Origin: an uncultured virus (IMG/VR IMGVR_UViG_3300024346_006382)
Taxonomy: Duplodnaviria > Heunggongvirae > Uroviricota > Caudoviricetes
Virus record (IMG/VR): IMGVR_UViG_3300024346_006382
DNA: 64,000 nucleotides
Strand: one strand, 5' to 3'
Every line of letters begins with the position of its first letter. Within the stretch, counting starts at the first letter, position 1. This document shows positions 1-64,000 of this stretch, one piece after another. The position numbers and the translations under genes are program-made. The notes below the pieces were generated by a model that did no database searches, was not told where the DNA came from, and saw only the letters and a program-made list of their open reading frames with translations.

Positions 1-41
1 TTTCAAGACTGTTGCCATAAACCTGACTCGACCACGTTTCC
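1..41 (-). tRNA. tRNA-Ser(UGA), 5' half only (truncated by window edge)
   Basis: Minus strand reads GGAAACG-TG-GTCGAGTCAGGTTTATGGC-A-ACAGT-CTTGAAA: acceptor 5' strand, D-arm, anticodon stem strand and loop CT-TGA-AA. Confidence 0.85.
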
Positions 42-51
42 TTTTAAGTTA

Positions 52-720
52 TTACCAAAAAATAGCTATTTCATTTTCTCTTATATTCAAGTGCATTTGC
101 ATAGTTATTCTACATTCATTTTGATTTAATGAGAAGGGTTCGATTGAATGTAGTATGTGGCTTGCCCACTGAGCTAGCATGCCTTCACTATATTCAAACC
201 TTGTAGTAACATCAGATGTTTTATACAATAATGAACCACCTGTTACAGGTAATGATATTGGTATAATCATTGATACAATTGAACCCGTTGCAGTGATTTG
301 ACTTAAATAAGAAAAATTATCCTTGTGAAAATTATAACAATCATATTTGGATACTGATTGATTCTCACTCATCTCATATATATGAAAACCGGGATAGTTT
401 GCTTTATCTAAGTAAATTACTGGTTTATTGTAAACTTCTTCTATCTTAGTTTTAATCTTATTATAATATGTGTTGAATTGTTCTTTCATAATAGGTTTAA
501 ACTTCTTCACACTTATCATATAAGCAAAATGTTGCCGTGAATACATTCCGGGTGATAACATCTGCGTAGTAATCACATTACTACTTAAATCTTTTTCTGT
601 AGTATGACGTAAATCTTGCCACAATGATTTTAACTCAAAGACTTTATTTTTTATATCAATGATTTCACTTTGATTTAAAAAATCATATTGAAGAACTTCA
701 GGGAGATTTTTACTTGTCAT
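52..720 (-). CDS. Putative 2OG-Fe(II) oxygenase superfamily protein
   Basis: HxD (FHKD), GGSL, distal His (ILHSI) and RxT (RITMQ) in typical order; TATAAATA immediately upstream. Confidence 0.65.
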   Translation of the reverse strand: MTSKNLPEVLQYDFLNQSEIIDIKNKVFELKSLWQDLRHTTEKDLSSNVITTQMLSPGMYSRQHFAYMISVKKFKPIMKEQFNTYYNKIKTKIEEVYNKPVIYLDKANYPGFHIYEMSENQSVSKYDCYNFHKDNFSYLSQITATGSIVSMIIPISLPVTGGSLLYKTSDVTTRFEYSEGMLAQWASHILHSIEPFSLNQNECRITMQMHLNIRENEIAIFW

Positions 721-724
721 GCTA

Positions 725-732
725 TATTTATA
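725..732 (-). promoter_or_regulatory. T4-like late promoter TATAAATA
   Basis: Exact TATAAATA between the tRNA-Lys CCA end and the ATG at 720. Confidence 0.65.
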
Positions 733-809
733 TGGTAGAAGCAGAGGGATTCGAACCCTCGACTCACGGATTAAAAGTCCGTTACTCTAGCCAACTGAGT
801 TATGCTTCC
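733..809 (-). tRNA. tRNA-Lys(UUU)
   Basis: GGAAGCA...ACGGA-CTTTTAA-TCCGT...GGTTCGAATCC...TGCTTCT-ACCA; full cloverleaf with encoded CCA. Confidence 0.96.
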
Positions 810-816
810 ATATGTT

Positions 817-893
817 TGGTGCGACCGGAAGGACTTGAACCTCCGACTCCCTATTTCGTAGACAGGTACTCTAATCCACTGAGTTACGGTCGC
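817..893 (-). tRNA. tRNA-Arg(ACG)
   Basis: GCGACCG...CCTGT-CTACGAA-ATAGG...GGTTCAAGTCC...CGGTCGC-ACCA; full cloverleaf with encoded CCA. Confidence 0.96.
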
Positions 894-1119
894 ATTCTAA
901 AACACACATAGTACACCCTAGTCATCAGAGTTGCCCTCTTGGCCTTATTTTCCACGATGTATGCTTTAGAATGCCGTGTATCTCTACACAACATGATAGG
1001 GTTGATACCCTACCCAGTAGTCTTACTAACATGTTGTCTCCATGCTTTCATGTGTACTGTCCGCCCATTCTATACATTTTGCGCTGTATTACGGCTCTCG
1101 TTGCCTATTCACGCTGTCA
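894..1119 (-). ncRNA. Candidate structured RNA or tRNA-array leader
   Basis: Several hairpins visible by eye: TAGGGT-ATCA-ACCCTA, GTGTA-GAGA-TACAC, AGAG-GGCAA-CTCT, and a 16-bp stem ATTCTAAAGCATACAT/ATGTGTGTTTTAGAAT abutting tRNA-Arg. Confidence 0.35.
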
Positions 1120-1287
1120 TCAATCAGTGTAAGTCAGTTGGTTAACTTTCTTAACAGCCTCTTGATGGACTCTAGCACGTTCAAGTTTATTTTCTATCAA
1201 CTGTGCTACTTGCTCCTTAGTCAAAACATAATTGCTAAACCAATCACGCTTTGTTTCAGAAGTTTTGTATTGTATCTCTTTATCCAT
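1120..1287 (-). CDS. Small hypothetical protein, 55 aa (MDKEIQYKTSETKRDWFSNYVLTKEQVAQLIENKLERARVHQEAVKKVNQLTYTD)
   Basis: Hand-translated, below the ORF-track cut-off; GAGAGGA upstream (long spacing); helical-looking composition; first ORF after the terminator. Confidence 0.5.
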   Translation of the reverse strand: MDKEIQYKTSETKRDWFSNYVLTKEQVAQLIENKLERARVHQEAVKKVNQLTYTD

Positions 1288-1297
1288 TTATTGTCAA
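1269..1297 (-). promoter_or_regulatory. Sigma70-like promoter TTGACA-N17-TACAAT
   Basis: TTGACA at 1297-1292, TACAAT at 1274-1269, 17-nt spacer; overlaps the start of the 55-aa ORF. Confidence 0.6.
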
Positions 1298-1310
1298 ATT
1301 CCTCTCTGTG

Positions 1311-1350
1311 CAAACAAAAAACCCTGAGAGTCTTGCGATTCCCAGGGTCT
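1311..1350 (-). terminator. Intrinsic terminator (attenuator terminator candidate)
   Basis: ACCCTGGGAATC-GCAA-GACTCTCAGGGT followed by TTTTTGTTTG on the minus strand. Confidence 0.85.
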
Positions 1351-1393
1351 TGATAAATTAGTTATGATGTTAACTTGTTACCTAGTCCCCGGG
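1341..1393 (-). promoter_or_regulatory. Antiterminator hairpin, mutually exclusive with the 1311-1350 terminator
   Basis: CCCGGGGACU (1393-1384) pairs with AGACCCUGGG (1350-1341, the terminator 5' arm); the stem continues with GGUAA/UUAUC and AGUUA/UAACU. Confidence 0.75.
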
Positions 1394-1515
1394 CCATGTT
1401 CCTTTGAATCATTGTTGCCGCGAATACTTGTTGGATATGCCGATACAAAGGATACACTGGCTAATGACTGCCATTGTCCCATATGCTTCAGCGTTTTACA
1501 AGTTTTATTCATCAT
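1378..1515 (-). CDS. Putative attenuator leader peptide, 45 aa (MMNKTCKTLKHMGQWQSLASVSFVSAYPTSIRGNNDSKEHGPGTR)
   Basis: Hand-translated; lies between a promoter and a terminator; contains all 20 amino acids; stop codon lies inside the antiterminator stem. Confidence 0.7.
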   Translation of the reverse strand: MMNKTCKTLKHMGQWQSLASVSFVSAYPTSIRGNNDSKEHGPGTR

Positions 1516-1579
1516 AGTCTTTTATTTAGTCCTGGTTGTAAATTAGTGCAATTAAACACCTTTTTTCAATTCATGCTGA

Positions 1580-1608
1580 AGTATAGCAGAATTTTGAATT
1601 ATTGTCAA
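1580..1608 (-). promoter_or_regulatory. Sigma70-like promoter TTGACA-N17-TATACT
   Basis: TTGACA at 1608-1603, TATACT at 1585-1580, 17-nt spacer; upstream of the leader ORF. Confidence 0.75.
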
Positions 1609-1624
1609 ATTTTTGTTAACCCAT

Positions 1625-1753
1625 TTATAGAGTTTCATACTCATCTTTACCACATCCGCATTCTGGACATAAAAATTCAGCGGGCAACTCTTCCCATTTA
1701 CCTTCGGTTTCTTCATCATGGACATGTCCACAAATTACACATACATGATCCAT
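1625..1753 (-). CDS. Rubredoxin, 42 aa (MDHVCVICGHVHDEETEGKWEELPAEFLCPECGCGKDEYETL)
   Basis: CxxCG ... W.ELP..F.CPxCG motifs; TAATG overlap with the rubrerythrin stop; not in the ORF track. Confidence 0.9.
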   Translation of the reverse strand: MDHVCVICGHVHDEETEGKWEELPAEFLCPECGCGKDEYETL

Positions 1754-2217
1754 TATACTGCTCCCTTTGTTAGTTCATCTAATTTTTGTTGATATGCTTC
1801 AGCATGGCGTTTCTCTACTTTAGCAAGAGCCGCAAAACGCTTTTCAGCTTTCTTTAATATTTCTTGGAATTCACCTGCATGACGTTGTGATTCTTCAATT
1901 TGATGTTGTGCTTCTTTTGCCGCATTTAAATTGCCTTCAAATTCAGCAATCTCACGGAACTCCGGGTACATCACTTCAAACTCATAAGTCTCACCTTCAA
2001 TTGCCATCTCTAAACATTGTTTAGTGTCTGGCTTCTTAATAAGCAATTCTAAATGACCCCATGCATGTAATAGCTCCTGGTCTGCTGTATGCTCAAAATG
2101 TTTTGCAATATCTTCGTGGCCTTCAGCACGTGCGATTTTTGCAAAATATTTATATTTTACATGTGCTTGGCTTTCACCGGCTAGTGCCCCTTGTAGGCTA
2201 GTTATAGTTTCTGACAT
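1753..2217 (-). CDS. Rubrerythrin-family (ferritin-like di-iron) protein
   Basis: ALAGESQA..KY.YFAKIARAEG, QE..HA, AIEGETYE...MYPEF, E..HA motifs; no fused rubredoxin domain. Confidence 0.9.
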   Translation of the reverse strand: MSETITSLQGALAGESQAHVKYKYFAKIARAEGHEDIAKHFEHTADQELLHAWGHLELLIKKPDTKQCLEMAIEGETYEFEVMYPEFREIAEFEGNLNAAKEAQHQIEESQRHAGEFQEILKKAEKRFAALAKVEKRHAEAYQQKLDELTKGAV

Positions 2218-2238
2218 AGTTTCTCCGTTGTGTGTAAA

Positions 2239-2541
2239 TTATTCTTCAGTTGGTGTTAAACCATTACTGTGTTTATCTGTTGTTCTTTCAGTATCCTGAA
2301 ACAAACGTTTCTCTTGTGCTGTTAGTTTATCTTTATGCGACCTACGTGGATTGCCACATATATAACATTCTTTATTACCACAATCCATAACATGATGTTT
2401 TGCTAAACGATGCGGTTCTTTTACTGCTTTATCTTTATGTGTTAATCCATGTGCTTTTGCTATCTTAACTTGTTTCTTAACTGCTGTCTCGTCCCGATAT
2501 CGGCGTTGTGAGTTTAAAAATTTTGCTAATTCATTGGCCAT
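2239..2541 (-). CDS. Basic hypothetical protein with CGxxxCxxCGNPRR motif
   Basis: Overlaps the iscU stop; His/Cys cluster suggests metal binding. Confidence 0.7.
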   Translation of the reverse strand: MANELAKFLNSQRRYRDETAVKKQVKIAKAHGLTHKDKAVKEPHRLAKHHVMDCGNKECYICGNPRRSHKDKLTAQEKRLFQDTERTTDKHSNGLTPTEE

Positions 2542-2920
2542 TATATTTCTTTCTATAATCTTCTACTGCGGCTTTGATGGCGTCTTCGGCAAGGATACTG
2601 CAGTGGATTTTGACTGGGGGGAGGCTGAGTTCGTCGGCAATACTGGAGTTTTTAATGGATGTTGCTTCATCCAATGTTTTACCCTTGACCCAGTCTGTGA
2701 CAAGACTTGAAGAAGCAATTGCCGACCCACACCCATATGTTTTAAATTTGGCATCTGTTATAATTCCTGTTTCTTTATTTACTTTAATCTGTAATTTCAT
2801 TACATCACCGCAAGCAGGTGCGCCAACCATACCAGTACCAATATCAGTATCACTCTTATCAAAAGATCCGACATTCCTGGGATTTTCATAATGGTCAATT
2901 ACTTGTGCGCTATAAGCCAT
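2531..2920 (-). CDS. iscU: Fe-S cluster scaffold protein IscU
   Basis: DHYENPRNVGS, GAPACGDVMKLQI, FKTYGCGSAIASSS, LPPVKIHCSILAEDAIKAA. Confidence 0.97.
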   Translation of the reverse strand: MAYSAQVIDHYENPRNVGSFDKSDTDIGTGMVGAPACGDVMKLQIKVNKETGIITDAKFKTYGCGSAIASSSLVTDWVKGKTLDEATSIKNSSIADELSLPPVKIHCSILAEDAIKAAVEDYRKKYNGQ

Positions 2921-2923
2921 CTA

Positions 2924-3040
2924 TCAATCCTTTTTAAAGATAGTGAATATTTTTGCTTGTATATTCTTTGCAAACTCAGGTTGAGGGAAATTCCAACCAA
3001 TAAATGCACCTAGTGCTAACCAAAATAACGTTTCTAACAT
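2924..3040 (-). CDS. Small membrane protein, 38 aa (MLETLFWLALGAFIGWNFPQPEFAKNIQAKIFTIFKKD)
   Basis: Hand-translated; AAGGAG SD and TATAAATA (3072-3065) upstream; hydrophobic N-terminus. Confidence 0.7.
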   Translation of the reverse strand: MLETLFWLALGAFIGWNFPQPEFAKNIQAKIFTIFKKD

Positions 3041-3064
3041 AATATATACTCCTTGTATGTAATG

Positions 3065-3072
3065 TATTTATA
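3065..3072 (-). promoter_or_regulatory. T4-like late promoter TATAAATA
   Basis: Exact motif upstream of the small membrane gene and iscU run. Confidence 0.6.
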
Positions 3073-3634
3073 CATCATATTTCTCATCGTCTATTACAAT
3101 CCAACCTAATTTCAACAAATCTTCTCGTATCTCATCTGTTACACAACTTTCAGGGACAAACTTCTTACTTTGTATATAGTATTCTTGCTGTTCTTTAGTT
3201 AGTGCTTGATATTCGTCATCATCTAATATTTTATTATCTCTAATGCCACTACAGTACCAATCAATGTAATCGCCCTTTTCTTGCATGTCAGCAATAATAC
3301 CACCGGCATGTCTCCAACTACAACTCCAACGTTTCTCGGTTAATATAGGCCATACATCATTTTTAGTAAAATCATTGTTACACATAGAGGCATACAGATG
3401 TTGAGCATATACTTCATTAGTTTTAACTTTATCAACAATCCATTGAGTTCTACGTAAGTCATACTCCATATTATCTTTTTGCCACTCAGGATCTACTATA
3501 TTGGCTTCATCCTGTTCTTTGGCTGTTTTCCATATGTTAATATAAATCTCAGGAAGTTCTTTACCATCTTCTTCTGCACGTTTCTTTGCACCTTCCAATT
3601 GAAAGGTATGACGTTCTGGACTACTACTTATCAT
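3068..3634 (-). CDS. Hypothetical phage protein
   Basis: 188-aa ORF in an operon-like run, overlapping its upstream neighbour; motifs WSCSWRHAGG and YIDWYCSG. Confidence 0.75.
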   Translation of the reverse strand: MISSSPERHTFQLEGAKKRAEEDGKELPEIYINIWKTAKEQDEANIVDPEWQKDNMEYDLRRTQWIVDKVKTNEVYAQHLYASMCNNDFTKNDVWPILTEKRWSCSWRHAGGIIADMQEKGDYIDWYCSGIRDNKILDDDEYQALTKEQQEYYIQSKKFVPESCVTDEIREDLLKLGWIVIDDEKYDV

Positions 3635-4100
3635 CTTCTACCTCTATCCATGTGTGATCGCCTAACCATTTAACTTTGCAGATATATTCATACTGTTCCG
3701 GGGCAGTGCCTGACCAATCATTGGGTCCGTGAATACTTAATCTAGTGTACTGTTTATGTGTGTCAAACAATAACCAGTATATATTACCATTTGCTAACTG
3801 AAAATCATATTTAGCGGCATGCACCATATCAGTCAAGTCTAATCTATGTTTGATTTGTTCTGCTTGCTTCTGTAATACTTCTACAAGTTCCATAATTCTA
3901 TCATATTCTTGTTTGGCATGTAGCCTTGCAACGTTAAGCATAATATCTTTATGCTTTTGCACAGGCACTAAATCAAACTTTGGTCCTGAACTTTCTGTAG
4001 CATATGGTGTTACATTACGATTAAAGAAATGTATTAATGAGCCACTACTAGTAGAGTCATAGCTACTAACACCGTTAGCTGAATTTGGTTTGTCACTCAT
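3624..4100 (-). CDS. Hypothetical protein, DUF2452-like
   Basis: TPYAT..SGPKF, coiled region, AKYDF...GNIYWL, LSI.GP.DW, D.TW pattern recalled for DUF2452; not searched. Confidence 0.6.
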   Translation of the reverse strand: MSDKPNSANGVSSYDSTSSGSLIHFFNRNVTPYATESSGPKFDLVPVQKHKDIMLNVARLHAKQEYDRIMELVEVLQKQAEQIKHRLDLTDMVHAAKYDFQLANGNIYWLLFDTHKQYTRLSIHGPNDWSGTAPEQYEYICKVKWLGDHTWIEVEDDK

Positions 4101-4106
4101 TAGCTA

Positions 4107-4709
4107 TTATATATTATTTTCATTAGTTGCGATAGTCTTTTGGGTAGACTTTTTGGCTTTACTGTAAAATATATGATTACCTATTCTAGCTACTTGTTTA
4201 TATGGCCATAACGGATCTACACTTAAATTATGGAAGAACAGTGCTGTTTTTGGTACTACATCAGTATATGAATCATATGCTAACACATCATATGCTATCT
4301 GTTCAGCTTGTTTGTATTTTGTACTGTTTTTATTGGGTTCAGCTTTACCCTCACATACCCAACTAAACTGGCATAATTTAACTTTTTGTATTTCATCGTC
4401 TATAAGTTTATCTACATGTGATGCTTGATATATTACAGCGCAGGGATCTTTGCCAAAACCATATGCTATTCTATTCATTACTACCCGTGCTACTGCCGCT
4501 TGTCCGTTTATTGATTCACTGCCTGCTTCATAAAATATATTCTTGGTCATACATGCTAATTGTTTTGGATCTACTATTTTTGCTATCTTAGTTTCTTGGA
4601 TAGGCTCATCAGTTTCTATTATAGTATTAGGACCAAATACAAACACTATTGATAAAAAAATAAATGCTATTACAATTTTAATAGGTTGGCTTATGCTGAA
4701 TGATATCAT
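4107..4709 (-). CDS. Cell wall hydrolase, SleB/Hydrolase_2 family
   Basis: C.TKNIFYEAGSE...GQ.AVA.VVMNR, C.VIYQ, CQFSW, IGNHIFY; N-terminal hydrophobic anchor. Confidence 0.9.
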   Translation of the reverse strand: MISFSISQPIKIVIAFIFLSIVFVFGPNTIIETDEPIQETKIAKIVDPKQLACMTKNIFYEAGSESINGQAAVARVVMNRIAYGFGKDPCAVIYQASHVDKLIDDEIQKVKLCQFSWVCEGKAEPNKNSTKYKQAEQIAYDVLAYDSYTDVVPKTALFFHNLSVDPLWPYKQVARIGNHIFYSKAKKSTQKTIATNENNI

Positions 4710-4725
4710 AATTTATCCTTAGGGA

Positions 4726-6717
4726 TTAAACGTTATCCCAACAATCGCAATTGCAACGAATAACTTCGTCTATCGCTTCTTGTATAGTATACATTGATGG
4801 CAATAAGCCACGGGAGGTATATATTGAATTTAGTTCAGGACTAATTAGAGTTTGATATGGCGATCCTGCAAAACTGCCTGGCTCAATTGCTTGACCGGTA
4901 TCTAATAAAGATCCTATACCTGATATGGCATTCAAACCAGTTGGTGTACCGCCTCCGATACCTGCACCGCCACTACCACCGCCACCTCCGCCGCCTCCGC
5001 CTGAGCCACTACCGCCTGAACTGCCACCATCAAGGCTTCCGCTAAAGCTGTCAAGTGTGTTTGCAGTTATACCAGTACCTTGATAAGCACGATTAGTAGT
5101 AAAATAATCATTGGTAGTTGGATCATAGTATCCATACGTATCAGGTGATACAACTCCTGATTCTAATGATGCCGGGTAAGGTACCGGCGTATTTAATGTA
5201 ACGCCGGGCAACACTACTGCTAAGGTTGCAGGTACTGTACCAACGTAAGTTGCTCTAGTTACAGCAACAGGTGACGGAGTAGGTGAGGGGGTAGGTGAGG
5301 GAATAGGAGGAGCGGGAATTGGATAGGGGATAAATCCATTAGCGGGAGGGACTACATTAGGTATCTCCCCGTTTCCTATTAACTGTGCTTCTTCTTTAGT
5401 TGTTAGCTTATTTTCTATATTATTATCTAATGGGATACCCAACTCAGTCAATCTAGCTTGATTACGTGTTTCACGTAACATTCCTACAACACTTCTACCA
5501 CCTACTACACTTAAGTTTGATATAGCTTCTAATGTTTGTGAATACATATGTGGCTGGGTAAACTTAGCATATCTAGGTATACTATCTACAAATGCATATT
5601 GTGTTGTAGGATATCCAGCTAATGTCGGTTCTCTATCGGTTGAAGGAACTGCTAATGGAACTTTTAAAGACATTCCTGTAGCAATAGCACGTTGTTCAAT
5701 GGATAATAATCTACCAGTATTTTCCCAATTAGTGATTAGTTGTTGCGCTCTTGCTGGTTGGGCATTCTTAATCGCTAGTATCTCTGCATTGGCCAATACA
5801 ATATATGCATTAATATCACTAGTAGGGAAGCTTGATCCGCCCGGGGGATAATCAACCGTTGCTGTAGGTACTGAGGTGGTGTCACTGCCAGCTGATGATA
5901 CTGCTACTGAAATAACTCTACCGTATGACCCACTAGCTCCTATGTTAGTATAATCTGTACCAATTGTGGTTGTACCGGATCCACCATTACTAATAGTTAT
6001 TGATGGGGCGGCTGCACCTCCACGTCCATAGCCGCCACCCGGATCAGTTATTGTTAATCCAGTTACATGGTAATAAGTGGTGTAAGACGGTGGAGGGCCT
6101 GGATCTGTTTCTACTTGATAGGTTGTATATTGAACAGATACTGTTGCACGTTCCCATGTTACTGCAAGATATAAGTTTTTATATATATCATACAGTGTAG
6201 GTGTTTCTAATTGTAGTATTAGTTGACGTATATTAATACCAAGATATGGTAATCCACTCATACATCCTAAGAAGTTACTCATAGTATATGTACCATATGG
6301 TCCATTACCTAATGCAATTAATGCTAATCCCTGACTTGCTAATGTTGTATCAGTTGGTACGCTAGATCCATTAACATTTAATCCCTTAGTTGTTTCTAAA
6401 CTAGTTACAACTTGTGCAAACTTTTCTACTGGTATACTTGATATGTTCTTAATCTGTTGCATACTAGCACTAAACGCACCGGCTGCAGTTGCAATATCAG
6501 GAGGAAGTATTCCATCTAAATATCCACCAAACCCTTTTACTGCAGATTGAATATTAATAGTACTTGTAGTAGGACTATTTACTTCAACCACAGTAGTAGC
6601 CGGCGCAACACTAGGTACAGTTTCAGTAGTAACATATGCATTACTATCATTAACCATATTTCTATCTTCAAATAATCTGTTTGAAGTTAATCCTCTATCA
6701 ACGTAAAATCCTGCCAT
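4726..6717 (-). CDS. Putative virion structural (baseplate/hub-associated) protein
   Basis: ITDPGGGY..APSITIS repeat of the kind seen in myophage baseplate proteins; Pro-rich and poly-Gly linkers; C-terminal CNCDCW; near the PAAR gene. Confidence 0.55.
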   Translation of the reverse strand: MAGFYVDRGLTSNRLFEDRNMVNDSNAYVTTETVPSVAPATTVVEVNSPTTSTINIQSAVKGFGGYLDGILPPDIATAAGAFSASMQQIKNISSIPVEKFAQVVTSLETTKGLNVNGSSVPTDTTLASQGLALIALGNGPYGTYTMSNFLGCMSGLPYLGINIRQLILQLETPTLYDIYKNLYLAVTWERATVSVQYTTYQVETDPGPPPSYTTYYHVTGLTITDPGGGYGRGGAAAPSITISNGGSGTTTIGTDYTNIGASGSYGRVISVAVSSAGSDTTSVPTATVDYPPGGSSFPTSDINAYIVLANAEILAIKNAQPARAQQLITNWENTGRLLSIEQRAIATGMSLKVPLAVPSTDREPTLAGYPTTQYAFVDSIPRYAKFTQPHMYSQTLEAISNLSVVGGRSVVGMLRETRNQARLTELGIPLDNNIENKLTTKEEAQLIGNGEIPNVVPPANGFIPYPIPAPPIPSPTPSPTPSPVAVTRATYVGTVPATLAVVLPGVTLNTPVPYPASLESGVVSPDTYGYYDPTTNDYFTTNRAYQGTGITANTLDSFSGSLDGGSSGGSGSGGGGGGGGGSGGAGIGGGTPTGLNAISGIGSLLDTGQAIEPGSFAGSPYQTLISPELNSIYTSRGLLPSMYTIQEAIDEVIRCNCDCWDNV

Positions 6718-7808
6718 TATAGTTGTCCCGATCCTATTTGTTGATTTACAGTTGGTGAACGTAAATCACTGTTTAAACCCTCATTTGTATATATAGGGTA
6801 ATATATTTTACTATTTGCCGGACCGCCTATGATGTTATATACAGGTACTGTTAAGGTTTGGTAGCTGTTAGGAAATAACTTTATAGGATTTAATAAATCT
6901 ACTAATGATTCTATTCCAGCTGTTTTACAATTTAATGATACTAATATATCTTTTAAATCTTGACCTAATATAATACCAAATGCACCGTATATCTTACGTT
7001 CTTGTTCTTTACTTATAGGTTCAGCTAGAGATATTATATCATTTAATTCTGATACTGTTATACCGCTAGCAATTAATGCAAGACTTACAGATTTAGTTAG
7101 TGCGTTGTTTTTTTGTAATGTCATTAATAGATTACTAGGCAATCCGAATGTAGCAATAGATTGTAGATTAATTGCTTTACCACTGGTAATTAAATCTTGT
7201 CCAAATATTGAAGTTGCAATACTTACACCAGTGATATCACCTGTAATAAGGTCATCCATATTGCTATAGGTGCCATCTAAAAATGTCTGTGAATTGTTTA
7301 CAGATAAAATAGCATCATTACTATACTCTATAAAACTATATGTTGACATAAACCCAGATAGAAAATCTTGGTATTTATTTGAGTTCAATGACAACCCACT
7401 GTTATAATTAAACTCGTTATATGCTTGTAGTGCAAACAATCTAACATAACCCCATTGTGTTACATTATTAGTATATGTATAGTTACTAGCCCAATTAGGA
7501 TAACCAGTCCAATTATAAGTAGACGGTGGACTATTACCCATTGCAGGAATAGTTGTCGATCCAATTGATATTAAATTGTTATAAGTAGTGCTATTAACTT
7601 GACCTCTAACGTAAGCATCATTGATTGCATAAGTTAAAGGAAGTAAACTAGTAATACTAACGATACTACCTACTGATTCGCATACACTATTGCTCGTACT
7701 AGTACCCACATAATCAACCATAATAGGATTGATTTGAAACCCAATATTTTGTAATAATGAGCTTAATGCATTAACGCCCAATGGGCTTTGTTTTCCTGTA
7801 TCACTCAT
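6717..7808 (-). CDS. Putative virion structural protein
   Basis: 363 aa, translationally coupled to the PAAR gene upstream and the 663-aa gene downstream. Confidence 0.55.
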   Translation of the reverse strand: MSDTGKQSPLGVNALSSLLQNIGFQINPIMVDYVGTSTSNSVCESVGSIVSITSLLPLTYAINDAYVRGQVNSTTYNNLISIGSTTIPAMGNSPPSTYNWTGYPNWASNYTYTNNVTQWGYVRLFALQAYNEFNYNSGLSLNSNKYQDFLSGFMSTYSFIEYSNDAILSVNNSQTFLDGTYSNMDDLITGDITGVSIATSIFGQDLITSGKAINLQSIATFGLPSNLLMTLQKNNALTKSVSLALIASGITVSELNDIISLAEPISKEQERKIYGAFGIILGQDLKDILVSLNCKTAGIESLVDLLNPIKLFPNSYQTLTVPVYNIIGGPANSKIYYPIYTNEGLNSDLRSPTVNQQIGSGQL

Positions 7809-8089
7809 GGTACAAACACATCAGGACTACCTTGTACGATGCTATGACCGCAACTGTTTCCTGATCCTACTCTAAGTACTGGTACACCTTCACAAAACAC
7901 AGTTGGACTACCATCTGTAGTTGTCGCTGCCTTATGCGGTGGATGAGGTCTTCTGCCCCACGGAGCGTGTGGTGTAAGCTGACTAACATGTAATCCTACT
8001 TTAATTCCATTAGCAAATACAGTATCGGCGCCACGAATAATCGCCCCGCCTTCTTGATTTGTATCGCCTACACGACTTAATTGTGCCAT
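7805..8089 (-). CDS. PAAR-motif tail spike tip protein (T4 gp5.4-like)
   Basis: LSRVGD, TVFANG, H..., GSPTVFCEGVPVLRVG..SCGH...GSPDVFV. Confidence 0.9.
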   Translation of the reverse strand: MAQLSRVGDTNQEGGAIIRGADTVFANGIKVGLHVSQLTPHAPWGRRPHPPHKAATTTDGSPTVFCEGVPVLRVGSGNSCGHSIVQGSPDVFVP

Positions 8090-8090
8090 T

Positions 8091-8396
8091 TTATCCCAAT
8101 ACGATTTTTTTACTAGGTACCTTAATACCAGTGGTTGCTTCTAGGTACTTGTCTTTGATATTATCATCTGTCTCTGCATACATTGCAACACTAGTAGTAT
8201 TTAGCTTAAATTCACCCTTCGGATTTGCAGTAAAAATGCTTGGAATCATTTGCATACCCTGTTGTGAAGGGGCAATAGATACTGGTTCTTCAATTTGAAT
8301 GAACTCTGAACCTGCTTGAATTACTTTTGCAATTAATTCCTCCCCGGAATTAAGCTTAAATGTATATACTGTATTTGGTGTGATTGATATTTGCAT
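8091..8396 (-). CDS. Hypothetical protein, possible Sm-like fold
   Basis: FKLNSGEELIAKV N-terminus and Y...TTGI..P..KIV C-terminus, a pattern recalled from T4-like phage proteins. Confidence 0.6.
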   Translation of the reverse strand: MQISITPNTVYTFKLNSGEELIAKVIQAGSEFIQIEEPVSIAPSQQGMQMIPSIFTANPKGEFKLNTTSVAMYAETDDNIKDKYLEATTGIKVPSKKIVLG

Positions 8397-8626
8397 TAGA
8401 TACTTTCTGTTAGTTTTGCTTTTAATTCTGTAAAACCACCAATCAATTCATCATCTAAAAAGATTTGTGGTACTGTTCTGGCAGTTGGTACTGCTTCTAA
8501 TAATTCTTCTTTAGTATATCCGTCTCCAATTTTCTTTTCTTCAAACGGAATACCCTTTTGATGTAACAAAGCTTTTGCTTGGTCACAGTAGGGGCAGTGA
8601 TATTTACTCCATATAATTGCTCTCAT
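8396..8626 (-). CDS. Glutaredoxin (T4 NrdC-like)
   Basis: CPYC active site, RTVPQIF, IGGF. Confidence 0.95.
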   Translation of the reverse strand: MRAIIWSKYHCPYCDQAKALLHQKGIPFEEKKIGDGYTKEELLEAVPTARTVPQIFLDDELIGGFTELKAKLTESI

Positions 8627-8637
8627 TCTTATTCTCC

Positions 8638-9741
8638 TTAAATATTCGGTAAGTCATCATAGTTTAATGATTCGCTCATTATTCCTATAACGTAATTTGT
8701 TGATTCAGTTTCTTGCAATGCAGATTGTTTCTTACTAGTATCACTATGTTTAGTGAACCATGGAATAGGTGTACTCTTTGGTGCAGGATTATTATATCGT
8801 ATTCCAATTTCTTTCAATGCACCAACAGCAGTGTAATCAACAAAGTCTTTTAATACTGCGGCATTCAATCCAATAACTGGACCCATCTTAAACAAATAGT
8901 CTGCCCACTCTTTTTCTTCACGTATAACGTCCATGTATAGTTGATAGACTTCGGCTTCACATTCTGATTTTACTTGTGCAAAACGACTATCTTCTTTAAC
9001 TACTTGATTGATTAAGTAAGCAGTCCAGCCTTTGTGTAATAATTCATCTTGTAGAATTAAACTGATAATGTTACCATTACCAATAAAAATTTTGTTCTCT
9101 ACCATTGCTAAACTTGTAGCAAATGATACCATAAATCTAAATGCTTCTAATGCGTAACTAGCATGTAATGCCATGTATATTGCTTTGATGTGCGATTTTT
9201 CTGACTCTAACTCAAAGCCTAATTCTTTCTTACAGTTCATCTTATGTAACTCATCATAGTAAAGACCGACACTGCTTGCCATGTCTACAATCTCTTTTGT
9301 ATCATGTATGGTGTTGAATACATCTTTAGGCACATTATAGATGTTACGAATGATGTGACTATAGCTACGACTATGAATGTTAGTCTCAAAGAAACTCCAG
9401 TTATAAATCAATGCTTCTAGTTCCGGCAATGATACTACTGGTGTAAACACTTGACTAGGAGCACGTCCTTGCAAGCTATCTAATGCGGTTTGTCTTAATA
9501 GATTACTAGTAAAGATATGTTTTACTGCATCGCTTGCATCTTTGAAATCATTGGCATCCTTGGTTAGAGAAATTTCTTCTGGAACCCAGAAGAAACCACG
9601 GGCCGTTGTTTCAAAGTCTGCAATCTTTTTATATTTTACTTCCTCAAATCTTTGAATGGTTACGGGACCTTCCGGGTCCAAAAACATTTTTCTGTTCAAA
9701 TAATCTGTCTTTGTGTTTAAGTTATATTGTTGTTTACTCAT
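8638..9741 (-). CDS. nrdB: Ribonucleotide reductase class Ia beta subunit
   Basis: FFWVPEEI, QTALDSLQGR, ETNIHSRSY (radical Tyr), LEAFRF, DELLH, QETE..NY. Confidence 0.96.
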   Translation of the reverse strand: MSKQQYNLNTKTDYLNRKMFLDPEGPVTIQRFEEVKYKKIADFETTARGFFWVPEEISLTKDANDFKDASDAVKHIFTSNLLRQTALDSLQGRAPSQVFTPVVSLPELEALIYNWSFFETNIHSRSYSHIIRNIYNVPKDVFNTIHDTKEIVDMASSVGLYYDELHKMNCKKELGFELESEKSHIKAIYMALHASYALEAFRFMVSFATSLAMVENKIFIGNGNIISLILQDELLHKGWTAYLINQVVKEDSRFAQVKSECEAEVYQLYMDVIREEKEWADYLFKMGPVIGLNAAVLKDFVDYTAVGALKEIGIRYNNPAPKSTPIPWFTKHSDTSKKQSALQETESTNYVIGIMSESLNYDDLPNI

Positions 9742-9754
9742 TGTGTCTTTCTTT

Positions 9755-10393
9755 TTATTGTTTTACATCTTCATACATTACTGTATTAGTATTTCCTAAC
9801 GCCCATTTAGGATCTGTTTCAACGCTCCATCGTTGGGTCGCTACTTTAAAATCTGGCATTTTAAGTTCTTTAGGATTACTACTTGGCTCTAAAATAATTA
9901 ATCTGTTGTTTGGTTGTGCGGCAAATTGCCCATTATCACATTTAATAAAGTTATAGCTCTTATGGTCTTCAACATCTTCGCTGAACCCTGTATCTAATAT
10001 ATTAAAATCTGGATGAGCGGAATCAATAGTAAACATGTATTCACCTGTCATCCATTCACCATCTTTTAATTTAAACTTACACTTCATTGATTGTAATTGT
10101 GCTTTTTTAATAACTGTAATGTCATATGATAAGCAATCCCACAATTGTAAATAATCTAGTGGTAATGCTTCTCCTTCAATTGGCTTCCAACAAAACGCAT
10201 GTAGTGGCAATTTGTCATACAGCGCACCGTAATGATTTAGATATGCCTCAATACGAAATGCTTGACCTCGCAAACTCTTTACGCTAACCCACCAGCATGG
10301 TTCAAACTCTCCGTGACCTTTTTCAAAATCATAAAGAAATTCACGGCGAACAAAACATTTGACTGGAGGTAGATTAGCTACTAAAAAACTCAT
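9755..10393 (-). CDS. Hypothetical protein between nrdA and nrdB
   Basis: 212 aa, tightly packed; no recognisable HNH, GIY-YIG or LAGLIDADG motif. Confidence 0.75.
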   Translation of the reverse strand: MSFLVANLPPVKCFVRREFLYDFEKGHGEFEPCWWVSVKSLRGQAFRIEAYLNHYGALYDKLPLHAFCWKPIEGEALPLDYLQLWDCLSYDITVIKKAQLQSMKCKFKLKDGEWMTGEYMFTIDSAHPDFNILDTGFSEDVEDHKSYNFIKCDNGQFAAQPNNRLIILEPSSNPKELKMPDFKVATQRWSVETDPKWALGNTNTVMYEDVKQ

Positions 10394-10396
10394 AGT

Positions 10397-12715
10397 TTAC
10401 AACTTGCAAGCTTCGCAATCTTCTTCATCCATATCATTAAAGCCACTTGGCAAATCTAATACCGTTTCATCTTGGCTCTTACTACCTGCTTTGTTAATCA
10501 AGCTATAGTAGAATGTCTTTAATCCCCACATGTGTGCCTGCATCAAGTTCTTAGCAATCAATGTTGTAGGTACCTTACGTTCAGGGAAGTGTGCGGGATT
10601 ATAGAATGTATTAGTTGAGATACTTTGATCCACATAGGCTGCAATTACTGCCGCTGTTTTTAGATAACCATCACAATCTTTTTGATCCCACATCAATTGA
10701 TATTTGTTTTTCAACTTATGATATTCCGGGACAACTTGTACAAAACTTCCTGCTTTACTTTCTTTAACTGAAATTAAACTCATTGGCATTTCAATACCAT
10801 TTGTACTATTGATAACTACACTGCTTGATTCTACAGGAGCTACAGCCATTTGTGTAGCATTACGGACACCATGACTACGCATCATAGCACGTAGTCCTTC
10901 CCAATTAAGTTCTGGATCAAAGTTTGTTAATTCATTAACACCTTTAGCACGTAACTCCCAGGGAAAGATGCCCTGACCATAACGTGTCTTATCACTATGT
11001 TCACAACGACCACGTTCTTGTGCTAGTTCTACACTTGCTTCAGTTAAGTAGAAGGATAAGTGTTCCATCCACGTCTTGACTTCAGCCAGTGCGTCTTTTT
11101 CTCCGTACTTGAGACTTCGCTTGGCATGCCAGTAGGCAAGATTAGTGATTCCAATTCCAAGAGGTCTGATTTCATCGTTTGATAATTTAGATTGAATGGA
11201 TAGAAAGTCTTGATAGTCAAGAATGTTATTGAGGCTACGATGCAGTATGCGGCAAGCACGGCGCATGTCTTCTGGGTTACGGAACGCACCCCAATTGATA
11301 CTGCCCAATGTGCAAAGAGCGATACGACCATCGCTGTCATCCAAACGTTTAAAGGATTTAGTAGGTAAAAGAATTTCACAGCATAAGTTACTCTGGTAAA
11401 TTGTATGATATTCAGGATCAAACGGACCTTGACTCATAACATTGTCAACGAACACTAAGTAGATACGACCTGTATCTGTTCGTTCTTTAAGAATGCCAGA
11501 CTTGAATACTTCTTCAGCACTCATTGTTTTCTTTCTTAAGTCTTTACGTTTTTCATATTTAACATATAGTTCTTCAAACAATTCTGTATTACTATAGAAA
11601 GCTTGATAAAGATCAGGCACTTCATTGGGATCAAAGAATGTTATTTGTTCTTTGTTTTTAAATCTTCTCCAGAAGAATGCGCTAAGAACAACCCCATAGT
11701 CCATGAACCTGACACGTGTTTCGTCTGTTCCTTGATTGTTTTTAAGTACGATAAGATCATCAAACTGATGATGCCAAATGGGATAAAATACAGTAGCACT
11801 TGCATTACGAATACCTCCTTGACTGCAACTTCTTAAGTCTCCAAACCATTTCTTTAAGAACGGTATCATGCCGGTATGCATAATTTCGCCACCACGAATA
11901 GGACTACCTAATGGTCGTAATCGTCCTATCTCTAAGCCAATGCCAGCTCGCTTGCTAGCATATTTTGCCATCATTTCACCAGAAGCGAAAATACTATCCA
12001 AGTCATCATCACTGCGAATAAGTACGCACGAACTGAATTGTTTAGTAGGGGTACCGAGACCAGCAAGGACAGGGGTAGCAAGAGTAAATAATCCATCAGA
12101 TGCGGCATTGTAGTATTCCTTTATATAACGCATTCTAGCGTTGTTTGGTTCTTCACTATGAAATACTGTTGCGGCAGCTACCATGTATCTGATTTGAGGT
12201 GTTTCATATGTTTGTTTAGTAGAACGATTCTTTACTAGGTATTTTTCAATCAATTGTTCAATGGCGGCATAACTATATTGTTCGTCCTTAGAATGATCCA
12301 ACATGTCATCCATCTTATTCCAATCTTCTTCACTATACCATTCTAGTAGTTCTGGCGTATATAATCCTGTAGCAACATTAGTTACTACAATATCATAAAG
12401 ACGGGGAGGTGCATAGTTACCATATACATCCTTCCTAAGCATTGATAATCGTTGTTTACCTGCTACGTATTGATAGTTTGTGTGACCTACATCTGGATTG
12501 TTTTCCACGTCAATTAAATCTACTACTGCCCGTAATGTAATTCCATCAATTTCTTGTGTTGAAATTCCATCATAGAAGTGTAGTTGTGATTTTATCTCTA
12601 CCATTGAAGGGCTAACATCAGCTATCCCCACACATATTTTTGCCACTTGTGCTTGCCATTTTTCTAACATTAATGGCTCTTTTGTCCCATCTCTTTTGGT
12701 GACGTATATCTTCAT
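10397..12715 (-). CDS. nrdA: Ribonucleotide reductase class Ia alpha subunit
   Basis: ATP-cone start VTKRDG, QFSSCVLI, SQGGIR, SNLCCEI, ALCTL, KTFYY, C-terminal CEAC. Confidence 0.97.
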   Translation of the reverse strand: MKIYVTKRDGTKEPLMLEKWQAQVAKICVGIADVSPSMVEIKSQLHFYDGISTQEIDGITLRAVVDLIDVENNPDVGHTNYQYVAGKQRLSMLRKDVYGNYAPPRLYDIVVTNVATGLYTPELLEWYSEEDWNKMDDMLDHSKDEQYSYAAIEQLIEKYLVKNRSTKQTYETPQIRYMVAAATVFHSEEPNNARMRYIKEYYNAASDGLFTLATPVLAGLGTPTKQFSSCVLIRSDDDLDSIFASGEMMAKYASKRAGIGLEIGRLRPLGSPIRGGEIMHTGMIPFLKKWFGDLRSCSQGGIRNASATVFYPIWHHQFDDLIVLKNNQGTDETRVRFMDYGVVLSAFFWRRFKNKEQITFFDPNEVPDLYQAFYSNTELFEELYVKYEKRKDLRKKTMSAEEVFKSGILKERTDTGRIYLVFVDNVMSQGPFDPEYHTIYQSNLCCEILLPTKSFKRLDDSDGRIALCTLGSINWGAFRNPEDMRRACRILHRSLNNILDYQDFLSIQSKLSNDEIRPLGIGITNLAYWHAKRSLKYGEKDALAEVKTWMEHLSFYLTEASVELAQERGRCEHSDKTRYGQGIFPWELRAKGVNELTNFDPELNWEGLRAMMRSHGVRNATQMAVAPVESSSVVINSTNGIEMPMSLISVKESKAGSFVQVVPEYHKLKNKYQLMWDQKDCDGYLKTAAVIAAYVDQSISTNTFYNPAHFPERKVPTTLIAKNLMQAHMWGLKTFYYSLINKAGSKSQDETVLDLPSGFNDMDEEDCEACKL

Positions 12716-12718
12716 GTT

Positions 12719-13156
12719 TTACCCTATTTTCTTATTAATTATTGTTATATCTAATTGTTGTACTATTTTAAAATCTTGTAGATTATTACTTATCACGGTG
12801 TTTGGCCAGTAATTAAGCAGATATTTTGCGTTGTCTACCAAGACTAATGATGTATCATTTCCTTGACTATCAGTAGCTAACACAAACTCTATATCAGTAA
12901 TATTCATTAATAGTAGAGTATAGCACATTCCTAGTCCTCTTGCAAGCGTACAGTAGGTGTTTTCTACCAAAAGCTCCCAAGGACCGGGCCAAGTGGGTAA
13001 ATCAATTGGGTGTAGATAGTGGTTGACTAATGGGGCATATTGCCACCATTTGTCAATTTCTACACATTGTTGAGATAAATCAAGATCCTTGATTTTATTG
13101 CGTAAATTATACCAAGATTGTAATCTATTGTCGTAAGACGATTGAAATGTATTCAT
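12719..13156 (-). CDS. Hypothetical protein, possible transglutaminase-like/BTLCP fold
   Basis: W..PWELL.EN.YC..A..LGM.YTL pattern; fold assignment tentative. Confidence 0.55.
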   Translation of the reverse strand: MNTFQSSYDNRLQSWYNLRNKIKDLDLSQQCVEIDKWWQYAPLVNHYLHPIDLPTWPGPWELLVENTYCTLARGLGMCYTLLLMNITDIEFVLATDSQGNDTSLVLVDNAKYLLNYWPNTVISNNLQDFKIVQQLDITIINKKIG

Positions 13157-13189
13157 TAGATAACTACTTATCTAATTTACAAAGAATGG

Positions 13190-13981
13190 TTATAATCCTA
13201 GTTTTTTACGAATGTTTGTAGCACTTATGGCGTGAATTTTATCGTCAAATGTTTCTTGTTCAATTTTATAACCAACATCACGACCATAAGTAATGTTAGT
13301 GATATTTGGAACAACTTGAATTTCATATTGACCTTGATATAGCATATCCAAATCACGTTTAATGAATGATTTGACCTTTTCTATTTCAAATGGGTTACTA
13401 CCTTGCCAGCCTTGACAGTCACGTATTTGAATAACAACTTGTCCTGTTTTATTGATAGCACGTTCAAAGAGGGCACGATGTCCATCATGCCATGGTTGCC
13501 AGCGTCCTAGCATTTGTACCGTTTCTTTTTGCCAATTGAATGTTGGTCTACGTCTATTGTCATATAGATGTGCAAAGATGAATTCACTCCATTTTTCTGA
13601 GTTTTGTTCTGTGATACGGAAGTCATATACTTCTGGTGGGACGAATGCTTTATTAGTATCTTCGTATCTACCTTCAGTGATTGTATCAACCCATATTGTC
13701 CAATCAGCTTTGAAGTTATTACGCATTTCAACTAATGGTGCAACAAAGTCACATATGACGTAGTCCATATCTGGCATGTTATCTGCTAGTTCACGCATAC
13801 GTAGACTTTGACGGATGCGACCCTCTTTACTGAAGTCCCAGTCGTTATATTTTTTACGTACATCGTCGGCGTTTAGCCAAGCTACACGTTTGTTAGCTGT
13901 TTGTAGATGTCCGAGTAGATGTTGTGCCAGATAAGTTTTGCCGGCGCCGGGCAAGCCCATAATAAGAATACGTTGTGTCAT
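13190..13981 (-). CDS. APS kinase (CysC)-like P-loop domain fused to an HxGH nucleotidyltransferase domain
   Basis: GLPGAGKT, LNADDVR...DWDFSKEGRIRQ, FVPPE; C-terminal GRWQPWHDGH and ISATNIR. Confidence 0.8.
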   Translation of the reverse strand: MTQRILIMGLPGAGKTYLAQHLLGHLQTANKRVAWLNADDVRKKYNDWDFSKEGRIRQSLRMRELADNMPDMDYVICDFVAPLVEMRNNFKADWTIWVDTITEGRYEDTNKAFVPPEVYDFRITEQNSEKWSEFIFAHLYDNRRRPTFNWQKETVQMLGRWQPWHDGHRALFERAINKTGQVVIQIRDCQGWQGSNPFEIEKVKSFIKRDLDMLYQGQYEIQVVPNITNITYGRDVGYKIEQETFDDKIHAISATNIRKKLGL

Positions 13982-14003
13982 GTTTTATCTCCTGATATAA
14001 AAA

Positions 14004-14011
14004 TATTTATA
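14004..14011 (-). promoter_or_regulatory. T4-like late promoter TATAAATA
   Basis: Exact motif upstream of the AGGAG SD of the 13981 gene. Confidence 0.65.
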
Positions 14012-14044
14012 GTAGAGATAGCTTACCCGTATATTTTATTATTT

Positions 14045-14971
14045 TTAACCATAGGCTGCGGCCGACAAACTACTTCTAGCAGTTCCTACACCAGTAGTAT
14101 CTGTAGCAACAACACCGATATTTGATACTAGATTAGTAACTGACACTCTTGGTCCACTATTGGGTACCCCATATCCAAATATAGCTTTATCTGTACCATA
14201 ACCTGCAGCTGCCGTGTAAAATCTTGCAGTACCAACACCTGTAGTATCACTTGCAAGTACACCTGTATTTGATACTAGGTTGGTTAATGAGTATGTTGAA
14301 GCTCCAATGCCATATCCAAATATAGCTTTATCTGTACCATAACCTGCGGCCGCAAGACCATATCTAGCAGTACCTACACCTGCAGTATCATTTGCAACTA
14401 CTCCGGTGTTTGATACTAGGTTAGTTATTGCTGTTACTGATCCGGTGCTCCCGTAGCCAAATATAGCTTTATCTGTGCCGTATCCAGCTGCCGCAAGACT
14501 TAATCTAGCAGTACCTACTCCTGTAGTATCAGTAGCTACTACTCCTGCGTTTGATACTAGGTTTGTCATTGATGCAGTGACAGATGTATATCCATATCCA
14601 AATATAGCTTTGTCTGTTCCATAACCAGCGGCTGCAAGAGTTCTTCTAGCAGTACCAACACCTGTAGTATCATTTGCAACTACTCCGGTGTTTGATACTA
14701 AATTGGTCATTGAAACTGAACCACTAGCGTCACCATATCCAAAGATAGCTTTATCAGTTCCATAACCTGCGGCTGCCAAATCTTGCCTAGCAGTACCCAC
14801 ACCTGCTGTATCGTTTGCAACAACACCGGTGTTTGATACTAAATTGGTTATTGTCGTAACACTACCAGTACTTCCATATCCAAATATAGCTTTACTACCA
14901 CCTGGCGGAGCGGTGAATGTTACACCTCCACCAGTCATTGTTATTCCACCCGTTGTTATTGTTATTGACAT
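14045..14971 (-). CDS. Six-repeat kelch-like beta-propeller protein (KAIFGYG subtype), putative virion adhesin
   Basis: Six ~43-aa repeats KAIFGYG-x-TNLVSNTGVVAxDTTGVGTAR-xx-LAAAGYG. Confidence 0.75.
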   Translation of the reverse strand: MSITITTGGITMTGGGVTFTAPPGGSKAIFGYGSTGSVTTITNLVSNTGVVANDTAGVGTARQDLAAAGYGTDKAIFGYGDASGSVSMTNLVSNTGVVANDTTGVGTARRTLAAAGYGTDKAIFGYGYTSVTASMTNLVSNAGVVATDTTGVGTARLSLAAAGYGTDKAIFGYGSTGSVTAITNLVSNTGVVANDTAGVGTARYGLAAAGYGTDKAIFGYGIGASTYSLTNLVSNTGVLASDTTGVGTARFYTAAAGYGTDKAIFGYGVPNSGPRVSVTNLVSNIGVVATDTTGVGTARSSLSAAAYG

Positions 14972-14986
14972 TCTTTATCCTTTATT

Positions 14987-15961
14987 TTATTGTAGACCTG
15001 ATGTTGCGGCTAACGAATCTATTTCATAATTTAACGGACCACGTACACTTGCAGTAGTGGTATCTGTTGCATATGTAATACGGTCAATTCTGGAAAGTTG
15101 GGGCGGAGAAGTTCCACCACCAAACCATCCATAATCCGAATTACCTGCAGCGGACAGTTTATATTTAGCCGAACTTAATGGACCTCTATTTACTGCTACT
15201 GCTGTGTCAGTAGCATATGTTATTCTTCTTATATTAGACCTCTGATCGGGTGCTTCACGCCCACCTCCATACCATCCATACGTAGTGTTATCGCCAGCGG
15301 CAGCCAAGGAATATCTTTCATTGCCTAATGTACCGCGAACACTAGCAGTAGCAGTATCCGTAGCATATGTAATACGGTCTACAATAGATGAATTATATGG
15401 TGGACCGGGCAAAGCTCCACCACCAAACCATCCATAACTAGATGTACCAGTGGCTGCTAAGTTATATCTACCTGAGGTTAGTGGTCCTCTTGTAGAAGTA
15501 ATATCGGTGTCAGTTGCATATGTGATACGTTCTACATTGGTTATGTAGCTGCTGCTGCCTTGTGCGGCACCTCCACCAAACCATCCATATGTTGTGCTAT
15601 CAGTTGACGCAGCCGATGACTGTCTACCAAAATTTAATGGACCGCGGTTACTTGCTGTTGCGGTATCTGTAGCATATGTAATACGTTGAATAGAACTTAT
15701 GCGTAAACTACCAGTTTGACCACCGGCAAACCAACCGTAAGATAATGTTCCAGTAGCCGCAAGAAAATAAACCGCTGTCAGTAATGAGCCGCGCATACTA
15801 GCAGTTGCAGTATCGGTTGCATATATAATACGTTCTGTATTAGCAGTAGTTATAGCCCAGTTGCCACCACCAAACCAACCCGCAGTTGCTTGTGACGGTG
15901 GGGGAACAATAGTGAAGCCACCGCCTGCCATTGTAAATCCGCCAGTTATTGTTATACTCAT
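14987..15961 (-). CDS. Six-repeat kelch-like beta-propeller protein (YGWFGGG subtype)
   Basis: Six repeats GWFGGG-x-RITYATDTATASxRGPL. Confidence 0.75.
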   Translation of the reverse strand: MSITITGGFTMAGGGFTIVPPPSQATAGWFGGGNWAITTANTERIIYATDTATASMRGSLLTAVYFLAATGTLSYGWFAGGQTGSLRISSIQRITYATDTATASNRGPLNFGRQSSAASTDSTTYGWFGGGAAQGSSSYITNVERITYATDTDITSTRGPLTSGRYNLAATGTSSYGWFGGGALPGPPYNSSIVDRITYATDTATASVRGTLGNERYSLAAAGDNTTYGWYGGGREAPDQRSNIRRITYATDTAVAVNRGPLSSAKYKLSAAGNSDYGWFGGGTSPPQLSRIDRITYATDTTTASVRGPLNYEIDSLAATSGLQ

Positions 15962-15979
15962 TCTTTTTAAACCTTTATC

Positions 15980-16999
15980 TTATTGTACTCCAGATGCCCC
16001 GGCCGACCACGAAAGAGCTACACTTAATGTACCACGAAAACTAGCTGTTGCAGTATCAGTTGCATATGTAATACGTTGCACCATCGATTGAAGGCCATAC
16101 GGTTGGTATGAAAGTCCGGCACCAAAATATCCGTTTGTAGAATCACCACTGCCTCCCAACCTAAATATAGATTGAGTCAAGGGCCCGCGAACACTTGCTG
16201 TTGTAGTGTCAGTTGCATATGTAATACGATCTACTCTGGTATGATCTCCATTATTATTAAATCCTCCACCAAACCATCCATATGTAGTGCCATCCGATAC
16301 TGCTGCTAAATTATATCTAGCCAAACTCAATGGACCTTTTGCAGTTGCAGTTGCTGTATCAGTTGCATAGGTTATGCGGTCTACTGTAGACAGCATACCT
16401 TGACTCCCGGGGATGTCACCAGCTGACTGTCCACCTGCATACCACCCATCAGTTGTATTACCTGTAGCTGCCAAATATATTCTAGCAGTAGCCAGTGGAC
16501 CGCGGGCAGTTGCAGTCGCTGTATCATTTGCAAAGGTAATACGGTCTACCGTAGATTGTTCTCTTGAAGGAGGTGGTGGATATGAATATCCACCACCAAA
16601 CCATCCATATGTAGTTCCGTCAGTTGTAGCGGTTAATCCCCAACGAACTTGACTTATAGCACCTTTATTTGTTGAGGTATTGGTATCAGTTGCATACGTT
16701 ACTCTAGTAAATACGGATGCAAACCCACCACCTTCATATCCACCACCAAACCACCCATTAGTAAGAGTACCGGTACCTGCACCTTTGAAATTGGTGTAGC
16801 TTAATGGCCCTCGAACACTTGCTGTTGCTGTGTCGGTTGCAAAAGTTATTCTTTGTACAGTAGATGTAGTTGGCCACGGATTCCCAATTGAAGCAGTACC
16901 ACCTGCAAACCATCCAGCTGTAGCCGATGCGGGAGGTGCCTCACTGAAACTAAACCCTCCACCTGTAAATGTTATTCCACCACTAAATGTTACTGACAT
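15980..16999 (-). CDS. Six-repeat kelch-like beta-propeller protein (YGWFGGG subtype)
   Basis: Same six-repeat pattern. Confidence 0.75.
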   Translation of the reverse strand: MSVTFSGGITFTGGGFSFSEAPPASATAGWFAGGTASIGNPWPTTSTVQRITFATDTATASVRGPLSYTNFKGAGTGTLTNGWFGGGYEGGGFASVFTRVTYATDTNTSTNKGAISQVRWGLTATTDGTTYGWFGGGYSYPPPPSREQSTVDRITFANDTATATARGPLATARIYLAATGNTTDGWYAGGQSAGDIPGSQGMLSTVDRITYATDTATATAKGPLSLARYNLAAVSDGTTYGWFGGGFNNNGDHTRVDRITYATDTTTASVRGPLTQSIFRLGGSGDSTNGYFGAGLSYQPYGLQSMVQRITYATDTATASFRGTLSVALSWSAGASGVQ

Positions 17000-17014
17000 A
17001 TATTATTCTTTCTA

Positions 17015-18004
17015 TTATTGTATACCTGAGGTTGAAGCTACCATTCTTGCACCTACACTTAATGGGCCACTGGCAGTTGCTGTTGCGGTATCTGTTGCAT
17101 ATGTTATTTTAGATACGGCTGTTGTATAACTATTACTAGTAGCAAACCAACCATAATCATTATTTCCTACACCCTGAGGGCCCTGTCTTACTATATTTAA
17201 CGGACCACGTACACTAGCGGTAGCAGTATCTGTAGCAAAGGTTATACGATCTACTGTACTTTTTTCATAAGGGGAGGGACTAGGGTATAAATAACCTCCC
17301 CCAAACCATCCATATGTACTGTTACTAGTTGATCCAATTTGGTTTCGTGCAGAACTTAATGGCCCTCTGGCACTAGCAGTCGCAGTATCATTTGCATAAT
17401 CTATACGGTCTATTGAAGATATTATAGGGCCGGGTAGAGAACTGCCGCCGGAAAACCAACCATAATTATCATTCCCTGTGGCGGCATAACGAGTTCGTGA
17501 TGTTGCTAATAATCCACGACTACTAGCTGTTGCGGTGTCTGTTGCATAGGTTATGCGGTCTACTGTTGATGCATCACCTACAGTTTTTAGGCCGGGCCCG
17601 TACCAACCATAATTTTGATTTCCGGTAGCTGACAAATAATATCTAGATGAACTAAGATATCCTCTAGCAGTTGCAGTTGCTGTATCTGTCGTATATGTTA
17701 TTCTATCAACTGAAGTTATAGCCATTGATGGCGCCGGAAGAGATGGATTCATACCTCCACCATACCAACCATAAGTAGTATTTCCAGCTCCGCCTGCTCG
17801 GTAGCTATTAGCACTACTTAATGGGCCTCTTACGCTAGCTGTTGCAGTATCTGTCGCAAATGTGATACGTTGTACAGTAGATAGTTGTAGATATGTTGGA
17901 GGTCCTACCCCACCAACAAACCACCCTGCAGTATTTCCAGTAGGTGGCTCAACTATTGATATCCCGCCACCTATTGTCCAACCTGGTCCTATCTCAATTG
18001 CCAT
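17015..18004 (-). CDS. Six-repeat kelch-like beta-propeller protein (YGWFGGG subtype)
   Basis: Same six-repeat pattern. Confidence 0.75.
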   Translation of the reverse strand: MAIEIGPGWTIGGGISIVEPPTGNTAGWFVGGVGPPTYLQLSTVQRITFATDTATASVRGPLSSANSYRAGGAGNTTYGWYGGGMNPSLPAPSMAITSVDRITYTTDTATATARGYLSSSRYYLSATGNQNYGWYGPGLKTVGDASTVDRITYATDTATASSRGLLATSRTRYAATGNDNYGWFSGGSSLPGPIISSIDRIDYANDTATASARGPLSSARNQIGSTSNSTYGWFGGGYLYPSPSPYEKSTVDRITFATDTATASVRGPLNIVRQGPQGVGNNDYGWFATSNSYTTAVSKITYATDTATATASGPLSVGARMVASTSGIQ

Positions 18005-18025
18005 ATATTTACCCTTATCATAGTG

Positions 18026-18045
18026 TATTTATCACACTATTTATA
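18026..18045 (-). promoter_or_regulatory. Tandem late-promoter motifs TATAAATA (18045-18038) and GATAAATA (18033-18026)
   Basis: Intergenic, upstream of the run of four propeller genes. Confidence 0.6.
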
Positions 18046-18071
18046 ACTTCTAATATGGCTTAGGACAAAAC

Positions 18072-18485
18072 TTAACCACCTAAATTTTCTGGGGCCGGTG
18101 CTAACTGTGCAAAACTAGCTAACATTGACTCAACACTACTATTGTCAAAACTCATAGCTAATACTTCAGCTTCGGTCTTACTCAATCGTGTCAACATATC
18201 ACTATTACTAGCTACACTTGCTCTATGTGCTTCATATTGTGATTGTATTTCACTAGCCCATACATTGTATGCGCCTTCACCCAAGCCATTAACTGGAGTA
18301 ATAACAGTCTCATCTGGTACAACACTCATGCAATAGTCAATACCATTACCATCTACAAACCAAAACTTAACGTCTAGTCCGTCAATTCTTGGATGTGTCT
18401 TACCATTTGGTCCCATGTTCTTATCAACAAAGAACTCTACTAAATTATCACCATCAACGTAATAATGCTTTATGTACTTAGCCAT
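18072..18485 (-). CDS. Hypothetical protein
   Basis: 137 aa, AAGGA SD, overlaps the end of the oxygenase gene. Confidence 0.7.
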   Translation of the reverse strand: MAKYIKHYYVDGDNLVEFFVDKNMGPNGKTHPRIDGLDVKFWFVDGNGIDYCMSVVPDETVITPVNGLGEGAYNVWASEIQSQYEAHRASVASNSDMLTRLSKTEAEVLAMSFDNSSVESMLASFAQLAPAPENLGG

Positions 18486-19177
18486 GTTTTTTCCTTTTTG
18501 TTAGATATAGGCTTATCAACACCTATATTGTATTTATGATTAATCATATTAGTTTCGTCTTCCATACTTGGAAATCCCTTAACTGTCATCCAATTTACTA
18601 TACTATATCTAGTTCCTTTAGTAACTGGCTCAACACCATGCAAATATTCATGCGTAGAGGGGAAACAAACTAACATTCCTGGCTCTGGACGAACTCTTAC
18701 ACGAAATTCAGGGAATACAAAATCCCCACCTTCAAAATCATCATTCAAAAACAATACTGTACTTAAATCTCTATCAGTACTTTTACGCCAAATCAATGGT
18801 TCATTGCCAGGTGGCTTCCATAATGATTCACCATCACAATGTGGCATATAATGCCCATCTACACCATAATGTAATAATTGTGGCAACTCGGAATCTTTAA
18901 CCTCAAATTCATAAAATGGATTGATAACATTGGTTACAACATTACGGAACAAATCAATAATCTCACCAGCAATATCTTCTAGGTCAAGCATCTGTGTATC
19001 TCTAACCTTCTTGTCTACACTAAACTTAGTATTTTTTGTTTGGTTACTTTGTTCTGGATCAAATACAGATAAATCAACTTTTTTCTGTCTCTTGGCATGC
19101 TCCATAATAAAAGCTACACCCTCTTTTGATATTACGTTAGGTGCAATTAATATGTTAGTTAACAAATTGTTTTTCAT
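18470..19177 (-). CDS. 2OG-Fe(II) oxygenase, prolyl-4-hydroxylase-like
   Basis: QLLHY..DGHY.PHCD, RDLSTVLFLNDDFEGG, FPS...YLHGVEPVTKGTRYSIVNW. Confidence 0.92.
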   Translation of the reverse strand: MKNNLLTNILIAPNVISKEGVAFIMEHAKRQKKVDLSVFDPEQSNQTKNTKFSVDKKVRDTQMLDLEDIAGEIIDLFRNVVTNVINPFYEFEVKDSELPQLLHYGVDGHYMPHCDGESLWKPPGNEPLIWRKSTDRDLSTVLFLNDDFEGGDFVFPEFRVRVRPEPGMLVCFPSTHEYLHGVEPVTKGTRYSIVNWMTVKGFPSMEDETNMINHKYNIGVDKPISNKKEKTWLST

Positions 19178-20991
19178 TTACTATTCCATTTGTCATTAAA
19201 CAAACTCTTTGGTGATACTTCTTGTTTAACATGTGCTGGTTTCTCATGCATTCTATCTAGTCTTTCAGTAACACCAATACGTTCAGTAATCTTTTCATTA
19301 GCTAATGCTAAGATATCACTGCTAGTTACTTCTTCAATACCAGCAACAACTTTCTTCTGTAACTCTAATAAGAACTCTACACTATGTTCACCACCACTCA
19401 ATGCTTTGCCTAAATCAGGGAAGTCATTCTTAACACGATTTACATCACCAGAAATCAATGTAGGTGCACTGGCTCTACGCATACTGTGAATGTTACCAAC
19501 ACCAATACCAGTGTTACGACTAATCATCTCATCCATAGCTTGGTTAGCTAGTCTACGTTCCCAATATACATGATCTTCATTCTCAAACTGTTCACGTGTG
19601 ATTGGACCACCATTTTGTTCTACTAATCTATCTAGTATCTTATCAAACGTAGCAATCTGTTGTACCCGATCACGGATCTCTAACTCGCTACTCTTTAAGA
19701 AGTTTTGTAGATTTAAATAATCTAAATCATACCAACACAACTTAGTACCACCATCTTTAGTTGGCCATTGAATTGGTGCTTCTTTGTCTTTCTTATTCCA
19801 CTTATAATCAAACTCACGTTGATGTTCTTTCATCTCGGTAATCTTGCTGAATAGTCCTTCTGCCATAATTCTACGATTTTTCAACATAGCATTGAAAGCA
19901 CTTGGAATTGTATAGTTATCTAGTGTGATGAACTTCTCAATTTGGAAGTTACTACGTCCTTGAGCATGTTCTTTATCTGCTTCTTCCCAGCGGAAGATTT
20001 CGTCAAATACTTGTGATAGTACTTTTTCATCGTGTACAATCTTATCACCTGTATGTGATGTTAGATTAGAGATTTCCATTTTCTTTTTCATTGTTGATCC
20101 TTTTGTTGATAGTTTGTTTAGTAGAGTATGCCATTCAATAGCAATAGTGTTCCAGTTATAGTATTCACAAGCCCAATCAGCCTGCTCTTTAGTATGAGTA
20201 TATTTAGTTTCTGATAATGCTTGGCAAATATTATCTGCAAAATCATCTAAAAACTGTGTACTTGGTATCCATCCACTTGGATGATATGTTGCATCTAATG
20301 GTACAATAGTTCCATACCCATTACTTGTTTCGGGCAATGCACCTATATCACTTAATATTGGGTAACATCCTGAACGCATTGCTTCTATCAATGTTACACA
20401 GCTTGTTTCTTCCCATATATTTGGATAAACTAATAGTGATGCATTACTAAACTCTTTAGCTAGTTGTTGATGACTTATTGGTTCATTGTAGATAGTATTT
20501 GGTGTGTTTTGTAATTCTTTGTATATTTGCTTAAACTCTTGTGTATCACTATCTCCGTATAATTTCATACCCGAGAATACTTTAAGAATAGCATCTGGAT
20601 GACATTTTAGTACTTGTTTAAAGATATAGGGTAGATATTTTAGTCCACGAAATGGTGTACTAGCGTATATAAGAGTTTTGTTTGTTTTTTGTTTATATGT
20701 AAAATAGTCTGCACCACCATTACGTATTACACTTATTTTATGTTTTGGTATCTTAAGATACTTAGTGAATTGTTGTTTTTGCCAATCACTTACACATACT
20801 ATATGTGTTATTTTAGTCCAATCAACGTTTAAGAAGATTGGTTGATCGTGGGCATAGTGTGCCCACAGTATCTTTATTTGTTTATTGCTATTGATTAATT
20901 TATGTGGGTCGTAATCTACTGAAGTATCAGTTGGGAAGTTGATATGTTCTTGTAGAAAGTGAAACCCAGATTGGGTAGCGCCAGAGATCAT
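19174..20991 (-). CDS. GT-B (GT4-like) glycosyltransferase fused to a ~305-aa helical domain of unknown function
   Basis: VSDWQK, IRNG, LIYASTPFRGL, YPNIWEETSCVTLIEAMRSGC..I.SDIGALPE in residues 1-295; distinct charged C-terminal half. Confidence 0.85.
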   Translation of the reverse strand: MISGATQSGFHFLQEHINFPTDTSVDYDPHKLINSNKQIKILWAHYAHDQPIFLNVDWTKITHIVCVSDWQKQQFTKYLKIPKHKISVIRNGGADYFTYKQKTNKTLIYASTPFRGLKYLPYIFKQVLKCHPDAILKVFSGMKLYGDSDTQEFKQIYKELQNTPNTIYNEPISHQQLAKEFSNASLLVYPNIWEETSCVTLIEAMRSGCYPILSDIGALPETSNGYGTIVPLDATYHPSGWIPSTQFLDDFADNICQALSETKYTHTKEQADWACEYYNWNTIAIEWHTLLNKLSTKGSTMKKKMEISNLTSHTGDKIVHDEKVLSQVFDEIFRWEEADKEHAQGRSNFQIEKFITLDNYTIPSAFNAMLKNRRIMAEGLFSKITEMKEHQREFDYKWNKKDKEAPIQWPTKDGGTKLCWYDLDYLNLQNFLKSSELEIRDRVQQIATFDKILDRLVEQNGGPITREQFENEDHVYWERRLANQAMDEMISRNTGIGVGNIHSMRRASAPTLISGDVNRVKNDFPDLGKALSGGEHSVEFLLELQKKVVAGIEEVTSSDILALANEKITERIGVTERLDRMHEKPAHVKQEVSPKSLFNDKWNSK

Positions 20992-20999
20992 TGGTTGTT

Positions 21000-21950
21000 T
21001 TATTGGATACCGGCTGATGCAGCCTGATTATATGCGGCCGCTGCTAAGGGACCTCTAGTACTTGCAATATCAGTATCAGTTGCATATGTAATACGCTGTA
21101 CGTTAGACAATGGGCCAGGGCCACCACCATAATAACCATATGTATTACTGCCGGTACCTGCTAGATTATATGTAGCTACCGCTAGTGGACCACGTGCAGT
21201 AGCAGTAGCAGTATCTGTTGCATATGTCATTCGGTCTATGATGGATCGTACCGTTACGCCGATGCCACCGGCAAACCAACCGTATGTAATACCATCGGTA
21301 GAAGCAGTTAGATTACGACGGGCTACACTTAAGTTACCACGTACACTTGCTACAGGAGTATCATTTGCATAATCAATACGATCCATACTTGCATATACGG
21401 TAGTACCAGGAGAGTCAATGCCGCCGGCCCACCAACCATAATTACTAGTACCAGTAGAACCCATATATCGTCTAGCTCCACTTAGTGGGCCGCGCACACT
21501 TGCAGTTGCTGTATCATTTGCATATGTAATACGATCTACCGTTGATTGCCCGGGTGAAGGATTATCCCAACCACCAAACCAACCATATGAATCATTGCCT
21601 GCACCACTTAATCCATTTCTTGATAGTACCGGTCCTCTTGTACTAGTTGCACTAGTATCACTTGCAAATGTAATGCGTTCTACTGTTGATGTTGCTGGAT
21701 AATATCCAGCGGCAACCCATCCATACGTAAATGTACTTACGGCTCCTGCACTCAACCGTGAAACTGTTAATGGGCCACGAATACTAGCAGTAGCTGTATC
21801 AGTTGCAAAAGTCACACGTTGAACATACGATGATACTGTTCCGGTACCCCCTCCTGCCCACCATCCTGCTGTTGCTTCTGATGGAGGTGCAAAAGCCATA
21901 GTCAATCCACCCCCACTAAATGTAATTCCCGCTGTAATCGTTACTGGCAT
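21000..21950 (-). CDS. Six-repeat kelch-like beta-propeller protein (YGWFGGG subtype)
   Basis: Same six-repeat pattern; GATAAATA at 21977-21970 upstream. Confidence 0.75.
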   Translation of the reverse strand: MPVTITAGITFSGGGLTMAFAPPSEATAGWWAGGGTGTVSSYVQRVTFATDTATASIRGPLTVSRLSAGAVSTFTYGWVAAGYYPATSTVERITFASDTSATSTRGPVLSRNGLSGAGNDSYGWFGGWDNPSPGQSTVDRITYANDTATASVRGPLSGARRYMGSTGTSNYGWWAGGIDSPGTTVYASMDRIDYANDTPVASVRGNLSVARRNLTASTDGITYGWFAGGIGVTVRSIIDRMTYATDTATATARGPLAVATYNLAGTGSNTYGYYGGGPGPLSNVQRITYATDTDIASTRGPLAAAAYNQAASAGIQ

Positions 21951-21981
21951 AATATATCTCTCTTTAATATATTTATCAATA

Positions 21982-22827
21982 TTATATACTAAACAGCTTG
22001 ATTTTACTCGGTTTTACAACTTCTCTCCAATACTCTAAACCAGAATATTGATTAACTAACTCATGGCCTAATATCTCTACAGGATCTAAATTCCTACTAG
22101 CTAACTTAGGTCGTACACTATGCATACCCTCTAAATTGTAAGTTACATCATCTACAGGGGTCACATTCTCAATCTTATTAAACACAAACTTATACGATGG
22201 AATGTCTAAAAAATCAACAATATCACTCAATGTTGCTTCTGGATTACTAATCAAATCATCATACTCTACCATATGCATACAGGATTTTACACTTGGATTA
22301 CTATAACCCTGATACATACTCCATAAACTCTGGTTCACAATACCAGTTGGTTGCATCAAATAATAACATCTGTTCTTAGTATTCAATTCCATACGATTGT
22401 CTACTAACCAACGGTCAATGAAGTTATCCCCTGGATTATTGCTACGATTTACTAAATCAATAAAACTAGCTAGTATAGATGGTACATCTCGTACAATACA
22501 TACAATCTTTGGTTTAGTAGTAATAAAATTACGTATTCTATCAGTATTGTTAGGCCATGCACGATTGTTATCCATAATATACTTTTTAGGTATATTCTTG
22601 TAATACTCTCTTGGCAATGATTCCAATACACTCTGTTTAGCTACTGGTTGTGGATTAGCATTATATGCTTCACTACCTTCATCAAAATATTTCTCTGTGT
22701 AATATAACAACTCTACCGTTGGGCTTAATGGGCTTACATACAAGTCTGGATGTTGGTTCATTACTGAAGCTAACATTGTTCCACCAGCTCTTGGTAATCC
22801 ACTATAGAAAAAGAATTCTTGTTTCAT
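21982..22827 (-). CDS. PAPS-dependent sulfotransferase family protein
   Basis: 5'-PSB loop SGLPRAGGTML...NQHP, 3'-PB IVRDVPSILAS, VEYDDLISNP. Confidence 0.88.
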   Translation of the reverse strand: MKQEFFFYSGLPRAGGTMLASVMNQHPDLYVSPLSPTVELLYYTEKYFDEGSEAYNANPQPVAKQSVLESLPREYYKNIPKKYIMDNNRAWPNNTDRIRNFITTKPKIVCIVRDVPSILASFIDLVNRSNNPGDNFIDRWLVDNRMELNTKNRCYYLMQPTGIVNQSLWSMYQGYSNPSVKSCMHMVEYDDLISNPEATLSDIVDFLDIPSYKFVFNKIENVTPVDDVTYNLEGMHSVRPKLASRNLDPVEILGHELVNQYSGLEYWREVVKPSKIKLFSI

Positions 22828-22828
22828 A

Positions 22829-23323
22829 TTAATTTGTCTCTGTCATCATTTGTTTCATACGTAGTTTAGTAGCTTCGGACACATTCATAGTACGTTCTAG
22901 TTCTTCATAACTCCAAGCACCATTATGCCAAAATGCACCATTATCTAAACTATAGCTTTTAGGTAGATATGCAGGATCAAAATAACTTAATAGTTCTTCA
23001 GTAGTATTAATCTTAACTACATTTTCACCAAACCATTCATAACATATTTCACTGCTAACAATGCATGGTATATGAGTATATTGTCTTTGATGAGTTAATG
23101 CAAACAATCTGGATACACCACTTGGTCCAGCATGTACCTGTTGTTCATCATGTATAATTATTTGTATTGGATCAATACGTTTAGTGTTATCCATATGTTC
23201 TAGAATTGCACCTAGATAATCATAACGACTTCTTGGATGATTTGGCATATGACACCAACCATCTTCTCCGGTTTGTGTGATACGATTTATGGGGAAGTTT
23301 GGTACAAAGTATGCCTGTTTCAT
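22829..23323 (-). CDS. Hypothetical protein, possible ParB/Srx-like domain
   Basis: IDPIQI...G.SRL.AL....THIPCIV resembles the ParB-N core. Confidence 0.5.
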   Translation of the reverse strand: MKQAYFVPNFPINRITQTGEDGWCHMPNHPRSRYDYLGAILEHMDNTKRIDPIQIIIHDEQQVHAGPSGVSRLFALTHQRQYTHIPCIVSSEICYEWFGENVVKINTTEELLSYFDPAYLPKSYSLDNGAFWHNGAWSYEELERTMNVSEATKLRMKQMMTETN

Positions 23324-23934
23324 TTTTGTTTTGTAAAGAAGAATAGCATAACCAGTCTGCCGTTATCCATACAATCACCAAAGTTATCACCATGACTGTG
23401 CCATAACAACGGATCAAACAATACTAAACGATTATACTTCATTGGGCTAGATGCATATCTTGTCCATAATGTTTTATCAAGCCCATCACCATAGATTACA
23501 TTTCTACGTAGTTCTTCATAGTTAGTGAAGCCTAAATATTTACCTTCTTCTGGTGTAGCTGGGGCACGTTCTATACCTAATCTATTATGATAGTAGAAGT
23601 GTGTACCAGATTCTGGACGACATTGATTTGGTGTATTAAGATATAGTACACCCCCTACATCCCAACCCGGATCAATATGTATATTTTGTTCAAAGGTATC
23701 AGTTGCTAAACTAATTCTAAAATAACCACAACTACTACCCTCTGCTGGTATTAAGTAATCACCCCAACGATTTTGTACCTTCTCTAGCATTTCTTGTGAG
23801 AAGTAAGATTTGTCAGAGTTTTTACCGGGATACGTATGACTATCTGGTTCTGGATAGTTTGCGTTTAATGCGTTTAATCGCATTTCATATGGATCGTCTA
23901 AGAAGTCATCAATGATTACGATATTAGTTTTCAT
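23320..23934 (-). CDS. 2OG-Fe(II) oxygenase-like protein (DUF6445-like)
   Basis: IVIIDDFLDDP, YPG, IHID, GVLYLN, SGTHFY, YNRLVLF....WHS, RLV..FF. Confidence 0.8.
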   Translation of the reverse strand: MKTNIVIIDDFLDDPYEMRLNALNANYPEPDSHTYPGKNSDKSYFSQEMLEKVQNRWGDYLIPAEGSSCGYFRISLATDTFEQNIHIDPGWDVGGVLYLNTPNQCRPESGTHFYYHNRLGIERAPATPEEGKYLGFTNYEELRRNVIYGDGLDKTLWTRYASSPMKYNRLVLFDPLLWHSHGDNFGDCMDNGRLVMLFFFTKQK

Positions 23935-24590
23935 TATTGCTCCTGAAATACATGACTACCAACGTGACATAGATTGATACTAGTATCCATCCAAGCTTGC
24001 ATACCCACACTACGTGCCCTAGTGAAGAAGCTTAAATCTTCTGGCAGATAGATATCACCCTGACGCATTTCATGGAAGTAATGATAGCTGTTATCATATT
24101 CCTGTTCAGTTGGATTATGAGTAGTGCTTTCGTTTGTTGGTATATATTTAAGTTCTGGGTATTGTTTTGCTATACGAATGAATACATCTCTGTGTATGAG
24201 ACTGAATCCAATACCTATTTTATCTATAGCAACTAAATCACCTTCACGTTGTTTTGGTTCAGTGATTGTGAAGTTCCATTTTAATGGTATAGTTTTCATT
24301 GGGTAAGCACCGCATACCATTTCTTTATTGTGATTAAGAAGTTTTAGTACATCGTCAGCTTCAAAACCAACATCGCTATCTAAGAAGAATAGATATTCAA
24401 ATTCGGTATTGTTGATGAAGAAGTTAGCGATACGGCTACGACCACGACTTATCAAGCTTTCGTTTGCAAGTGTGAGAATGCCGTGATCTATGTTATTTCT
24501 AACAAATTGTTTACCCAATTTAAAAAGGGCGTTAGTTGTTTTATCTGATACTACTCCACCGTAGCAGGGTAATCCTATTAATATTGACAT
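23934..24590 (-). CDS. GT-A (GT2-like) glycosyltransferase
   Basis: ILIGLPCYGG, SLISRGRS, YLFFLDSD (DxD), GFSLIHRDVF, PEDLSFF.R, HVG. Confidence 0.88.
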   Translation of the reverse strand: MSILIGLPCYGGVVSDKTTNALFKLGKQFVRNNIDHGILTLANESLISRGRSRIANFFINNTEFEYLFFLDSDVGFEADDVLKLLNHNKEMVCGAYPMKTIPLKWNFTITEPKQREGDLVAIDKIGIGFSLIHRDVFIRIAKQYPELKYIPTNESTTHNPTEQEYDNSYHYFHEMRQGDIYLPEDLSFFTRARSVGMQAWMDTSINLCHVGSHVFQEQ

Positions 24591-24643
24591 GTAGATATTT
24601 AATATCTTTTTTGCATGTGTAAATATTTATGTTAATTATAATG

Positions 24644-25582
24644 TTACCCGTAGGCTGCCGCCGCCGGGTCATTTCTAGCAGTTCCGACACCTGTAGTATC
24701 AGTAGCAACAACCCCGGTGTTTGATACTAGGTTTGTCATTGATACAGTGACAGATGTAATTCCATATCCAAATATAGCTCTATCGGTACCATAACTTGTG
24801 GCTGCCAAATTACTTCTAGCAGTGCCAACTCCTGTAGTATCTGTAGCAACAGTACCGGTGTTTGATACAAGATTGGTCATTGATACTACCCCACCGGCAT
24901 ATCCATATCCAAATATAGCTTTGTCAGATCCGTAACCTGCGGCAGCCAAACTACTTCTAGCAGTTCCTACACCAGTAGTATCTGTAGCAACAACACCGGT
25001 ATTTGATACTAGGTTGGTCATTGAACGGTATCCGCCACTAGAAAATCCATATCCAAAAATAGCCTTATCAGATCCGTATCCTGCTGCCTCTACATTGCTT
25101 CTAGCAGTACCAACACCTGAAGTATCTGTAGCGACAACACCGGTGTTTGATACAAGATTGGTTATTGCTGTTACTGATCCAGTAGTGCCATAACCAAAGA
25201 TAGCTTTATCAGTTCCATAATCTGCGGCCGCAAGTGCTTCTCTAGCAGTACCTACACCTGTGGTATCAGTTGCTACAACACCTGTATTTGATACTAAGTT
25301 GGTCATTGAATAGTAGGTTGATGTATAATTAGGAGATCCTGAATCGATTTGCCCATATCCAAATATAGCTTTGTCAGATCCGTAACCCGCGGCGGCCAGT
25401 CCGTATCTAGCAGTGCCAACTCCTGTAGTATTTGTAGCGACAACACCGGTGTTTGATACAAGATTGGTTATTGATAAAAACCCACCTCCGTTAGTATCCC
25501 CATATCCAAATATAGCTTTCTTACCGGTGCTAGCAGAAGCGGGTACACCATACATAAACCCACCAACTGCCGCACTAAACAT
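24644..25582 (-). CDS. Six-repeat kelch-like beta-propeller protein (KAIFGYG subtype)
   Basis: Six repeats; paralogue of 14045-14971; TAATG-coupled to the upstream fibre gene. Confidence 0.75.
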   Translation of the reverse strand: MFSAAVGGFMYGVPASASTGKKAIFGYGDTNGGGFLSITNLVSNTGVVATNTTGVGTARYGLAAAGYGSDKAIFGYGQIDSGSPNYTSTYYSMTNLVSNTGVVATDTTGVGTAREALAAADYGTDKAIFGYGTTGSVTAITNLVSNTGVVATDTSGVGTARSNVEAAGYGSDKAIFGYGFSSGGYRSMTNLVSNTGVVATDTTGVGTARSSLAAAGYGSDKAIFGYGYAGGVVSMTNLVSNTGTVATDTTGVGTARSNLAATSYGTDRAIFGYGITSVTVSMTNLVSNTGVVATDTTGVGTARNDPAAAAYG

Positions 25583-28500
25583 TATGCGTAGCCTTTACTC
25601 AATGTTGCGTAATATGTAGTACCATCATAAAAAACAGACATAATATCAATACTAGATGCCGCAGTTGATAACGTTTTACTATTACCAGCAAACTTCATTG
25701 TACTAGACAATAATCTATTACCAGTAGCATCCTGTGTTAATATCAATACTGCACTAGATCCAGCTAGAGCATTACCTAATGCATTAATAGTAATATTGCC
25801 AGTCAATGTATAGTTAAATATAGTTCCTGTTGCTACGTTTGGAGTTAATGTGGCTGCACCTGTATTACCACCTGCAACCACAGTTTCTTTATATGCAGTA
25901 AGATTAACATTAGATGCGGTAAATGTATTAGCAGATATGACATTTGCATTAGTGATATTACCACCGGTACCATTACCTGCAATAAAGTTATTAGCTGTAA
26001 TGTTACCAGTTGCTGTCATTGTGTTAGCAGATATGACGTTTGCGTTGGTGATATTACCACCTGACCCAGATGTGACTAAATTACCTAAACTAGCATTACC
26101 AGTAGCATTTAATGTGCCGGCTACATTAACACCAGTACCAGTTACAATTAATATGTTTGCATTACCAACAGCACTCATTGTGATATTGCCGTTTGCAGTA
26201 GCAATATTTACATTACTATTTCCATTACTGATACTAGAACTGCTTGTACTAATTCCTGTAAGTTGACTACCATTACCTAAAATATATGCTCCGGTAATAT
26301 TACCAGAAGCTGTCATCGTGTTAGCTGAGATGACATTTGCATTGGTGATATTACCACCGGTACCATTACCTGCAATAAAGTTATTAGCTGTAATGTTACC
26401 TGTTGCATTTAATGTACCGGCTACATTAACACCAGTACCTGTAACAACTAATATGTTTGCATTACCAACTGCACTAATGTTTACATTGCCATTAGCTGAT
26501 GGGATAGAAATATTACTGTTACCATTTGATAGACCTGCAGTAGTGATTCCAGTTAAATATACGCCATTACCTGTAAAGAAGTTAGCTGTTACATTATTAC
26601 CTAAATTTGCATTAGCGGCTGTGATATTACCACTTGCTGTAAATGTATTAGCACTAATAACGTTACCACCGGTAATATTACCACCTGATCCGCTTGTTAC
26701 GACATTGCCGGCTGTGATATTACCACTTGCGGTGAACGTGTTAGCACTGATAACGTTTGCATTAGTGATGTTACCACCAGTACCTGATGATATTAGATTA
26801 CTTACAGTAGTGTTACCTGACACATTTAGTGTCCCGGCTACATTAACACCTGTACCAGTAACAACTACTATGTTTGCATTACCAACAGCACTCATTGTGA
26901 TGTTACCATTTGCAGTAGCAATACTTACATTACTATTGCCATTACTTATGTTACTTGATGCGCTTGATACAGTAGCCCAACTTAATCCGCCTGCACCGTT
27001 TGTTGATAGATATTGTCCGTTTGAGCCACCTGTAATTGTTACGTTACCCACTGCACCTAAATTACTTGTTCCGGATACAGTTAAACTAGTTAGTGTACCT
27101 GTACTTGTGATATTTGGTTGTGCTGCCGTTGTTACTGTACCAGCAGTTGTTGCACTAGTTGCCGAGTTAGCAGTCCCATAGAAGTTACCAGTGAAGTAAT
27201 TAGCAGTTACGCTATTACCCAAACTTGCATTACCTGCAGTGACATTACCGCTTGCTGTAAATGTGTTAGCACTAATAACGTTGGCATTAGTGATGTTACC
27301 ACCTGAACCAGATGCATAGATATTACCTGCGTTGACATTACCACTAGCGGTAAGTGTGTTAGCACTAATAACGTTTGCATTACTGATATTACCACCAGTA
27401 CCTGATGATATTAGATTACTTACAGTAGTGTTACCTGACACATTTAGTGTCCCGGCTACATTAACACCTGTACCAGTAACCACTATAATGTTTGCATTAC
27501 CTGCAACGCTAGTTGTTATATTACCATTTGCAGTTACAGTTACATTACTGTTCCCGTTTACAATTGTATTACCGGCACTTACTGTAATACCTGTCAATAG
27601 ACTACCATTACCACTAAAGAAGTTAGCTGTAACTAAGTTACCTAAGTTAGCATTACCAGATGTAATGTTACCTGTTACTGCTAAACTACTTAATGTACCA
27701 ACACTAGTTATATTTGGTTGTGCGGCTGTTGTTACTGTACCTGCAGTTGTTGCACTTGTAGCGGTCGTTGCCGAGTTAGCAGTCCCATAGAAGTTACCGG
27801 TGAAGTAGTTTGCTACTACACTATTACCCAAATTAGCATTACCTGCTGTGATATTACCGCTAGCTGTGAATGTATTTGCACTAATAACATTGGCGTTACT
27901 GATATTACCACCACTACCACTAGTTACAACATTACCAGCAGTGATATTACCACTGGCTACGAATGTGTTAGCACTAATGACGTTAACATTACTTATGTTA
28001 CCACCACTACCGCTACTGAATAGATTACCAACAGTAGTATTACCTGTTGCGTTTAGTGTACCTGCAACATTAACGCCTGTGCCTGTTACTACCACTATGT
28101 TTGCATTACCTGCACTGCTCATAGTAATATTGCCATTTGCGGCTGCAATACTTACATTACTATTGCCATTGCTGATATTACTTGTTGAACCAGATGTTAC
28201 TGTAGACCAAGTTAGTGTACCAGATCCATCTGTTTGTAGATATTGACCATTACTACCACCTGTGATTTTTACATTAGCAACTGGACCAAGTGATACGTTA
28301 CTTGCACCAATTAAGTTAGCAGTACCTGTACTTGTTATACCAGTTAGTGTACCAACACTTGTAATATTTGGTTGTGCCGCAGTATATACTGTACCGGACA
28401 CTAAACTATTAGCTACTTGACCAGATACATTACCACCGGCTAAGCTTGTTAAGTTAGCACCACTACCGATGAAATAGTTAGCTGTAACTGCATTACCTAA

Positions 28501-31500
28501 GTTAGCATTACCGGCTGTTATATTACCTGAAGCAGTAAATGTATTAGCACTAATGACGTTAGCATTACTGATGTTACCACCTGAACCACTTGTTACAACA
28601 TTACCGGCTGTGATATTACCACTGGCTACAAAAGTATTAGCACTAATGACATTGACATTGCTTATATTACCACCAGATCCACTACTGAATAGATTACCAA
28701 CTGTGGTATTACCTGTAGCGTTTAATGTACCGGCTACATTTACACCAGTACCAGTAACTATCATAGTTGTATTACCAACTGCTGTTAAGTTGATATTTCC
28801 ATTAGCAGCCGGGATATTTACATTACTGTTGCCATTGCTGATATTACTTGTTGACCCAGAACTAACAGTAGCCCATGATAATGTACCGGATCCATCTGTT
28901 TGTAGATATTGACCAGTAGTACCACCTGTAATTTTTACGTTACCGACAGGTCCTAAACTTACGTTACTTGCGCCAATTAAGTTAGCAGTACCAGTAGTTG
29001 TTAATCCAGTTAATGTACCAACACTTGTTATATTAGGTTGTGCTGCCGTTGTTACAGTACCGGCTGTAGTTGCTGAGTTAGCTGTACCATAGAAGTTACC
29101 AGTGAAGTAATTAGCTGTAACACTATTACCTAAATTAGCATTACCGGCTGTGATGTTACCACTTGCAGTGAATGTATTTGCAGAAATAACATTACCGCCA
29201 GTAATATTACCACCACTACCACTAGTTACAATATTACCGGCTGTGATATTACCACTTGCTGTAAATGTATTAGCTGATATGGCATTGATATTAGATAATG
29301 TGCCACCTGATCCTGAAGTAACTAAATTACCAACTGTAGCATTACCAGTTACATTTAGTGTACCAGCAATATTTGCACCAGTTCCAGTTACAATTAATAT
29401 ATTAGCATTGCCTGCACTACTTAGTGTAATATTACCATTTGCAGTTACTACTACATTACTATTACCATTTACAATAGTATTACCAGCACTTGCAGTAATA
29501 CCTGTCAATAAACTACCATTACCTGTAAAGAAATTTGCAGTAACTAAGTTACCTAAATTAGCATTGCCGGCTGTTATGTTACCACTTGCAGTAAATGTGT
29601 TTGCTGATATAACGTTGGCATTACCAATATTACCACCTGAGCCAGTTGTATTGATATTGTTTGCTGAGATATTACCACTAGCAACAAAGGTATTAGCTGT
29701 TATTACATTAACATTACTTATGTTACCACCGGAACCACTAGTTGATAAATTAGCAACTGTCGTGTTACCACTTACGTTTAATGTACCTGCTACATTAACA
29801 CCAGTACCGGTTACTATTACAATATTTGCGTTACCTGCTACACTAGTTGTTACATTACCGTTTGCGGCAACAAGTACATTGCTATTTCCATTTACAATAG
29901 TATTACTTGCGCTTACTGTAATACCAGTCAACAGACTACCATTGCCAGTGAAGAAGTTAGCAGTAACTAAGTTACCTAAATTAGCATTGCCAGCGGTAAT
30001 ATTACCACTTGCAGTAAATGTATTTGCACTGATGACATTTGCATTAGTGATGTTACCGCCTGAACCAGACGCATAGATATTACCAGCATTGACATTACCA
30101 CTAGCAGTAAGTGTATTTGCTGAGATAACATTGGCATTACTGATATTACCACCGGTACCTGATGATATTAGATTACTTACAGTAGTGTTACCACTGACAT
30201 TTAATGTACCGGCTACATTAACACCAGTGCCAGTTACTACCATTACAGTATTGCCAACTGCTGTTAAGTTGATATTGCCATTTGCACTTGGGATATTTAC
30301 ATTACTATTACCATTGCTGATATTACTTGTTGATCCAGAACTAACAGTAGACCATGATAATGTACCGGAACCATCTGTTTGTAGATATTGACCAGTAGTA
30401 CCACCTGTGATGTGTACATTAGCTACTGGACCCAATGCTACATTACTTGCACCAGTTAAGTTAGCAGTACCAGTACTAGTTATACCAGTTAGTGTACCAA
30501 CTGAGGTTATATTTGGCTGTGCTGCCGTTGTTACAGTACCGGCAGTTGTTGCTGAGTTAGCTGTACCATAGAAGTTACCAGTGAAGTAGTTAGCTATTAC
30601 ACTGTTACCTAAATTAGCATTGCCGGCTGTTATGTTGCCACTTGCAGTGAATGTATTAGCTGAGATAACATTAGCATTACTGATATTACCTCCGCTTCCT
30701 GATGTTACAATATTACCTGCAGTAACATTACCACTAGCAACAAATGTATTAGCTGAAATAACATTAACGTTAGATATGTTACCACCAGATCCACTCGTTG
30801 ATAAATTAGCAACTGTGGTATTTCCACTTACGTTTAGTGTACCGGCTACATTGACTCCGGTACCGGTAACAATTAATATATTTGCATTACCTGCAACACT
30901 AGTTGTCACGTTACCATTTGCGGTAACAAGTACATTACTATTGCCATTGACAATGGTGTTTCCTGCACTTACAGTAATACCAGTTAATAAACTACCATTA
31001 CCACTAAAGAAATTAGCTGTTACTAAATTACCTAAATTAGCGTTGCCTGCTGTGATATTACCACTTGCGGTGAATGTGTTTGCTGATATAACGTTGGCAT
31101 TGCCAATATTACCACCACTACCAGTTGTATTGATGTTGGTTGCAGTGATGTTACCACTTGCTATGAATGTGTTAGCTGATATTACATTAACGTTACTTAC
31201 GTTACCACCACTGCCCGAAGTAACTATGTTACCAACTGTCGCATTACCACTTACGTTTAATGTACCGGTAATATTAGCGCCTGTACCAGTAACAACTACT
31301 ATATTAGCATTACCTGCACTACTAATGTTAACATTGCCATTAGCGGCTGGGATATTTACGTTACTATTACCATTACTGATATTACTTGTTGATCCGGAAC
31401 TTACAGCGGTCCAACTTAAGTTACCTGCACCGTCTGGTTGTAGTACATAGTTAGCTGTACCACCAGTGATTTTTAGATTACCAACTGCACCCAATGATAC

Positions 31501-31713
31501 GTTAGCACCACTGAAGGCAGTATTACCAGACACAGTTAGATTAACCAATGTACCTGTGCTAGTAATATTAGGCTGTGTAGCTGTTGTTAATGTTCCAGTA
31601 ACATAGTTTGCGCTAACTAAATTAGCACCATTAACATTACTTGCGGTTACATTGGCAAAGGTGTAATTAGCGGTTGTATCTAAATTGAACGGTTGTAACT
31701 TTGTAATTGCCAT
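25582..31713 (-). CDS. Giant Asn/Gly/Thr/Ser-rich fibre-like virion protein (2043 aa)
   Basis: Recurrent AQPNITSVGTL, SNISNGNSNVNI, GGNISNANVISANTF and ITGG..GQYLQTDGSG.LSW modules; C-terminal beta-rich domain ending DIMSVFYDGTTYY. Confidence 0.8.
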   Translation of the reverse strand: MAITKLQPFNLDTTANYTFANVTASNVNGANLVSANYVTGTLTTATQPNITSTGTLVNLTVSGNTAFSGANVSLGAVGNLKITGGTANYVLQPDGAGNLSWTAVSSGSTSNISNGNSNVNIPAANGNVNISSAGNANIVVVTGTGANITGTLNVSGNATVGNIVTSGSGGNVSNVNVISANTFIASGNITATNINTTGSGGNIGNANVISANTFTASGNITAGNANLGNLVTANFFSGNGSLLTGITVSAGNTIVNGNSNVLVTANGNVTTSVAGNANILIVTGTGVNVAGTLNVSGNTTVANLSTSGSGGNISNVNVISANTFVASGNVTAGNIVTSGSGGNISNANVISANTFTASGNITAGNANLGNSVIANYFTGNFYGTANSATTAGTVTTAAQPNITSVGTLTGITSTGTANLTGASNVALGPVANVHITGGTTGQYLQTDGSGTLSWSTVSSGSTSNISNGNSNVNIPSANGNINLTAVGNTVMVVTGTGVNVAGTLNVSGNTTVSNLISSGTGGNISNANVISANTLTASGNVNAGNIYASGSGGNITNANVISANTFTASGNITAGNANLGNLVTANFFTGNGSLLTGITVSASNTIVNGNSNVLVAANGNVTTSVAGNANIVIVTGTGVNVAGTLNVSGNTTVANLSTSGSGGNISNVNVITANTFVASGNISANNINTTGSGGNIGNANVISANTFTASGNITAGNANLGNLVTANFFTGNGSLLTGITASAGNTIVNGNSNVVVTANGNITLSSAGNANILIVTGTGANIAGTLNVTGNATVGNLVTSGSGGTLSNINAISANTFTASGNITAGNIVTSGSGGNITGGNVISANTFTASGNITAGNANLGNSVTANYFTGNFYGTANSATTAGTVTTAAQPNITSVGTLTGLTTTGTANLIGASNVSLGPVGNVKITGGTTGQYLQTDGSGTLSWATVSSGSTSNISNGNSNVNIPAANGNINLTAVGNTTMIVTGTGVNVAGTLNATGNTTVGNLFSSGSGGNISNVNVISANTFVASGNITAGNVVTSGSGGNISNANVISANTFTASGNITAGNANLGNAVTANYFIGSGANLTSLAGGNVSGQVANSLVSGTVYTAAQPNITSVGTLTGITSTGTANLIGASNVSLGPVANVKITGGSNGQYLQTDGSGTLTWSTVTSGSTSNISNGNSNVSIAAANGNITMSSAGNANIVVVTGTGVNVAGTLNATGNTTVGNLFSSGSGGNISNVNVISANTFVASGNITAGNVVTSGSGGNISNANVISANTFTASGNITAGNANLGNSVVANYFTGNFYGTANSATTATSATTAGTVTTAAQPNITSVGTLSSLAVTGNITSGNANLGNLVTANFFSGNGSLLTGITVSAGNTIVNGNSNVTVTANGNITTSVAGNANIIVVTGTGVNVAGTLNVSGNTTVSNLISSGTGGNISNANVISANTLTASGNVNAGNIYASGSGGNITNANVISANTFTASGNVTAGNASLGNSVTANYFTGNFYGTANSATSATTAGTVTTAAQPNITSTGTLTSLTVSGTSNLGAVGNVTITGGSNGQYLSTNGAGGLSWATVSSASSNISNGNSNVSIATANGNITMSAVGNANIVVVTGTGVNVAGTLNVSGNTTVSNLISSGTGGNITNANVISANTFTASGNITAGNVVTSGSGGNITGGNVISANTFTASGNITAANANLGNNVTANFFTGNGVYLTGITTAGLSNGNSNISIPSANGNVNISAVGNANILVVTGTGVNVAGTLNATGNITANNFIAGNGTGGNITNANVISANTMTASGNITGAYILGNGSQLTGISTSSSSISNGNSNVNIATANGNITMSAVGNANILIVTGTGVNVAGTLNATGNASLGNLVTSGSGGNITNANVISANTMTATGNITANNFIAGNGTGGNITNANVISANTFTASNVNLTAYKETVVAGGNTGAATLTPNVATGTIFNYTLTGNITINALGNALAGSSAVLILTQDATGNRLLSSTMKFAGNSKTLSTAASSIDIMSVFYDGTTYYATLSKGYA
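26771..27480. repeat. 92-nt exact direct repeat within a fibre gene (26771-26862 = 27389-27480)
   Basis: Compared by eye; one example of many. Confidence 0.85.
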
Positions 31714-31765
31714 GTAGTAATTCTCTTATTGTTTTAATTGGATTAATTTACAAATCCCATATATG

Positions 31766-31773
31766 TATTTAAT
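31766..31773 (-). promoter_or_regulatory. Late-promoter-like ATTAAATA
   Basis: Intergenic, upstream of the 2043-aa fibre gene. Confidence 0.5.
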
Positions 31774-31792
31774 CCAATTTAACTCCTAACAG

Positions 31793-32152
31793 TTACTGAG
31801 GCGTAGTGATTTCAATCCAACTAGTTGTTTCTTCATCCCAGCTATACATTTTACCATCATCTGGCATTGCTATAGGAGCTTCCCACAAGCATGTAGTTTC
31901 ATTTAATACCCAGCTGTTAAAAGGTTTAGGTGGAATAAATGCATCTCTAGTACTATCATAAGTATAGCCTATACCAGCATAATTTTTACGTAATGGTGTG
32001 CCACCTTGTGTATGTACACCACCAGATGTGTTATAGCTTGTTTGAATCCAGCTGTTTGGATCACCGAATAGACCAGTATCTACTACATCTTGTTCTATTA
32101 CAATTACTTGTGTTACTATGTTATTACCATCTATTTGTGCGAAATGACTCAT
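31793..32152 (-). CDS. Phage protein accompanying the glycine-rich adhesins (possible assembly partner)
   Basis: MSHFAQID...VTQVIV, WIQTSYN, RKNYAGIGYTYD..RDAFIPPKP..SW.L.E.TC.WEAP; function inferred from position. Confidence 0.7.
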   Translation of the reverse strand: MSHFAQIDGNNIVTQVIVIEQDVVDTGLFGDPNSWIQTSYNTSGGVHTQGGTPLRKNYAGIGYTYDSTRDAFIPPKPFNSWVLNETTCLWEAPIAMPDDGKMYSWDEETTSWIEITTPQ

Positions 32153-32169
32153 TTTTTATTTTCCTTTAA

Positions 32170-33042
32170 TTAAAATGTTATTGAACCACTGCTGGTCCAT
32201 TGATATACTCTATATCCACCAGCAGTTGTTATTGTCGGTGTTCCTGTTGTACTTGTTGCGGCTGCGTATGTATCGGCATAGCGAATGATTACGATTCCTG
32301 AACCACCGGAACCACCTGTATATTGGGTTCCATCGTTATACCAACCACCGCCACCACCGCCACCTGTATATGGAGTACCAGATATACCGTTACCGCTATT
32401 TGATCCATTACCGCCTCCACCTGTACCACCTGTACCACCTGTTGCGCCTGTAGTAAATGTTCCTCCTCCCCCTCCTCCAGCATAATAAGTCAATGACCCG
32501 CTGATAGAAGATGAGAGTCCTACGCCTCCTGCACCACCAGTAGTACCACCAGTTGTAGAATTTCCACCCACTGCACCGGCTCCGCCACCGCCTGCACCAG
32601 GATAGTTACCACCATTAGTACCTGCACTACCTCCAGAATTGCCTTGGCTAGCAGTACCTGAGGCACCGGTTTGATTTGCACCAGTCCAGCCACCACCACC
32701 AGAACCTCCTACTACTGCGGCGCTTCCACCGTTTGCACCTCTGCCGCCACCAATGGATGTGATTGTAGAAAATACTGAATCAGAACCATTTGTGCCATTT
32801 GCTGTGTGTAATCCTCCGTTGCCACCGGCGCCAACAGTAACAGTTATAGGTGTACTACTAGTTACTGCAAATCCTGTATCTGTTCTAAAGCCACCGGCTC
32901 CACCACCGCCTCCGCGGTCACCACTGGCACCACCGCCTCCAGCAACTACAAGATATTCTACAGTTGGGGTAACTGCTGGAACACCACCGTCTGTAATAGT
33001 TATTCCACCGCCTGATATTGTTAATCCACTTAATATTGCCAT
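32170..33042 (-). CDS. Glycine-rich (polyglycine-II sandwich-like) putative adhesin
   Basis: VEYLVVAGGGG..GGGGAGG..ITVTVGAGG..GGSGIVIIRY..GGYRVY.WTSSGSITF. Confidence 0.75.
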   Translation of the reverse strand: MAILSGLTISGGGITITDGGVPAVTPTVEYLVVAGGGGASGDRGGGGGAGGFRTDTGFAVTSSTPITVTVGAGGNGGLHTANGTNGSDSVFSTITSIGGGRGANGGSAAVVGGSGGGGWTGANQTGASGTASQGNSGGSAGTNGGNYPGAGGGGAGAVGGNSTTGGTTGGAGGVGLSSSISGSLTYYAGGGGGGTFTTGATGGTGGTGGGGNGSNSGNGISGTPYTGGGGGGGWYNDGTQYTGGSGGSGIVIIRYADTYAAATSTTGTPTITTAGGYRVYQWTSSGSITF

Positions 33043-33050
33043 ACTATACC

Positions 33051-34145
33051 TTAAAACGTTATTGAACCACTAGTGGTAAAATAGTAATATCTATATCCAC
33101 CTGAAGTAGATGTTGTTGCTCCTGATACGGATGATGCTACTGGCAATGTATCTACATATCGTATTACTACAATTCCTGTTCCTCCACCTGTAAGTGAAAG
33201 ACCACTACTACCACCTACACCATAACTACCACTACCTTGGCTACCAGCTGATGCTTCATAGAAAGGATCACCTGCGCCACCGCCACCGGGAGCATATCTA
33301 TTACCATCTAACCATACGCTGCCTATACCACCATTTCCTCCGGGCTGTGTAGGAGGAAATGGTCCACCTGCATTGCCTTGAGCTCCTTGAGCACCGGCTC
33401 CACCGCCACCACCTGCCGATGAATTATTATCAAAATCACCACTATATGATGGGCCGGCACCACCGCTAGATCCTTGAGAGCCAAAGCCACCAAATCCAAC
33501 TGTAGTGTATGCGCCTTTGCCGCCGCCGCCTGAGCCTCCACTGCCACCATTACCTAAAGCACCACCACCTCCACCGTTTGCCGAAGTGATTCCAGAAATA
33601 CTACTTGATGATCCTGAATCCGCAACTGAAGGATTGGTTGAACTATTTAGTTGGCTTCCGCCACCACCTACAGTAATTGTATAATTTTGTCCTGTAATCA
33701 TATTAGTAGAGCCATCAACATATCCACCGGCGCCACCGCCGCCACCTTGACTATGACCACCGCCACCTCCACCGATTATTAAATAATTTACTGCTCTAGT
33801 AACTGGAGGGGTAGTAATACTATTACTTGTTTGACTATTAATGCTAGTACCATTACCATTAGTTGCGGTTACTGTAAATATATAGCTTGTATTTGGGGTT
33901 AAACCTGATATGTTAAAAGTACCAGATCCTGCTTGATTTAATGTAGTAGTAATATTACCTGGACTGCTTGTTGCTGTGTAACTTGTTATAGTAGTAGAGC
34001 CACCATAAATTGGTGCAGTAAATGTTAATGTTGCTGTTGTAGTACCAGTTGCAGTAGCTGTTCCAATTGTTGGGGCATCAGGCACAAAGGCTGGAGTTAT
34101 TGTCCATCCATCTGATATTGTTACGCCTGAAAAAGTTAATGCCAT
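33051..34145 (-). CDS. FN3 domain plus glycine-rich putative adhesin
   Basis: PDAPTIGTA..LTFTAP..ITSYT..SGLTPNTSYIFTVTATNGNG (FN3), followed by the same Gly-rich domain. Confidence 0.8.
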   Translation of the reverse strand: MALTFSGVTISDGWTITPAFVPDAPTIGTATATGTTTATLTFTAPIYGGSTTITSYTATSSPGNITTTLNQAGSGTFNISGLTPNTSYIFTVTATNGNGTSINSQTSNSITTPPVTRAVNYLIIGGGGGGHSQGGGGGAGGYVDGSTNMITGQNYTITVGGGGSQLNSSTNPSVADSGSSSSISGITSANGGGGGALGNGGSGGSGGGGKGAYTTVGFGGFGSQGSSGGAGPSYSGDFDNNSSAGGGGGAGAQGAQGNAGGPFPPTQPGGNGGIGSVWLDGNRYAPGGGGAGDPFYEASAGSQGSGSYGVGGSSGLSLTGGGTGIVVIRYVDTLPVASSVSGATTSTSGGYRYYYFTTSGSITF

Positions 34146-34164
34146 TGTGTGTTTTATCCTATAT

Positions 34165-35124
34165 TTAGAATGTTATTGACCCTGAAGTAATCCACTTATA
34201 TATTCTATATCCACCACTAACAACCGGGAATCCGGCTGCTACTCCTGTTGTGCTTGTTGCCGCTGGATATGTATCTGCATAGCGAATGATTACAATGCCG
34301 GAACCACCATTGCCGCCGGGGCCAGCGCCAGTACCAACACCAGAACTGCCACCTCCGCCACCTGTATTCAGAGTGCCATTTTGATTTGCAGTATTAGTGC
34401 CACCTCCACCACCAAGTCCTCCGGTTCCGAAGCTATTATTGCCACCACCTGCGCCACCACCTGCATAATATGTAGAAGTACCGCTTATGCTTGAGGATAG
34501 ACCTACCCCGCCGTTACCTGGATTAGCAGATTGACCAACACCACCGGCGCCGCCACCTCCGGCACCCGCATACGGTGGAGTATTTCCGGCTGCACTTGAA
34601 GTACCTCCGTCATACCCTTGTCTAGGAGGGCCTGCAGTTCCAAGACCGCCGGTACCTGTTCCCGGTAACGCTCCACCACCACCACCACTACCTCCACTAG
34701 TGGCAATTGCGGCTGAATATGCACCACCACCACCACCACCAATGGTACTAACAGTTGATAAACCAATAATAGAAGATGTTGTACCCTGACTACCGGTGGC
34801 GCCACTTGGGTTAGTGCCACCGGTACCACCCGGGCCGCCGCCGCCTACTGTAACTGTAATAGTAGGTGATCCTGCATTGACGGTAAATCCGGTATTAGTT
34901 AAAAATCCACCGGCACCGCCTCCACCACCGTTCCATTGTCCCCCGCCTCCCCCACCGGCTACAACAAGATATTCTACTGACGGTGGTCCTGCAAATTGCA
35001 AGGGCCAGTTTCCCGCTTTTACGGCTTGTATTTGCTGACTAGTATTGAAAAATCCAGAGGCTGTTACAGAATTAACTACAGCTTCTGTAGCAGATATTAC
35101 ACCACCATAATATCTTTTAACCAT
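34165..35124 (-). CDS. Glycine-rich putative adhesin
   Basis: Same Gly-rich domain; distinct N-terminus MVKRYYGGVISAT...GNWP. Confidence 0.75.
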   Translation of the reverse strand: MVKRYYGGVISATEAVVNSVTASGFFNTSQQIQAVKAGNWPLQFAGPPSVEYLVVAGGGGGGQWNGGGGGAGGFLTNTGFTVNAGSPTITVTVGGGGPGGTGGTNPSGATGSQGTTSSIIGLSTVSTIGGGGGGAYSAAIATSGGSGGGGGALPGTGTGGLGTAGPPRQGYDGGTSSAAGNTPPYAGAGGGGAGGVGQSANPGNGGVGLSSSISGTSTYYAGGGAGGGNNSFGTGGLGGGGGTNTANQNGTLNTGGGGGSSGVGTGAGPGGNGGSGIVIIRYADTYPAATSTTGVAAGFPVVSGGYRIYKWITSGSITF

Positions 35125-35125
35125 T

Positions 35126-35497
35126 TTAACTTATATCCTCATAACTACAAGTAACACACAATGTGTTAGCTGTCCCTGCAGTTGCTCCTAAACTACTGTT
35201 TTCTTCTAAGTAATACTGACTTGTTTTATCAATAACATTCAATGTACTATTACTAGGAACACTTACATTACCTACAAGTTGAAATAATGTTCCACCAACA
35301 TTAGCGGCATTATAATAACCAATTGTTATGTTGGCTGTTGCATTTCCGTAATTAGCTACATTTAATACATTTACTTTTAAGCATTTACCACTACCACTAG
35401 CATTGTTTAATACTGTAGTTGCACTTGTACTTGTTAGGTTTGCACCCGTTGTTTTACCATTGATTGTTGTTGCACTTATTATGTTTGGTGCTGCCAT
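35126..35497 (-). CDS. Small beta-rich virion protein (putative fibre-tip adaptor)
   Basis: Start re-called to MAAPNII at 35497, preceded by GGAGG formed by the final Gly-Gly codons of the upstream fibre gene; the ORF track extends it to 35509. Confidence 0.7.
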   Translation of the reverse strand: MAAPNIISATTINGKTTGANLTSTSATTVLNNASGSGKCLKVNVLNVANYGNATANITIGYYNAANVGGTLFQLVGNVSVPSNSTLNVIDKTSQYYLEENSSLGATAGTANTLCVTCSYEDIS

Positions 35498-35498
35498 G

Positions 35499-38400
35499 TT
35501 ATCCTCCAAATATTAATGAATAGCCTACTGCGGCTGCCGCTGATGTTCCGCCTCCGCTTCCAGAGGTTAAATTGATTGTTGTTACTTCTATATAACTGCC
35601 ATTTGCAGGAGCACTACTAAATGTAATGTTAGCATTAGCTAATGTGTAATCAGTACGCAATACTGTAGCACCGTTATAGTTAACACTAGTTTGATTTATG
35701 CCAATTGGCGTAGTACTTAAAGTAAATACTGTTTGTACACCGTTTCCAGTGAAGTTATCAACAGTTACGTTTGCCGCATTACCACCACTTTGTGCTACCC
35801 AATCTAAATTACCTGCACCATCTGTGGTTAATACGTAATTAGCAGTACCGCCGGTTATTTTAACATTACCCACGTTACCTAAACTAATATTAGCTCCGGT
35901 AAATGTTACATTTCCCGTTGTGTTTAATGTACCGAAAATATTAGCACCTGTACCAGTAATAGTTACAATATTAGCATTACCAACAGCACTCATAGTGATG
36001 TTGCCATTTGCAGTAGCAATACTTACATTACTATTGCCATTACTGATGTTACTTGATGCACCACCTGCTACTGTAGACCAACTTAAATTACCTGCACCAT
36101 CTGTTTGTAGATATTGACCATTACTGCCGCCTGCTATATGTAGGTTAGCTACTGTGCCTAATGTAACATTTGCTCCGCTGAAAGCAACATTACCTGTACC
36201 AGTTAACAATCCACCTATCTCTGTATTACCACTTACCTTAGCTCTACCTGTGACTTCAAATTCAACACTAGGCGTTTGTGTTTTAACGCCAACACCACCT
36301 GAAGCAACAAGATTAATACTATCTTGTCCACTAGCACCAATGAGATTGTTACCTACTCCAATTTCAAATACAGTTTGATAAAAATTACCATAATGATAAT
36401 AACGAATAGATGCGTTAGCGTCTGCGGCCGCACCACCCGGTAAAGGAAAAGCAATACCTTTAGTAGCATCATTTCCATTACTGCTACTAACTGTAAGTAA
36501 TCCATCTATATTTGCACTAGCACTAGTATGAATACTATCAGTTGAATCAAATGTACCAGTAACGTTTACACCGGTACCAGTAACAACTATAACATTTGCA
36601 TTTCCAACTGCACTAATATTAACATTACCGTTAGCACTTGGAATATTGATATTACTGTTACCGTTTGATAAGCTTGATGTAGTGATACCAGTTAACAAAC
36701 TACCATTACCACTGAAGAAGTTAGCTGTGACTAAGTTACCCAAGTTAGCGTTACCTGCAGTGATATTACCAGATGCAACAAATGTATTAGCTGATATAAC
36801 ATTGACATTACCAATGTTACCACCACTACCAGTTGTAGTAATATTACCAGCAGTGATATTACCACTAGCAATAAGTGTGTTAGCACTGATAACATTAGCA
36901 TTGGTAATGTTACCACCAGAACCAGATGTAACTAAGTTACCTAAGCTAGCATTACCCGTAGCATTTAATGTACCGGCTATATTAACGCCAGTGCCTGTTA
37001 CAATTAATATATTAGCATTGCCAACAGCACTGATGTTTACATTGCCATTAGCACTCGGGATGTTTACATTACTATTGCCATTTGATAATCCTGCAGTAGT
37101 GATACCGGTTAGATATATACCATTACCTGTAAAGAAATTAGCTGATACGTTATTACCTAAGTTAGCATTACCGGATGTTATATTACCTGTTACTGCTAAA
37201 CTACTTAATGTACCAACACTAGTTATGTTTGGTTGTGCTGCCGTTGTTACTGTACCGGCTGTAGTTGCACTTGTAGCACTATTAGCTGTACCATAGAAGT
37301 TACCAGTGAAGTAATTAGCTGTTACACTATTACCAAGATTAGCATTACCGGCTGTGATATTACCACTTGCAGTGAATGTATTTGCACTAATGACGTTGGC
37401 ATTACTAATATTACCACCACTACCACTAGTTACGATGTTGCCTGCAGTTACGTTACCACTAGCTACAAAAGTATTAGCACTAATGACATTGACGTTACTG
37501 ATATTACCACCACTACCACTACTGAATAGATTACCAACTGTAGTATTACCTGTAGCATTTAACGTACCGGCTACGTTAACACCAGTACCAGTTATTACCA
37601 TAATAGTATTACCAACTGCTGTTAAGTTGATATTGCCATTTGCAGTAGGGATATTTACATTACTATTACCATTACTGATATTACTTGATGAACCACCGGC
37701 TACAGTAGACCAGGTTAATGTTCCTGTTCCATCTGTCTGTAGATATTGTCCGTTACTGCCACCAGTGATTTTTACATTAGCTACTGGTCCTAAGCTTACA
37801 TTACTTGCACCTGTTAAGTTAACAGTACCTGTACTAGTTAAACCAGATAATGTACCAACACTTGTTATATTTGGCTGTGCCGCAGTTGTTACTGTACCAG
37901 CTGTAGTTGCACTTGTAGCACTATTAGCTGTTCCATAGAAGTTACCAATGAAGTAATTAGCAGTAGTTGCATTACCTAAATTAGCGTTGCCAGCAGTGAT
38001 GTTACCACTGGCTATGAATGTGTTTGCTGATATAACATTGGCATTACCAATATTACCACCTGAGCCAGTTGTATTGATATTATTTGCTGAAATATTACCA
38101 CTAGCAATGAATGTATTAGCTGAGATTACATTAACGTTACTTACGTTACCACCTGAACCAGATGTAACGATATTACCAACTGTTGCATTACCAGTTACAT
38201 TTAATGTCCCTGCTACATTAACGCCAGTGCCTGTTACAATTAAAATGTTTGCATTACCTGCACTACTTAGTGTAATATTACCATTTGCAACTACCGATAC
38301 GTTACTATTGCCATTTACGATTGAGTTACCTGCGCTTACAGTGATGCCAGTTAGTAAACTGCCGTTACCTGTAAAGAAGTTAGCTGTAACTAAATTACCA

Positions 38401-39338
38401 AGATTAGCATTTCCTGATGTGATATTACCCGTTACTGCTAAACTAGTTAGTGTGCCGGTACTTGTTATATTAGGCTGTGCATTAGTTGTTACTGTACCGG
38501 CTGTAGTTGCAGAGTTAGCTGTTCCATAGAAGTTACCAGTGAAGTAATTAGCAGTTACACTATTACCAAGATTAGCATTGCCGGCTGTTATATTGCCAGA
38601 AGCAGTGAATGTGTTAGCTGAGATGACATTAGCATTACCAATATTACCACCAGACCCAGTTGTAGTGATATTATTTGCTGATATATTACCAGACGCAATA
38701 AAAGTATTTGCTGAAACAACATTGATGTTAGATAATGTGCCACCACTACCTGATGTAACCAAGTTACCAACAGTAGTATTACCACTTACATTTAGTGTAC
38801 CGGCTACATTAACACCCGTACCAGTTACTACCATTGTTGTGTTACCAACTGCTGTTAGATTGATATTGCCGTTACTAGTTGGGATATTTACATTACTATT
38901 GCCATTGCTGATATTACTTGTTGATCCAGAACTAACAGTAGCCCAAGTTAGTGTACCTGTTCCATCTGTTTGTAGATATTGACCATTAGATCCACCTGTG
39001 ATACGTACATTACCAACAGCGCCTAGAGTAGTATTACTTGTATTAGCAAAGTTAACTATTCCGTTGCTTGTTAGTCCGGTTAGTGTACCAACACTAGTGA
39101 TGTTTGGTTGACTAGCTGTATATACTGTTCCTGATACTAGAGCATTAGCTACTTGTCCAGAGATGTTACCAGCTGGTAGATTAGTTAGATTTGCGCCAGA
39201 TCCACTGAAGAAATTAGCTATTGCTAGATTACCTAGATTAGCGTTTAATGAAGATAGGTTACCCGTAGCCGTTACGTTATTGAACGTAAAGTCACCTGTT
39301 GTGTCTATAATGTACGGTTCTATCTTTATTAAAGCCAT
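35499..39338 (-). CDS. Fibre-like virion protein (1279 aa)
   Basis: Same repeat modules; VDNFTGNGVQTVFTL...ITFSSAP..G..IEV domain; hydrophobic tail AAAAVGYSLIFGG. Confidence 0.8.
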   Translation of the reverse strand: MALIKIEPYIIDTTGDFTFNNVTATGNLSSLNANLGNLAIANFFSGSGANLTNLPAGNISGQVANALVSGTVYTASQPNITSVGTLTGLTSNGIVNFANTSNTTLGAVGNVRITGGSNGQYLQTDGTGTLTWATVSSGSTSNISNGNSNVNIPTSNGNINLTAVGNTTMVVTGTGVNVAGTLNVSGNTTVGNLVTSGSGGTLSNINVVSANTFIASGNISANNITTTGSGGNIGNANVISANTFTASGNITAGNANLGNSVTANYFTGNFYGTANSATTAGTVTTNAQPNITSTGTLTSLAVTGNITSGNANLGNLVTANFFTGNGSLLTGITVSAGNSIVNGNSNVSVVANGNITLSSAGNANILIVTGTGVNVAGTLNVTGNATVGNIVTSGSGGNVSNVNVISANTFIASGNISANNINTTGSGGNIGNANVISANTFIASGNITAGNANLGNATTANYFIGNFYGTANSATSATTAGTVTTAAQPNITSVGTLSGLTSTGTVNLTGASNVSLGPVANVKITGGSNGQYLQTDGTGTLTWSTVAGGSSSNISNGNSNVNIPTANGNINLTAVGNTIMVITGTGVNVAGTLNATGNTTVGNLFSSGSGGNISNVNVISANTFVASGNVTAGNIVTSGSGGNISNANVISANTFTASGNITAGNANLGNSVTANYFTGNFYGTANSATSATTAGTVTTAAQPNITSVGTLSSLAVTGNITSGNANLGNNVSANFFTGNGIYLTGITTAGLSNGNSNVNIPSANGNVNISAVGNANILIVTGTGVNIAGTLNATGNASLGNLVTSGSGGNITNANVISANTLIASGNITAGNITTTGSGGNIGNVNVISANTFVASGNITAGNANLGNLVTANFFSGNGSLLTGITTSSLSNGNSNINIPSANGNVNISAVGNANVIVVTGTGVNVTGTFDSTDSIHTSASANIDGLLTVSSSNGNDATKGIAFPLPGGAAADANASIRYYHYGNFYQTVFEIGVGNNLIGASGQDSINLVASGGVGVKTQTPSVEFEVTGRAKVSGNTEIGGLLTGTGNVAFSGANVTLGTVANLHIAGGSNGQYLQTDGAGNLSWSTVAGGASSNISNGNSNVSIATANGNITMSAVGNANIVTITGTGANIFGTLNTTGNVTFTGANISLGNVGNVKITGGTANYVLTTDGAGNLDWVAQSGGNAANVTVDNFTGNGVQTVFTLSTTPIGINQTSVNYNGATVLRTDYTLANANITFSSAPANGSYIEVTTINLTSGSGGGTSAAAAVGYSLIFGG

Positions 39339-39357
39339 TTTTTATCCTGTTATACTA

Positions 39358-39365
39358 TATTTAGT
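39358..39365 (-). promoter_or_regulatory. Late-promoter-like ACTAAATA
   Basis: Intergenic, upstream of the 1279-aa fibre gene; same motif at 48998-49005 and 1523-1530. Confidence 0.55.
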
Positions 39366-39372
39366 CTTTTTA

Positions 39373-42300
39373 TTAATAGATCGGGAATGCAGTTGTTGGT
39401 GCAGTAAAGTTACTTGTATAACGTGCATAACCTTTTGTGATGCGTAGATCGTCTATGTAGCCGTTCCAATTACCGAAGCCACCACCAACGTCTGAACCGA
39501 CATATAATGCACCTGTTGATGCGGTAGCAGGGCATGAATTAGAATTTGTTACTGTTGATCCATTCTGAACCCCATTTCTAAATAATTTGAATGTGTTACC
39601 TGACCTTGTAACAGCAACGTGATACCAGGTGCCTGCGCTCCAACCACTACTGCCGGCTCCCGGAACATCAATTATCACCGAATTACTAGAATTGAGTGAC
39701 AGAAATCTTAAATACGGTGCGCTTTGTGACGTCCTAGTGTCAATAAACAAAATCCACCTCTGTGCAGAGGAACTTGTACCAAAAGAAACAATTTGTTTAT
39801 AATCGTCAATCGGTAACGAGTTTATATATATCCAGCCTTCAATAGTAAAATCACTAGTTCCAAAATCAAAATTTAGGTATTGAGGGGCCATCAGATAATC
39901 TCCGGTACCATCAAACGCCATACTACTTCCGCCAAACTTATTTACTGCTGTACTTAGTTTTGCATCACCAACAGTTTCCAAGTTGTTCATCATTGCGGCA
40001 TCGTAGATACCAGCACTGGTGTAGTTTAATAGAAGGTTTGTGTTTGCAATTGCTGTTATTGGTGCAGTAGGAGGCATGAAATTCGCTGTGTAAATAGAAG
40101 AATTTACAAATCTTGTATCGCTAATGTATCCATAAAAGGGTGAGCCTGCACTTGTTTCGGCGCCTATTTGACGACCAGAAACAGAATAATTAATAGAGTT
40201 TGAGCCAGTTGAGCCAACTTGAACACCATTTACAAAAAATTGCAAACTAGTTCCGCTTCTGTTAACGATAATGTGATACCACTGATTATTGACCCAAGTG
40301 TATGAAACCTCGTTATCAACTGCAATAAAAGTTCTACCAATACCAAGTTTATTTGCGCCATTAACATTCATTCCAACAAAAAACCCGCCATTTGATGCAT
40401 TTGCAAGAATCATTTGCTGTACGCTTGAATTTGTAGGGTAAATCCACGTTTCAAAGCAAAAAGAACCACTACCAATGGCACCCGCGCTTGGTATATTCAA
40501 ATTGTCTCCACTACCATCAAAGTAACCACTACCGCCGATTGTACTAACCGTATAGCCATTTGTAGTTGCACTTGTAAATCCGAATGGATTTTGTATTGTT
40601 GGTTGACTATTACCAAATGCAGATATAGTAAAGTTGTTTGTACTGTTATCTATAAATGTACTTGATTGTAATGTTAATAAACTTGTGCCACTTATTGCAG
40701 TTAATGGTGTTGTACTTGGTGTAAAGTTTGAGGTGTAAACTGCGGCTCCTTTTACTGCACGTACATTTGACATGTATCCTGTCACATATTCATATGCCGA
40801 GCCCGATCCTCCAATATACATATCATCACTTGATCCGCCATCCAGCGCAGCCGATGAAGTAACAGTACTGCCCTCTTGAACACCATTTATGAACATTCTC
40901 CAACTGGTGCCACTTCGGGTGATGGCAACATGTGTCCAGGTGTTTAAAACAGCACTTGACGTAGAGGTAAACATGGGGACACCACTGTTATAGTTGTTGA
41001 CCCAGAATGTGTATTTCTCGTTTGATGTTCCGTGGTCGCTGTGCAATGACCAAGCATTAGCAGCCCAGCTGGTATTATTACCTAATGGTCTACTGTCACT
41101 GCTACCAAATGCTGTAGTATAAATCCAAAATTCTAAACAGAAATCCCCTGAACCAAAAGCAAGTGCCGCATTATTTGGAGCCGTTAAATAATCTCCATTA
41201 CCATCAAAATAACCACTATAACTTGTTGGGGTTACTATTGATGGATTGAATGGACTGAAACGCTGTACACTTGTATCACCAACTTTTGTAATAGTAAAGT
41301 TGTTTATGCTGTTATCAATCAAACGATTAGATTGACAGGTTAATAAAACTGTATTTGTAATCGCTGTTAATGGTGTAGTGCTTGGTGTAAAGTTACTTGT
41401 ATAGACTGCTGTACCTTTAACCATTCGTAGGTTAGAGATAAAGCCGTTAAAATAATAGTCATATCCAGCACTATAACGATTGGCTCCAATCCCAAGTATT
41501 TGATCTGTCATACTTGTAGGCATACTTACATTTGCATTTGTAGCAACCGATGAACCATTGAGATAAATTGTTACGGCTGTGCCATTTCTAACAACTGTTA
41601 CGTTAGTGAATACATTTGATGAAATTGTTCCTCCTGAAACTTCAACGCTGTTACCCCCAATTCTTCTTTTAAAAGTTGGAACACCGGATACTACCGTCAA
41701 GTCCCAAAAATCTGTTGCACTTAAATTATTATAGCCCACAATCATTTGTGTACCGGTTGTATTATTCATATATACCCAGCACTCTATAGTCCAACTTGTG
41801 TTCCCAACATCTAAAATACTAGACGCCGGTGTTGTCAAATAATCCCCAGTACCATCAAAATAATTACTCCAGTTACCACCATAAGGACTAAATGTACCTT
41901 GAGTAGTATTACCGTTGCGAGTTACAAAAAAGTTATTTGTACTGTTATCTAAGAATACATTATTGTTTACTGATTGATTGTTTTGTAATGTTAATAAACT
42001 TGTATTTGCTATTGCTGTTAGTGGACTTACGGGAGGAGTAAAGGCCGCAGTATATACCACACTAGAAACTATTCTAAAGTTACTAACATATCCTAAGGCT
42101 GTGTAAGTAGCCTCTGATACTGACAAATCTGTAGTACCGGAATATGCAAAACTATTGGTATTGGATAATTGCCCATTGACATATATTTTAGTGGTTGTCC
42201 CGTCCCAAGTTACAGCAAAATGGTTCCAAGTGTTTATGGTCCATCCAATAGATCCAACTGCGGCGCTGCCACTGCCACTATTATAAAATTCAAGTTGTGT

Positions 42301-44166
42301 ACCATATTGATATAATCTACCTGCAGTTGCATAACCACTGCCACTAGAATAAACTGCACGATAACTTGCACTTGCTGATGTAGGATAATACCATCCTTCA
42401 ATTGTAAAACTACCACTGGCTCGAACCACAGCCCCCGACCCAGAACAGGTGAGATAATCCCCAGTACCATCAAAGTATCCACTACCATATGTACTATAGC
42501 TAATGTTTGGCACGAACGGGTCAAATGAACTTATCTGAGGTGATCCGGCAACTGTTAAAGCAAAATTATTTGTACTGTTATCTAGAAATCTATTAGATTG
42601 ACAGGTTAATAAACTTGTGTTTGCTATTGCAGTTAGTGGTGTAGTGCTTGGTGTAAAGTTTGCGGTATACACTGCGCTGCCCTTTACTACTCTAGTATTT
42701 GAAATATATCCTTGAAAAAAGAAATAACCTGCATCATAACAACCAATATATAATAACTGAGTCCCAATGTTATAACTACCCGATGCAGTTGCTTCCGATA
42801 CACCATTGATAAAAAGATTCCATGATGTGCCACTGCGAGTCACTGCAATGTGATACCACTGTCCAATAGCAAGTTGAGTGGTGCTGACCATCAACGGAGC
42901 ACCACTATTATAACTCCAGGACGCTACATAGATTTTATTAGCATATCCGGAGACGTTGTGCCAAATAGCAAATGAGCTTCCAGCACCAGAACCAGCCCAA
43001 TTAGTTTGAATAAATGTATTGACTGCACTATTAGAAGATACATTTAACCATCCCTCAATACAAAAATCACCTGTTCCTAACGTTAGTGCGCTTGATGATG
43101 GTAAAGTTAAGTAACTTGAACCAGTAAAGTAATTACTATAATAACCCGGTGTATATGGATTAAAACTGTTTGGCTTGGTATCACCATTAATAGTTACCGC
43201 AAAATTATTCGTACTTGCATCATCTACAAACGTTGTACTTGCACCCGGTATTAATAAGGTATTATACTCAAAGTATATATCATTAGCTACTGTAATACTC
43301 CAATTGATAGTTCTTACAGCGGTACGATTTGTTGTCGCAGCCGTAGCGGTTAGTAATGTACTACTATCAGCAACAACAGTTGGTGTACCTGCTATGTTTG
43401 AACCAGTTAATGTCAATCCAGCTGGTAGTGCATTAGCACTATAACTAACCGCATAACCAGCGGCATCAGTAGCACTTAATGCTACATTGGCTATAGCACT
43501 ATCTACTGCACTTGTATATGTTGTATTATTTGCTGGGCTAACCCAAGTAACAGCATCAACATTGATTGTTAAACTAAAACTTCTTGTACTATCTTGTAGT
43601 TGTGCATCAGTTGCTTGTATCGTAAATGAATATGTTGTACTACTACTATCAACTGGAGCTGTACCAGTTATGACACCATTAGCATATAATGTAGAACCAG
43701 TTGGTAATGAACCAGAAAATAATGAATAAGTTATTGGGGCATCACCACTAGCAACAACAGTATTGGATATACTTGTTGTCTCATAGTAACTACCTAATGT
43801 ACCAGCACTTGTTGTCCATGTTGGTAACACGCTATAGATAATACCAGGTATAAATATTGCGGTACCACCATCTGGGTTTACTACATAGATTGTATATGTG
43901 CCTGCACTTTTTGCAGGACTAGTGAATGTTAATTGATTTGCATTAACATAAGTTACCACTGCTACAGCACTACCATCAAATGTAATAGTTGCGCCAGCTA
44001 AAAAACCAGTACCGTTTATCTGTACAGTTTGTCCACCGGCTGGATCTAATGCTGTATCATCCAACCCACCAACACTATATCCAGAGATAGTTGGCGGTAA
44101 AGGTTTGAGAGCATTAATTACACTCTCACTGGTTACTGTATCATTTACAACTGAGGTTATACTCAT
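39373..44166 (-). CDS. IPT/Ig-like plus multiple LamG/concanavalin A-like domain protein, putative receptor-binding protein (1597 aa)
   Basis: N-terminal IPT/TIG- and Ig-like segments, then six repeats of YFDG.GDYL..FTIE.W...W.H.AVTRSG...F.NG...GYISN.R. Confidence 0.82.
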   Translation of the reverse strand: MSITSVVNDTVTSESVINALKPLPPTISGYSVGGLDDTALDPAGGQTVQINGTGFLAGATITFDGSAVAVVTYVNANQLTFTSPAKSAGTYTIYVVNPDGGTAIFIPGIIYSVLPTWTTSAGTLGSYYETTSISNTVVASGDAPITYSLFSGSLPTGSTLYANGVITGTAPVDSSSTTYSFTIQATDAQLQDSTRSFSLTINVDAVTWVSPANNTTYTSAVDSAIANVALSATDAAGYAVSYSANALPAGLTLTGSNIAGTPTVVADSSTLLTATAATTNRTAVRTINWSITVANDIYFEYNTLLIPGASTTFVDDASTNNFAVTINGDTKPNSFNPYTPGYYSNYFTGSSYLTLPSSSALTLGTGDFCIEGWLNVSSNSAVNTFIQTNWAGSGAGSSFAIWHNVSGYANKIYVASWSYNSGAPLMVSTTQLAIGQWYHIAVTRSGTSWNLFINGVSEATASGSYNIGTQLLYIGCYDAGYFFFQGYISNTRVVKGSAVYTANFTPSTTPLTAIANTSLLTCQSNRFLDNSTNNFALTVAGSPQISSFDPFVPNISYSTYGSGYFDGTGDYLTCSGSGAVVRASGSFTIEGWYYPTSASASYRAVYSSGSGYATAGRLYQYGTQLEFYNSGSGSAAVGSIGWTINTWNHFAVTWDGTTTKIYVNGQLSNTNSFAYSGTTDLSVSEATYTALGYVSNFRIVSSVVYTAAFTPPVSPLTAIANTSLLTLQNNQSVNNNVFLDNSTNNFFVTRNGNTTQGTFSPYGGNWSNYFDGTGDYLTTPASSILDVGNTSWTIECWVYMNNTTGTQMIVGYNNLSATDFWDLTVVSGVPTFKRRIGGNSVEVSGGTISSNVFTNVTVVRNGTAVTIYLNGSSVATNANVSMPTSMTDQILGIGANRYSAGYDYYFNGFISNLRMVKGTAVYTSNFTPSTTPLTAITNTVLLTCQSNRLIDNSINNFTITKVGDTSVQRFSPFNPSIVTPTSYSGYFDGNGDYLTAPNNAALAFGSGDFCLEFWIYTTAFGSSDSRPLGNNTSWAANAWSLHSDHGTSNEKYTFWVNNYNSGVPMFTSTSSAVLNTWTHVAITRSGTSWRMFINGVQEGSTVTSSAALDGGSSDDMYIGGSGSAYEYVTGYMSNVRAVKGAAVYTSNFTPSTTPLTAISGTSLLTLQSSTFIDNSTNNFTISAFGNSQPTIQNPFGFTSATTNGYTVSTIGGSGYFDGSGDNLNIPSAGAIGSGSFCFETWIYPTNSSVQQMILANASNGGFFVGMNVNGANKLGIGRTFIAVDNEVSYTWVNNQWYHIIVNRSGTSLQFFVNGVQVGSTGSNSINYSVSGRQIGAETSAGSPFYGYISDTRFVNSSIYTANFMPPTAPITAIANTNLLLNYTSAGIYDAAMMNNLETVGDAKLSTAVNKFGGSSMAFDGTGDYLMAPQYLNFDFGTSDFTIEGWIYINSLPIDDYKQIVSFGTSSSAQRWILFIDTRTSQSAPYLRFLSLNSSNSVIIDVPGAGSSGWSAGTWYHVAVTRSGNTFKLFRNGVQNGSTVTNSNSCPATASTGALYVGSDVGGGFGNWNGYIDDLRITKGYARYTSNFTAPTTAFPIY

Positions 44167-44492
44167 GTTAACTCTGATCCAAATAAGTTAAAACTAACTG
44201 TTGTTGTGTTAGCTCTTACTGTAACAACATCAGTAGTTGCTAATGTAATACCAATAGTCATTGTAATACTATCATTGGCATTTAAATTAGTATCATATGA
44301 TATATATTGCGGGGTTGATATTGACGCACCAGCTGGTCTTACTGCAATACGAAATGTTGCGGCACTTGCTGCCTGATTACATATTACCATTGTACTACAT
44401 ACTGCTGAAGTAGATGCTGGTACTGTATACAAATCTGTATTTGTATTTGCTGATGGGTTACTTTGCCCTAAAACTTTATATGTGATTGCCAT
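44163..44492 (-). CDS. Small beta-rich virion protein (putative fibre-tip adaptor)
   Basis: MAITYKVLGQ..P...TDLYTVP..CN..FRIA..FNLFGSE; sits between a fibre gene and a LamG gene. Confidence 0.7.
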   Translation of the reverse strand: MAITYKVLGQSNPSANTNTDLYTVPASTSAVCSTMVICNQAASAATFRIAVRPAGASISTPQYISYDTNLNANDSITMTIGITLATTDVVTVRANTTTVSFNLFGSELT

Positions 44493-44501
44493 GTTATTTC
44501 C

Positions 44502-47500
44502 TTATGCTCCCATTAACAAGAATGGGCTTAATAAATCTTGCGCTGTTATTCCTCCGCCACCTCCACCGCTACCTCCAGTAGTAAATGTTGTTACTTCAAT
44601 TGGTGCTGTGTTTGGTGGTGCAGAACTAAATGTGATTACGTTCCCCGCTACTGAATATACAGTTCTTGGTTGGAATGTACCAGCAATACTAACTAATGTA
44701 GCGTTTGCATTTGCCGGTGTAGTTGCTAATGTATACGATGTTTCAACACCGTTACCAGTGAAGTTATCTACTCCAATACTTGTGCCTAATTGTGCTACCC
44801 AACTTAAATTACCTGAACCATCTGTACTTAATACATATGCGTTTGTTCCACCGGTAACGTGTAGATTACCAACTGCACCTAATGATACATTAGCACCACT
44901 TAGTGCCACGTTACCTGTTATATTTGCTGTTCCATTAATGTTAGCACCAGTACCAGTAATAGTCATTACATTAGCAGTACCAACTGCACTGAATGTGATA
45001 TTACCATTTGCAGTAGCAATACTTACATTACTATTGCCGTTACTGATATTAGATATGCCGCCACCGGCTGATTGTGCAACCCAACTTAGATTGCCTGCAC
45101 CGTCTGTTTGTAATACATATGCGTTTGTACCACCAGTGATTTTTAGATTACCAACTGCACCCAATGATACATTAGATGCATTTGTAAAGTTTACTATTCC
45201 GTTACTGGTTAATCCAGTTAATGTACCAACACTAGTTAAACTACTAGTAACAACTGATGCATTAAGAGTAGTACCCGTTAAGTTAGCGGCATTAGCTGTT
45301 ATTGCTACGTTAGCGGCTGCAGTTAATTGTCCTTGACCGTTTACTGTAAATGTTGCTACGCTATCTCCGTTACCATAACTACCACTAGTTACTGCGGTAT
45401 TGCTTATACTAAATGTAGTGCCAGTTAATGTTAATCCAGTGCCAGCAGTGTATGTACCTGCACCACTAAATTGTGTAAATTCTATGTTATTACCTGCTGT
45501 ACCAATAGCAGATACTGTACTTGTTTGTACCCAACCTGTGTTGTCGTATAGTGTACCACCTGTTACAAATACAAAGTCACCAGCTTCTACTTCTGGTACA
45601 CTATTATAATCAGTAGCACGTGTAATAACTGTTGCGTTGCTCCAAGTATATATACCATTATGAACAGCATTTGCCTCGTTCTTAACTAAAATACGTGTAC
45701 CTGATGTTTGTACATTTACTCCGTCAATTAAGTTAAATGATCCGGTAGTTACTAAATTTGCACCAACACCACTAGCACCATTATTATAAGTGATTGTTCC
45801 ACTAGTGATACTTGCTAATGTAGTTGATGTTGCTGCCGCTGCCGCATCATGTATATTCAACCCTTGTGCAACATCGTCAACATATTGTTTTGTTGCGGCA
45901 TCTGTACTTGCAACTGGTGTAGCTAAACTAGTGATGTTAAAACTATTTAAATTAACATTAGCACCAAATGATCCTGCACCTGATACAACTAAACTAGTTA
46001 ATGTTCCAACTGAAGTTATGTTTGGTTGTGCTGCCGTATATACTGTACCAGATACTAAACTGTTACCTACTTGCCCAGATACATTAGCACCTGCTACCGC
46101 ATTGGCTGTAGTTGCAAATGTAGCTAAATTAGCTGTGCCATAGAAGTTACCAGTGAAGTAATTAGCAGTTACACTATTACCTAAAGTAGCGTTACCGGCT
46201 GTTATATTGCCAGATGCGATGAATGTGTTAGCTGAGATGACATTAGCATTACCAATGTTGCCACCGGAGCCAGTAGTATTGATGTTGTTTGCAGTGATAT
46301 TACCTGATGCAATGAATGTATTTGCACTGATGACATTAACATTACTAATATTACCACCAGATCCACTAGTTGATAAATTAGCAACGGTTGTGTTACCAGT
46401 TACATTTAATGTACCATTGACGTTTGCACCAGTTCCGGTAACAACGATAATATTAGCATTACCTGCACTACTTAATGTAATATTGCCATTAGCAACTACT
46501 GATACATTACTGTTCCCATTTACGATTGAGTTACCAGCACTTACTGTTATACCAGTTAACAAACTACCATTACCACTAAAGAAGTTAGCAGTTACTAAGT
46601 TACCAAGATTAGCATTACCACTAGTAATATTACCTGTTACCGCAAGTGAACTTAATGTACCAACACTTGTTATATTTGGTTGTGCATTAGTTGTTAATAC
46701 ACCACCAAAGAAGTTAGCAGTAACACTATTACCTAAGTTAGCACTAAGAGTAGCATTTACTATGTTAGCTGAAATGACATTAGCACCAGTGATGTTACCA
46801 CCTGTACCGCCACCAGTAGTGATATTACCAACTGATAGATTACCCGATACATTTGCGTATCCAGTAATATTTGCACCAGTTCCTGTGATAATTAGTATAT
46901 TGGCATTGCCAGCACTACTGATATTAACATTGCCGTTTGCGGCTGGAATATTTACGTTACTATTGCCGTTACTTATGTTACTACCACTTGCGCCTGCTGC
47001 CCAAGATAAGTTACCTGCACCATCTGTTTGTAGTACATAGTTAGCTGTACCACCAGTGATTTTTAGATTACCAACTGCACCCAATGATACGTTAGCACCA
47101 CTTAGTGCTACGTTACCAGAAACTGTTAAATTAACTAATGTTCCTGTACTAGTGATGTTTGGCTGTGCGTTAGTATATACTGTACCAGCTATTAAACTGT
47201 TAGCTACTTGACCAGAGATATTACCAGCTGGTAAGCTTGTTAGATTAGCACCACTTCCAATAAAGAAATTAGCTGTAACACTGTTACCTAAATTAGCACT
47301 GATAGTAGCTGTTACTATGTTAGCAGAGATTACGTTTGCGCCAGTGATGTTACCACCTGCTCCGGCACCAGTAGTGATATTACCTGCTGTAATATTACCG
47401 GATGCAATAAACGTATTACCTGAAATGACATTAGCATTACTGATGTTACCACCACTACCTGATGATATTAGATTACTTACAGTTGTGTTACCAGTTACAT

Positions 47501-48977
47501 TTAATGTACCAGCAATATTCATTCCGGTACCGGTTACAATTACTATATTAGCATTGCCTGCACTACTCATTGTAATATTGCCATTAGCAACTACTGATAC
47601 GTTACTATTACCATTTACAATTGAATTGCCTGCGCTTACTGTTATACCAGTTAATAAACTACCATTACCACTAAAGAAGTTAGCAGTTACTAAATTACCT
47701 AAATTAGCATTACCACTAGTGACATTACCGGTTACTGCTAAACTAGTTAATGTTCCAACTGACGTTATATTTGGTTGTGCATTTGTATATACTGTGCCGG
47801 CTATTAAACTATTAGCTACTTGACCAGAGATATTACCAGCTGGTAAGCTTGTTAGATTAGCACCAGATCCAATAAAGAAGTTAGCCGTTACTGCATTACC
47901 TAAGTTTGCGTTGCTAGCAGTGATATTACCACTTGCTGTGAATGTATTTGCTGATATAACGTTAGCGTTACCGATATTACCACCACTACCGGTAGTATTG
48001 ATATTATTTGCAGTGATATTACCACTTGCGATAAATGTGTTAGCTGATATTACATTGACATTAGATACATTACCACCGGATCCAGATGTAACAATATTAC
48101 CAACAGTAGCATTCCCTGTTACGTTTAATGTACCGGCTACGTTTACACCAGTACCAGTTACTATTAAAATGTTTGCGTTACCGGATACACTTGTTGTTAC
48201 GTTACCATTTGCAGTTACAGTTACATTGCTATTACCATTTACAATTGTATTACCAGCACTTACTGTGATGCCGGTTAATAGACTACCGTTACCAGTAAAG
48301 AAGTTAGCTGTAACTAAATTACCTAAATTAGCATTGCCGGATGTGATGTTACCCGTTACTGATAGACTACTTAGTGTGCCAACTGACGTTATATTTGGTT
48401 GTGCCGCTGTTGTTACAGTACCGGCTGTAGTTGCACTATTAGCTGTTCCATAGAAGGTACCAGTAAAGTAGTTTGCTGTAACACTATTACCTAAATTAGC
48501 ATTACCGGCAGTGATGTTACCTGAAGCAGTAAATGTATTAGCTGATACTACGTTGATATTAGATAGTGTACCACCACTACCAGATGTAACTAAATTACCA
48601 ACTGTAACATTACCACTAGCATTTAATGTGCCGGCAACATTAACTCCTGTACCAGTAATAACCATAGTTGTATTACCAACTGCAGTTAGGTTGATATTGC
48701 CGTTACTTGACGGGATATTTACATTACTATTACCGTTGCTGATATTGCTTGTAGATCCGGATGCTACAGTAGACCAAGTTAATACACCTGATCCATTTGT
48801 TTCTAAATATTGACCTGCAGTACCACCACCAATATAGATATTACCAACTGCGCCCAAGTTACTACTAGCAGTGACAGTAAGGTTAGCGGCAGACAGATTG
48901 GCAGAAACGTTCATACCGGTAACTGTGTAGTTACCAGATGTATCTATTCCTGATGGTTTAATTACTGTCAATGCCAT
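44502..48977 (-). CDS. Fibre-like virion protein (1491 aa)
   Basis: Repeat modules; DAATKQYVD..IDGV..RILVKNE..NGIY..RATD tail-fibre domain; tail LLSPFLLMGA. Confidence 0.8.
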   Translation of the reverse strand: MALTVIKPSGIDTSGNYTVTGMNVSANLSAANLTVTASSNLGAVGNIYIGGGTAGQYLETNGSGVLTWSTVASGSTSNISNGNSNVNIPSSNGNINLTAVGNTTMVITGTGVNVAGTLNASGNVTVGNLVTSGSGGTLSNINVVSANTFTASGNITAGNANLGNSVTANYFTGTFYGTANSATTAGTVTTAAQPNITSVGTLSSLSVTGNITSGNANLGNLVTANFFTGNGSLLTGITVSAGNTIVNGNSNVTVTANGNVTTSVSGNANILIVTGTGVNVAGTLNVTGNATVGNIVTSGSGGNVSNVNVISANTFIASGNITANNINTTGSGGNIGNANVISANTFTASGNITASNANLGNAVTANFFIGSGANLTSLPAGNISGQVANSLIAGTVYTNAQPNITSVGTLTSLAVTGNVTSGNANLGNLVTANFFSGNGSLLTGITVSAGNSIVNGNSNVSVVANGNITMSSAGNANIVIVTGTGMNIAGTLNVTGNTTVSNLISSGSGGNISNANVISGNTFIASGNITAGNITTGAGAGGNITGANVISANIVTATISANLGNSVTANFFIGSGANLTSLPAGNISGQVANSLIAGTVYTNAQPNITSTGTLVNLTVSGNVALSGANVSLGAVGNLKITGGTANYVLQTDGAGNLSWAAGASGSNISNGNSNVNIPAANGNVNISSAGNANILIITGTGANITGYANVSGNLSVGNITTGGGTGGNITGANVISANIVNATLSANLGNSVTANFFGGVLTTNAQPNITSVGTLSSLAVTGNITSGNANLGNLVTANFFSGNGSLLTGITVSAGNSIVNGNSNVSVVANGNITLSSAGNANIIVVTGTGANVNGTLNVTGNTTVANLSTSGSGGNISNVNVISANTFIASGNITANNINTTGSGGNIGNANVISANTFIASGNITAGNATLGNSVTANYFTGNFYGTANLATFATTANAVAGANVSGQVGNSLVSGTVYTAAQPNITSVGTLTSLVVSGAGSFGANVNLNSFNITSLATPVASTDAATKQYVDDVAQGLNIHDAAAAATSTTLASITSGTITYNNGASGVGANLVTTGSFNLIDGVNVQTSGTRILVKNEANAVHNGIYTWSNATVITRATDYNSVPEVEAGDFVFVTGGTLYDNTGWVQTSTVSAIGTAGNNIEFTQFSGAGTYTAGTGLTLTGTTFSISNTAVTSGSYGNGDSVATFTVNGQGQLTAAANVAITANAANLTGTTLNASVVTSSLTSVGTLTGLTSNGIVNFTNASNVSLGAVGNLKITGGTNAYVLQTDGAGNLSWVAQSAGGGISNISNGNSNVSIATANGNITFSAVGTANVMTITGTGANINGTANITGNVALSGANVSLGAVGNLHVTGGTNAYVLSTDGSGNLSWVAQLGTSIGVDNFTGNGVETSYTLATTPANANATLVSIAGTFQPRTVYSVAGNVITFSSAPPNTAPIEVTTFTTGGSGGGGGGITAQDLLSPFLLMGA

Positions 48978-48997
48978 TATATCTTGTCCTTATTATG

Positions 48998-49005
48998 TAT
49001 TTAGT
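48998..49005 (-). promoter_or_regulatory. Late-promoter-like ACTAAATA
   Basis: Intergenic, upstream of the AAGGA SD of the 1491-aa fibre gene. Confidence 0.55.
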
Positions 49006-49010
49006 TCTTA

Positions 49011-51932
49011 TTAATATGTTGGGAATGCACTCGTTGGTGGTGTGAAGTTACTTGTATAACGTGCGTAGCCCTTGGTTATTCTTAAATCGTCCATGTAGCC
49101 TTGCCAATCGTATAAGCCGCTTACCGTCCACTCGCTACCAACTCTAAATTGAGCGGTTACCGAATAGTTATTTGTATCAACAAAAGAACCAGCTTGCGTG
49201 CCGTTTATATACAGTGTTGTAGTTGAGGTTGCGCTATTTTTAACAAGCGCCCAATGAACCCACGTATTTGCTACAACTGTGCCAGCGACTAAAGGGGTTG
49301 CACTATTGATGTATACAATGTATTGACCACTGCTTACATACAACGCTGGAAAATATCCATTACCTGACACCCTTTGGTCAAACAGATATTTCGTTGCTGT
49401 TGAGGCAGCAGTTAAGTAATGCCACCCTTCAATAGTGAAACTTCCTGCACCGTATGTAAATGCGAGATTTGGGGCGGCGGTTAAATAATCCCCAGTACCA
49501 TCAAAATACATACTGCCGCCGCCAAACTTAGTTTGTGCTGTAGATATTTGTGCGTTGCCCACAGTTTCTAGATTGTTCATCATGGCGTTGTCTAAGATGC
49601 CAGCGTTGGTGTAATTTAATAATAGTGAAGTTCCACTAATTGCTGTAACCGGTGCTGTTGGTGGAGTAAATGCTGAGGTGTAAACTGCTGTACCTTTGAC
49701 CATGCGAAGGTTTGATAGATATCCAGTAAAATATCCCTGTCCGCCATCCCAAGTTGACCATCCTGATCTCAACCCACCAAGTCCTGCATTGTAAGAACCG
49801 GAATATGTTTGTGTGTTTTCCAATACACCATTGACAAACATTCTAAACGTATTGCCTGATCTTGTTATAGAATAATGATACCAGGATTGATTAGAGAAAG
49901 TATTAGTGGATACCAAGAATGGATCTCCACCGGATATACCTGCTGATCCATTCAAACCAAACCAAAATTTATTTGCATAGCCGACGTTATTAAAACGATG
50001 ACCGCTAGCACCTGCCGACCATCCAGTAACTGATGCCAAGAAGGTGGGGTAATTTTGTCCATTACTAATGGGGTACACCCATGCTTCTATAGTAAAATCA
50101 CCTGTACCAAAATCAAATTGAGCATCTGCGGCTGCTGTCAAATAATCTGATCCATCAAAGTATCCTGACCCACCGATTGTACCGGCAGAGTAGGCTGCGG
50201 TGGGACTGAATGGACTGAAACGTTGTATGGTTGGTGTGCCACTGAGTGTAATAGCAAATGCATTCGTACTAGTATCAATGAAACGGTTGCTTTGACAGAT
50301 TAATAAACTTGTACCTGATATAGCAGTTAATGGTGTTGTACTTGGAGTAAATGCTGAGGTATAAACAGCGGCACCCTTAACAACCCTAAAATTACTTAAG
50401 TAACGCTCTACACCACTTACACCGCCACCGGTACGATTTATAGAAGGGGAATTGTAACTTACAGTACTTGAGTTAGTGAGTGTTCCTTTAGAGACTCCAT
50501 TTGTATAAAGAGTTACTGTTGATCCTGAACGAACCATTGCAACATGAGTCCAAGTGTTTACAGAAATTCCATGTGAAAAACTTGATGTTGGTGATCCTGA
50601 ATTTAAATAGATGTTATAAACACCTGCTGACATTGATATATTAAGTGCAAAATAACTACTACTATCACTTGAGACATATAAACTTGCATCCCCGCTTAAA
50701 GATGTATAATAAACCCATGCTTCAATAGTAAAATCACCAGTAAATTGAAAGGCTGAGCCTACACTTGTTGTAAAATTCAAATATGAAGCAACTACGTTAT
50801 CCTGATATATTGACCAATTTGGTCCATAAGGACTAAACGTACCTTGTGTTGTATTACCATTACGTGTGATAGCAAAGTTGTTTGTACTACCATCTAAAAA
50901 TGTATTGTTCTGTGCACCATTACTACCAGTACCCGGTAACAATAATGAATTATACATAAAGTATGGATCACTCGCTACACTTACACTCCAATTAATAGTG
51001 ATAGAACTTGACTCACTCGTAGTATTCGCTGTAGCAGTTAATAATGAACTAGTATTGGCAACTACAGTTGGTGTACCTGATATGTTTGCACCAGTTAAAC
51101 TTAATCCAGTTGGTAATGTATTAGCAGTATATGTTATACCAGATCCAACTGCACTGGTTGCACTTAATGTTATATTAGCAATAGCAATATTGGCTGCAGG
51201 AGTATATGTTGCGTTAGCTGTTGGACTACTCCATGTAACAACATCTGGTATAACAGCTATACTAAATGCACGATTGGTATCTTGTTGTTCAGCATCAGTT
51301 GCTCTAACAGTAAATGAATACGTTGTAGGACTTGATGATAACTGACTTGTACCAGTTATTGTTCCGTTAGCGTTAAAAGTTGAACCTGGTGGCAATGAAC
51401 CACTAACTACACTGTATGTAATTGGTGCATCACCGGTTGCGGTAACAGTTTGAGTAAAACTATCAGTTTCATACACATTACCCAAAGTACCAGCGGCTGT
51501 TGTCCAAGTTGGTGTTCCACTATATTGTATACCCGGAATAGCAATCGCTGTGCTACCATCTGGATTTATAACATATATAACATAACTGCCGGTACTATTA
51601 GCCGGGCTTGTAAATGTAATGGTTGTTGAACTTACAACTGATACTACTCCTACAGCACTACCATTAATTAATAAATTTGCACCAGCAACAAATCCAGTAC
51701 CAGTTAATGTAATTGTTTGTCCACCTGCAGTATCTGCGGCTGTATCATCACCCGGATAAGTAATAGTAGTTATACGTGGTGCAATAATAGTATCACCGGT
51801 AACAGTGACATTGCCCAAAACTAAATCGTTTTGTACGTATACATCATTAAATTGATTTGTTGCATTACCTAAACTGGTATTTGCTGGTGGGTTAAAAATA
51901 TTTTGATTTTTTACCTGAAAGTAATCTGCCAT
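49011..51932 (-). CDS. IPT/Ig-like plus LamG domain protein (973 aa), paralogue of 39373-44166
   Basis: Same N-terminal architecture, three LamG-like repeats, very similar C-terminus DDLRITKGYARYTSNFT.PT.AFP.Y. Confidence 0.82.
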   Translation of the reverse strand: MADYFQVKNQNIFNPPANTSLGNATNQFNDVYVQNDLVLGNVTVTGDTIIAPRITTITYPGDDTAADTAGGQTITLTGTGFVAGANLLINGSAVGVVSVVSSTTITFTSPANSTGSYVIYVINPDGSTAIAIPGIQYSGTPTWTTAAGTLGNVYETDSFTQTVTATGDAPITYSVVSGSLPPGSTFNANGTITGTSQLSSSPTTYSFTVRATDAEQQDTNRAFSIAVIPDVVTWSSPTANATYTPAANIAIANITLSATSAVGSGITYTANTLPTGLSLTGANISGTPTVVANTSSLLTATANTTSESSSITINWSVSVASDPYFMYNSLLLPGTGSNGAQNNTFLDGSTNNFAITRNGNTTQGTFSPYGPNWSIYQDNVVASYLNFTTSVGSAFQFTGDFTIEAWVYYTSLSGDASLYVSSDSSSYFALNISMSAGVYNIYLNSGSPTSSFSHGISVNTWTHVAMVRSGSTVTLYTNGVSKGTLTNSSTVSYNSPSINRTGGGVSGVERYLSNFRVVKGAAVYTSAFTPSTTPLTAISGTSLLICQSNRFIDTSTNAFAITLSGTPTIQRFSPFSPTAAYSAGTIGGSGYFDGSDYLTAAADAQFDFGTGDFTIEAWVYPISNGQNYPTFLASVTGWSAGASGHRFNNVGYANKFWFGLNGSAGISGGDPFLVSTNTFSNQSWYHYSITRSGNTFRMFVNGVLENTQTYSGSYNAGLGGLRSGWSTWDGGQGYFTGYLSNLRMVKGTAVYTSAFTPPTAPVTAISGTSLLLNYTNAGILDNAMMNNLETVGNAQISTAQTKFGGGSMYFDGTGDYLTAAPNLAFTYGAGSFTIEGWHYLTAASTATKYLFDQRVSGNGYFPALYVSSGQYIVYINSATPLVAGTVVANTWVHWALVKNSATSTTTLYINGTQAGSFVDTNNYSVTAQFRVGSEWTVSGLYDWQGYMDDLRITKGYARYTSNFTPPTSAFPTY

Positions 51933-51942
51933 TTTCTATACC

Positions 51943-54900
51943 TTATACGTTTGTTAATACCCAGCCCTGAGAAGCATTATAATATACTAATGTAAATGCT
52001 GAACGGTCTGTTGTTACTGTCATGTCTGAGGCTGCCCCTTGAATGTTTCCACCATTTCTAGCAACGGTAATAGCATGTACACTAGCATTACCAGTACCAT
52101 CAATAATACCCACTTCATCACCAAATGATGGAGTACTTGGAAGAGTAATTGTTAAGTTAGCAGTGTTAGTGTTAACTATATATTTTGTGTTTACACTAGC
52201 GGTAGTATTACCTGTAGCTTCTACATATGTATAACCAGATGATCCACTACTACCGGCTGCACCACCCAAATTAAATGTCATTACTTCAATGACTGCACCA
52301 CTAGCTGGAGCACTACTTAATGTAACATTTGCATTTGCAACAGTATATGCTGAATGTAATTGACTTACACCATCAATATTAATAATAGTATAATCTTCTG
52401 ATGCGGGACTATCAGTTAATGTGAATACTGTTTGTACACCATTGCCAGTGAAGGTATCAATTACTATGTTAGAACCAGTTTGTGCCGCCCAACTTAGGTT
52501 ACCAGTACCATCAGTAGTTAACACATATCCATTACTACCACCAGTAATGTGTAGGTTGCTAACAGTACCCAATGATACGTTACTACCATTTAATGCTACG
52601 TTACCTGTTATATTTGCTGTACCGTTGATATTAGCACCAGTGCCGGTAATAGTCATTACATTAGCATTACCAACTGCACTAAAGGTTATGTTTCCATTTG
52701 CTGTAGCAATGTTTACATTACTATTACCATTACTGATATTAGATATGGCTCCACCAGCAGATTGAGCTACCCAACTTAAATTACCAGAACCATCAGTGCT
52801 TAATACATATGCATTCGTACCACCACTGATGTGTAGATTAGACACAGCACCTAGTGTGACATTAGAAGTATTTGTAAAGTTTACTATTCCGTTACTAGTT
52901 AATCCGGTTAGTGTACCAACGCTAGTTAACGAACTAGTAACAATACCAGTAGCAAGAGTTGTACCAGTTAAATTAGCGGCATTAGCAGTAATTGCTACGT
53001 TAGCTGCCGCAGATAATTGGCCTTGACTGTTGACTGTGAATGTAGCTACTGTATCACCATTACCATAACTACCGGCTGTTACAGTAGTATTAGTAATGCT
53101 GAATACACTACCAGTTAGTGTTAAACCAGTTCCGGCTGTATATGTGCCTGCACCAGAGAACTGAGTAAATTCTATGTTATTACCAGCAGTACCAATTGCA
53201 CTAACTGTGCTAACTTGTACCCAACCTGTGTTGTCATACAACGTACCACCGGTTACAAATACAAAGTCACCTGCTTCTACTTCAGGAACGCTATTGTAAT
53301 CAGTCGCACGTGTGATTACAGTAGCATTACTCCAAGTATAGATACCATTGTGTACCGCATTAGCTTCATTTTTTACTAAGATACGAGTTCCACTAGTTTG
53401 TACGTTTACTCCATCAATTAAATTAAATGATCCAGTTGTTACTAAGTTTGCACCTACGCCGCTTGCACCATTGTTATATGTAATAGTACCACTAGTGATA
53501 GTTGCTAATGTAGTTGGTGTTGCGGCTTGTACACTATCGTGTATGTTTAAACCTTGAGCAACATCGTCAACATATTTCTTAGTTGCCGCATCAAAATCTG
53601 CTACTGGAGTCTGTACGTTAGAGATTATGAAATTACCAACATTAACTGTACCAGTGCCAGTTGGTGTTAGATTAATATTTTGATTTGTCCCAGTTGCAGT
53701 GATTGTTATACCACTAGTCCTACCAACGATTAAGTCTGTTACAACATTTGCATTAGAAACAATATTACCAGTAACGTTAGCAGATGTTAGTGTACCAACT
53801 GATGTAATATTTGGTTGTGCGTTAGTATAAACTGTACCAGCTACCAATGCATTGGCTACTTGACCTGAGATATTACCAGCTGGGATGCTTGTTAAGTTTG
53901 CACCACTTCCAATAAAGAAGTTAGCAATAACTGCGTTACCTAAATTAGCGTTACCGGATGATATATTACCTGTTACTGCTAGACTTGTTAGTGTACCAAC
54001 ACTAGTTATGTTTGGTTGAGCGGCTGTTGTTAAGGCACCAGTTAATGTATTAGCACTAATGTTATTAGCACCACTTATGTTACCACCTGATCCAGAACCT
54101 GCAATCAAATTGCCAGCAGTTAAATTACCAGTGAAGTTACCAGTACCTGCTACGTTGACACCTGTACCAGTTACAATTAATACATTTGCATTACCTACAG
54201 CACTGATATTGACATTACCATTACTACTTGGTATATTTACATTGCTATTACCATTGCTGATACTAGCTGAACTAACACTTATTGTTGACCAACTTAGTAT
54301 ACCAGAGCCATCGGTAGATAAGTATTGACCATTGGTACCGCCTGTAATATGTACATTGGCAACTGGGCCTAATGCTACATTACTTGCACCTGTTAAGTTA
54401 ACAGTACCTGTACTTGTTAATCCAGTTAGTGTACCAACTGAAGTAATATTTGGTTGTGCGGCTGTTGTTACTGTACCGGCTGTTGTAGCTGAATTAGCAG
54501 TTCCATAAAAGTTACCAATGAAGTAATTAGCTATTACACTGTTACCTAGATTAGCATTACCAGCTGTTATGTTGCCGGTTGCAGTGAATGTGTTGGCTGA
54601 TACAACGTTTGCACCAGATATATTACCACCTGAGCCAGTACCTGCGATAATATTACCGGCTGTGACGTTACCAGATATATTTGCATATCCATTAATATTT
54701 GCACCAGTTCCAGTAACAACTACTATATTGGCATTACCTACAGCACTCATAGTGATGTTGCCATTTGCAGTAGCAATACTTACATTGCTATTGCCATTAC
54801 TGATGTTACTTGTGGAGCCTCCACCGGATTGTGCTACCCATGAGAGAGCGCCTGAACCATTTGTACTTAGTACATAGCCGTTAGAGCCGCCGGTAATAAT

Positions 54901-55047
54901 TACATTACCGGCATTGCCTAAGTTAGCATTATTACTAACGGTGATATTACTTGTGGTAATATCACCATTTGACGCAATAACATTAACTAGTGCGTTGGCT
55001 TCACCTACGGTGATACCATCAACCGAAATGAAGGGTTTCTTTGCCAT
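51943..55047 (-). CDS. Fibre-like virion protein (1034 aa)
   Basis: Repeat modules; DAATKKYVD domain; C-terminal ITLP..P..GDEV.IID..G....ITV.RNG..I.G...D..LVY.....GW domain of the kind seen in T4-like fibre/baseplate proteins. Confidence 0.8.
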   Translation of the reverse strand: MAKKPFISVDGITVGEANALVNVIASNGDITTSNITVSNNANLGNAGNVIITGGSNGYVLSTNGSGALSWVAQSGGGSTSNISNGNSNVSIATANGNITMSAVGNANIVVVTGTGANINGYANISGNVTAGNIIAGTGSGGNISGANVVSANTFTATGNITAGNANLGNSVIANYFIGNFYGTANSATTAGTVTTAAQPNITSVGTLTGLTSTGTVNLTGASNVALGPVANVHITGGTNGQYLSTDGSGILSWSTISVSSASISNGNSNVNIPSSNGNVNISAVGNANVLIVTGTGVNVAGTGNFTGNLTAGNLIAGSGSGGNISGANNISANTLTGALTTAAQPNITSVGTLTSLAVTGNISSGNANLGNAVIANFFIGSGANLTSIPAGNISGQVANALVAGTVYTNAQPNITSVGTLTSANVTGNIVSNANVVTDLIVGRTSGITITATGTNQNINLTPTGTGTVNVGNFIISNVQTPVADFDAATKKYVDDVAQGLNIHDSVQAATPTTLATITSGTITYNNGASGVGANLVTTGSFNLIDGVNVQTSGTRILVKNEANAVHNGIYTWSNATVITRATDYNSVPEVEAGDFVFVTGGTLYDNTGWVQVSTVSAIGTAGNNIEFTQFSGAGTYTAGTGLTLTGSVFSITNTTVTAGSYGNGDTVATFTVNSQGQLSAAANVAITANAANLTGTTLATGIVTSSLTSVGTLTGLTSNGIVNFTNTSNVTLGAVSNLHISGGTNAYVLSTDGSGNLSWVAQSAGGAISNISNGNSNVNIATANGNITFSAVGNANVMTITGTGANINGTANITGNVALNGSNVSLGTVSNLHITGGSNGYVLTTDGTGNLSWAAQTGSNIVIDTFTGNGVQTVFTLTDSPASEDYTIINIDGVSQLHSAYTVANANVTLSSAPASGAVIEVMTFNLGGAAGSSGSSGYTYVEATGNTTASVNTKYIVNTNTANLTITLPSTPSFGDEVGIIDGTGNASVHAITVARNGGNIQGAASDMTVTTDRSAFTLVYYNASQGWVLTNV

Positions 55048-55050
55048 TTA

Positions 55051-58000
55051 TCAAATTACTCTATATTGTGTAGTCCATACAGTTGAGTTACTGCTAGCAG
55101 GAGTTACTTGCAATGCAATATTACCGCTTACTATGTTAACTGATAGTGTGCCAGTAGAACCCCCTAAATTAACTGTTGCAAAAGTAGAAAAGTCTGCTGT
55201 AGTTCCATTAGTAACAGATACAACTGTAGCTACACTATATTTAGCACCGGTAGCATCCACCCCTTTAACTAAATATTCTACCCCTGTTACGTACCCAGAT
55301 AATGATAATGTTGCAATTGTTTGATTTGCAGTAGTTGCTGATGTAGTTATATTACCAAAATACACAGCAGAATTGCTTATTTGAACACCTACACTAGCAA
55401 CAAGTGTATTAGCAGATACTACATTAGCACCCGAAACATTACCACCAGCCCCACCTGTTGTTAAATTGCCTGCAACTAAATTACCTGTAACATTTAATGT
55501 ACCAGCTATATTAGCACCAGTGCCTGTTATAACTAATGTTGTATTACCAGAAGCAGTAAGATTAATATTACCATTAGCTGATGGAATATTTACATTACTA
55601 TTACCGTTAGCTAATGCACCAATTAAATTACCTGCACTTAAATTGCCAGTAACATCTAAACTACTTAGTGTACCAACACTTGTAATGTTAGGTTGTGCAT
55701 TCGTATAGACTGTTCCGGCCACTAATGCATTACCTACTTGTCCAGAAACGTTAGCACCTTGAATGTTACTTAAGTTATTACCTGCACCACTAAAGAAATT
55801 AGCTGTTGCTAAATTACCCAAGTTAGCATTACCACTAGATATGTTACCAGTGACTGTTAAACTTGTCAGTATACCAACACTTGTAATATTTGCCTGTGCA
55901 TTAGATGTTACTGTTCCAGCAGTTGATGCACTACTTACTGTACCGGTAACATTAGCACCTTGAATGTTACTTAAGTTGTTACCACTTCCAATAAAGAAGT
56001 TAGCTGTTGCCGCATTGCCTAAATCAGCATTACCAGATGATATGTTACCTGTTACAGCTAAACTTGTTAGTGTACCAACTGACGTAATATTAGGTTGAGC
56101 ATTTGTCGTTAAGTTACCAGTAAACGTATTAGCACTAACGTTATTAGCACCAGTTAAGTTACCACCTGCGCCACCACCTAAGCTCAAGCTACCACTAATA
56201 TTTGCATATCCAGTAATATTTGCGCCTGTACCAGTTACAACCAATATATTTGCATTACCAGCTACGCTTGTTGTTACATTACCACCAGCAGTTGCAATTG
56301 CAACATTACTGTTACCATTTGATACGCCAGCTGTTCCAATTGTTATAAATGACAATGTACCAGAACCGTCTGTACTTAGTACTTGTCCACTAGTACCGCC
56401 TGTAATATGTACATTACCAACTGGTCCTAATGCTACATTACTTGCACCAATAAAGTTAGCAGTACCTGTACTTGTTATACCAGTTAGTGTTCCAACACTA
56501 GTGATATTTGGCTGAGCATTTGTATAGACAGTGCCTGCTACTAAGGCATTAGCTACTTGACCAGATACATTTGCACCTGCTACAGCGTTAGCTGTTGCCG
56601 CAAAAGATACTTCTCCGGATACGTTAGCACCCTGAATGTTACTTAAGCTATTACCTGCACCACTAAAGAAATTAGCTGTTGCTACGTTACCCAAGTTAGC
56701 ATTACCAGAAACTGCCAAAGTTGTTAATGTACCAACACTTGTAATGTTAGGTTGTGCCGCTGTTGTTAGTGTACCAGTGAAGAAGTTTGCACTTACTAAG
56801 TTTGCACCAGTAATGTTACCACCTGATCCACCACCTGCAACAATATTACCTGCAGTTAAGTTGCCAGTAACATTTCCGTCACCGTTAACTAATATGCCTG
56901 TACCAGTTACTACTAATATATTAGCATTGCCAGCTACACTAGTTGTTACGTTGCCACCGGCTGTTGCAATTGCAACATTACTGTTACCGTTTGATACACC
57001 GGCTGTACCGATCGTAATAAATGATAGTCCACCAGCACCATTTGTACTTAGTACTTGTCCACTAGTACCACCAGTGATTGCTACATTACCAACTGATCCT
57101 AAATTAGATAAACCTGTTACTGTTAACCCAGTCAATGAACCAACGCTTGTTACGTTAGGTTGTGCCGCAGTTGTTAGTGTACCAGTTAGTAAACTAGCAC
57201 CAATTGTTCCTGCGTTAGCATATACGTTACCACTTGTAGTATTACCAGTTACTGCTAAACTTGTTAATGTGCCAACACTTGTTAAACTTGAATTTACAAT
57301 TGTTGCGGCAAGAGTTGTACCAGTTAAGTTAGCCGCATTAGCAGTAATAGCAACATTAGCTGCCGCAGATAATTGGCCTTGACTGTTAACTGTGAATGTA
57401 GCATTATAGTCACCGTTACCGTATGCTCCTGCTGTTACAGTTGTGTTAGCAATGCTAAATTCAGTACCGTTTAATGCTAATCCAGTACCTGCAGTATATG
57501 TACCAGCACCACTGAACTGTACCCAAACAACTGGACTTGTACCAACTGTAGTAACTGGGTCAGGCATTACCCAACCAGTATTGTCATACAATGTACCTGC
57601 AGTAACGAATGTGAAGTCACCACCTGCCATTTCAGTAGGAGTATTAAAGTCTGCTGAACGTGTTAGTACTGTACTGCTTGTAACATCATATATACCGTTA
57701 TTTGCGGCAGTTACTTCGTTCTTAACAAGAATACGCATACCAACTGACAATGTAACACCATCAATAGTTGTGAATGTTCCTGTTGTCGTTAATGTTGCAC
57801 CAACACCACTTGTACCATTGTTATATGTAACAGTACCGCCTGAAATACTTGCTAATGTAGTTTGTGTTGCGGCGTTACAACTATCGTGTGTATGTAGACC
57901 TTGAGCAACGTCATCAACATATTGTTTTGTTGCGGCATCTGTACTTGCTAAAGGAGTAGCAACATTAGATATTATAAAGTTACCAACGTTAACTGTACCA

Positions 58001-59835
58001 GTACCTGTTGGTGTTAAGTTAACATTTTGGTTTGATCCAACTGCAGTGATTGTTACACTTGCTGTTTTACCAACAATTAAATCTGTTACTACATTTGCGC
58101 TAGTTTCGATGTTACCTGTAGCAGTTACTATACCACCAGTTGTTAAATTACCACCTGATACGTTACCAGTTGCAACAACTAATCCAGCTGTACCAATATT
58201 ACCAATGTTAGCATTACCAGTTACACTTAAGTTACCAGCTGTTGTTAAGTTACCACCAGAGACATTTCCTGTAGCAGATACTACACCAATTGTTGTAATG
58301 TTACCACCAGAAACATTACCAGTTGCTATGATTAAACCTGCAGTACCTAAATTACCTACGTTAGCATTACCACTTACACTGAGTGTGGTCATGAATACCG
58401 TATTTGATAATGATACACCATTTGCGTTAGAAGAAACACTCTGATCACCAAGTGTGATTGTATTTCCAGATAAGAACAAATCTTTCCAATAATTTGTACC
58501 ATTACCCAAACTATATGTATTACTTACTGAAGGGATTAAGTTACCTTGAACTGTACCTGAAATTAGTAGATTGCCTATGTTAGCAGTGCCAGTAGTAACT
58601 AAGTTTCCACCAGTTACATTACCGGTTGCTACTACTTGTCCGCCTGTGTTTAAGTTACCAACGTTAGCGTTAGCTGTTGTAGTAATGTTACCGGGAGCAA
58701 TAAATGCTCCGCTTTGTGCAAATGTCCAAGTATTAGCAATTGTTCCACCTGTACCAAGTTGAACAGTTACATTGCCACCACGATTTTGGAATATGTCTGT
58801 TTGAGTTGTATCTAATTTAATTCCTGAACCACCAAATGTGCCACCAACAATTTGTGAAGCACCACCCAATGTGATTTGACCACTTGGTCCAAATTGTGTT
58901 GAATTACCAGCACTAGTGATAGCAATGATACCACTAGAAGAACCTAATTCAATTCGGGTATCGTTTGTGCTTGCATTTGATACAATATTTGAAGCGAATA
59001 CAAAACTATTAGCAGTTACGTTTGCACCAGTAATGTTACCAGTTGCGGACACAACTCCACCTGTTGTAATATTACCACCAGAGACATTACCTGTCGCAGA
59101 TACTAAACCAGCTGTTGTTAAATTAGCACCAGAAACATTACCGGTTGCGGACACAACTCCACCGGTTATTAAGTTACCTGCAGATACATTACCAGAAGCA
59201 GTAACTAGATTACTGGATTTGTTAAATGTAAATGCAGTACTTGTATTAGCATTTCCATCGTCATTAAACACAACACCTGTATTAGAACCAGGAATAACAA
59301 TGTTACCACTAATATTACCAACAACGTTACCTATGAAGTTTGCCGCTGTAATATTACCGGTTGCTGTAATACCACCATTTGCACCACTAGGAACAAATGT
59401 AACATTAGCGGTACCGTTACCTACGACTAAACCAGTTAATGTTCCAACACTTGTAACATTTGGCTGATTTGCGGTAGTTAATACACCTGTAACAAAATTA
59501 GCAGTTAGTAAGTTACCAGCATTAACATTTGTACCGGCAATATTACCAGTAACTGTTAATATATTGGTAGCTTTATCAAACGTAAAGTTTGAAACACCAC
59601 CAAATTCTCCAGCATCATTGAACTGAACTTGAGTGTTTGACCCTCCGGGTATACCACCAATATCCCATGCAGTACCATTCGCATAGAGTAAGTTATTTGT
59701 TAGGACGTTTCCCGCAGAAATATTTGCGGTAAACGTCCCGTTATTTGATGTTATATCGCCATTAGCTAATATAATATTTGCGGGTACTTCGCCTACCGAG
59801 AAGCCTGCTACTGAGTTTAGTGCTTTAATTGCCAT
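55051..59835 (-). CDS. Fibre-like virion protein (1594 aa)
   Basis: PGGSNTQVQFND.G.FGG motif, GNVSGGNLTT repeats, DAATKQYVD domain, C-terminal beta-rich domain. Confidence 0.8.
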   Translation of the reverse strand: MAIKALNSVAGFSVGEVPANIILANGDITSNNGTFTANISAGNVLTNNLLYANGTAWDIGGIPGGSNTQVQFNDAGEFGGVSNFTFDKATNILTVTGNIAGTNVNAGNLLTANFVTGVLTTANQPNVTSVGTLTGLVVGNGTANVTFVPSGANGGITATGNITAANFIGNVVGNISGNIVIPGSNTGVVFNDDGNANTSTAFTFNKSSNLVTASGNVSAGNLITGGVVSATGNVSGANLTTAGLVSATGNVSGGNITTGGVVSATGNITGANVTANSFVFASNIVSNASTNDTRIELGSSSGIIAITSAGNSTQFGPSGQITLGGASQIVGGTFGGSGIKLDTTQTDIFQNRGGNVTVQLGTGGTIANTWTFAQSGAFIAPGNITTTANANVGNLNTGGQVVATGNVTGGNLVTTGTANIGNLLISGTVQGNLIPSVSNTYSLGNGTNYWKDLFLSGNTITLGDQSVSSNANGVSLSNTVFMTTLSVSGNANVGNLGTAGLIIATGNVSGGNITTIGVVSATGNVSGGNLTTAGNLSVTGNANIGNIGTAGLVVATGNVSGGNLTTGGIVTATGNIETSANVVTDLIVGKTASVTITAVGSNQNVNLTPTGTGTVNVGNFIISNVATPLASTDAATKQYVDDVAQGLHTHDSCNAATQTTLASISGGTVTYNNGTSGVGATLTTTGTFTTIDGVTLSVGMRILVKNEVTAANNGIYDVTSSTVLTRSADFNTPTEMAGGDFTFVTAGTLYDNTGWVMPDPVTTVGTSPVVWVQFSGAGTYTAGTGLALNGTEFSIANTTVTAGAYGNGDYNATFTVNSQGQLSAAANVAITANAANLTGTTLAATIVNSSLTSVGTLTSLAVTGNTTSGNVYANAGTIGASLLTGTLTTAAQPNVTSVGSLTGLTVTGLSNLGSVGNVAITGGTSGQVLSTNGAGGLSFITIGTAGVSNGNSNVAIATAGGNVTTSVAGNANILVVTGTGILVNGDGNVTGNLTAGNIVAGGGSGGNITGANLVSANFFTGTLTTAAQPNITSVGTLTTLAVSGNANLGNVATANFFSGAGNSLSNIQGANVSGEVSFAATANAVAGANVSGQVANALVAGTVYTNAQPNITSVGTLTGITSTGTANFIGASNVALGPVGNVHITGGTSGQVLSTDGSGTLSFITIGTAGVSNGNSNVAIATAGGNVTTSVAGNANILVVTGTGANITGYANISGSLSLGGGAGGNLTGANNVSANTFTGNLTTNAQPNITSVGTLTSLAVTGNISSGNADLGNAATANFFIGSGNNLSNIQGANVTGTVSSASTAGTVTSNAQANITSVGILTSLTVTGNISSGNANLGNLATANFFSGAGNNLSNIQGANVSGQVGNALVAGTVYTNAQPNITSVGTLSSLDVTGNLSAGNLIGALANGNSNVNIPSANGNINLTASGNTTLVITGTGANIAGTLNVTGNLVAGNLTTGGAGGNVSGANVVSANTLVASVGVQISNSAVYFGNITTSATTANQTIATLSLSGYVTGVEYLVKGVDATGAKYSVATVVSVTNGTTADFSTFATVNLGGSTGTLSVNIVSGNIALQVTPASSNSTVWTTQYRVI

Positions 59836-59856
59836 TTTGTTGTGTCCTTATAAATG

Positions 59857-59864
59857 TATTTATC
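59857..59864 (-). promoter_or_regulatory. Late-promoter-like GATAAATA
   Basis: Intergenic, upstream of the AAGGA SD of the 1594-aa fibre gene. Confidence 0.55.
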
Positions 59865-59889
59865 TTTTTCCTATTTAGGTACTGGTTGA

Positions 59890-62800
59890 TTAGACCAAAT
59901 ACTTAGATATTAGCATGTTGTATTCTGTTAGATTTGAAGAATCCGGAGTAACTACTAGATCCAACGTTGGCGTCGGTCCACTCCCATTATACACTACACT
60001 AAAACTCCCTACCCCACCGTTTATATACAATCCGCCATATTCGTTGAACGCTACCGTCGTATTTAATATGGCCGCTGATATCTTACACGTTTGTCTTGTA
60101 TTACCTGTCGCATCTGTTGCAATAATCGTAAAATCAATTGCTGACAAATCTGCAGCCGTATAAGACCACAGTACTTGATTATTAGATGTACTTGCTGTTG
60201 TAGCAAAATACACAGAGGTTGAATAGAATGCATATATTCCATAACCCATCTGAAACGTATTTGCTACTAAATGTCCTGATACATCCAAACTTGTTAATGT
60301 ACCAACACTTGTTATATTTGGTTGTGCATTCGTTGTTAATGTACCTGTGATATAATTAGCACTTACTAAATTACCACCAGTAATACTACCACCTGCTCCC
60401 GAACCTGCATTGATGTTACCTGTACTTACATTACCAGTTACATCCAACGTTGTTAATGTTCCTACACTTGTTATATTAGGTTGTGCATTAGTTGTTAGTG
60501 TACCTGTTAATAAGTTAGCACCAATTGTGCCACTATTAGCATATACATTACCCCCTGTAATATTACCGGTAACGGTTAGACTAGTTAATGTACCTGTACT
60601 TGTTATATTTGGTTGTGCCGCAGTTGTTAGTACGCCGACTAGTAAACTAGCACCAATTGTGCCACTATTAGCATACACATTACCACTAACTGTATTACCT
60701 GTTACTGTTAAACTTGTTAATGTTCCAACACTTGTTATGTTAGGTTGTGCATTTGTATACACTGTACCGGCAACTAACGCATTACCCACTTGACCAGAGA
60801 CATTTGCCCCTGCTACACTATTAGCAGTTGTTGCAAACGTTGCTAAATTAGCCGTTCCATAGAAGTTACCGATAAAGTAATTAGCTGTTGCGGCGTTGCC
60901 TAAATTAGCATTAGTTGCAGTTAAGTTACCATTAGCATTTAAGGTGCCTGCAACATTAACCCCTGTACCAGTTACAATTACAATATTTGCATTACCGGCG
61001 CTAGATATATTAACATTTCCATTTGCGACCGGTATGCTTATATTACTATTACCATTACTAATTCCTGTACCTGTTGGGATAGCCGCCCAAGATAATGTTC
61101 CTGATCCATTTGTTTGTAAATAATAACCGCTAGTACCACCTGTAATTGTTACATTACCCACTGGTCCTAAATTACTTGTACCTGATACATTTAGTGAGGT
61201 TAATGTACCAACACTCGTTATGTTTGGCTGTGCATTAGTTGTTAGTGTACCAGTAAAATAATTAGCACTTACTAGATTAGCTCCAGTAATATTACCGCCG
61301 GTACCTAAACCTGCACTGATATTTCCTGTACTTAAATTACCGGTACTTACATTACCGGTTACAGCCAAAGTTGTTAGTGTACCAACACTAGTTATGTTAG
61401 GCTGTGCATTTGTATATACTGTTCCGGCTACTAATGCATTAGCTACTTGTCCAGTAACATTAGCGGCTGTAATTGAGGTTAAACCAGAGCCATTACCAGT
61501 AAACACACCTGTATTTGCTGTAATATTTGCGGCAGTTATGTTACCATTAACATTCAATCCTGTTAGTGTACCAACAGATGTAACGTTTGGTTGTGCATTC
61601 GTTGTTAATGTACCAGTTAATAAGTTAGCACCAATTGTGCCACTATTAGCATATACATTACCACTAGTAGTATTACCTGTTACTGCTAAACTAATTAGTG
61701 TACCGACACTTGTTAAACTAGAAGTAACTACTGATGAATTTAATGTCGTGCCAGTTAAGTTAGCGGCATTTGCAGTAATAGCAGTATTAGAAGAGGCAGT
61801 TAATTGTCCTTGACCGTTAACGGTAAACGTTGCAACTCTATCTCCGTTACCATATGATCCTGCGGTTACCGCTGTGTTAGAAATACTAAATGTAGTACCG
61901 GTTAATGTTAATCCAGTACCGGCTTCATACACTTGTGACGTATTAAATACGGCAAATGTGATATTTGATGTACCAAATGTAATAGTACCTACCGGTGCAC
62001 TTACAATAAATCCAACTCCCTCATTAACGATACCGCCGGTTGTAAAGAAGAAGTCATTTATACTTAATTGTTCTGTACTATCTGGTCCGTATTCATCAGC
62101 ATCAGTAGCACGTACAATAGCCGTCGTATTAGCATATGTGTAAACGCCATTCCATGTAGCATTTGCTTCGTCTTTAACTAAAATACGAGTTCCAATAGTT
62201 TGAACATTGGCCCCGTCAATATTTAAATATGTACCGGTAGTACTAATATATGCGCCAATGCCATTACTAGCTCCATTAGGTGAATTATATGCTGTTGTAC
62301 CACCTGTAGCAATTGCTAGAGTAGTTGTAGTTGCTGCCAATACTGGTTGATGATAAGCAATACCACTTGATACCATTGTATCAACATATGCTTTGGTTGC
62401 CGCATCTGTACTAATACTTGGATACCCAACATTGTTTATCCAATTTGTATTTAAATTAACATTACCACTAAATGAGCCTGTGCCTGTAGCAATAAAGTTA
62501 TTTGTACCCAGGTTACCTGTATTAGCATTACCAGATACATTTAAGCTCGTTAATGTTCCAACACTTGTGATATTAGGTTGAGCATTTGTTGTTAATGTAC
62601 CCGTAAATGTATTAGCAGATACATTATTTGCACCTGATATATTACCACCGGATCCTGTTGTACTGATATTACCAAAAGTACCATTACCAGTAGCTACAAC
62701 TACTCCGGTAGTTGTTAAGTTGCCACCGGCTACATTACCTGTTACAGTTAAACTTGTTAATGTACCGACACTTGTAATATTAGGTTGTGACGCTTCTGTA

Positions 62801-63999
62801 ACATTACCTGCATAGTTTGCAAAGTTAGCAGTTACAGCAGTAGTTACATTACCAGTAATGTTGCTACCTTGAATGTTACTTAGATTATTACCACTACCAA
62901 TAAAGTAACTAGCAGTAGCCGCGTTACCTAAGTTAGCATTTCCTGCTGACAAGTTACCAGTTATATCTAAACTTGTTAATGTACCAACACTTGTGATATT
63001 AGGTTGTGATGCTTCGGTAATGTTACCTGCGTAGTTTGCAAAATTAGCAGTTATTGCACTTGTGACATTACCAATTACGTTACTACCCTGAATGTTGCTT
63101 AATAGGCCGCCGTCACCTGAAAAGAAATTAGCAATAACTAAGTTGCCTAAATTAGCATTACCTGCTGTCAAGTTACCAGTTATATCTAAACTTGTTAATG
63201 TACCAACACTTGTAATGTTTGGTTGAGCATTAGCAGTTACTGTACCTGCTGTTACCGAATTGCCAGCTGCCACATTAGTTAGTAATCCACCGTCACCTGA
63301 GAAGAAATTAGCAGTAGCTAAATTACCTAAATTAGCATTTAATGATAGTAAGTTACCATTGATATTTGCAGTTGATGCTATTAGATTACCACTAAATGTA
63401 TTAGCTGATACTACGTTTGCACCAGTGATATTTCCACTAGCGCCAGTTGTTGATATGTTACCAAAAGATCCGTTGCCTGATACTGCTAAACTTGTTAGTG
63501 TACCGACACTTGTAATGTTTGACTGTGCGGCTACTGTAACATTACCTGCGTAGTTTGCAAAATTAGCAGTTATTGCACTTGTGACATTACCAATTACGTT
63601 ACTACCCTGAATGTTGCTTAATAGGCCACCGTCACCCGAGAAGAAGTTAGCAGTAACCAAATTACCTAAGTTTGCGTTACCACCGGTAATATTACCAGTA
63701 ACATCTAAACTAATTAATGTACCAACACTGGTAATATTTGGTTGAGCATTAGCAGTGACTGTACCTGCAGATACTGCATTACTAGCGGCTACTCCAGTTA
63801 GTTGACTACCATTACCAATAAAGAAACTTGCTGTAATATTAGCATTACTTGTTAATGCTGAACTTACTTGAACGATGCCGTTGCCATCTGGGGTTAATAT
63901 TATATTACCATTAGCAGATGTACTAGTAATTGTCGTGCCATTAATATTTAAATTACCAATATTAGTATCGCTTGGTAAGTTTGTAACACCAACTAGACC
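59890..63999 (-). CDS. Fibre-like virion protein, 5'-truncated by the window edge (>1369 aa)
   Basis: Frame stays open from 63999 through the track start at 63660 (checked by hand); same modules, and C-terminal domain similar to 55051-59835. Confidence 0.8.
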   Translation of the reverse strand, partial: GLVGVTNLPSDTNIGNLNINGTTITSTSANGNIILTPDGNGIVQVSSALTSNANITASFFIGNGSQLTGVAASNAVSAGTVTANAQPNITSVGTLISLDVTGNITGGNANLGNLVTANFFSGDGGLLSNIQGSNVIGNVTSAITANFANYAGNVTVAAQSNITSVGTLTSLAVSGNGSFGNISTTGASGNITGANVVSANTFSGNLIASTANINGNLLSLNANLGNLATANFFSGDGGLLTNVAAGNSVTAGTVTANAQPNITSVGTLTSLDITGNLTAGNANLGNLVIANFFSGDGGLLSNIQGSNVIGNVTSAITANFANYAGNITEASQPNITSVGTLTSLDITGNLSAGNANLGNAATASYFIGSGNNLSNIQGSNITGNVTTAVTANFANYAGNVTEASQPNITSVGTLTSLTVTGNVAGGNLTTTGVVVATGNGTFGNISTTGSGGNISGANNVSANTFTGTLTTNAQPNITSVGTLTSLNVSGNANTGNLGTNNFIATGTGSFSGNVNLNTNWINNVGYPSISTDAATKAYVDTMVSSGIAYHQPVLAATTTTLAIATGGTTAYNSPNGASNGIGAYISTTGTYLNIDGANVQTIGTRILVKDEANATWNGVYTYANTTAIVRATDADEYGPDSTEQLSINDFFFTTGGIVNEGVGFIVSAPVGTITFGTSNITFAVFNTSQVYEAGTGLTLTGTTFSISNTAVTAGSYGNGDRVATFTVNGQGQLTASSNTAITANAANLTGTTLNSSVVTSSLTSVGTLISLAVTGNTTSGNVYANSGTIGANLLTGTLTTNAQPNVTSVGTLTGLNVNGNITAANITANTGVFTGNGSGLTSITAANVTGQVANALVAGTVYTNAQPNITSVGTLTTLAVTGNVSTGNLSTGNISAGLGTGGNITGANLVSANYFTGTLTTNAQPNITSVGTLTSLNVSGTSNLGPVGNVTITGGTSGYYLQTNGSGTLSWAAIPTGTGISNGNSNISIPVANGNVNISSAGNANIVIVTGTGVNVAGTLNANGNLTATNANLGNAATANYFIGNFYGTANLATFATTANSVAGANVSGQVGNALVAGTVYTNAQPNITSVGTLTSLTVTGNTVSGNVYANSGTIGASLLVGVLTTAAQPNITSTGTLTSLTVTGNITGGNVYANSGTIGANLLTGTLTTNAQPNITSVGTLTTLDVTGNVSTGNINAGSGAGGSITGGNLVSANYITGTLTTNAQPNITSVGTLTSLDVSGHLVANTFQMGYGIYAFYSTSVYFATTASTSNNQVLWSYTAADLSAIDFTIIATDATGNTRQTCKISAAILNTTVAFNEYGGLYINGGVGSFSVVYNGSGPTPTLDLVVTPDSSNLTEYNMLISKYLV

Positions 64000-64000
64000 T

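Follow-up and report, generated by a model that had tools for sequence, protein, structure and literature searches.

The window analysed here is a 64,000-nt stretch of DNA from an uncultured Caudoviricetes virus. All coordinates refer to this whole window, and the leader module described below lies on its minus strand, as do the genes that follow it. The module begins with a sigma70-type promoter, P1 (TTGACA-N17-TATACT, 1580..1608), which matches 11 of 12 consensus positions and carries a TG ahead of its -10 box. P1 is followed by a short 5'-UTR hairpin (GUG...CAC, 1546..1560), recognised by alignment with relatives, and by the invariant CAGGACTAAATA (1523..1534), which ends 7 bases 5' of the ATG; ACTAAATA was read from the sequence at 1530-1523. 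The leader ORF (1378..1515) has 45 codons and a TAA stop. Two of its segments were named for their pairing: region 1, UUCGCGG in the codons Ser-Ile-Arg-Gly (1418..1424), and region 2, CCCGGGGACUAGGUAA (1378..1393), which comprises codons 41-45 with the stop codon and forms the 5' strand of the antiterminator. The inner hairpin AGUUA/UAACU and the antiterminator 3' strand (UUAUC, AG and CCCUGGG) occupy 1341..1376, and CCCUGGG doubles as the 5' arm of the terminator, which is region 3. The intrinsic terminator (1311..1350) pairs 1350-1341 with 1330-1321 around a GCAA loop region, ends in the U-tract TTTTTGTTTG (read from the sequence at 1320-1311), and separates the leader ORF from the genes that follow. 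Both hairpins were delimited by folding and pair counts.

Beyond the terminator lies a second sigma70-type promoter, P2 (TTGACA-N17-TACAAT, 1269..1297), overlapping the start of ORF55, a 55-codon ORF (1120..1287) for a small conserved protein whose ATG at 1287 falls within the P2 spacer. A structured RNA ('down' RNA, 894..1119), with hairpins conserved in relatives, adjoins the first tRNA. The tRNA array is headed by tRNA-Arg(ACG) (893-817), with tRNA-Lys(UUU) (809-733) second, and a 222-codon ORF (720-52) separates tRNA-Lys from a tRNA-Ser fragment cut off by the window start. The minus-strand promoter, leader ORF, terminator and second promoter reported by a first-pass annotation of this DNA were all found at the coordinates it gave; of its tRNA set, tRNA-Arg and tRNA-Lys stood, and tRNA-Ser was reduced to a fragment that ARAGORN did not call.

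The occurrence of this module, defined as a sigma70-type promoter, CAGGACTAAATA, an ORF of 40-59 codons and a stop-codon hairpin competing with a terminator, was examined in other genomes. There were 106 distinct versions on uncultured viral contigs. A blastn search of positions 700-2300 against cultured relatives returned tRNA-sized matches only, at 7% cover, and tblastn with a 663-residue neighbour protein against phage records found nothing. A genome collection gave 8 matches to the motif pattern, with the module present in only one of them, a binned contig (L175); the other 7, whose frames were unrelated and which had no terminator, were rejected as matching by chance. Our search for a published account of an all-amino-acid leader module found none.

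Ahead of the leader, 92 of the 101 distinct upstream regions from relatives carried a P1-like promoter, and the gene preceding it varied between them. In relative L004, an H-N-H-like ORF had been spotted by eye, for which Pfam gave no support. The 5'-UTR hairpin of the window proved to be a shortened form of a longer hairpin in relatives, whose stem reads GTGTAAA/TTTACAC in L004 and GTACAAA/TTTGTAC in L002, with both sides changed, and 59 of 92 relatives had a 5' UTR with a folding energy of -5 kcal/mol or lower. AGGACTAAATA occurred in 34/34 members of the first sample, which had itself not been selected on the motif, at 6-8 bases from the ATG. As judged from the sequence, the invariant CAGGACTAAATA could be a box resembling T4-type late promoters (xTAAATA), a distant AGGA ribosome-binding site, or both. 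Such xTAAATA boxes lie 15-35 bases ahead of many structural genes in the window, and the AGGA lies 15 bases 5' of the ATG; a ribosome-binding site this poor or distant, already remarked on in the first-pass annotation, counts against the attenuator reading given below.

The leader ORF was maintained with great consistency. A frame of 40-59 codons followed the motif in 166 of 170 sequences, and all length differences were in frame. Among the 106 distinct modules the stop codon was TAA in 100, TAG in 4 and TGA in 2. The leader peptide of the window contained 20/20 amino acids, with E39 as the last new type, in agreement with the first-pass count of all 20 by codon 39. The same annotation had proposed a survey of relatives for short ORFs with such coverage despite divergence, and this is what was observed: 86 of 91 distinct leader peptides contained 20 types and the other 5 contained 19, at a median pairwise identity of 41% (minimum 8%). 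Cys occurred exactly once in 89/91 peptides and Trp exactly once in 88/91, Trp being absent from none, and the single Cys and the single Trp each occupied 8 different alignment columns. No residue dominated the leaders (median largest share of any one amino acid, 0.11; Ala, 6.4% of residues), and the longest run of identical residues was 2 in 76 peptides, 1 in 14 and 3 in 1.

Such coverage is rare in the ordinary proteins of this phage, where 20 types were found in 1.5% of 6,354 45-residue windows, the random comparison that had been suggested, and in 0.57% of 16,888 when giant proteins were included. Within-clade column shuffling ignores relatedness, and we relied instead on a tree-aware null, in which the same number of changes per column was placed at random on the tree. 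All-20 coverage was observed in 30 of 31 tips against a mean of 10, a value reached in 0/3000 trials. The result held in each clade: 20/21 observed against 8.05 in clade 1 (6/3000 trials reached the observed value) and 10/10 against 5.98 in clade 2 (54/3000). As a control, ORF55 of the same genomes showed 20 types in 0 of 46 peptides, each containing 16-18. These comparative results show that the full 20-amino-acid coverage of the leader is kept by selection.

The choice of codons in the leader was also unusual. Recounting reproduced the 34 distinct codons of the hand count in the window's leader. The first-pass annotation had cautioned that this number is close to what uniform codon use would give; the genome's own codon usage predicts fewer, with 32 distinct codons observed against 27.9 expected (P 0.026). 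The leader codons were rarer than genome expectation (P 0.02), and the G/C-ending codons that had been pointed out as unusual were in excess of it (P 0.012). Compared with the window's genes, the front part of the leader had more distinct codons in 96% of 99 distinct coding sequences (mean z +1.44) and rarer ones in 94% (mean z -1.54).

We then consider the hairpin in which the leader ends. It was first described as a long hairpin sequestering the 5' arm of the terminator, composed of CCCGGGG/CCCUGGG, CU/AG, GGUAA/UUAUC and AGUUA/UAACU, and folding bore this out: with the terminator 3' arm omitted, it was the minimum-energy fold at -21.9 kcal/mol. With the 3' arm included, the terminator state became the minimum, also in the full-length fold of the window, so that the outcome hangs on kinetics, which lie beyond the reach of folding. 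The antiterminator (1393-1341) had an energy of -19.3 kcal/mol (range -19.3 to -20.6), and the terminator hairpin (1350-1321) -16.1 kcal/mol, or -18.6 with an A:U extension. A simple scanner missed this terminator because its loop exceeds 8 bases. Among the 106 modules, a terminator hairpin with at least 4 T was found in 90; in another 13 no terminator was called, and 12 of these on inspection had a hairpin with only 3 T.

The same competition was conserved in relatives. The stop codon was always in or beside the 5' strand of a conserved hairpin sequestering the terminator 5' arm. When folds were ended before the terminator 3' arm, the 5' arm paired upstream in 33/33 sequences, and in a larger sample in 87/90, with partners reaching into the ORF end in 90/90. 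Cognate antiterminators had a mean energy of -21.9 kcal/mol, compared with -14.8 for between-clade chimeras, and a mean z-score of -3.6 against a shuffled 3' core. Base pairs were counted in the 60 alignable sequences of one alignment (A2) only. In the antiterminator, 88.4% of 997 cells were paired, a share depressed by about 20 rows lying off by one base in the outer helix, and pair 20-55 was GC in 38 sequences and AU in 19; the covariation score was reached by 0/500 shuffles. In the terminator, 98.7% of 536 cells were paired, and pair 61-89 was CG in 44 and AU in 15. A cross-clade MAFFT alignment (A1) was not used for pair counts, since the CCGGGG of the clades was out of register in it. Compensatory changes are thus present in the aligned sequences of antiterminator and terminator alike, which answers the earlier call for covarying pairs. 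Between the stop codon and the terminator arm lay 16-33 bases, and a ribosome at the stop would therefore cover region 2 and not region 3.

Downstream of the terminator, P2 was conserved in 29 of 32 distinct contexts with its spacer fixed at 17 bases, while the codons beneath its -10 box changed between contexts (IQY, IEY, IKS, LQL, VES and others). With this conservation of the second sigma70-like promoter at 1297-1269, which the first-pass annotation had listed as a caveat, the window's tRNAs need not depend on read-through; the attenuator can only add to their transcription. Of the original proposal of an attenuator controlling the tRNA array, the attenuator anatomy and the coverage were upheld, and exclusive control gave way to the tRNAs' own promoter. 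ORF55 strictly needs read-through because its start codon sits inside the P2 spacer. Its 46 distinct coding sequences had a median dN/dS of 0.44; protein family searches gave no family match, and the ESM Atlas returned only unnamed clusters, at 0.77 or below. The hairpins of the 'down' RNA showed changes on both sides, with AACGAG and GGGCGG invariant. Rfam matched the tRNAs alone at gathering score, and at E up to 5 gave nothing credible in positions 1-2300, including no T-box. Within the available flanking DNA, same-strand tRNAs followed the module in 61/106 cases, and in 12 of 84 modules the structured RNA came after the terminator without P2 and ORF55. The first tRNA of the array was Gln(UUG) in 33/61 and Arg(ACG) in 17/61; a conserved Arg codon matching the first tRNA was rejected as a general rule, since the first tRNA varies. 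Contigs of two RNA libraries span the terminator, X16 record 16 (1193-1395, 0 differences) and X15 record 5 (1242-1390), and hint faintly at expression, with DNA carry-over possible for both; being assembled, such contigs are mute on starts, ends, strand and level, and the parts they do not cover are uninformative.

Taken as a whole, these sequence features suggest that the module is probably a ribosome-mediated transcription attenuator of the whiB7/trp kind that reports general decoding capacity. Host RNA polymerase would start at P1, a late-type start just 5' of the ATG being also possible, and a ribosome would translate the 45-codon leader. A timely ribosome at the last codons and TAA would unwind and cover the antiterminator 5' strand (1393-1378); with region 2 covered, the terminator arms would pair and transcription would stop at 1320-1311. 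If the ribosome were late, owing to failed initiation or a stall at a hungry codon, the antiterminator (-19.3 kcal/mol) would form once its 3' strand emerges and hold the terminator 5' arm, and polymerase would run on. Because every amino acid occurs in the leader, most of them once or a few times and in varied, rather rare codons, many different shortages of charged tRNA would be expected to delay the ribosome, and the device would report general decoding capacity and not one amino acid. In the window, read-through would give the only message able to encode ORF55 and would come on top of the transcription that P2 drives through the structured RNA and tRNA array; where ORF55 and P2 are missing, as in some relatives, it would lead directly into the structured RNA and tRNAs.

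How much of the leader could be sensed in this way depends on where region 2 is covered. All 20 amino acids lay upstream of the region-2 cover point in 48 of 85 peptides under an A site +8 rule and in 13 of 85 under an A site +12 rule. The usual absentees were Glu, Asp and Gln, which often sit right at the limit of the zone in which stalling would keep the antiterminator uncovered. Region 1 can moreover pair with region 2 before region 3 exists. In 68 of 92 distinct coding sequences, half or more of region 2 was paired with upstream bases, and the partner stretch most often spanned the Arg codon. The first-pass suggestion that a stall at almost any earlier codon would allow read-through was not supported in that simple form, region 2 first pairing upstream in these 68. 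With such 1:2 pairing, transcription could terminate after an early stall or when the leader is not translated, as happens in trp, and sensing would possibly be narrowed to codons near region 1.

Carried further, this leads to the view that the module is a specific attenuator, in which only stalls at or near region 1 (the invariant Ser-Ile-Arg-Gly) free region 2, as the Trp codons of trpL do. Such a device would respond to arginyl-tRNA(ACG), or to a few codons close by, and leave the remainder of the peptide unsensed. Besides the upstream pairing of region 2, the Arg codon of region 1 speaks for this: it was CGC in 77 of 98 sequences and CGT in the other 21, against a CGC share of 26/377 (7%) among the Arg codons of the window's genes, and tRNA-Arg(ACG) comes first in 17/61 arrays, the window's included. 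The CGC preference may equally be due to G:C pairing in region 1, however, and the more frequent first tRNA is Gln(UUG). Across the 91 peptides there was no clustering of codons for a regulating amino acid as in trp, his or leu leaders, region 1 has a lone Arg codon and no run, and the 1:2 helix (-8.1 kcal/mol) is weak beside the antiterminator (-19.3 to -20.6). As the upkeep of all 20 amino acids and the relocation of Cys and Trp would also be left unexplained, we consider a specific attenuator unlikely.

If the locus were an ordinary gene for a small protein, furnished with a promoter and terminator of its own, the peptide would have a function in its own right, the coverage would be a side effect, and the stop-codon hairpin would serve message stability or translation termination. 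The dN/dS of the leader, 0.43, and its conserved motifs C..LKH.G.W, S-I-R-G and P-G would fit such a gene. The variable columns at codon positions 1, 2 and 3 numbered 35, 33 and 40 of 45, and this lack of a third-position excess is a point against the attenuator reading. The dN/dS of 0.43 implies that the peptide or its RNA is constrained beyond the need of a pure coverage sensor. The strong promoter and terminator of the unit and the separate promoter of the downstream genes would also fit a small protein gene. Regions 1 and 2 account for part of the leader constraint, though not for the N-terminal C..LKH.G.W motif. Of 99 distinct coding sequences, 59 translate the core C[CU]NGGG as Pro-Gly and 22 as Arg-Gly, the exact word being missing in 18. 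By sequence, then, the CCCGGGG core is conserved across two reading frames, and the P-G 'motif' of the leader is an RNA element. SecM/ApdA-like arrest motifs are of the RAGP/RAPP type; such a motif in R-G-P-G was rejected, the same bases being read as Pro-Gly or Arg-Gly. For a folded or binding peptide, 20 types in 86/91 members at 41% median identity with relocating Cys and Trp would be unexpected, and ORF55 shows no such coverage or relocation; a stabilising hairpin, for its part, needs neither pairing nor covariation with the terminator 5' arm. The leader peptide had no match in Pfam and PHROGs at E up to 1, and with the same cutoff a tblastn search of 50,697 phage records gave none either. 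A small protein gene thus appears quite improbable as the explanation of this locus.

That the unit from P1 to the terminator makes a regulatory RNA of about 260 bases, with the open frame incidental or secondary, is very hard to credit: it is a discrete unit with a conserved 5' hairpin and the invariant CAGGACTAAATA, and shuffled sequences fold less well than the full transcript (z -2.99), but the frame stays open in 166/170 through many indels, all in frame, the middle diverges freely yet keeps frame and composition, and Rfam has no match.

Within the attenuator reading, we tentatively propose, as a possibility rather short of an even chance, that the leader acts as a universal decoding test strip, followed by an antiterminator and a terminator in balance, in a homeostatic loop that regulates tRNA supply and might also serve as a sensor for counter-defence. 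If any one charged tRNA were lost, transcription of ORF55, the structured RNA and 20 to 40 tRNAs would rise, and adequate decoding would shut it off again. Such loss might come from late-infection starvation, from the skewed demand of giant structural proteins or from host anticodon nucleases, and the links to anticodon nucleases and tRNA depletion are accordingly put forward as conjecture. Phage tRNA arrays are usually seen as constitutive codon-usage patches or as spares against host tRNA cleavage, and to our knowledge almost nothing has been established on how their expression is controlled. If the attenuator reading is right, the module would be the first case of tRNA genes coming under a leader-peptide attenuator, and the first leader with comparative data for selection on complete coverage and not on one amino acid. 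It would offer a compact natural sensor of global decoding capacity, and it would assign ORF55 and the conserved structured RNA to a unit that supports translation. Because its promoter is of consensus sigma70 type, direct testing should be possible in E. coli extracts.

Compared with known systems, the module resembles in several ways the enterobacterial leader-peptide attenuators of amino-acid operons, such as the trpL, hisL, leuL, thrL, pheL and ilv leaders. Like the trp type, it has a short leader ORF, mutually exclusive regions 1:2, 2:3 and 3:4, a stop placed for a terminating ribosome to mask region 2, and an intrinsic terminator about 65 bases past the stop. It differs in having no single-codon runs (at most 2 in 90/91) and a weak 1:2 helix, in being 3 times the length of trpL, and in an output that is not a biosynthetic operon. 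T-box riboswitches bind one specific uncharged tRNA directly, without ribosome or ORF; they would share with the phage module the coupling of read-through to the tRNA charging state and differ from it by this direct binding.

Two cellular uORFs were compared as well. In the toiL uORF of E. coli topAI-yjhQ, ribosomes are reported to stall at different positions and so to alter downstream RNA structure (eLife 2025, PMC12121999). It is a multipurpose uORF sensing many translation stresses, and it acts on a ribosome-binding site and Rho-dependent termination at a cellular toxin-antitoxin locus, where the phage module has an intrinsic terminator. In mycobacterial whiB7, efficient uORF translation leads to a Rho-independent terminator and stalling to an antiterminator, and a uORF deprived of its single Trp codon responds more weakly to Trp deprivation; the uORF is rich in Ala (25-40%) and is missing at least one amino acid, Cys in M. 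smegmatis and several, including Trp, in M. tuberculosis (bioRxiv 10.1101/2023.06.02.543512). Both leaders are long, compositionally diverse uORFs in which a single codon would suffice to sense an amino-acid shortage, making a general translation-stress sensor, and in both, as proposed here for the phage, poor translation would lead to the antiterminator and read-through. The two have no known sequence relation. Of the marks of the whiB7 type, the phage module has the diverse composition and is without the Ala enrichment and the downstream WhiB7 regulator; its leader, with Ala at 6.4%, differs from the whiB7 uORF described there in keeping full amino-acid coverage. What the mycobacterial uORF controls is a cellular transcription factor subject to positive feedback, whereas the phage module precedes a small ORF, a structured RNA and tRNAs.

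The module lies on the minus strand of a large, uncultured phage, and the coordinates, leader peptide, hairpin and 34 distinct codons claimed for it in the first-pass annotation were all correct on re-check. Promoter P1 (TTGACA-N17-TATACT, 1608-1580) is followed by a short hairpin, the motif CAGGACTAAATA (1534-1523), a 45-codon leader ORF (1515-1378) and a strong intrinsic terminator (stem 1350-1321, U-tract 1320-1311). Further along the same strand, we found a second promoter, P2 (TTGACA-N17-TACAAT, 1297-1269), the 55-codon ORF55 (1287-1120), a 226-base ORF-free stretch forming a conserved structured RNA (1119-894), and the genes for tRNA-Arg(ACG) and then tRNA-Lys(UUU). The array had been read as Arg, Lys and Ser; the first two were recovered, while tRNA-Ser is a mere fragment, truncated by the window start. 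Together these parts have the anatomy expected of a leader-peptide attenuator, with putative translation of the leader. A 222-codon ORF (52-720, minus strand), with TATAAATA 5 bases ahead of its ATG and a weak match to phrog_24927, lies within the array, after tRNA-Lys and before the next tRNA fragment; relatives such as L005 have tRNA-Ser immediately after tRNA-Lys.

Five scans of viral contigs yielded at least 169 related loci. The first 33 distinct relatives, retrieved with the first 38 bases of the leader ORF, the terminator, the ORF end or the downstream RNA as queries, all carried the leader ORF (44-59 codons, TAA stop), with a fixed spacing of 6-8 bases from the invariant motif. The widest scan, which asked for no more than the motif plus the opening four bases of the leader ORF, gave at least 120 loci, and the combined sample comprised at least 106 distinct modules and at least 91 distinct peptides of 40-59 residues. 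Among the matches listed, 92 of 101 distinct upstream regions contained P1. The gene preceding P1 varied (rubredoxin in the window; CMD/AhpD-like in loci L004 and L005). Module conservation started at the P1 -35 box, indicating an independent unit. None of 50,697 deposited phage records resembled the region, the tRNAs excepted. The motif pattern matched 8 times in 185,579 species genomes, and only one match, on a binned contig, was the module; the other seven had neither leader ORF nor terminator and were rejected as chance.

Immediately upstream of the module in the window is an iron-sulfur/oxidative-stress gene cluster (1625-2920, minus strand), with a NifU/IscU-like gene (2920-2531; match 4.8e-54), a rubrerythrin gene (2217-1753) and, between the latter and P1, the rubredoxin gene (1753-1625). 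PHROGs profiles also detected ribonucleotide reductase, ferredoxin, 2OG oxygenase and baseplate-wedge-like giant proteins. The giant ORFs, which contain baseplate-wedge-like repeats, run through 25582-63999 on the minus strand (2043, 1279, 1597, 1491, 973, 1034, 1594 and at least 1256 codons); long spurious ORFs lie on the opposite strand, and G+C reaches 0.45 at 32-36 kb. Boxes of the form xTAAATA precede many structural genes, lying 15-35 bases ahead of structural and giant genes (starts e.g. 34145, 39338, 48977, 59835). T4-type late promoters have boxes likewise placed before genes, and the xTAAATA boxes are consistent with such promoters; because CTAAATA alone was not enriched in the window over shuffles (17 found vs 21 expected), the evidence is one of position, not count.

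Complete amino-acid coverage of the leader is clearly under selection. Among the matches listed, 86 of 91 distinct peptides contained all 20 amino acids and the remaining five contained 19 (one lacking C, one D and three V), at a median pairwise identity of 41% and a minimum of 8%; 20 types occurred in 1.5% of 6,354 45-residue windows from this phage's ordinary proteins. ORF55, a matched control of the same size from the same genomes, had 16-18 types in 46/46 distinct peptides. Cys was single in 89/91 peptides and Trp in 88/91, and Trp was absent from none, among the matches listed. Each of these residues was spread over 8 different alignment columns, and in L041, L104, L082, L121, L052, L157 and L085 the customary Cys or Trp site was gone and the residue was found elsewhere. 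When changes were placed at random on the unaltered tree, with each column keeping its observed number of them, a mean of 10/31 tips had full coverage against 30/31 observed, and 30 was reached in 0/3000 trials; inside clades, the observed coverage was reached in 6/3000 and 54/3000. Peptide composition was unusually even, with no single-residue runs. The leader front, outside the RNA-pairing parts, used more distinct codons than window genes in 96% and rarer codons in 94% of 99 distinct coding sequences among the matches listed, with the window codon table standing in for those of the relatives and with sequences that are not independent of one another by descent.

The RNA switch is also under selection. 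In the minimum-energy fold of the window sequence with the terminator 3' arm left out, the last leader codons and stop paired with the terminator 5' arm, as they did in 33/33 first relatives and, in the large sample among the matches listed, 87/90 modules; pairing partners extended into the leader ORF end in 90/90 of the latter. Sequences of the middle and inner helices were quite different between the two main clades, and the stop codon lies in the 5' strand in one clade and the apical loop in the other. Cognate antiterminator halves averaged -21.9 kcal/mol, compared with -14.8 for between-clade chimeras. Across 60 alignable sequences, 88.4% of 997 antiterminator cells were paired, compared with 31-61% when slid, and four pairs had changed on both sides (e.g. 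GC in 38 vs AU in 19); the covariation score was matched by 0/500 shuffles. For the terminator, 98.7% of 536 cells were paired, with one pair being CG in 44 and AU in 15. The 5'-strand core C[CU]NGGG reads Pro-Gly in 59/99 and Arg-Gly in 22/99 distinct coding sequences among the matches listed, so the apparent P-G motif is an RNA element. In the window, the antiterminator (-19.3 kcal/mol) and the terminator (-16.1 to -18.6 kcal/mol) are in balance, and the stop codon lies 16-33 bases from the terminator arm in the large sample, among the matches listed. A ribosome at the leader stop would cover the antiterminator 5' strand (region 2) and leave the terminator 5' arm (region 3) free.

Several features weigh, or may weigh, against the attenuator reading. 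Among them are the lack of a third-position excess among leader ORF substitutions and the distant ribosome-binding site. Another is P2, which was kept in 29/32 contexts with a fixed 17-base spacer and whose -10 box was retained though the underlying codons vary. So are the edge placement of Glu, Asp and Gln and a helix between regions 1 and 2; on this helix rests the main rival reading, that sensing could be confined to codons near region 1. The bases beneath Ser-Ile-Arg-Gly (region 1) are nearly invariant, and the Arg codon is CGC in 77/98 and CGT in 21/98 sequences among the matches listed, CGC being 26 of 377 Arg codons in window genes. Before region 3 is transcribed, region 2 was predicted to be at least half paired upstream in 68/92 sequences among the matches listed, most often with a partner spanning that Arg codon. 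By analogy with trp, the helix (-8.1 kcal/mol in the window) may serve for pausing or as an anti-antiterminator, and it could restrict the range of codons sensed. The sensing zone often has Glu, Asp and Gln at its margin; it held all 20 amino acids in 48/85 peptides by the +8 rule and 13/85 by the +12 rule, among the matches listed.

Since the ORF55 start (1287; ATG in 41/46 sequences, TTG in 5/46) lies inside the P2 spacer, ORF55 could be encoded by P1 read-through only, and P2 transcripts would lead into the structured RNA and tRNAs with an untranslatable ORF55 remnant. The sequence evolution of ORF55 (dN/dS 0.44 over 46 distinct sequences) suggests a genuine gene, with no match in searches of protein families. 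The structured RNA has several hairpins with compensatory changes, a variable inserted hairpin and invariant AACGAG and GGGCGG, and matched nothing in Rfam at E up to 5; as it adjoins the first tRNA, RNase P cleavage would set its 3' end. Among the matches listed, 84 modules extended 300 bases or more beyond the terminator; of these, 62 had P2, 48 the ORF55 motif and 67 the RNA core. In 12 of the 84, P2 and ORF55 were both missing and the RNA came next after the terminator, in 8 of them within about 50 bases. Same-strand tRNAs followed 61/106 modules within the DNA examined, the first being Gln(UUG) in 33, Arg(ACG) in 17, Asn in 6 and others in 5, among the matches listed. At L004:3437-3900, a tRNA-Arg(ACG) gene is interrupted after the anticodon arm, and the ORF that comes next shows an H-N-H-like motif by eye; ARAGORN called no tRNA-Arg there and Pfam gave no match for the ORF, and the interruption may be a homing-endonuclease insertion or intron.

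Among assembled contigs from four metatranscriptome runs, which reveal no transcript ends, two bridged the terminator (X16 record 16, 1193-1395, zero differences; X15 record 5, 1242-1390). They fit read-through, but may also stem from DNA carry-over.

Full-text literature searches turned up no account of a leader-peptide attenuator ahead of phage tRNA genes or of a leader maintained at 20 amino acids. The candidate switch logic matches that of the whiB7 uORF, in that efficient translation would lead to termination and poor translation to read-through. For that uORF, experiments showed that composition determines which shortages are sensed (bioRxiv 10.1101/2023.06.02.543512). The module described here differs from it in being carried by a phage, in its linkage to tRNA genes and a structured RNA, and in having a leader under clear selection for complete amino-acid coverage.
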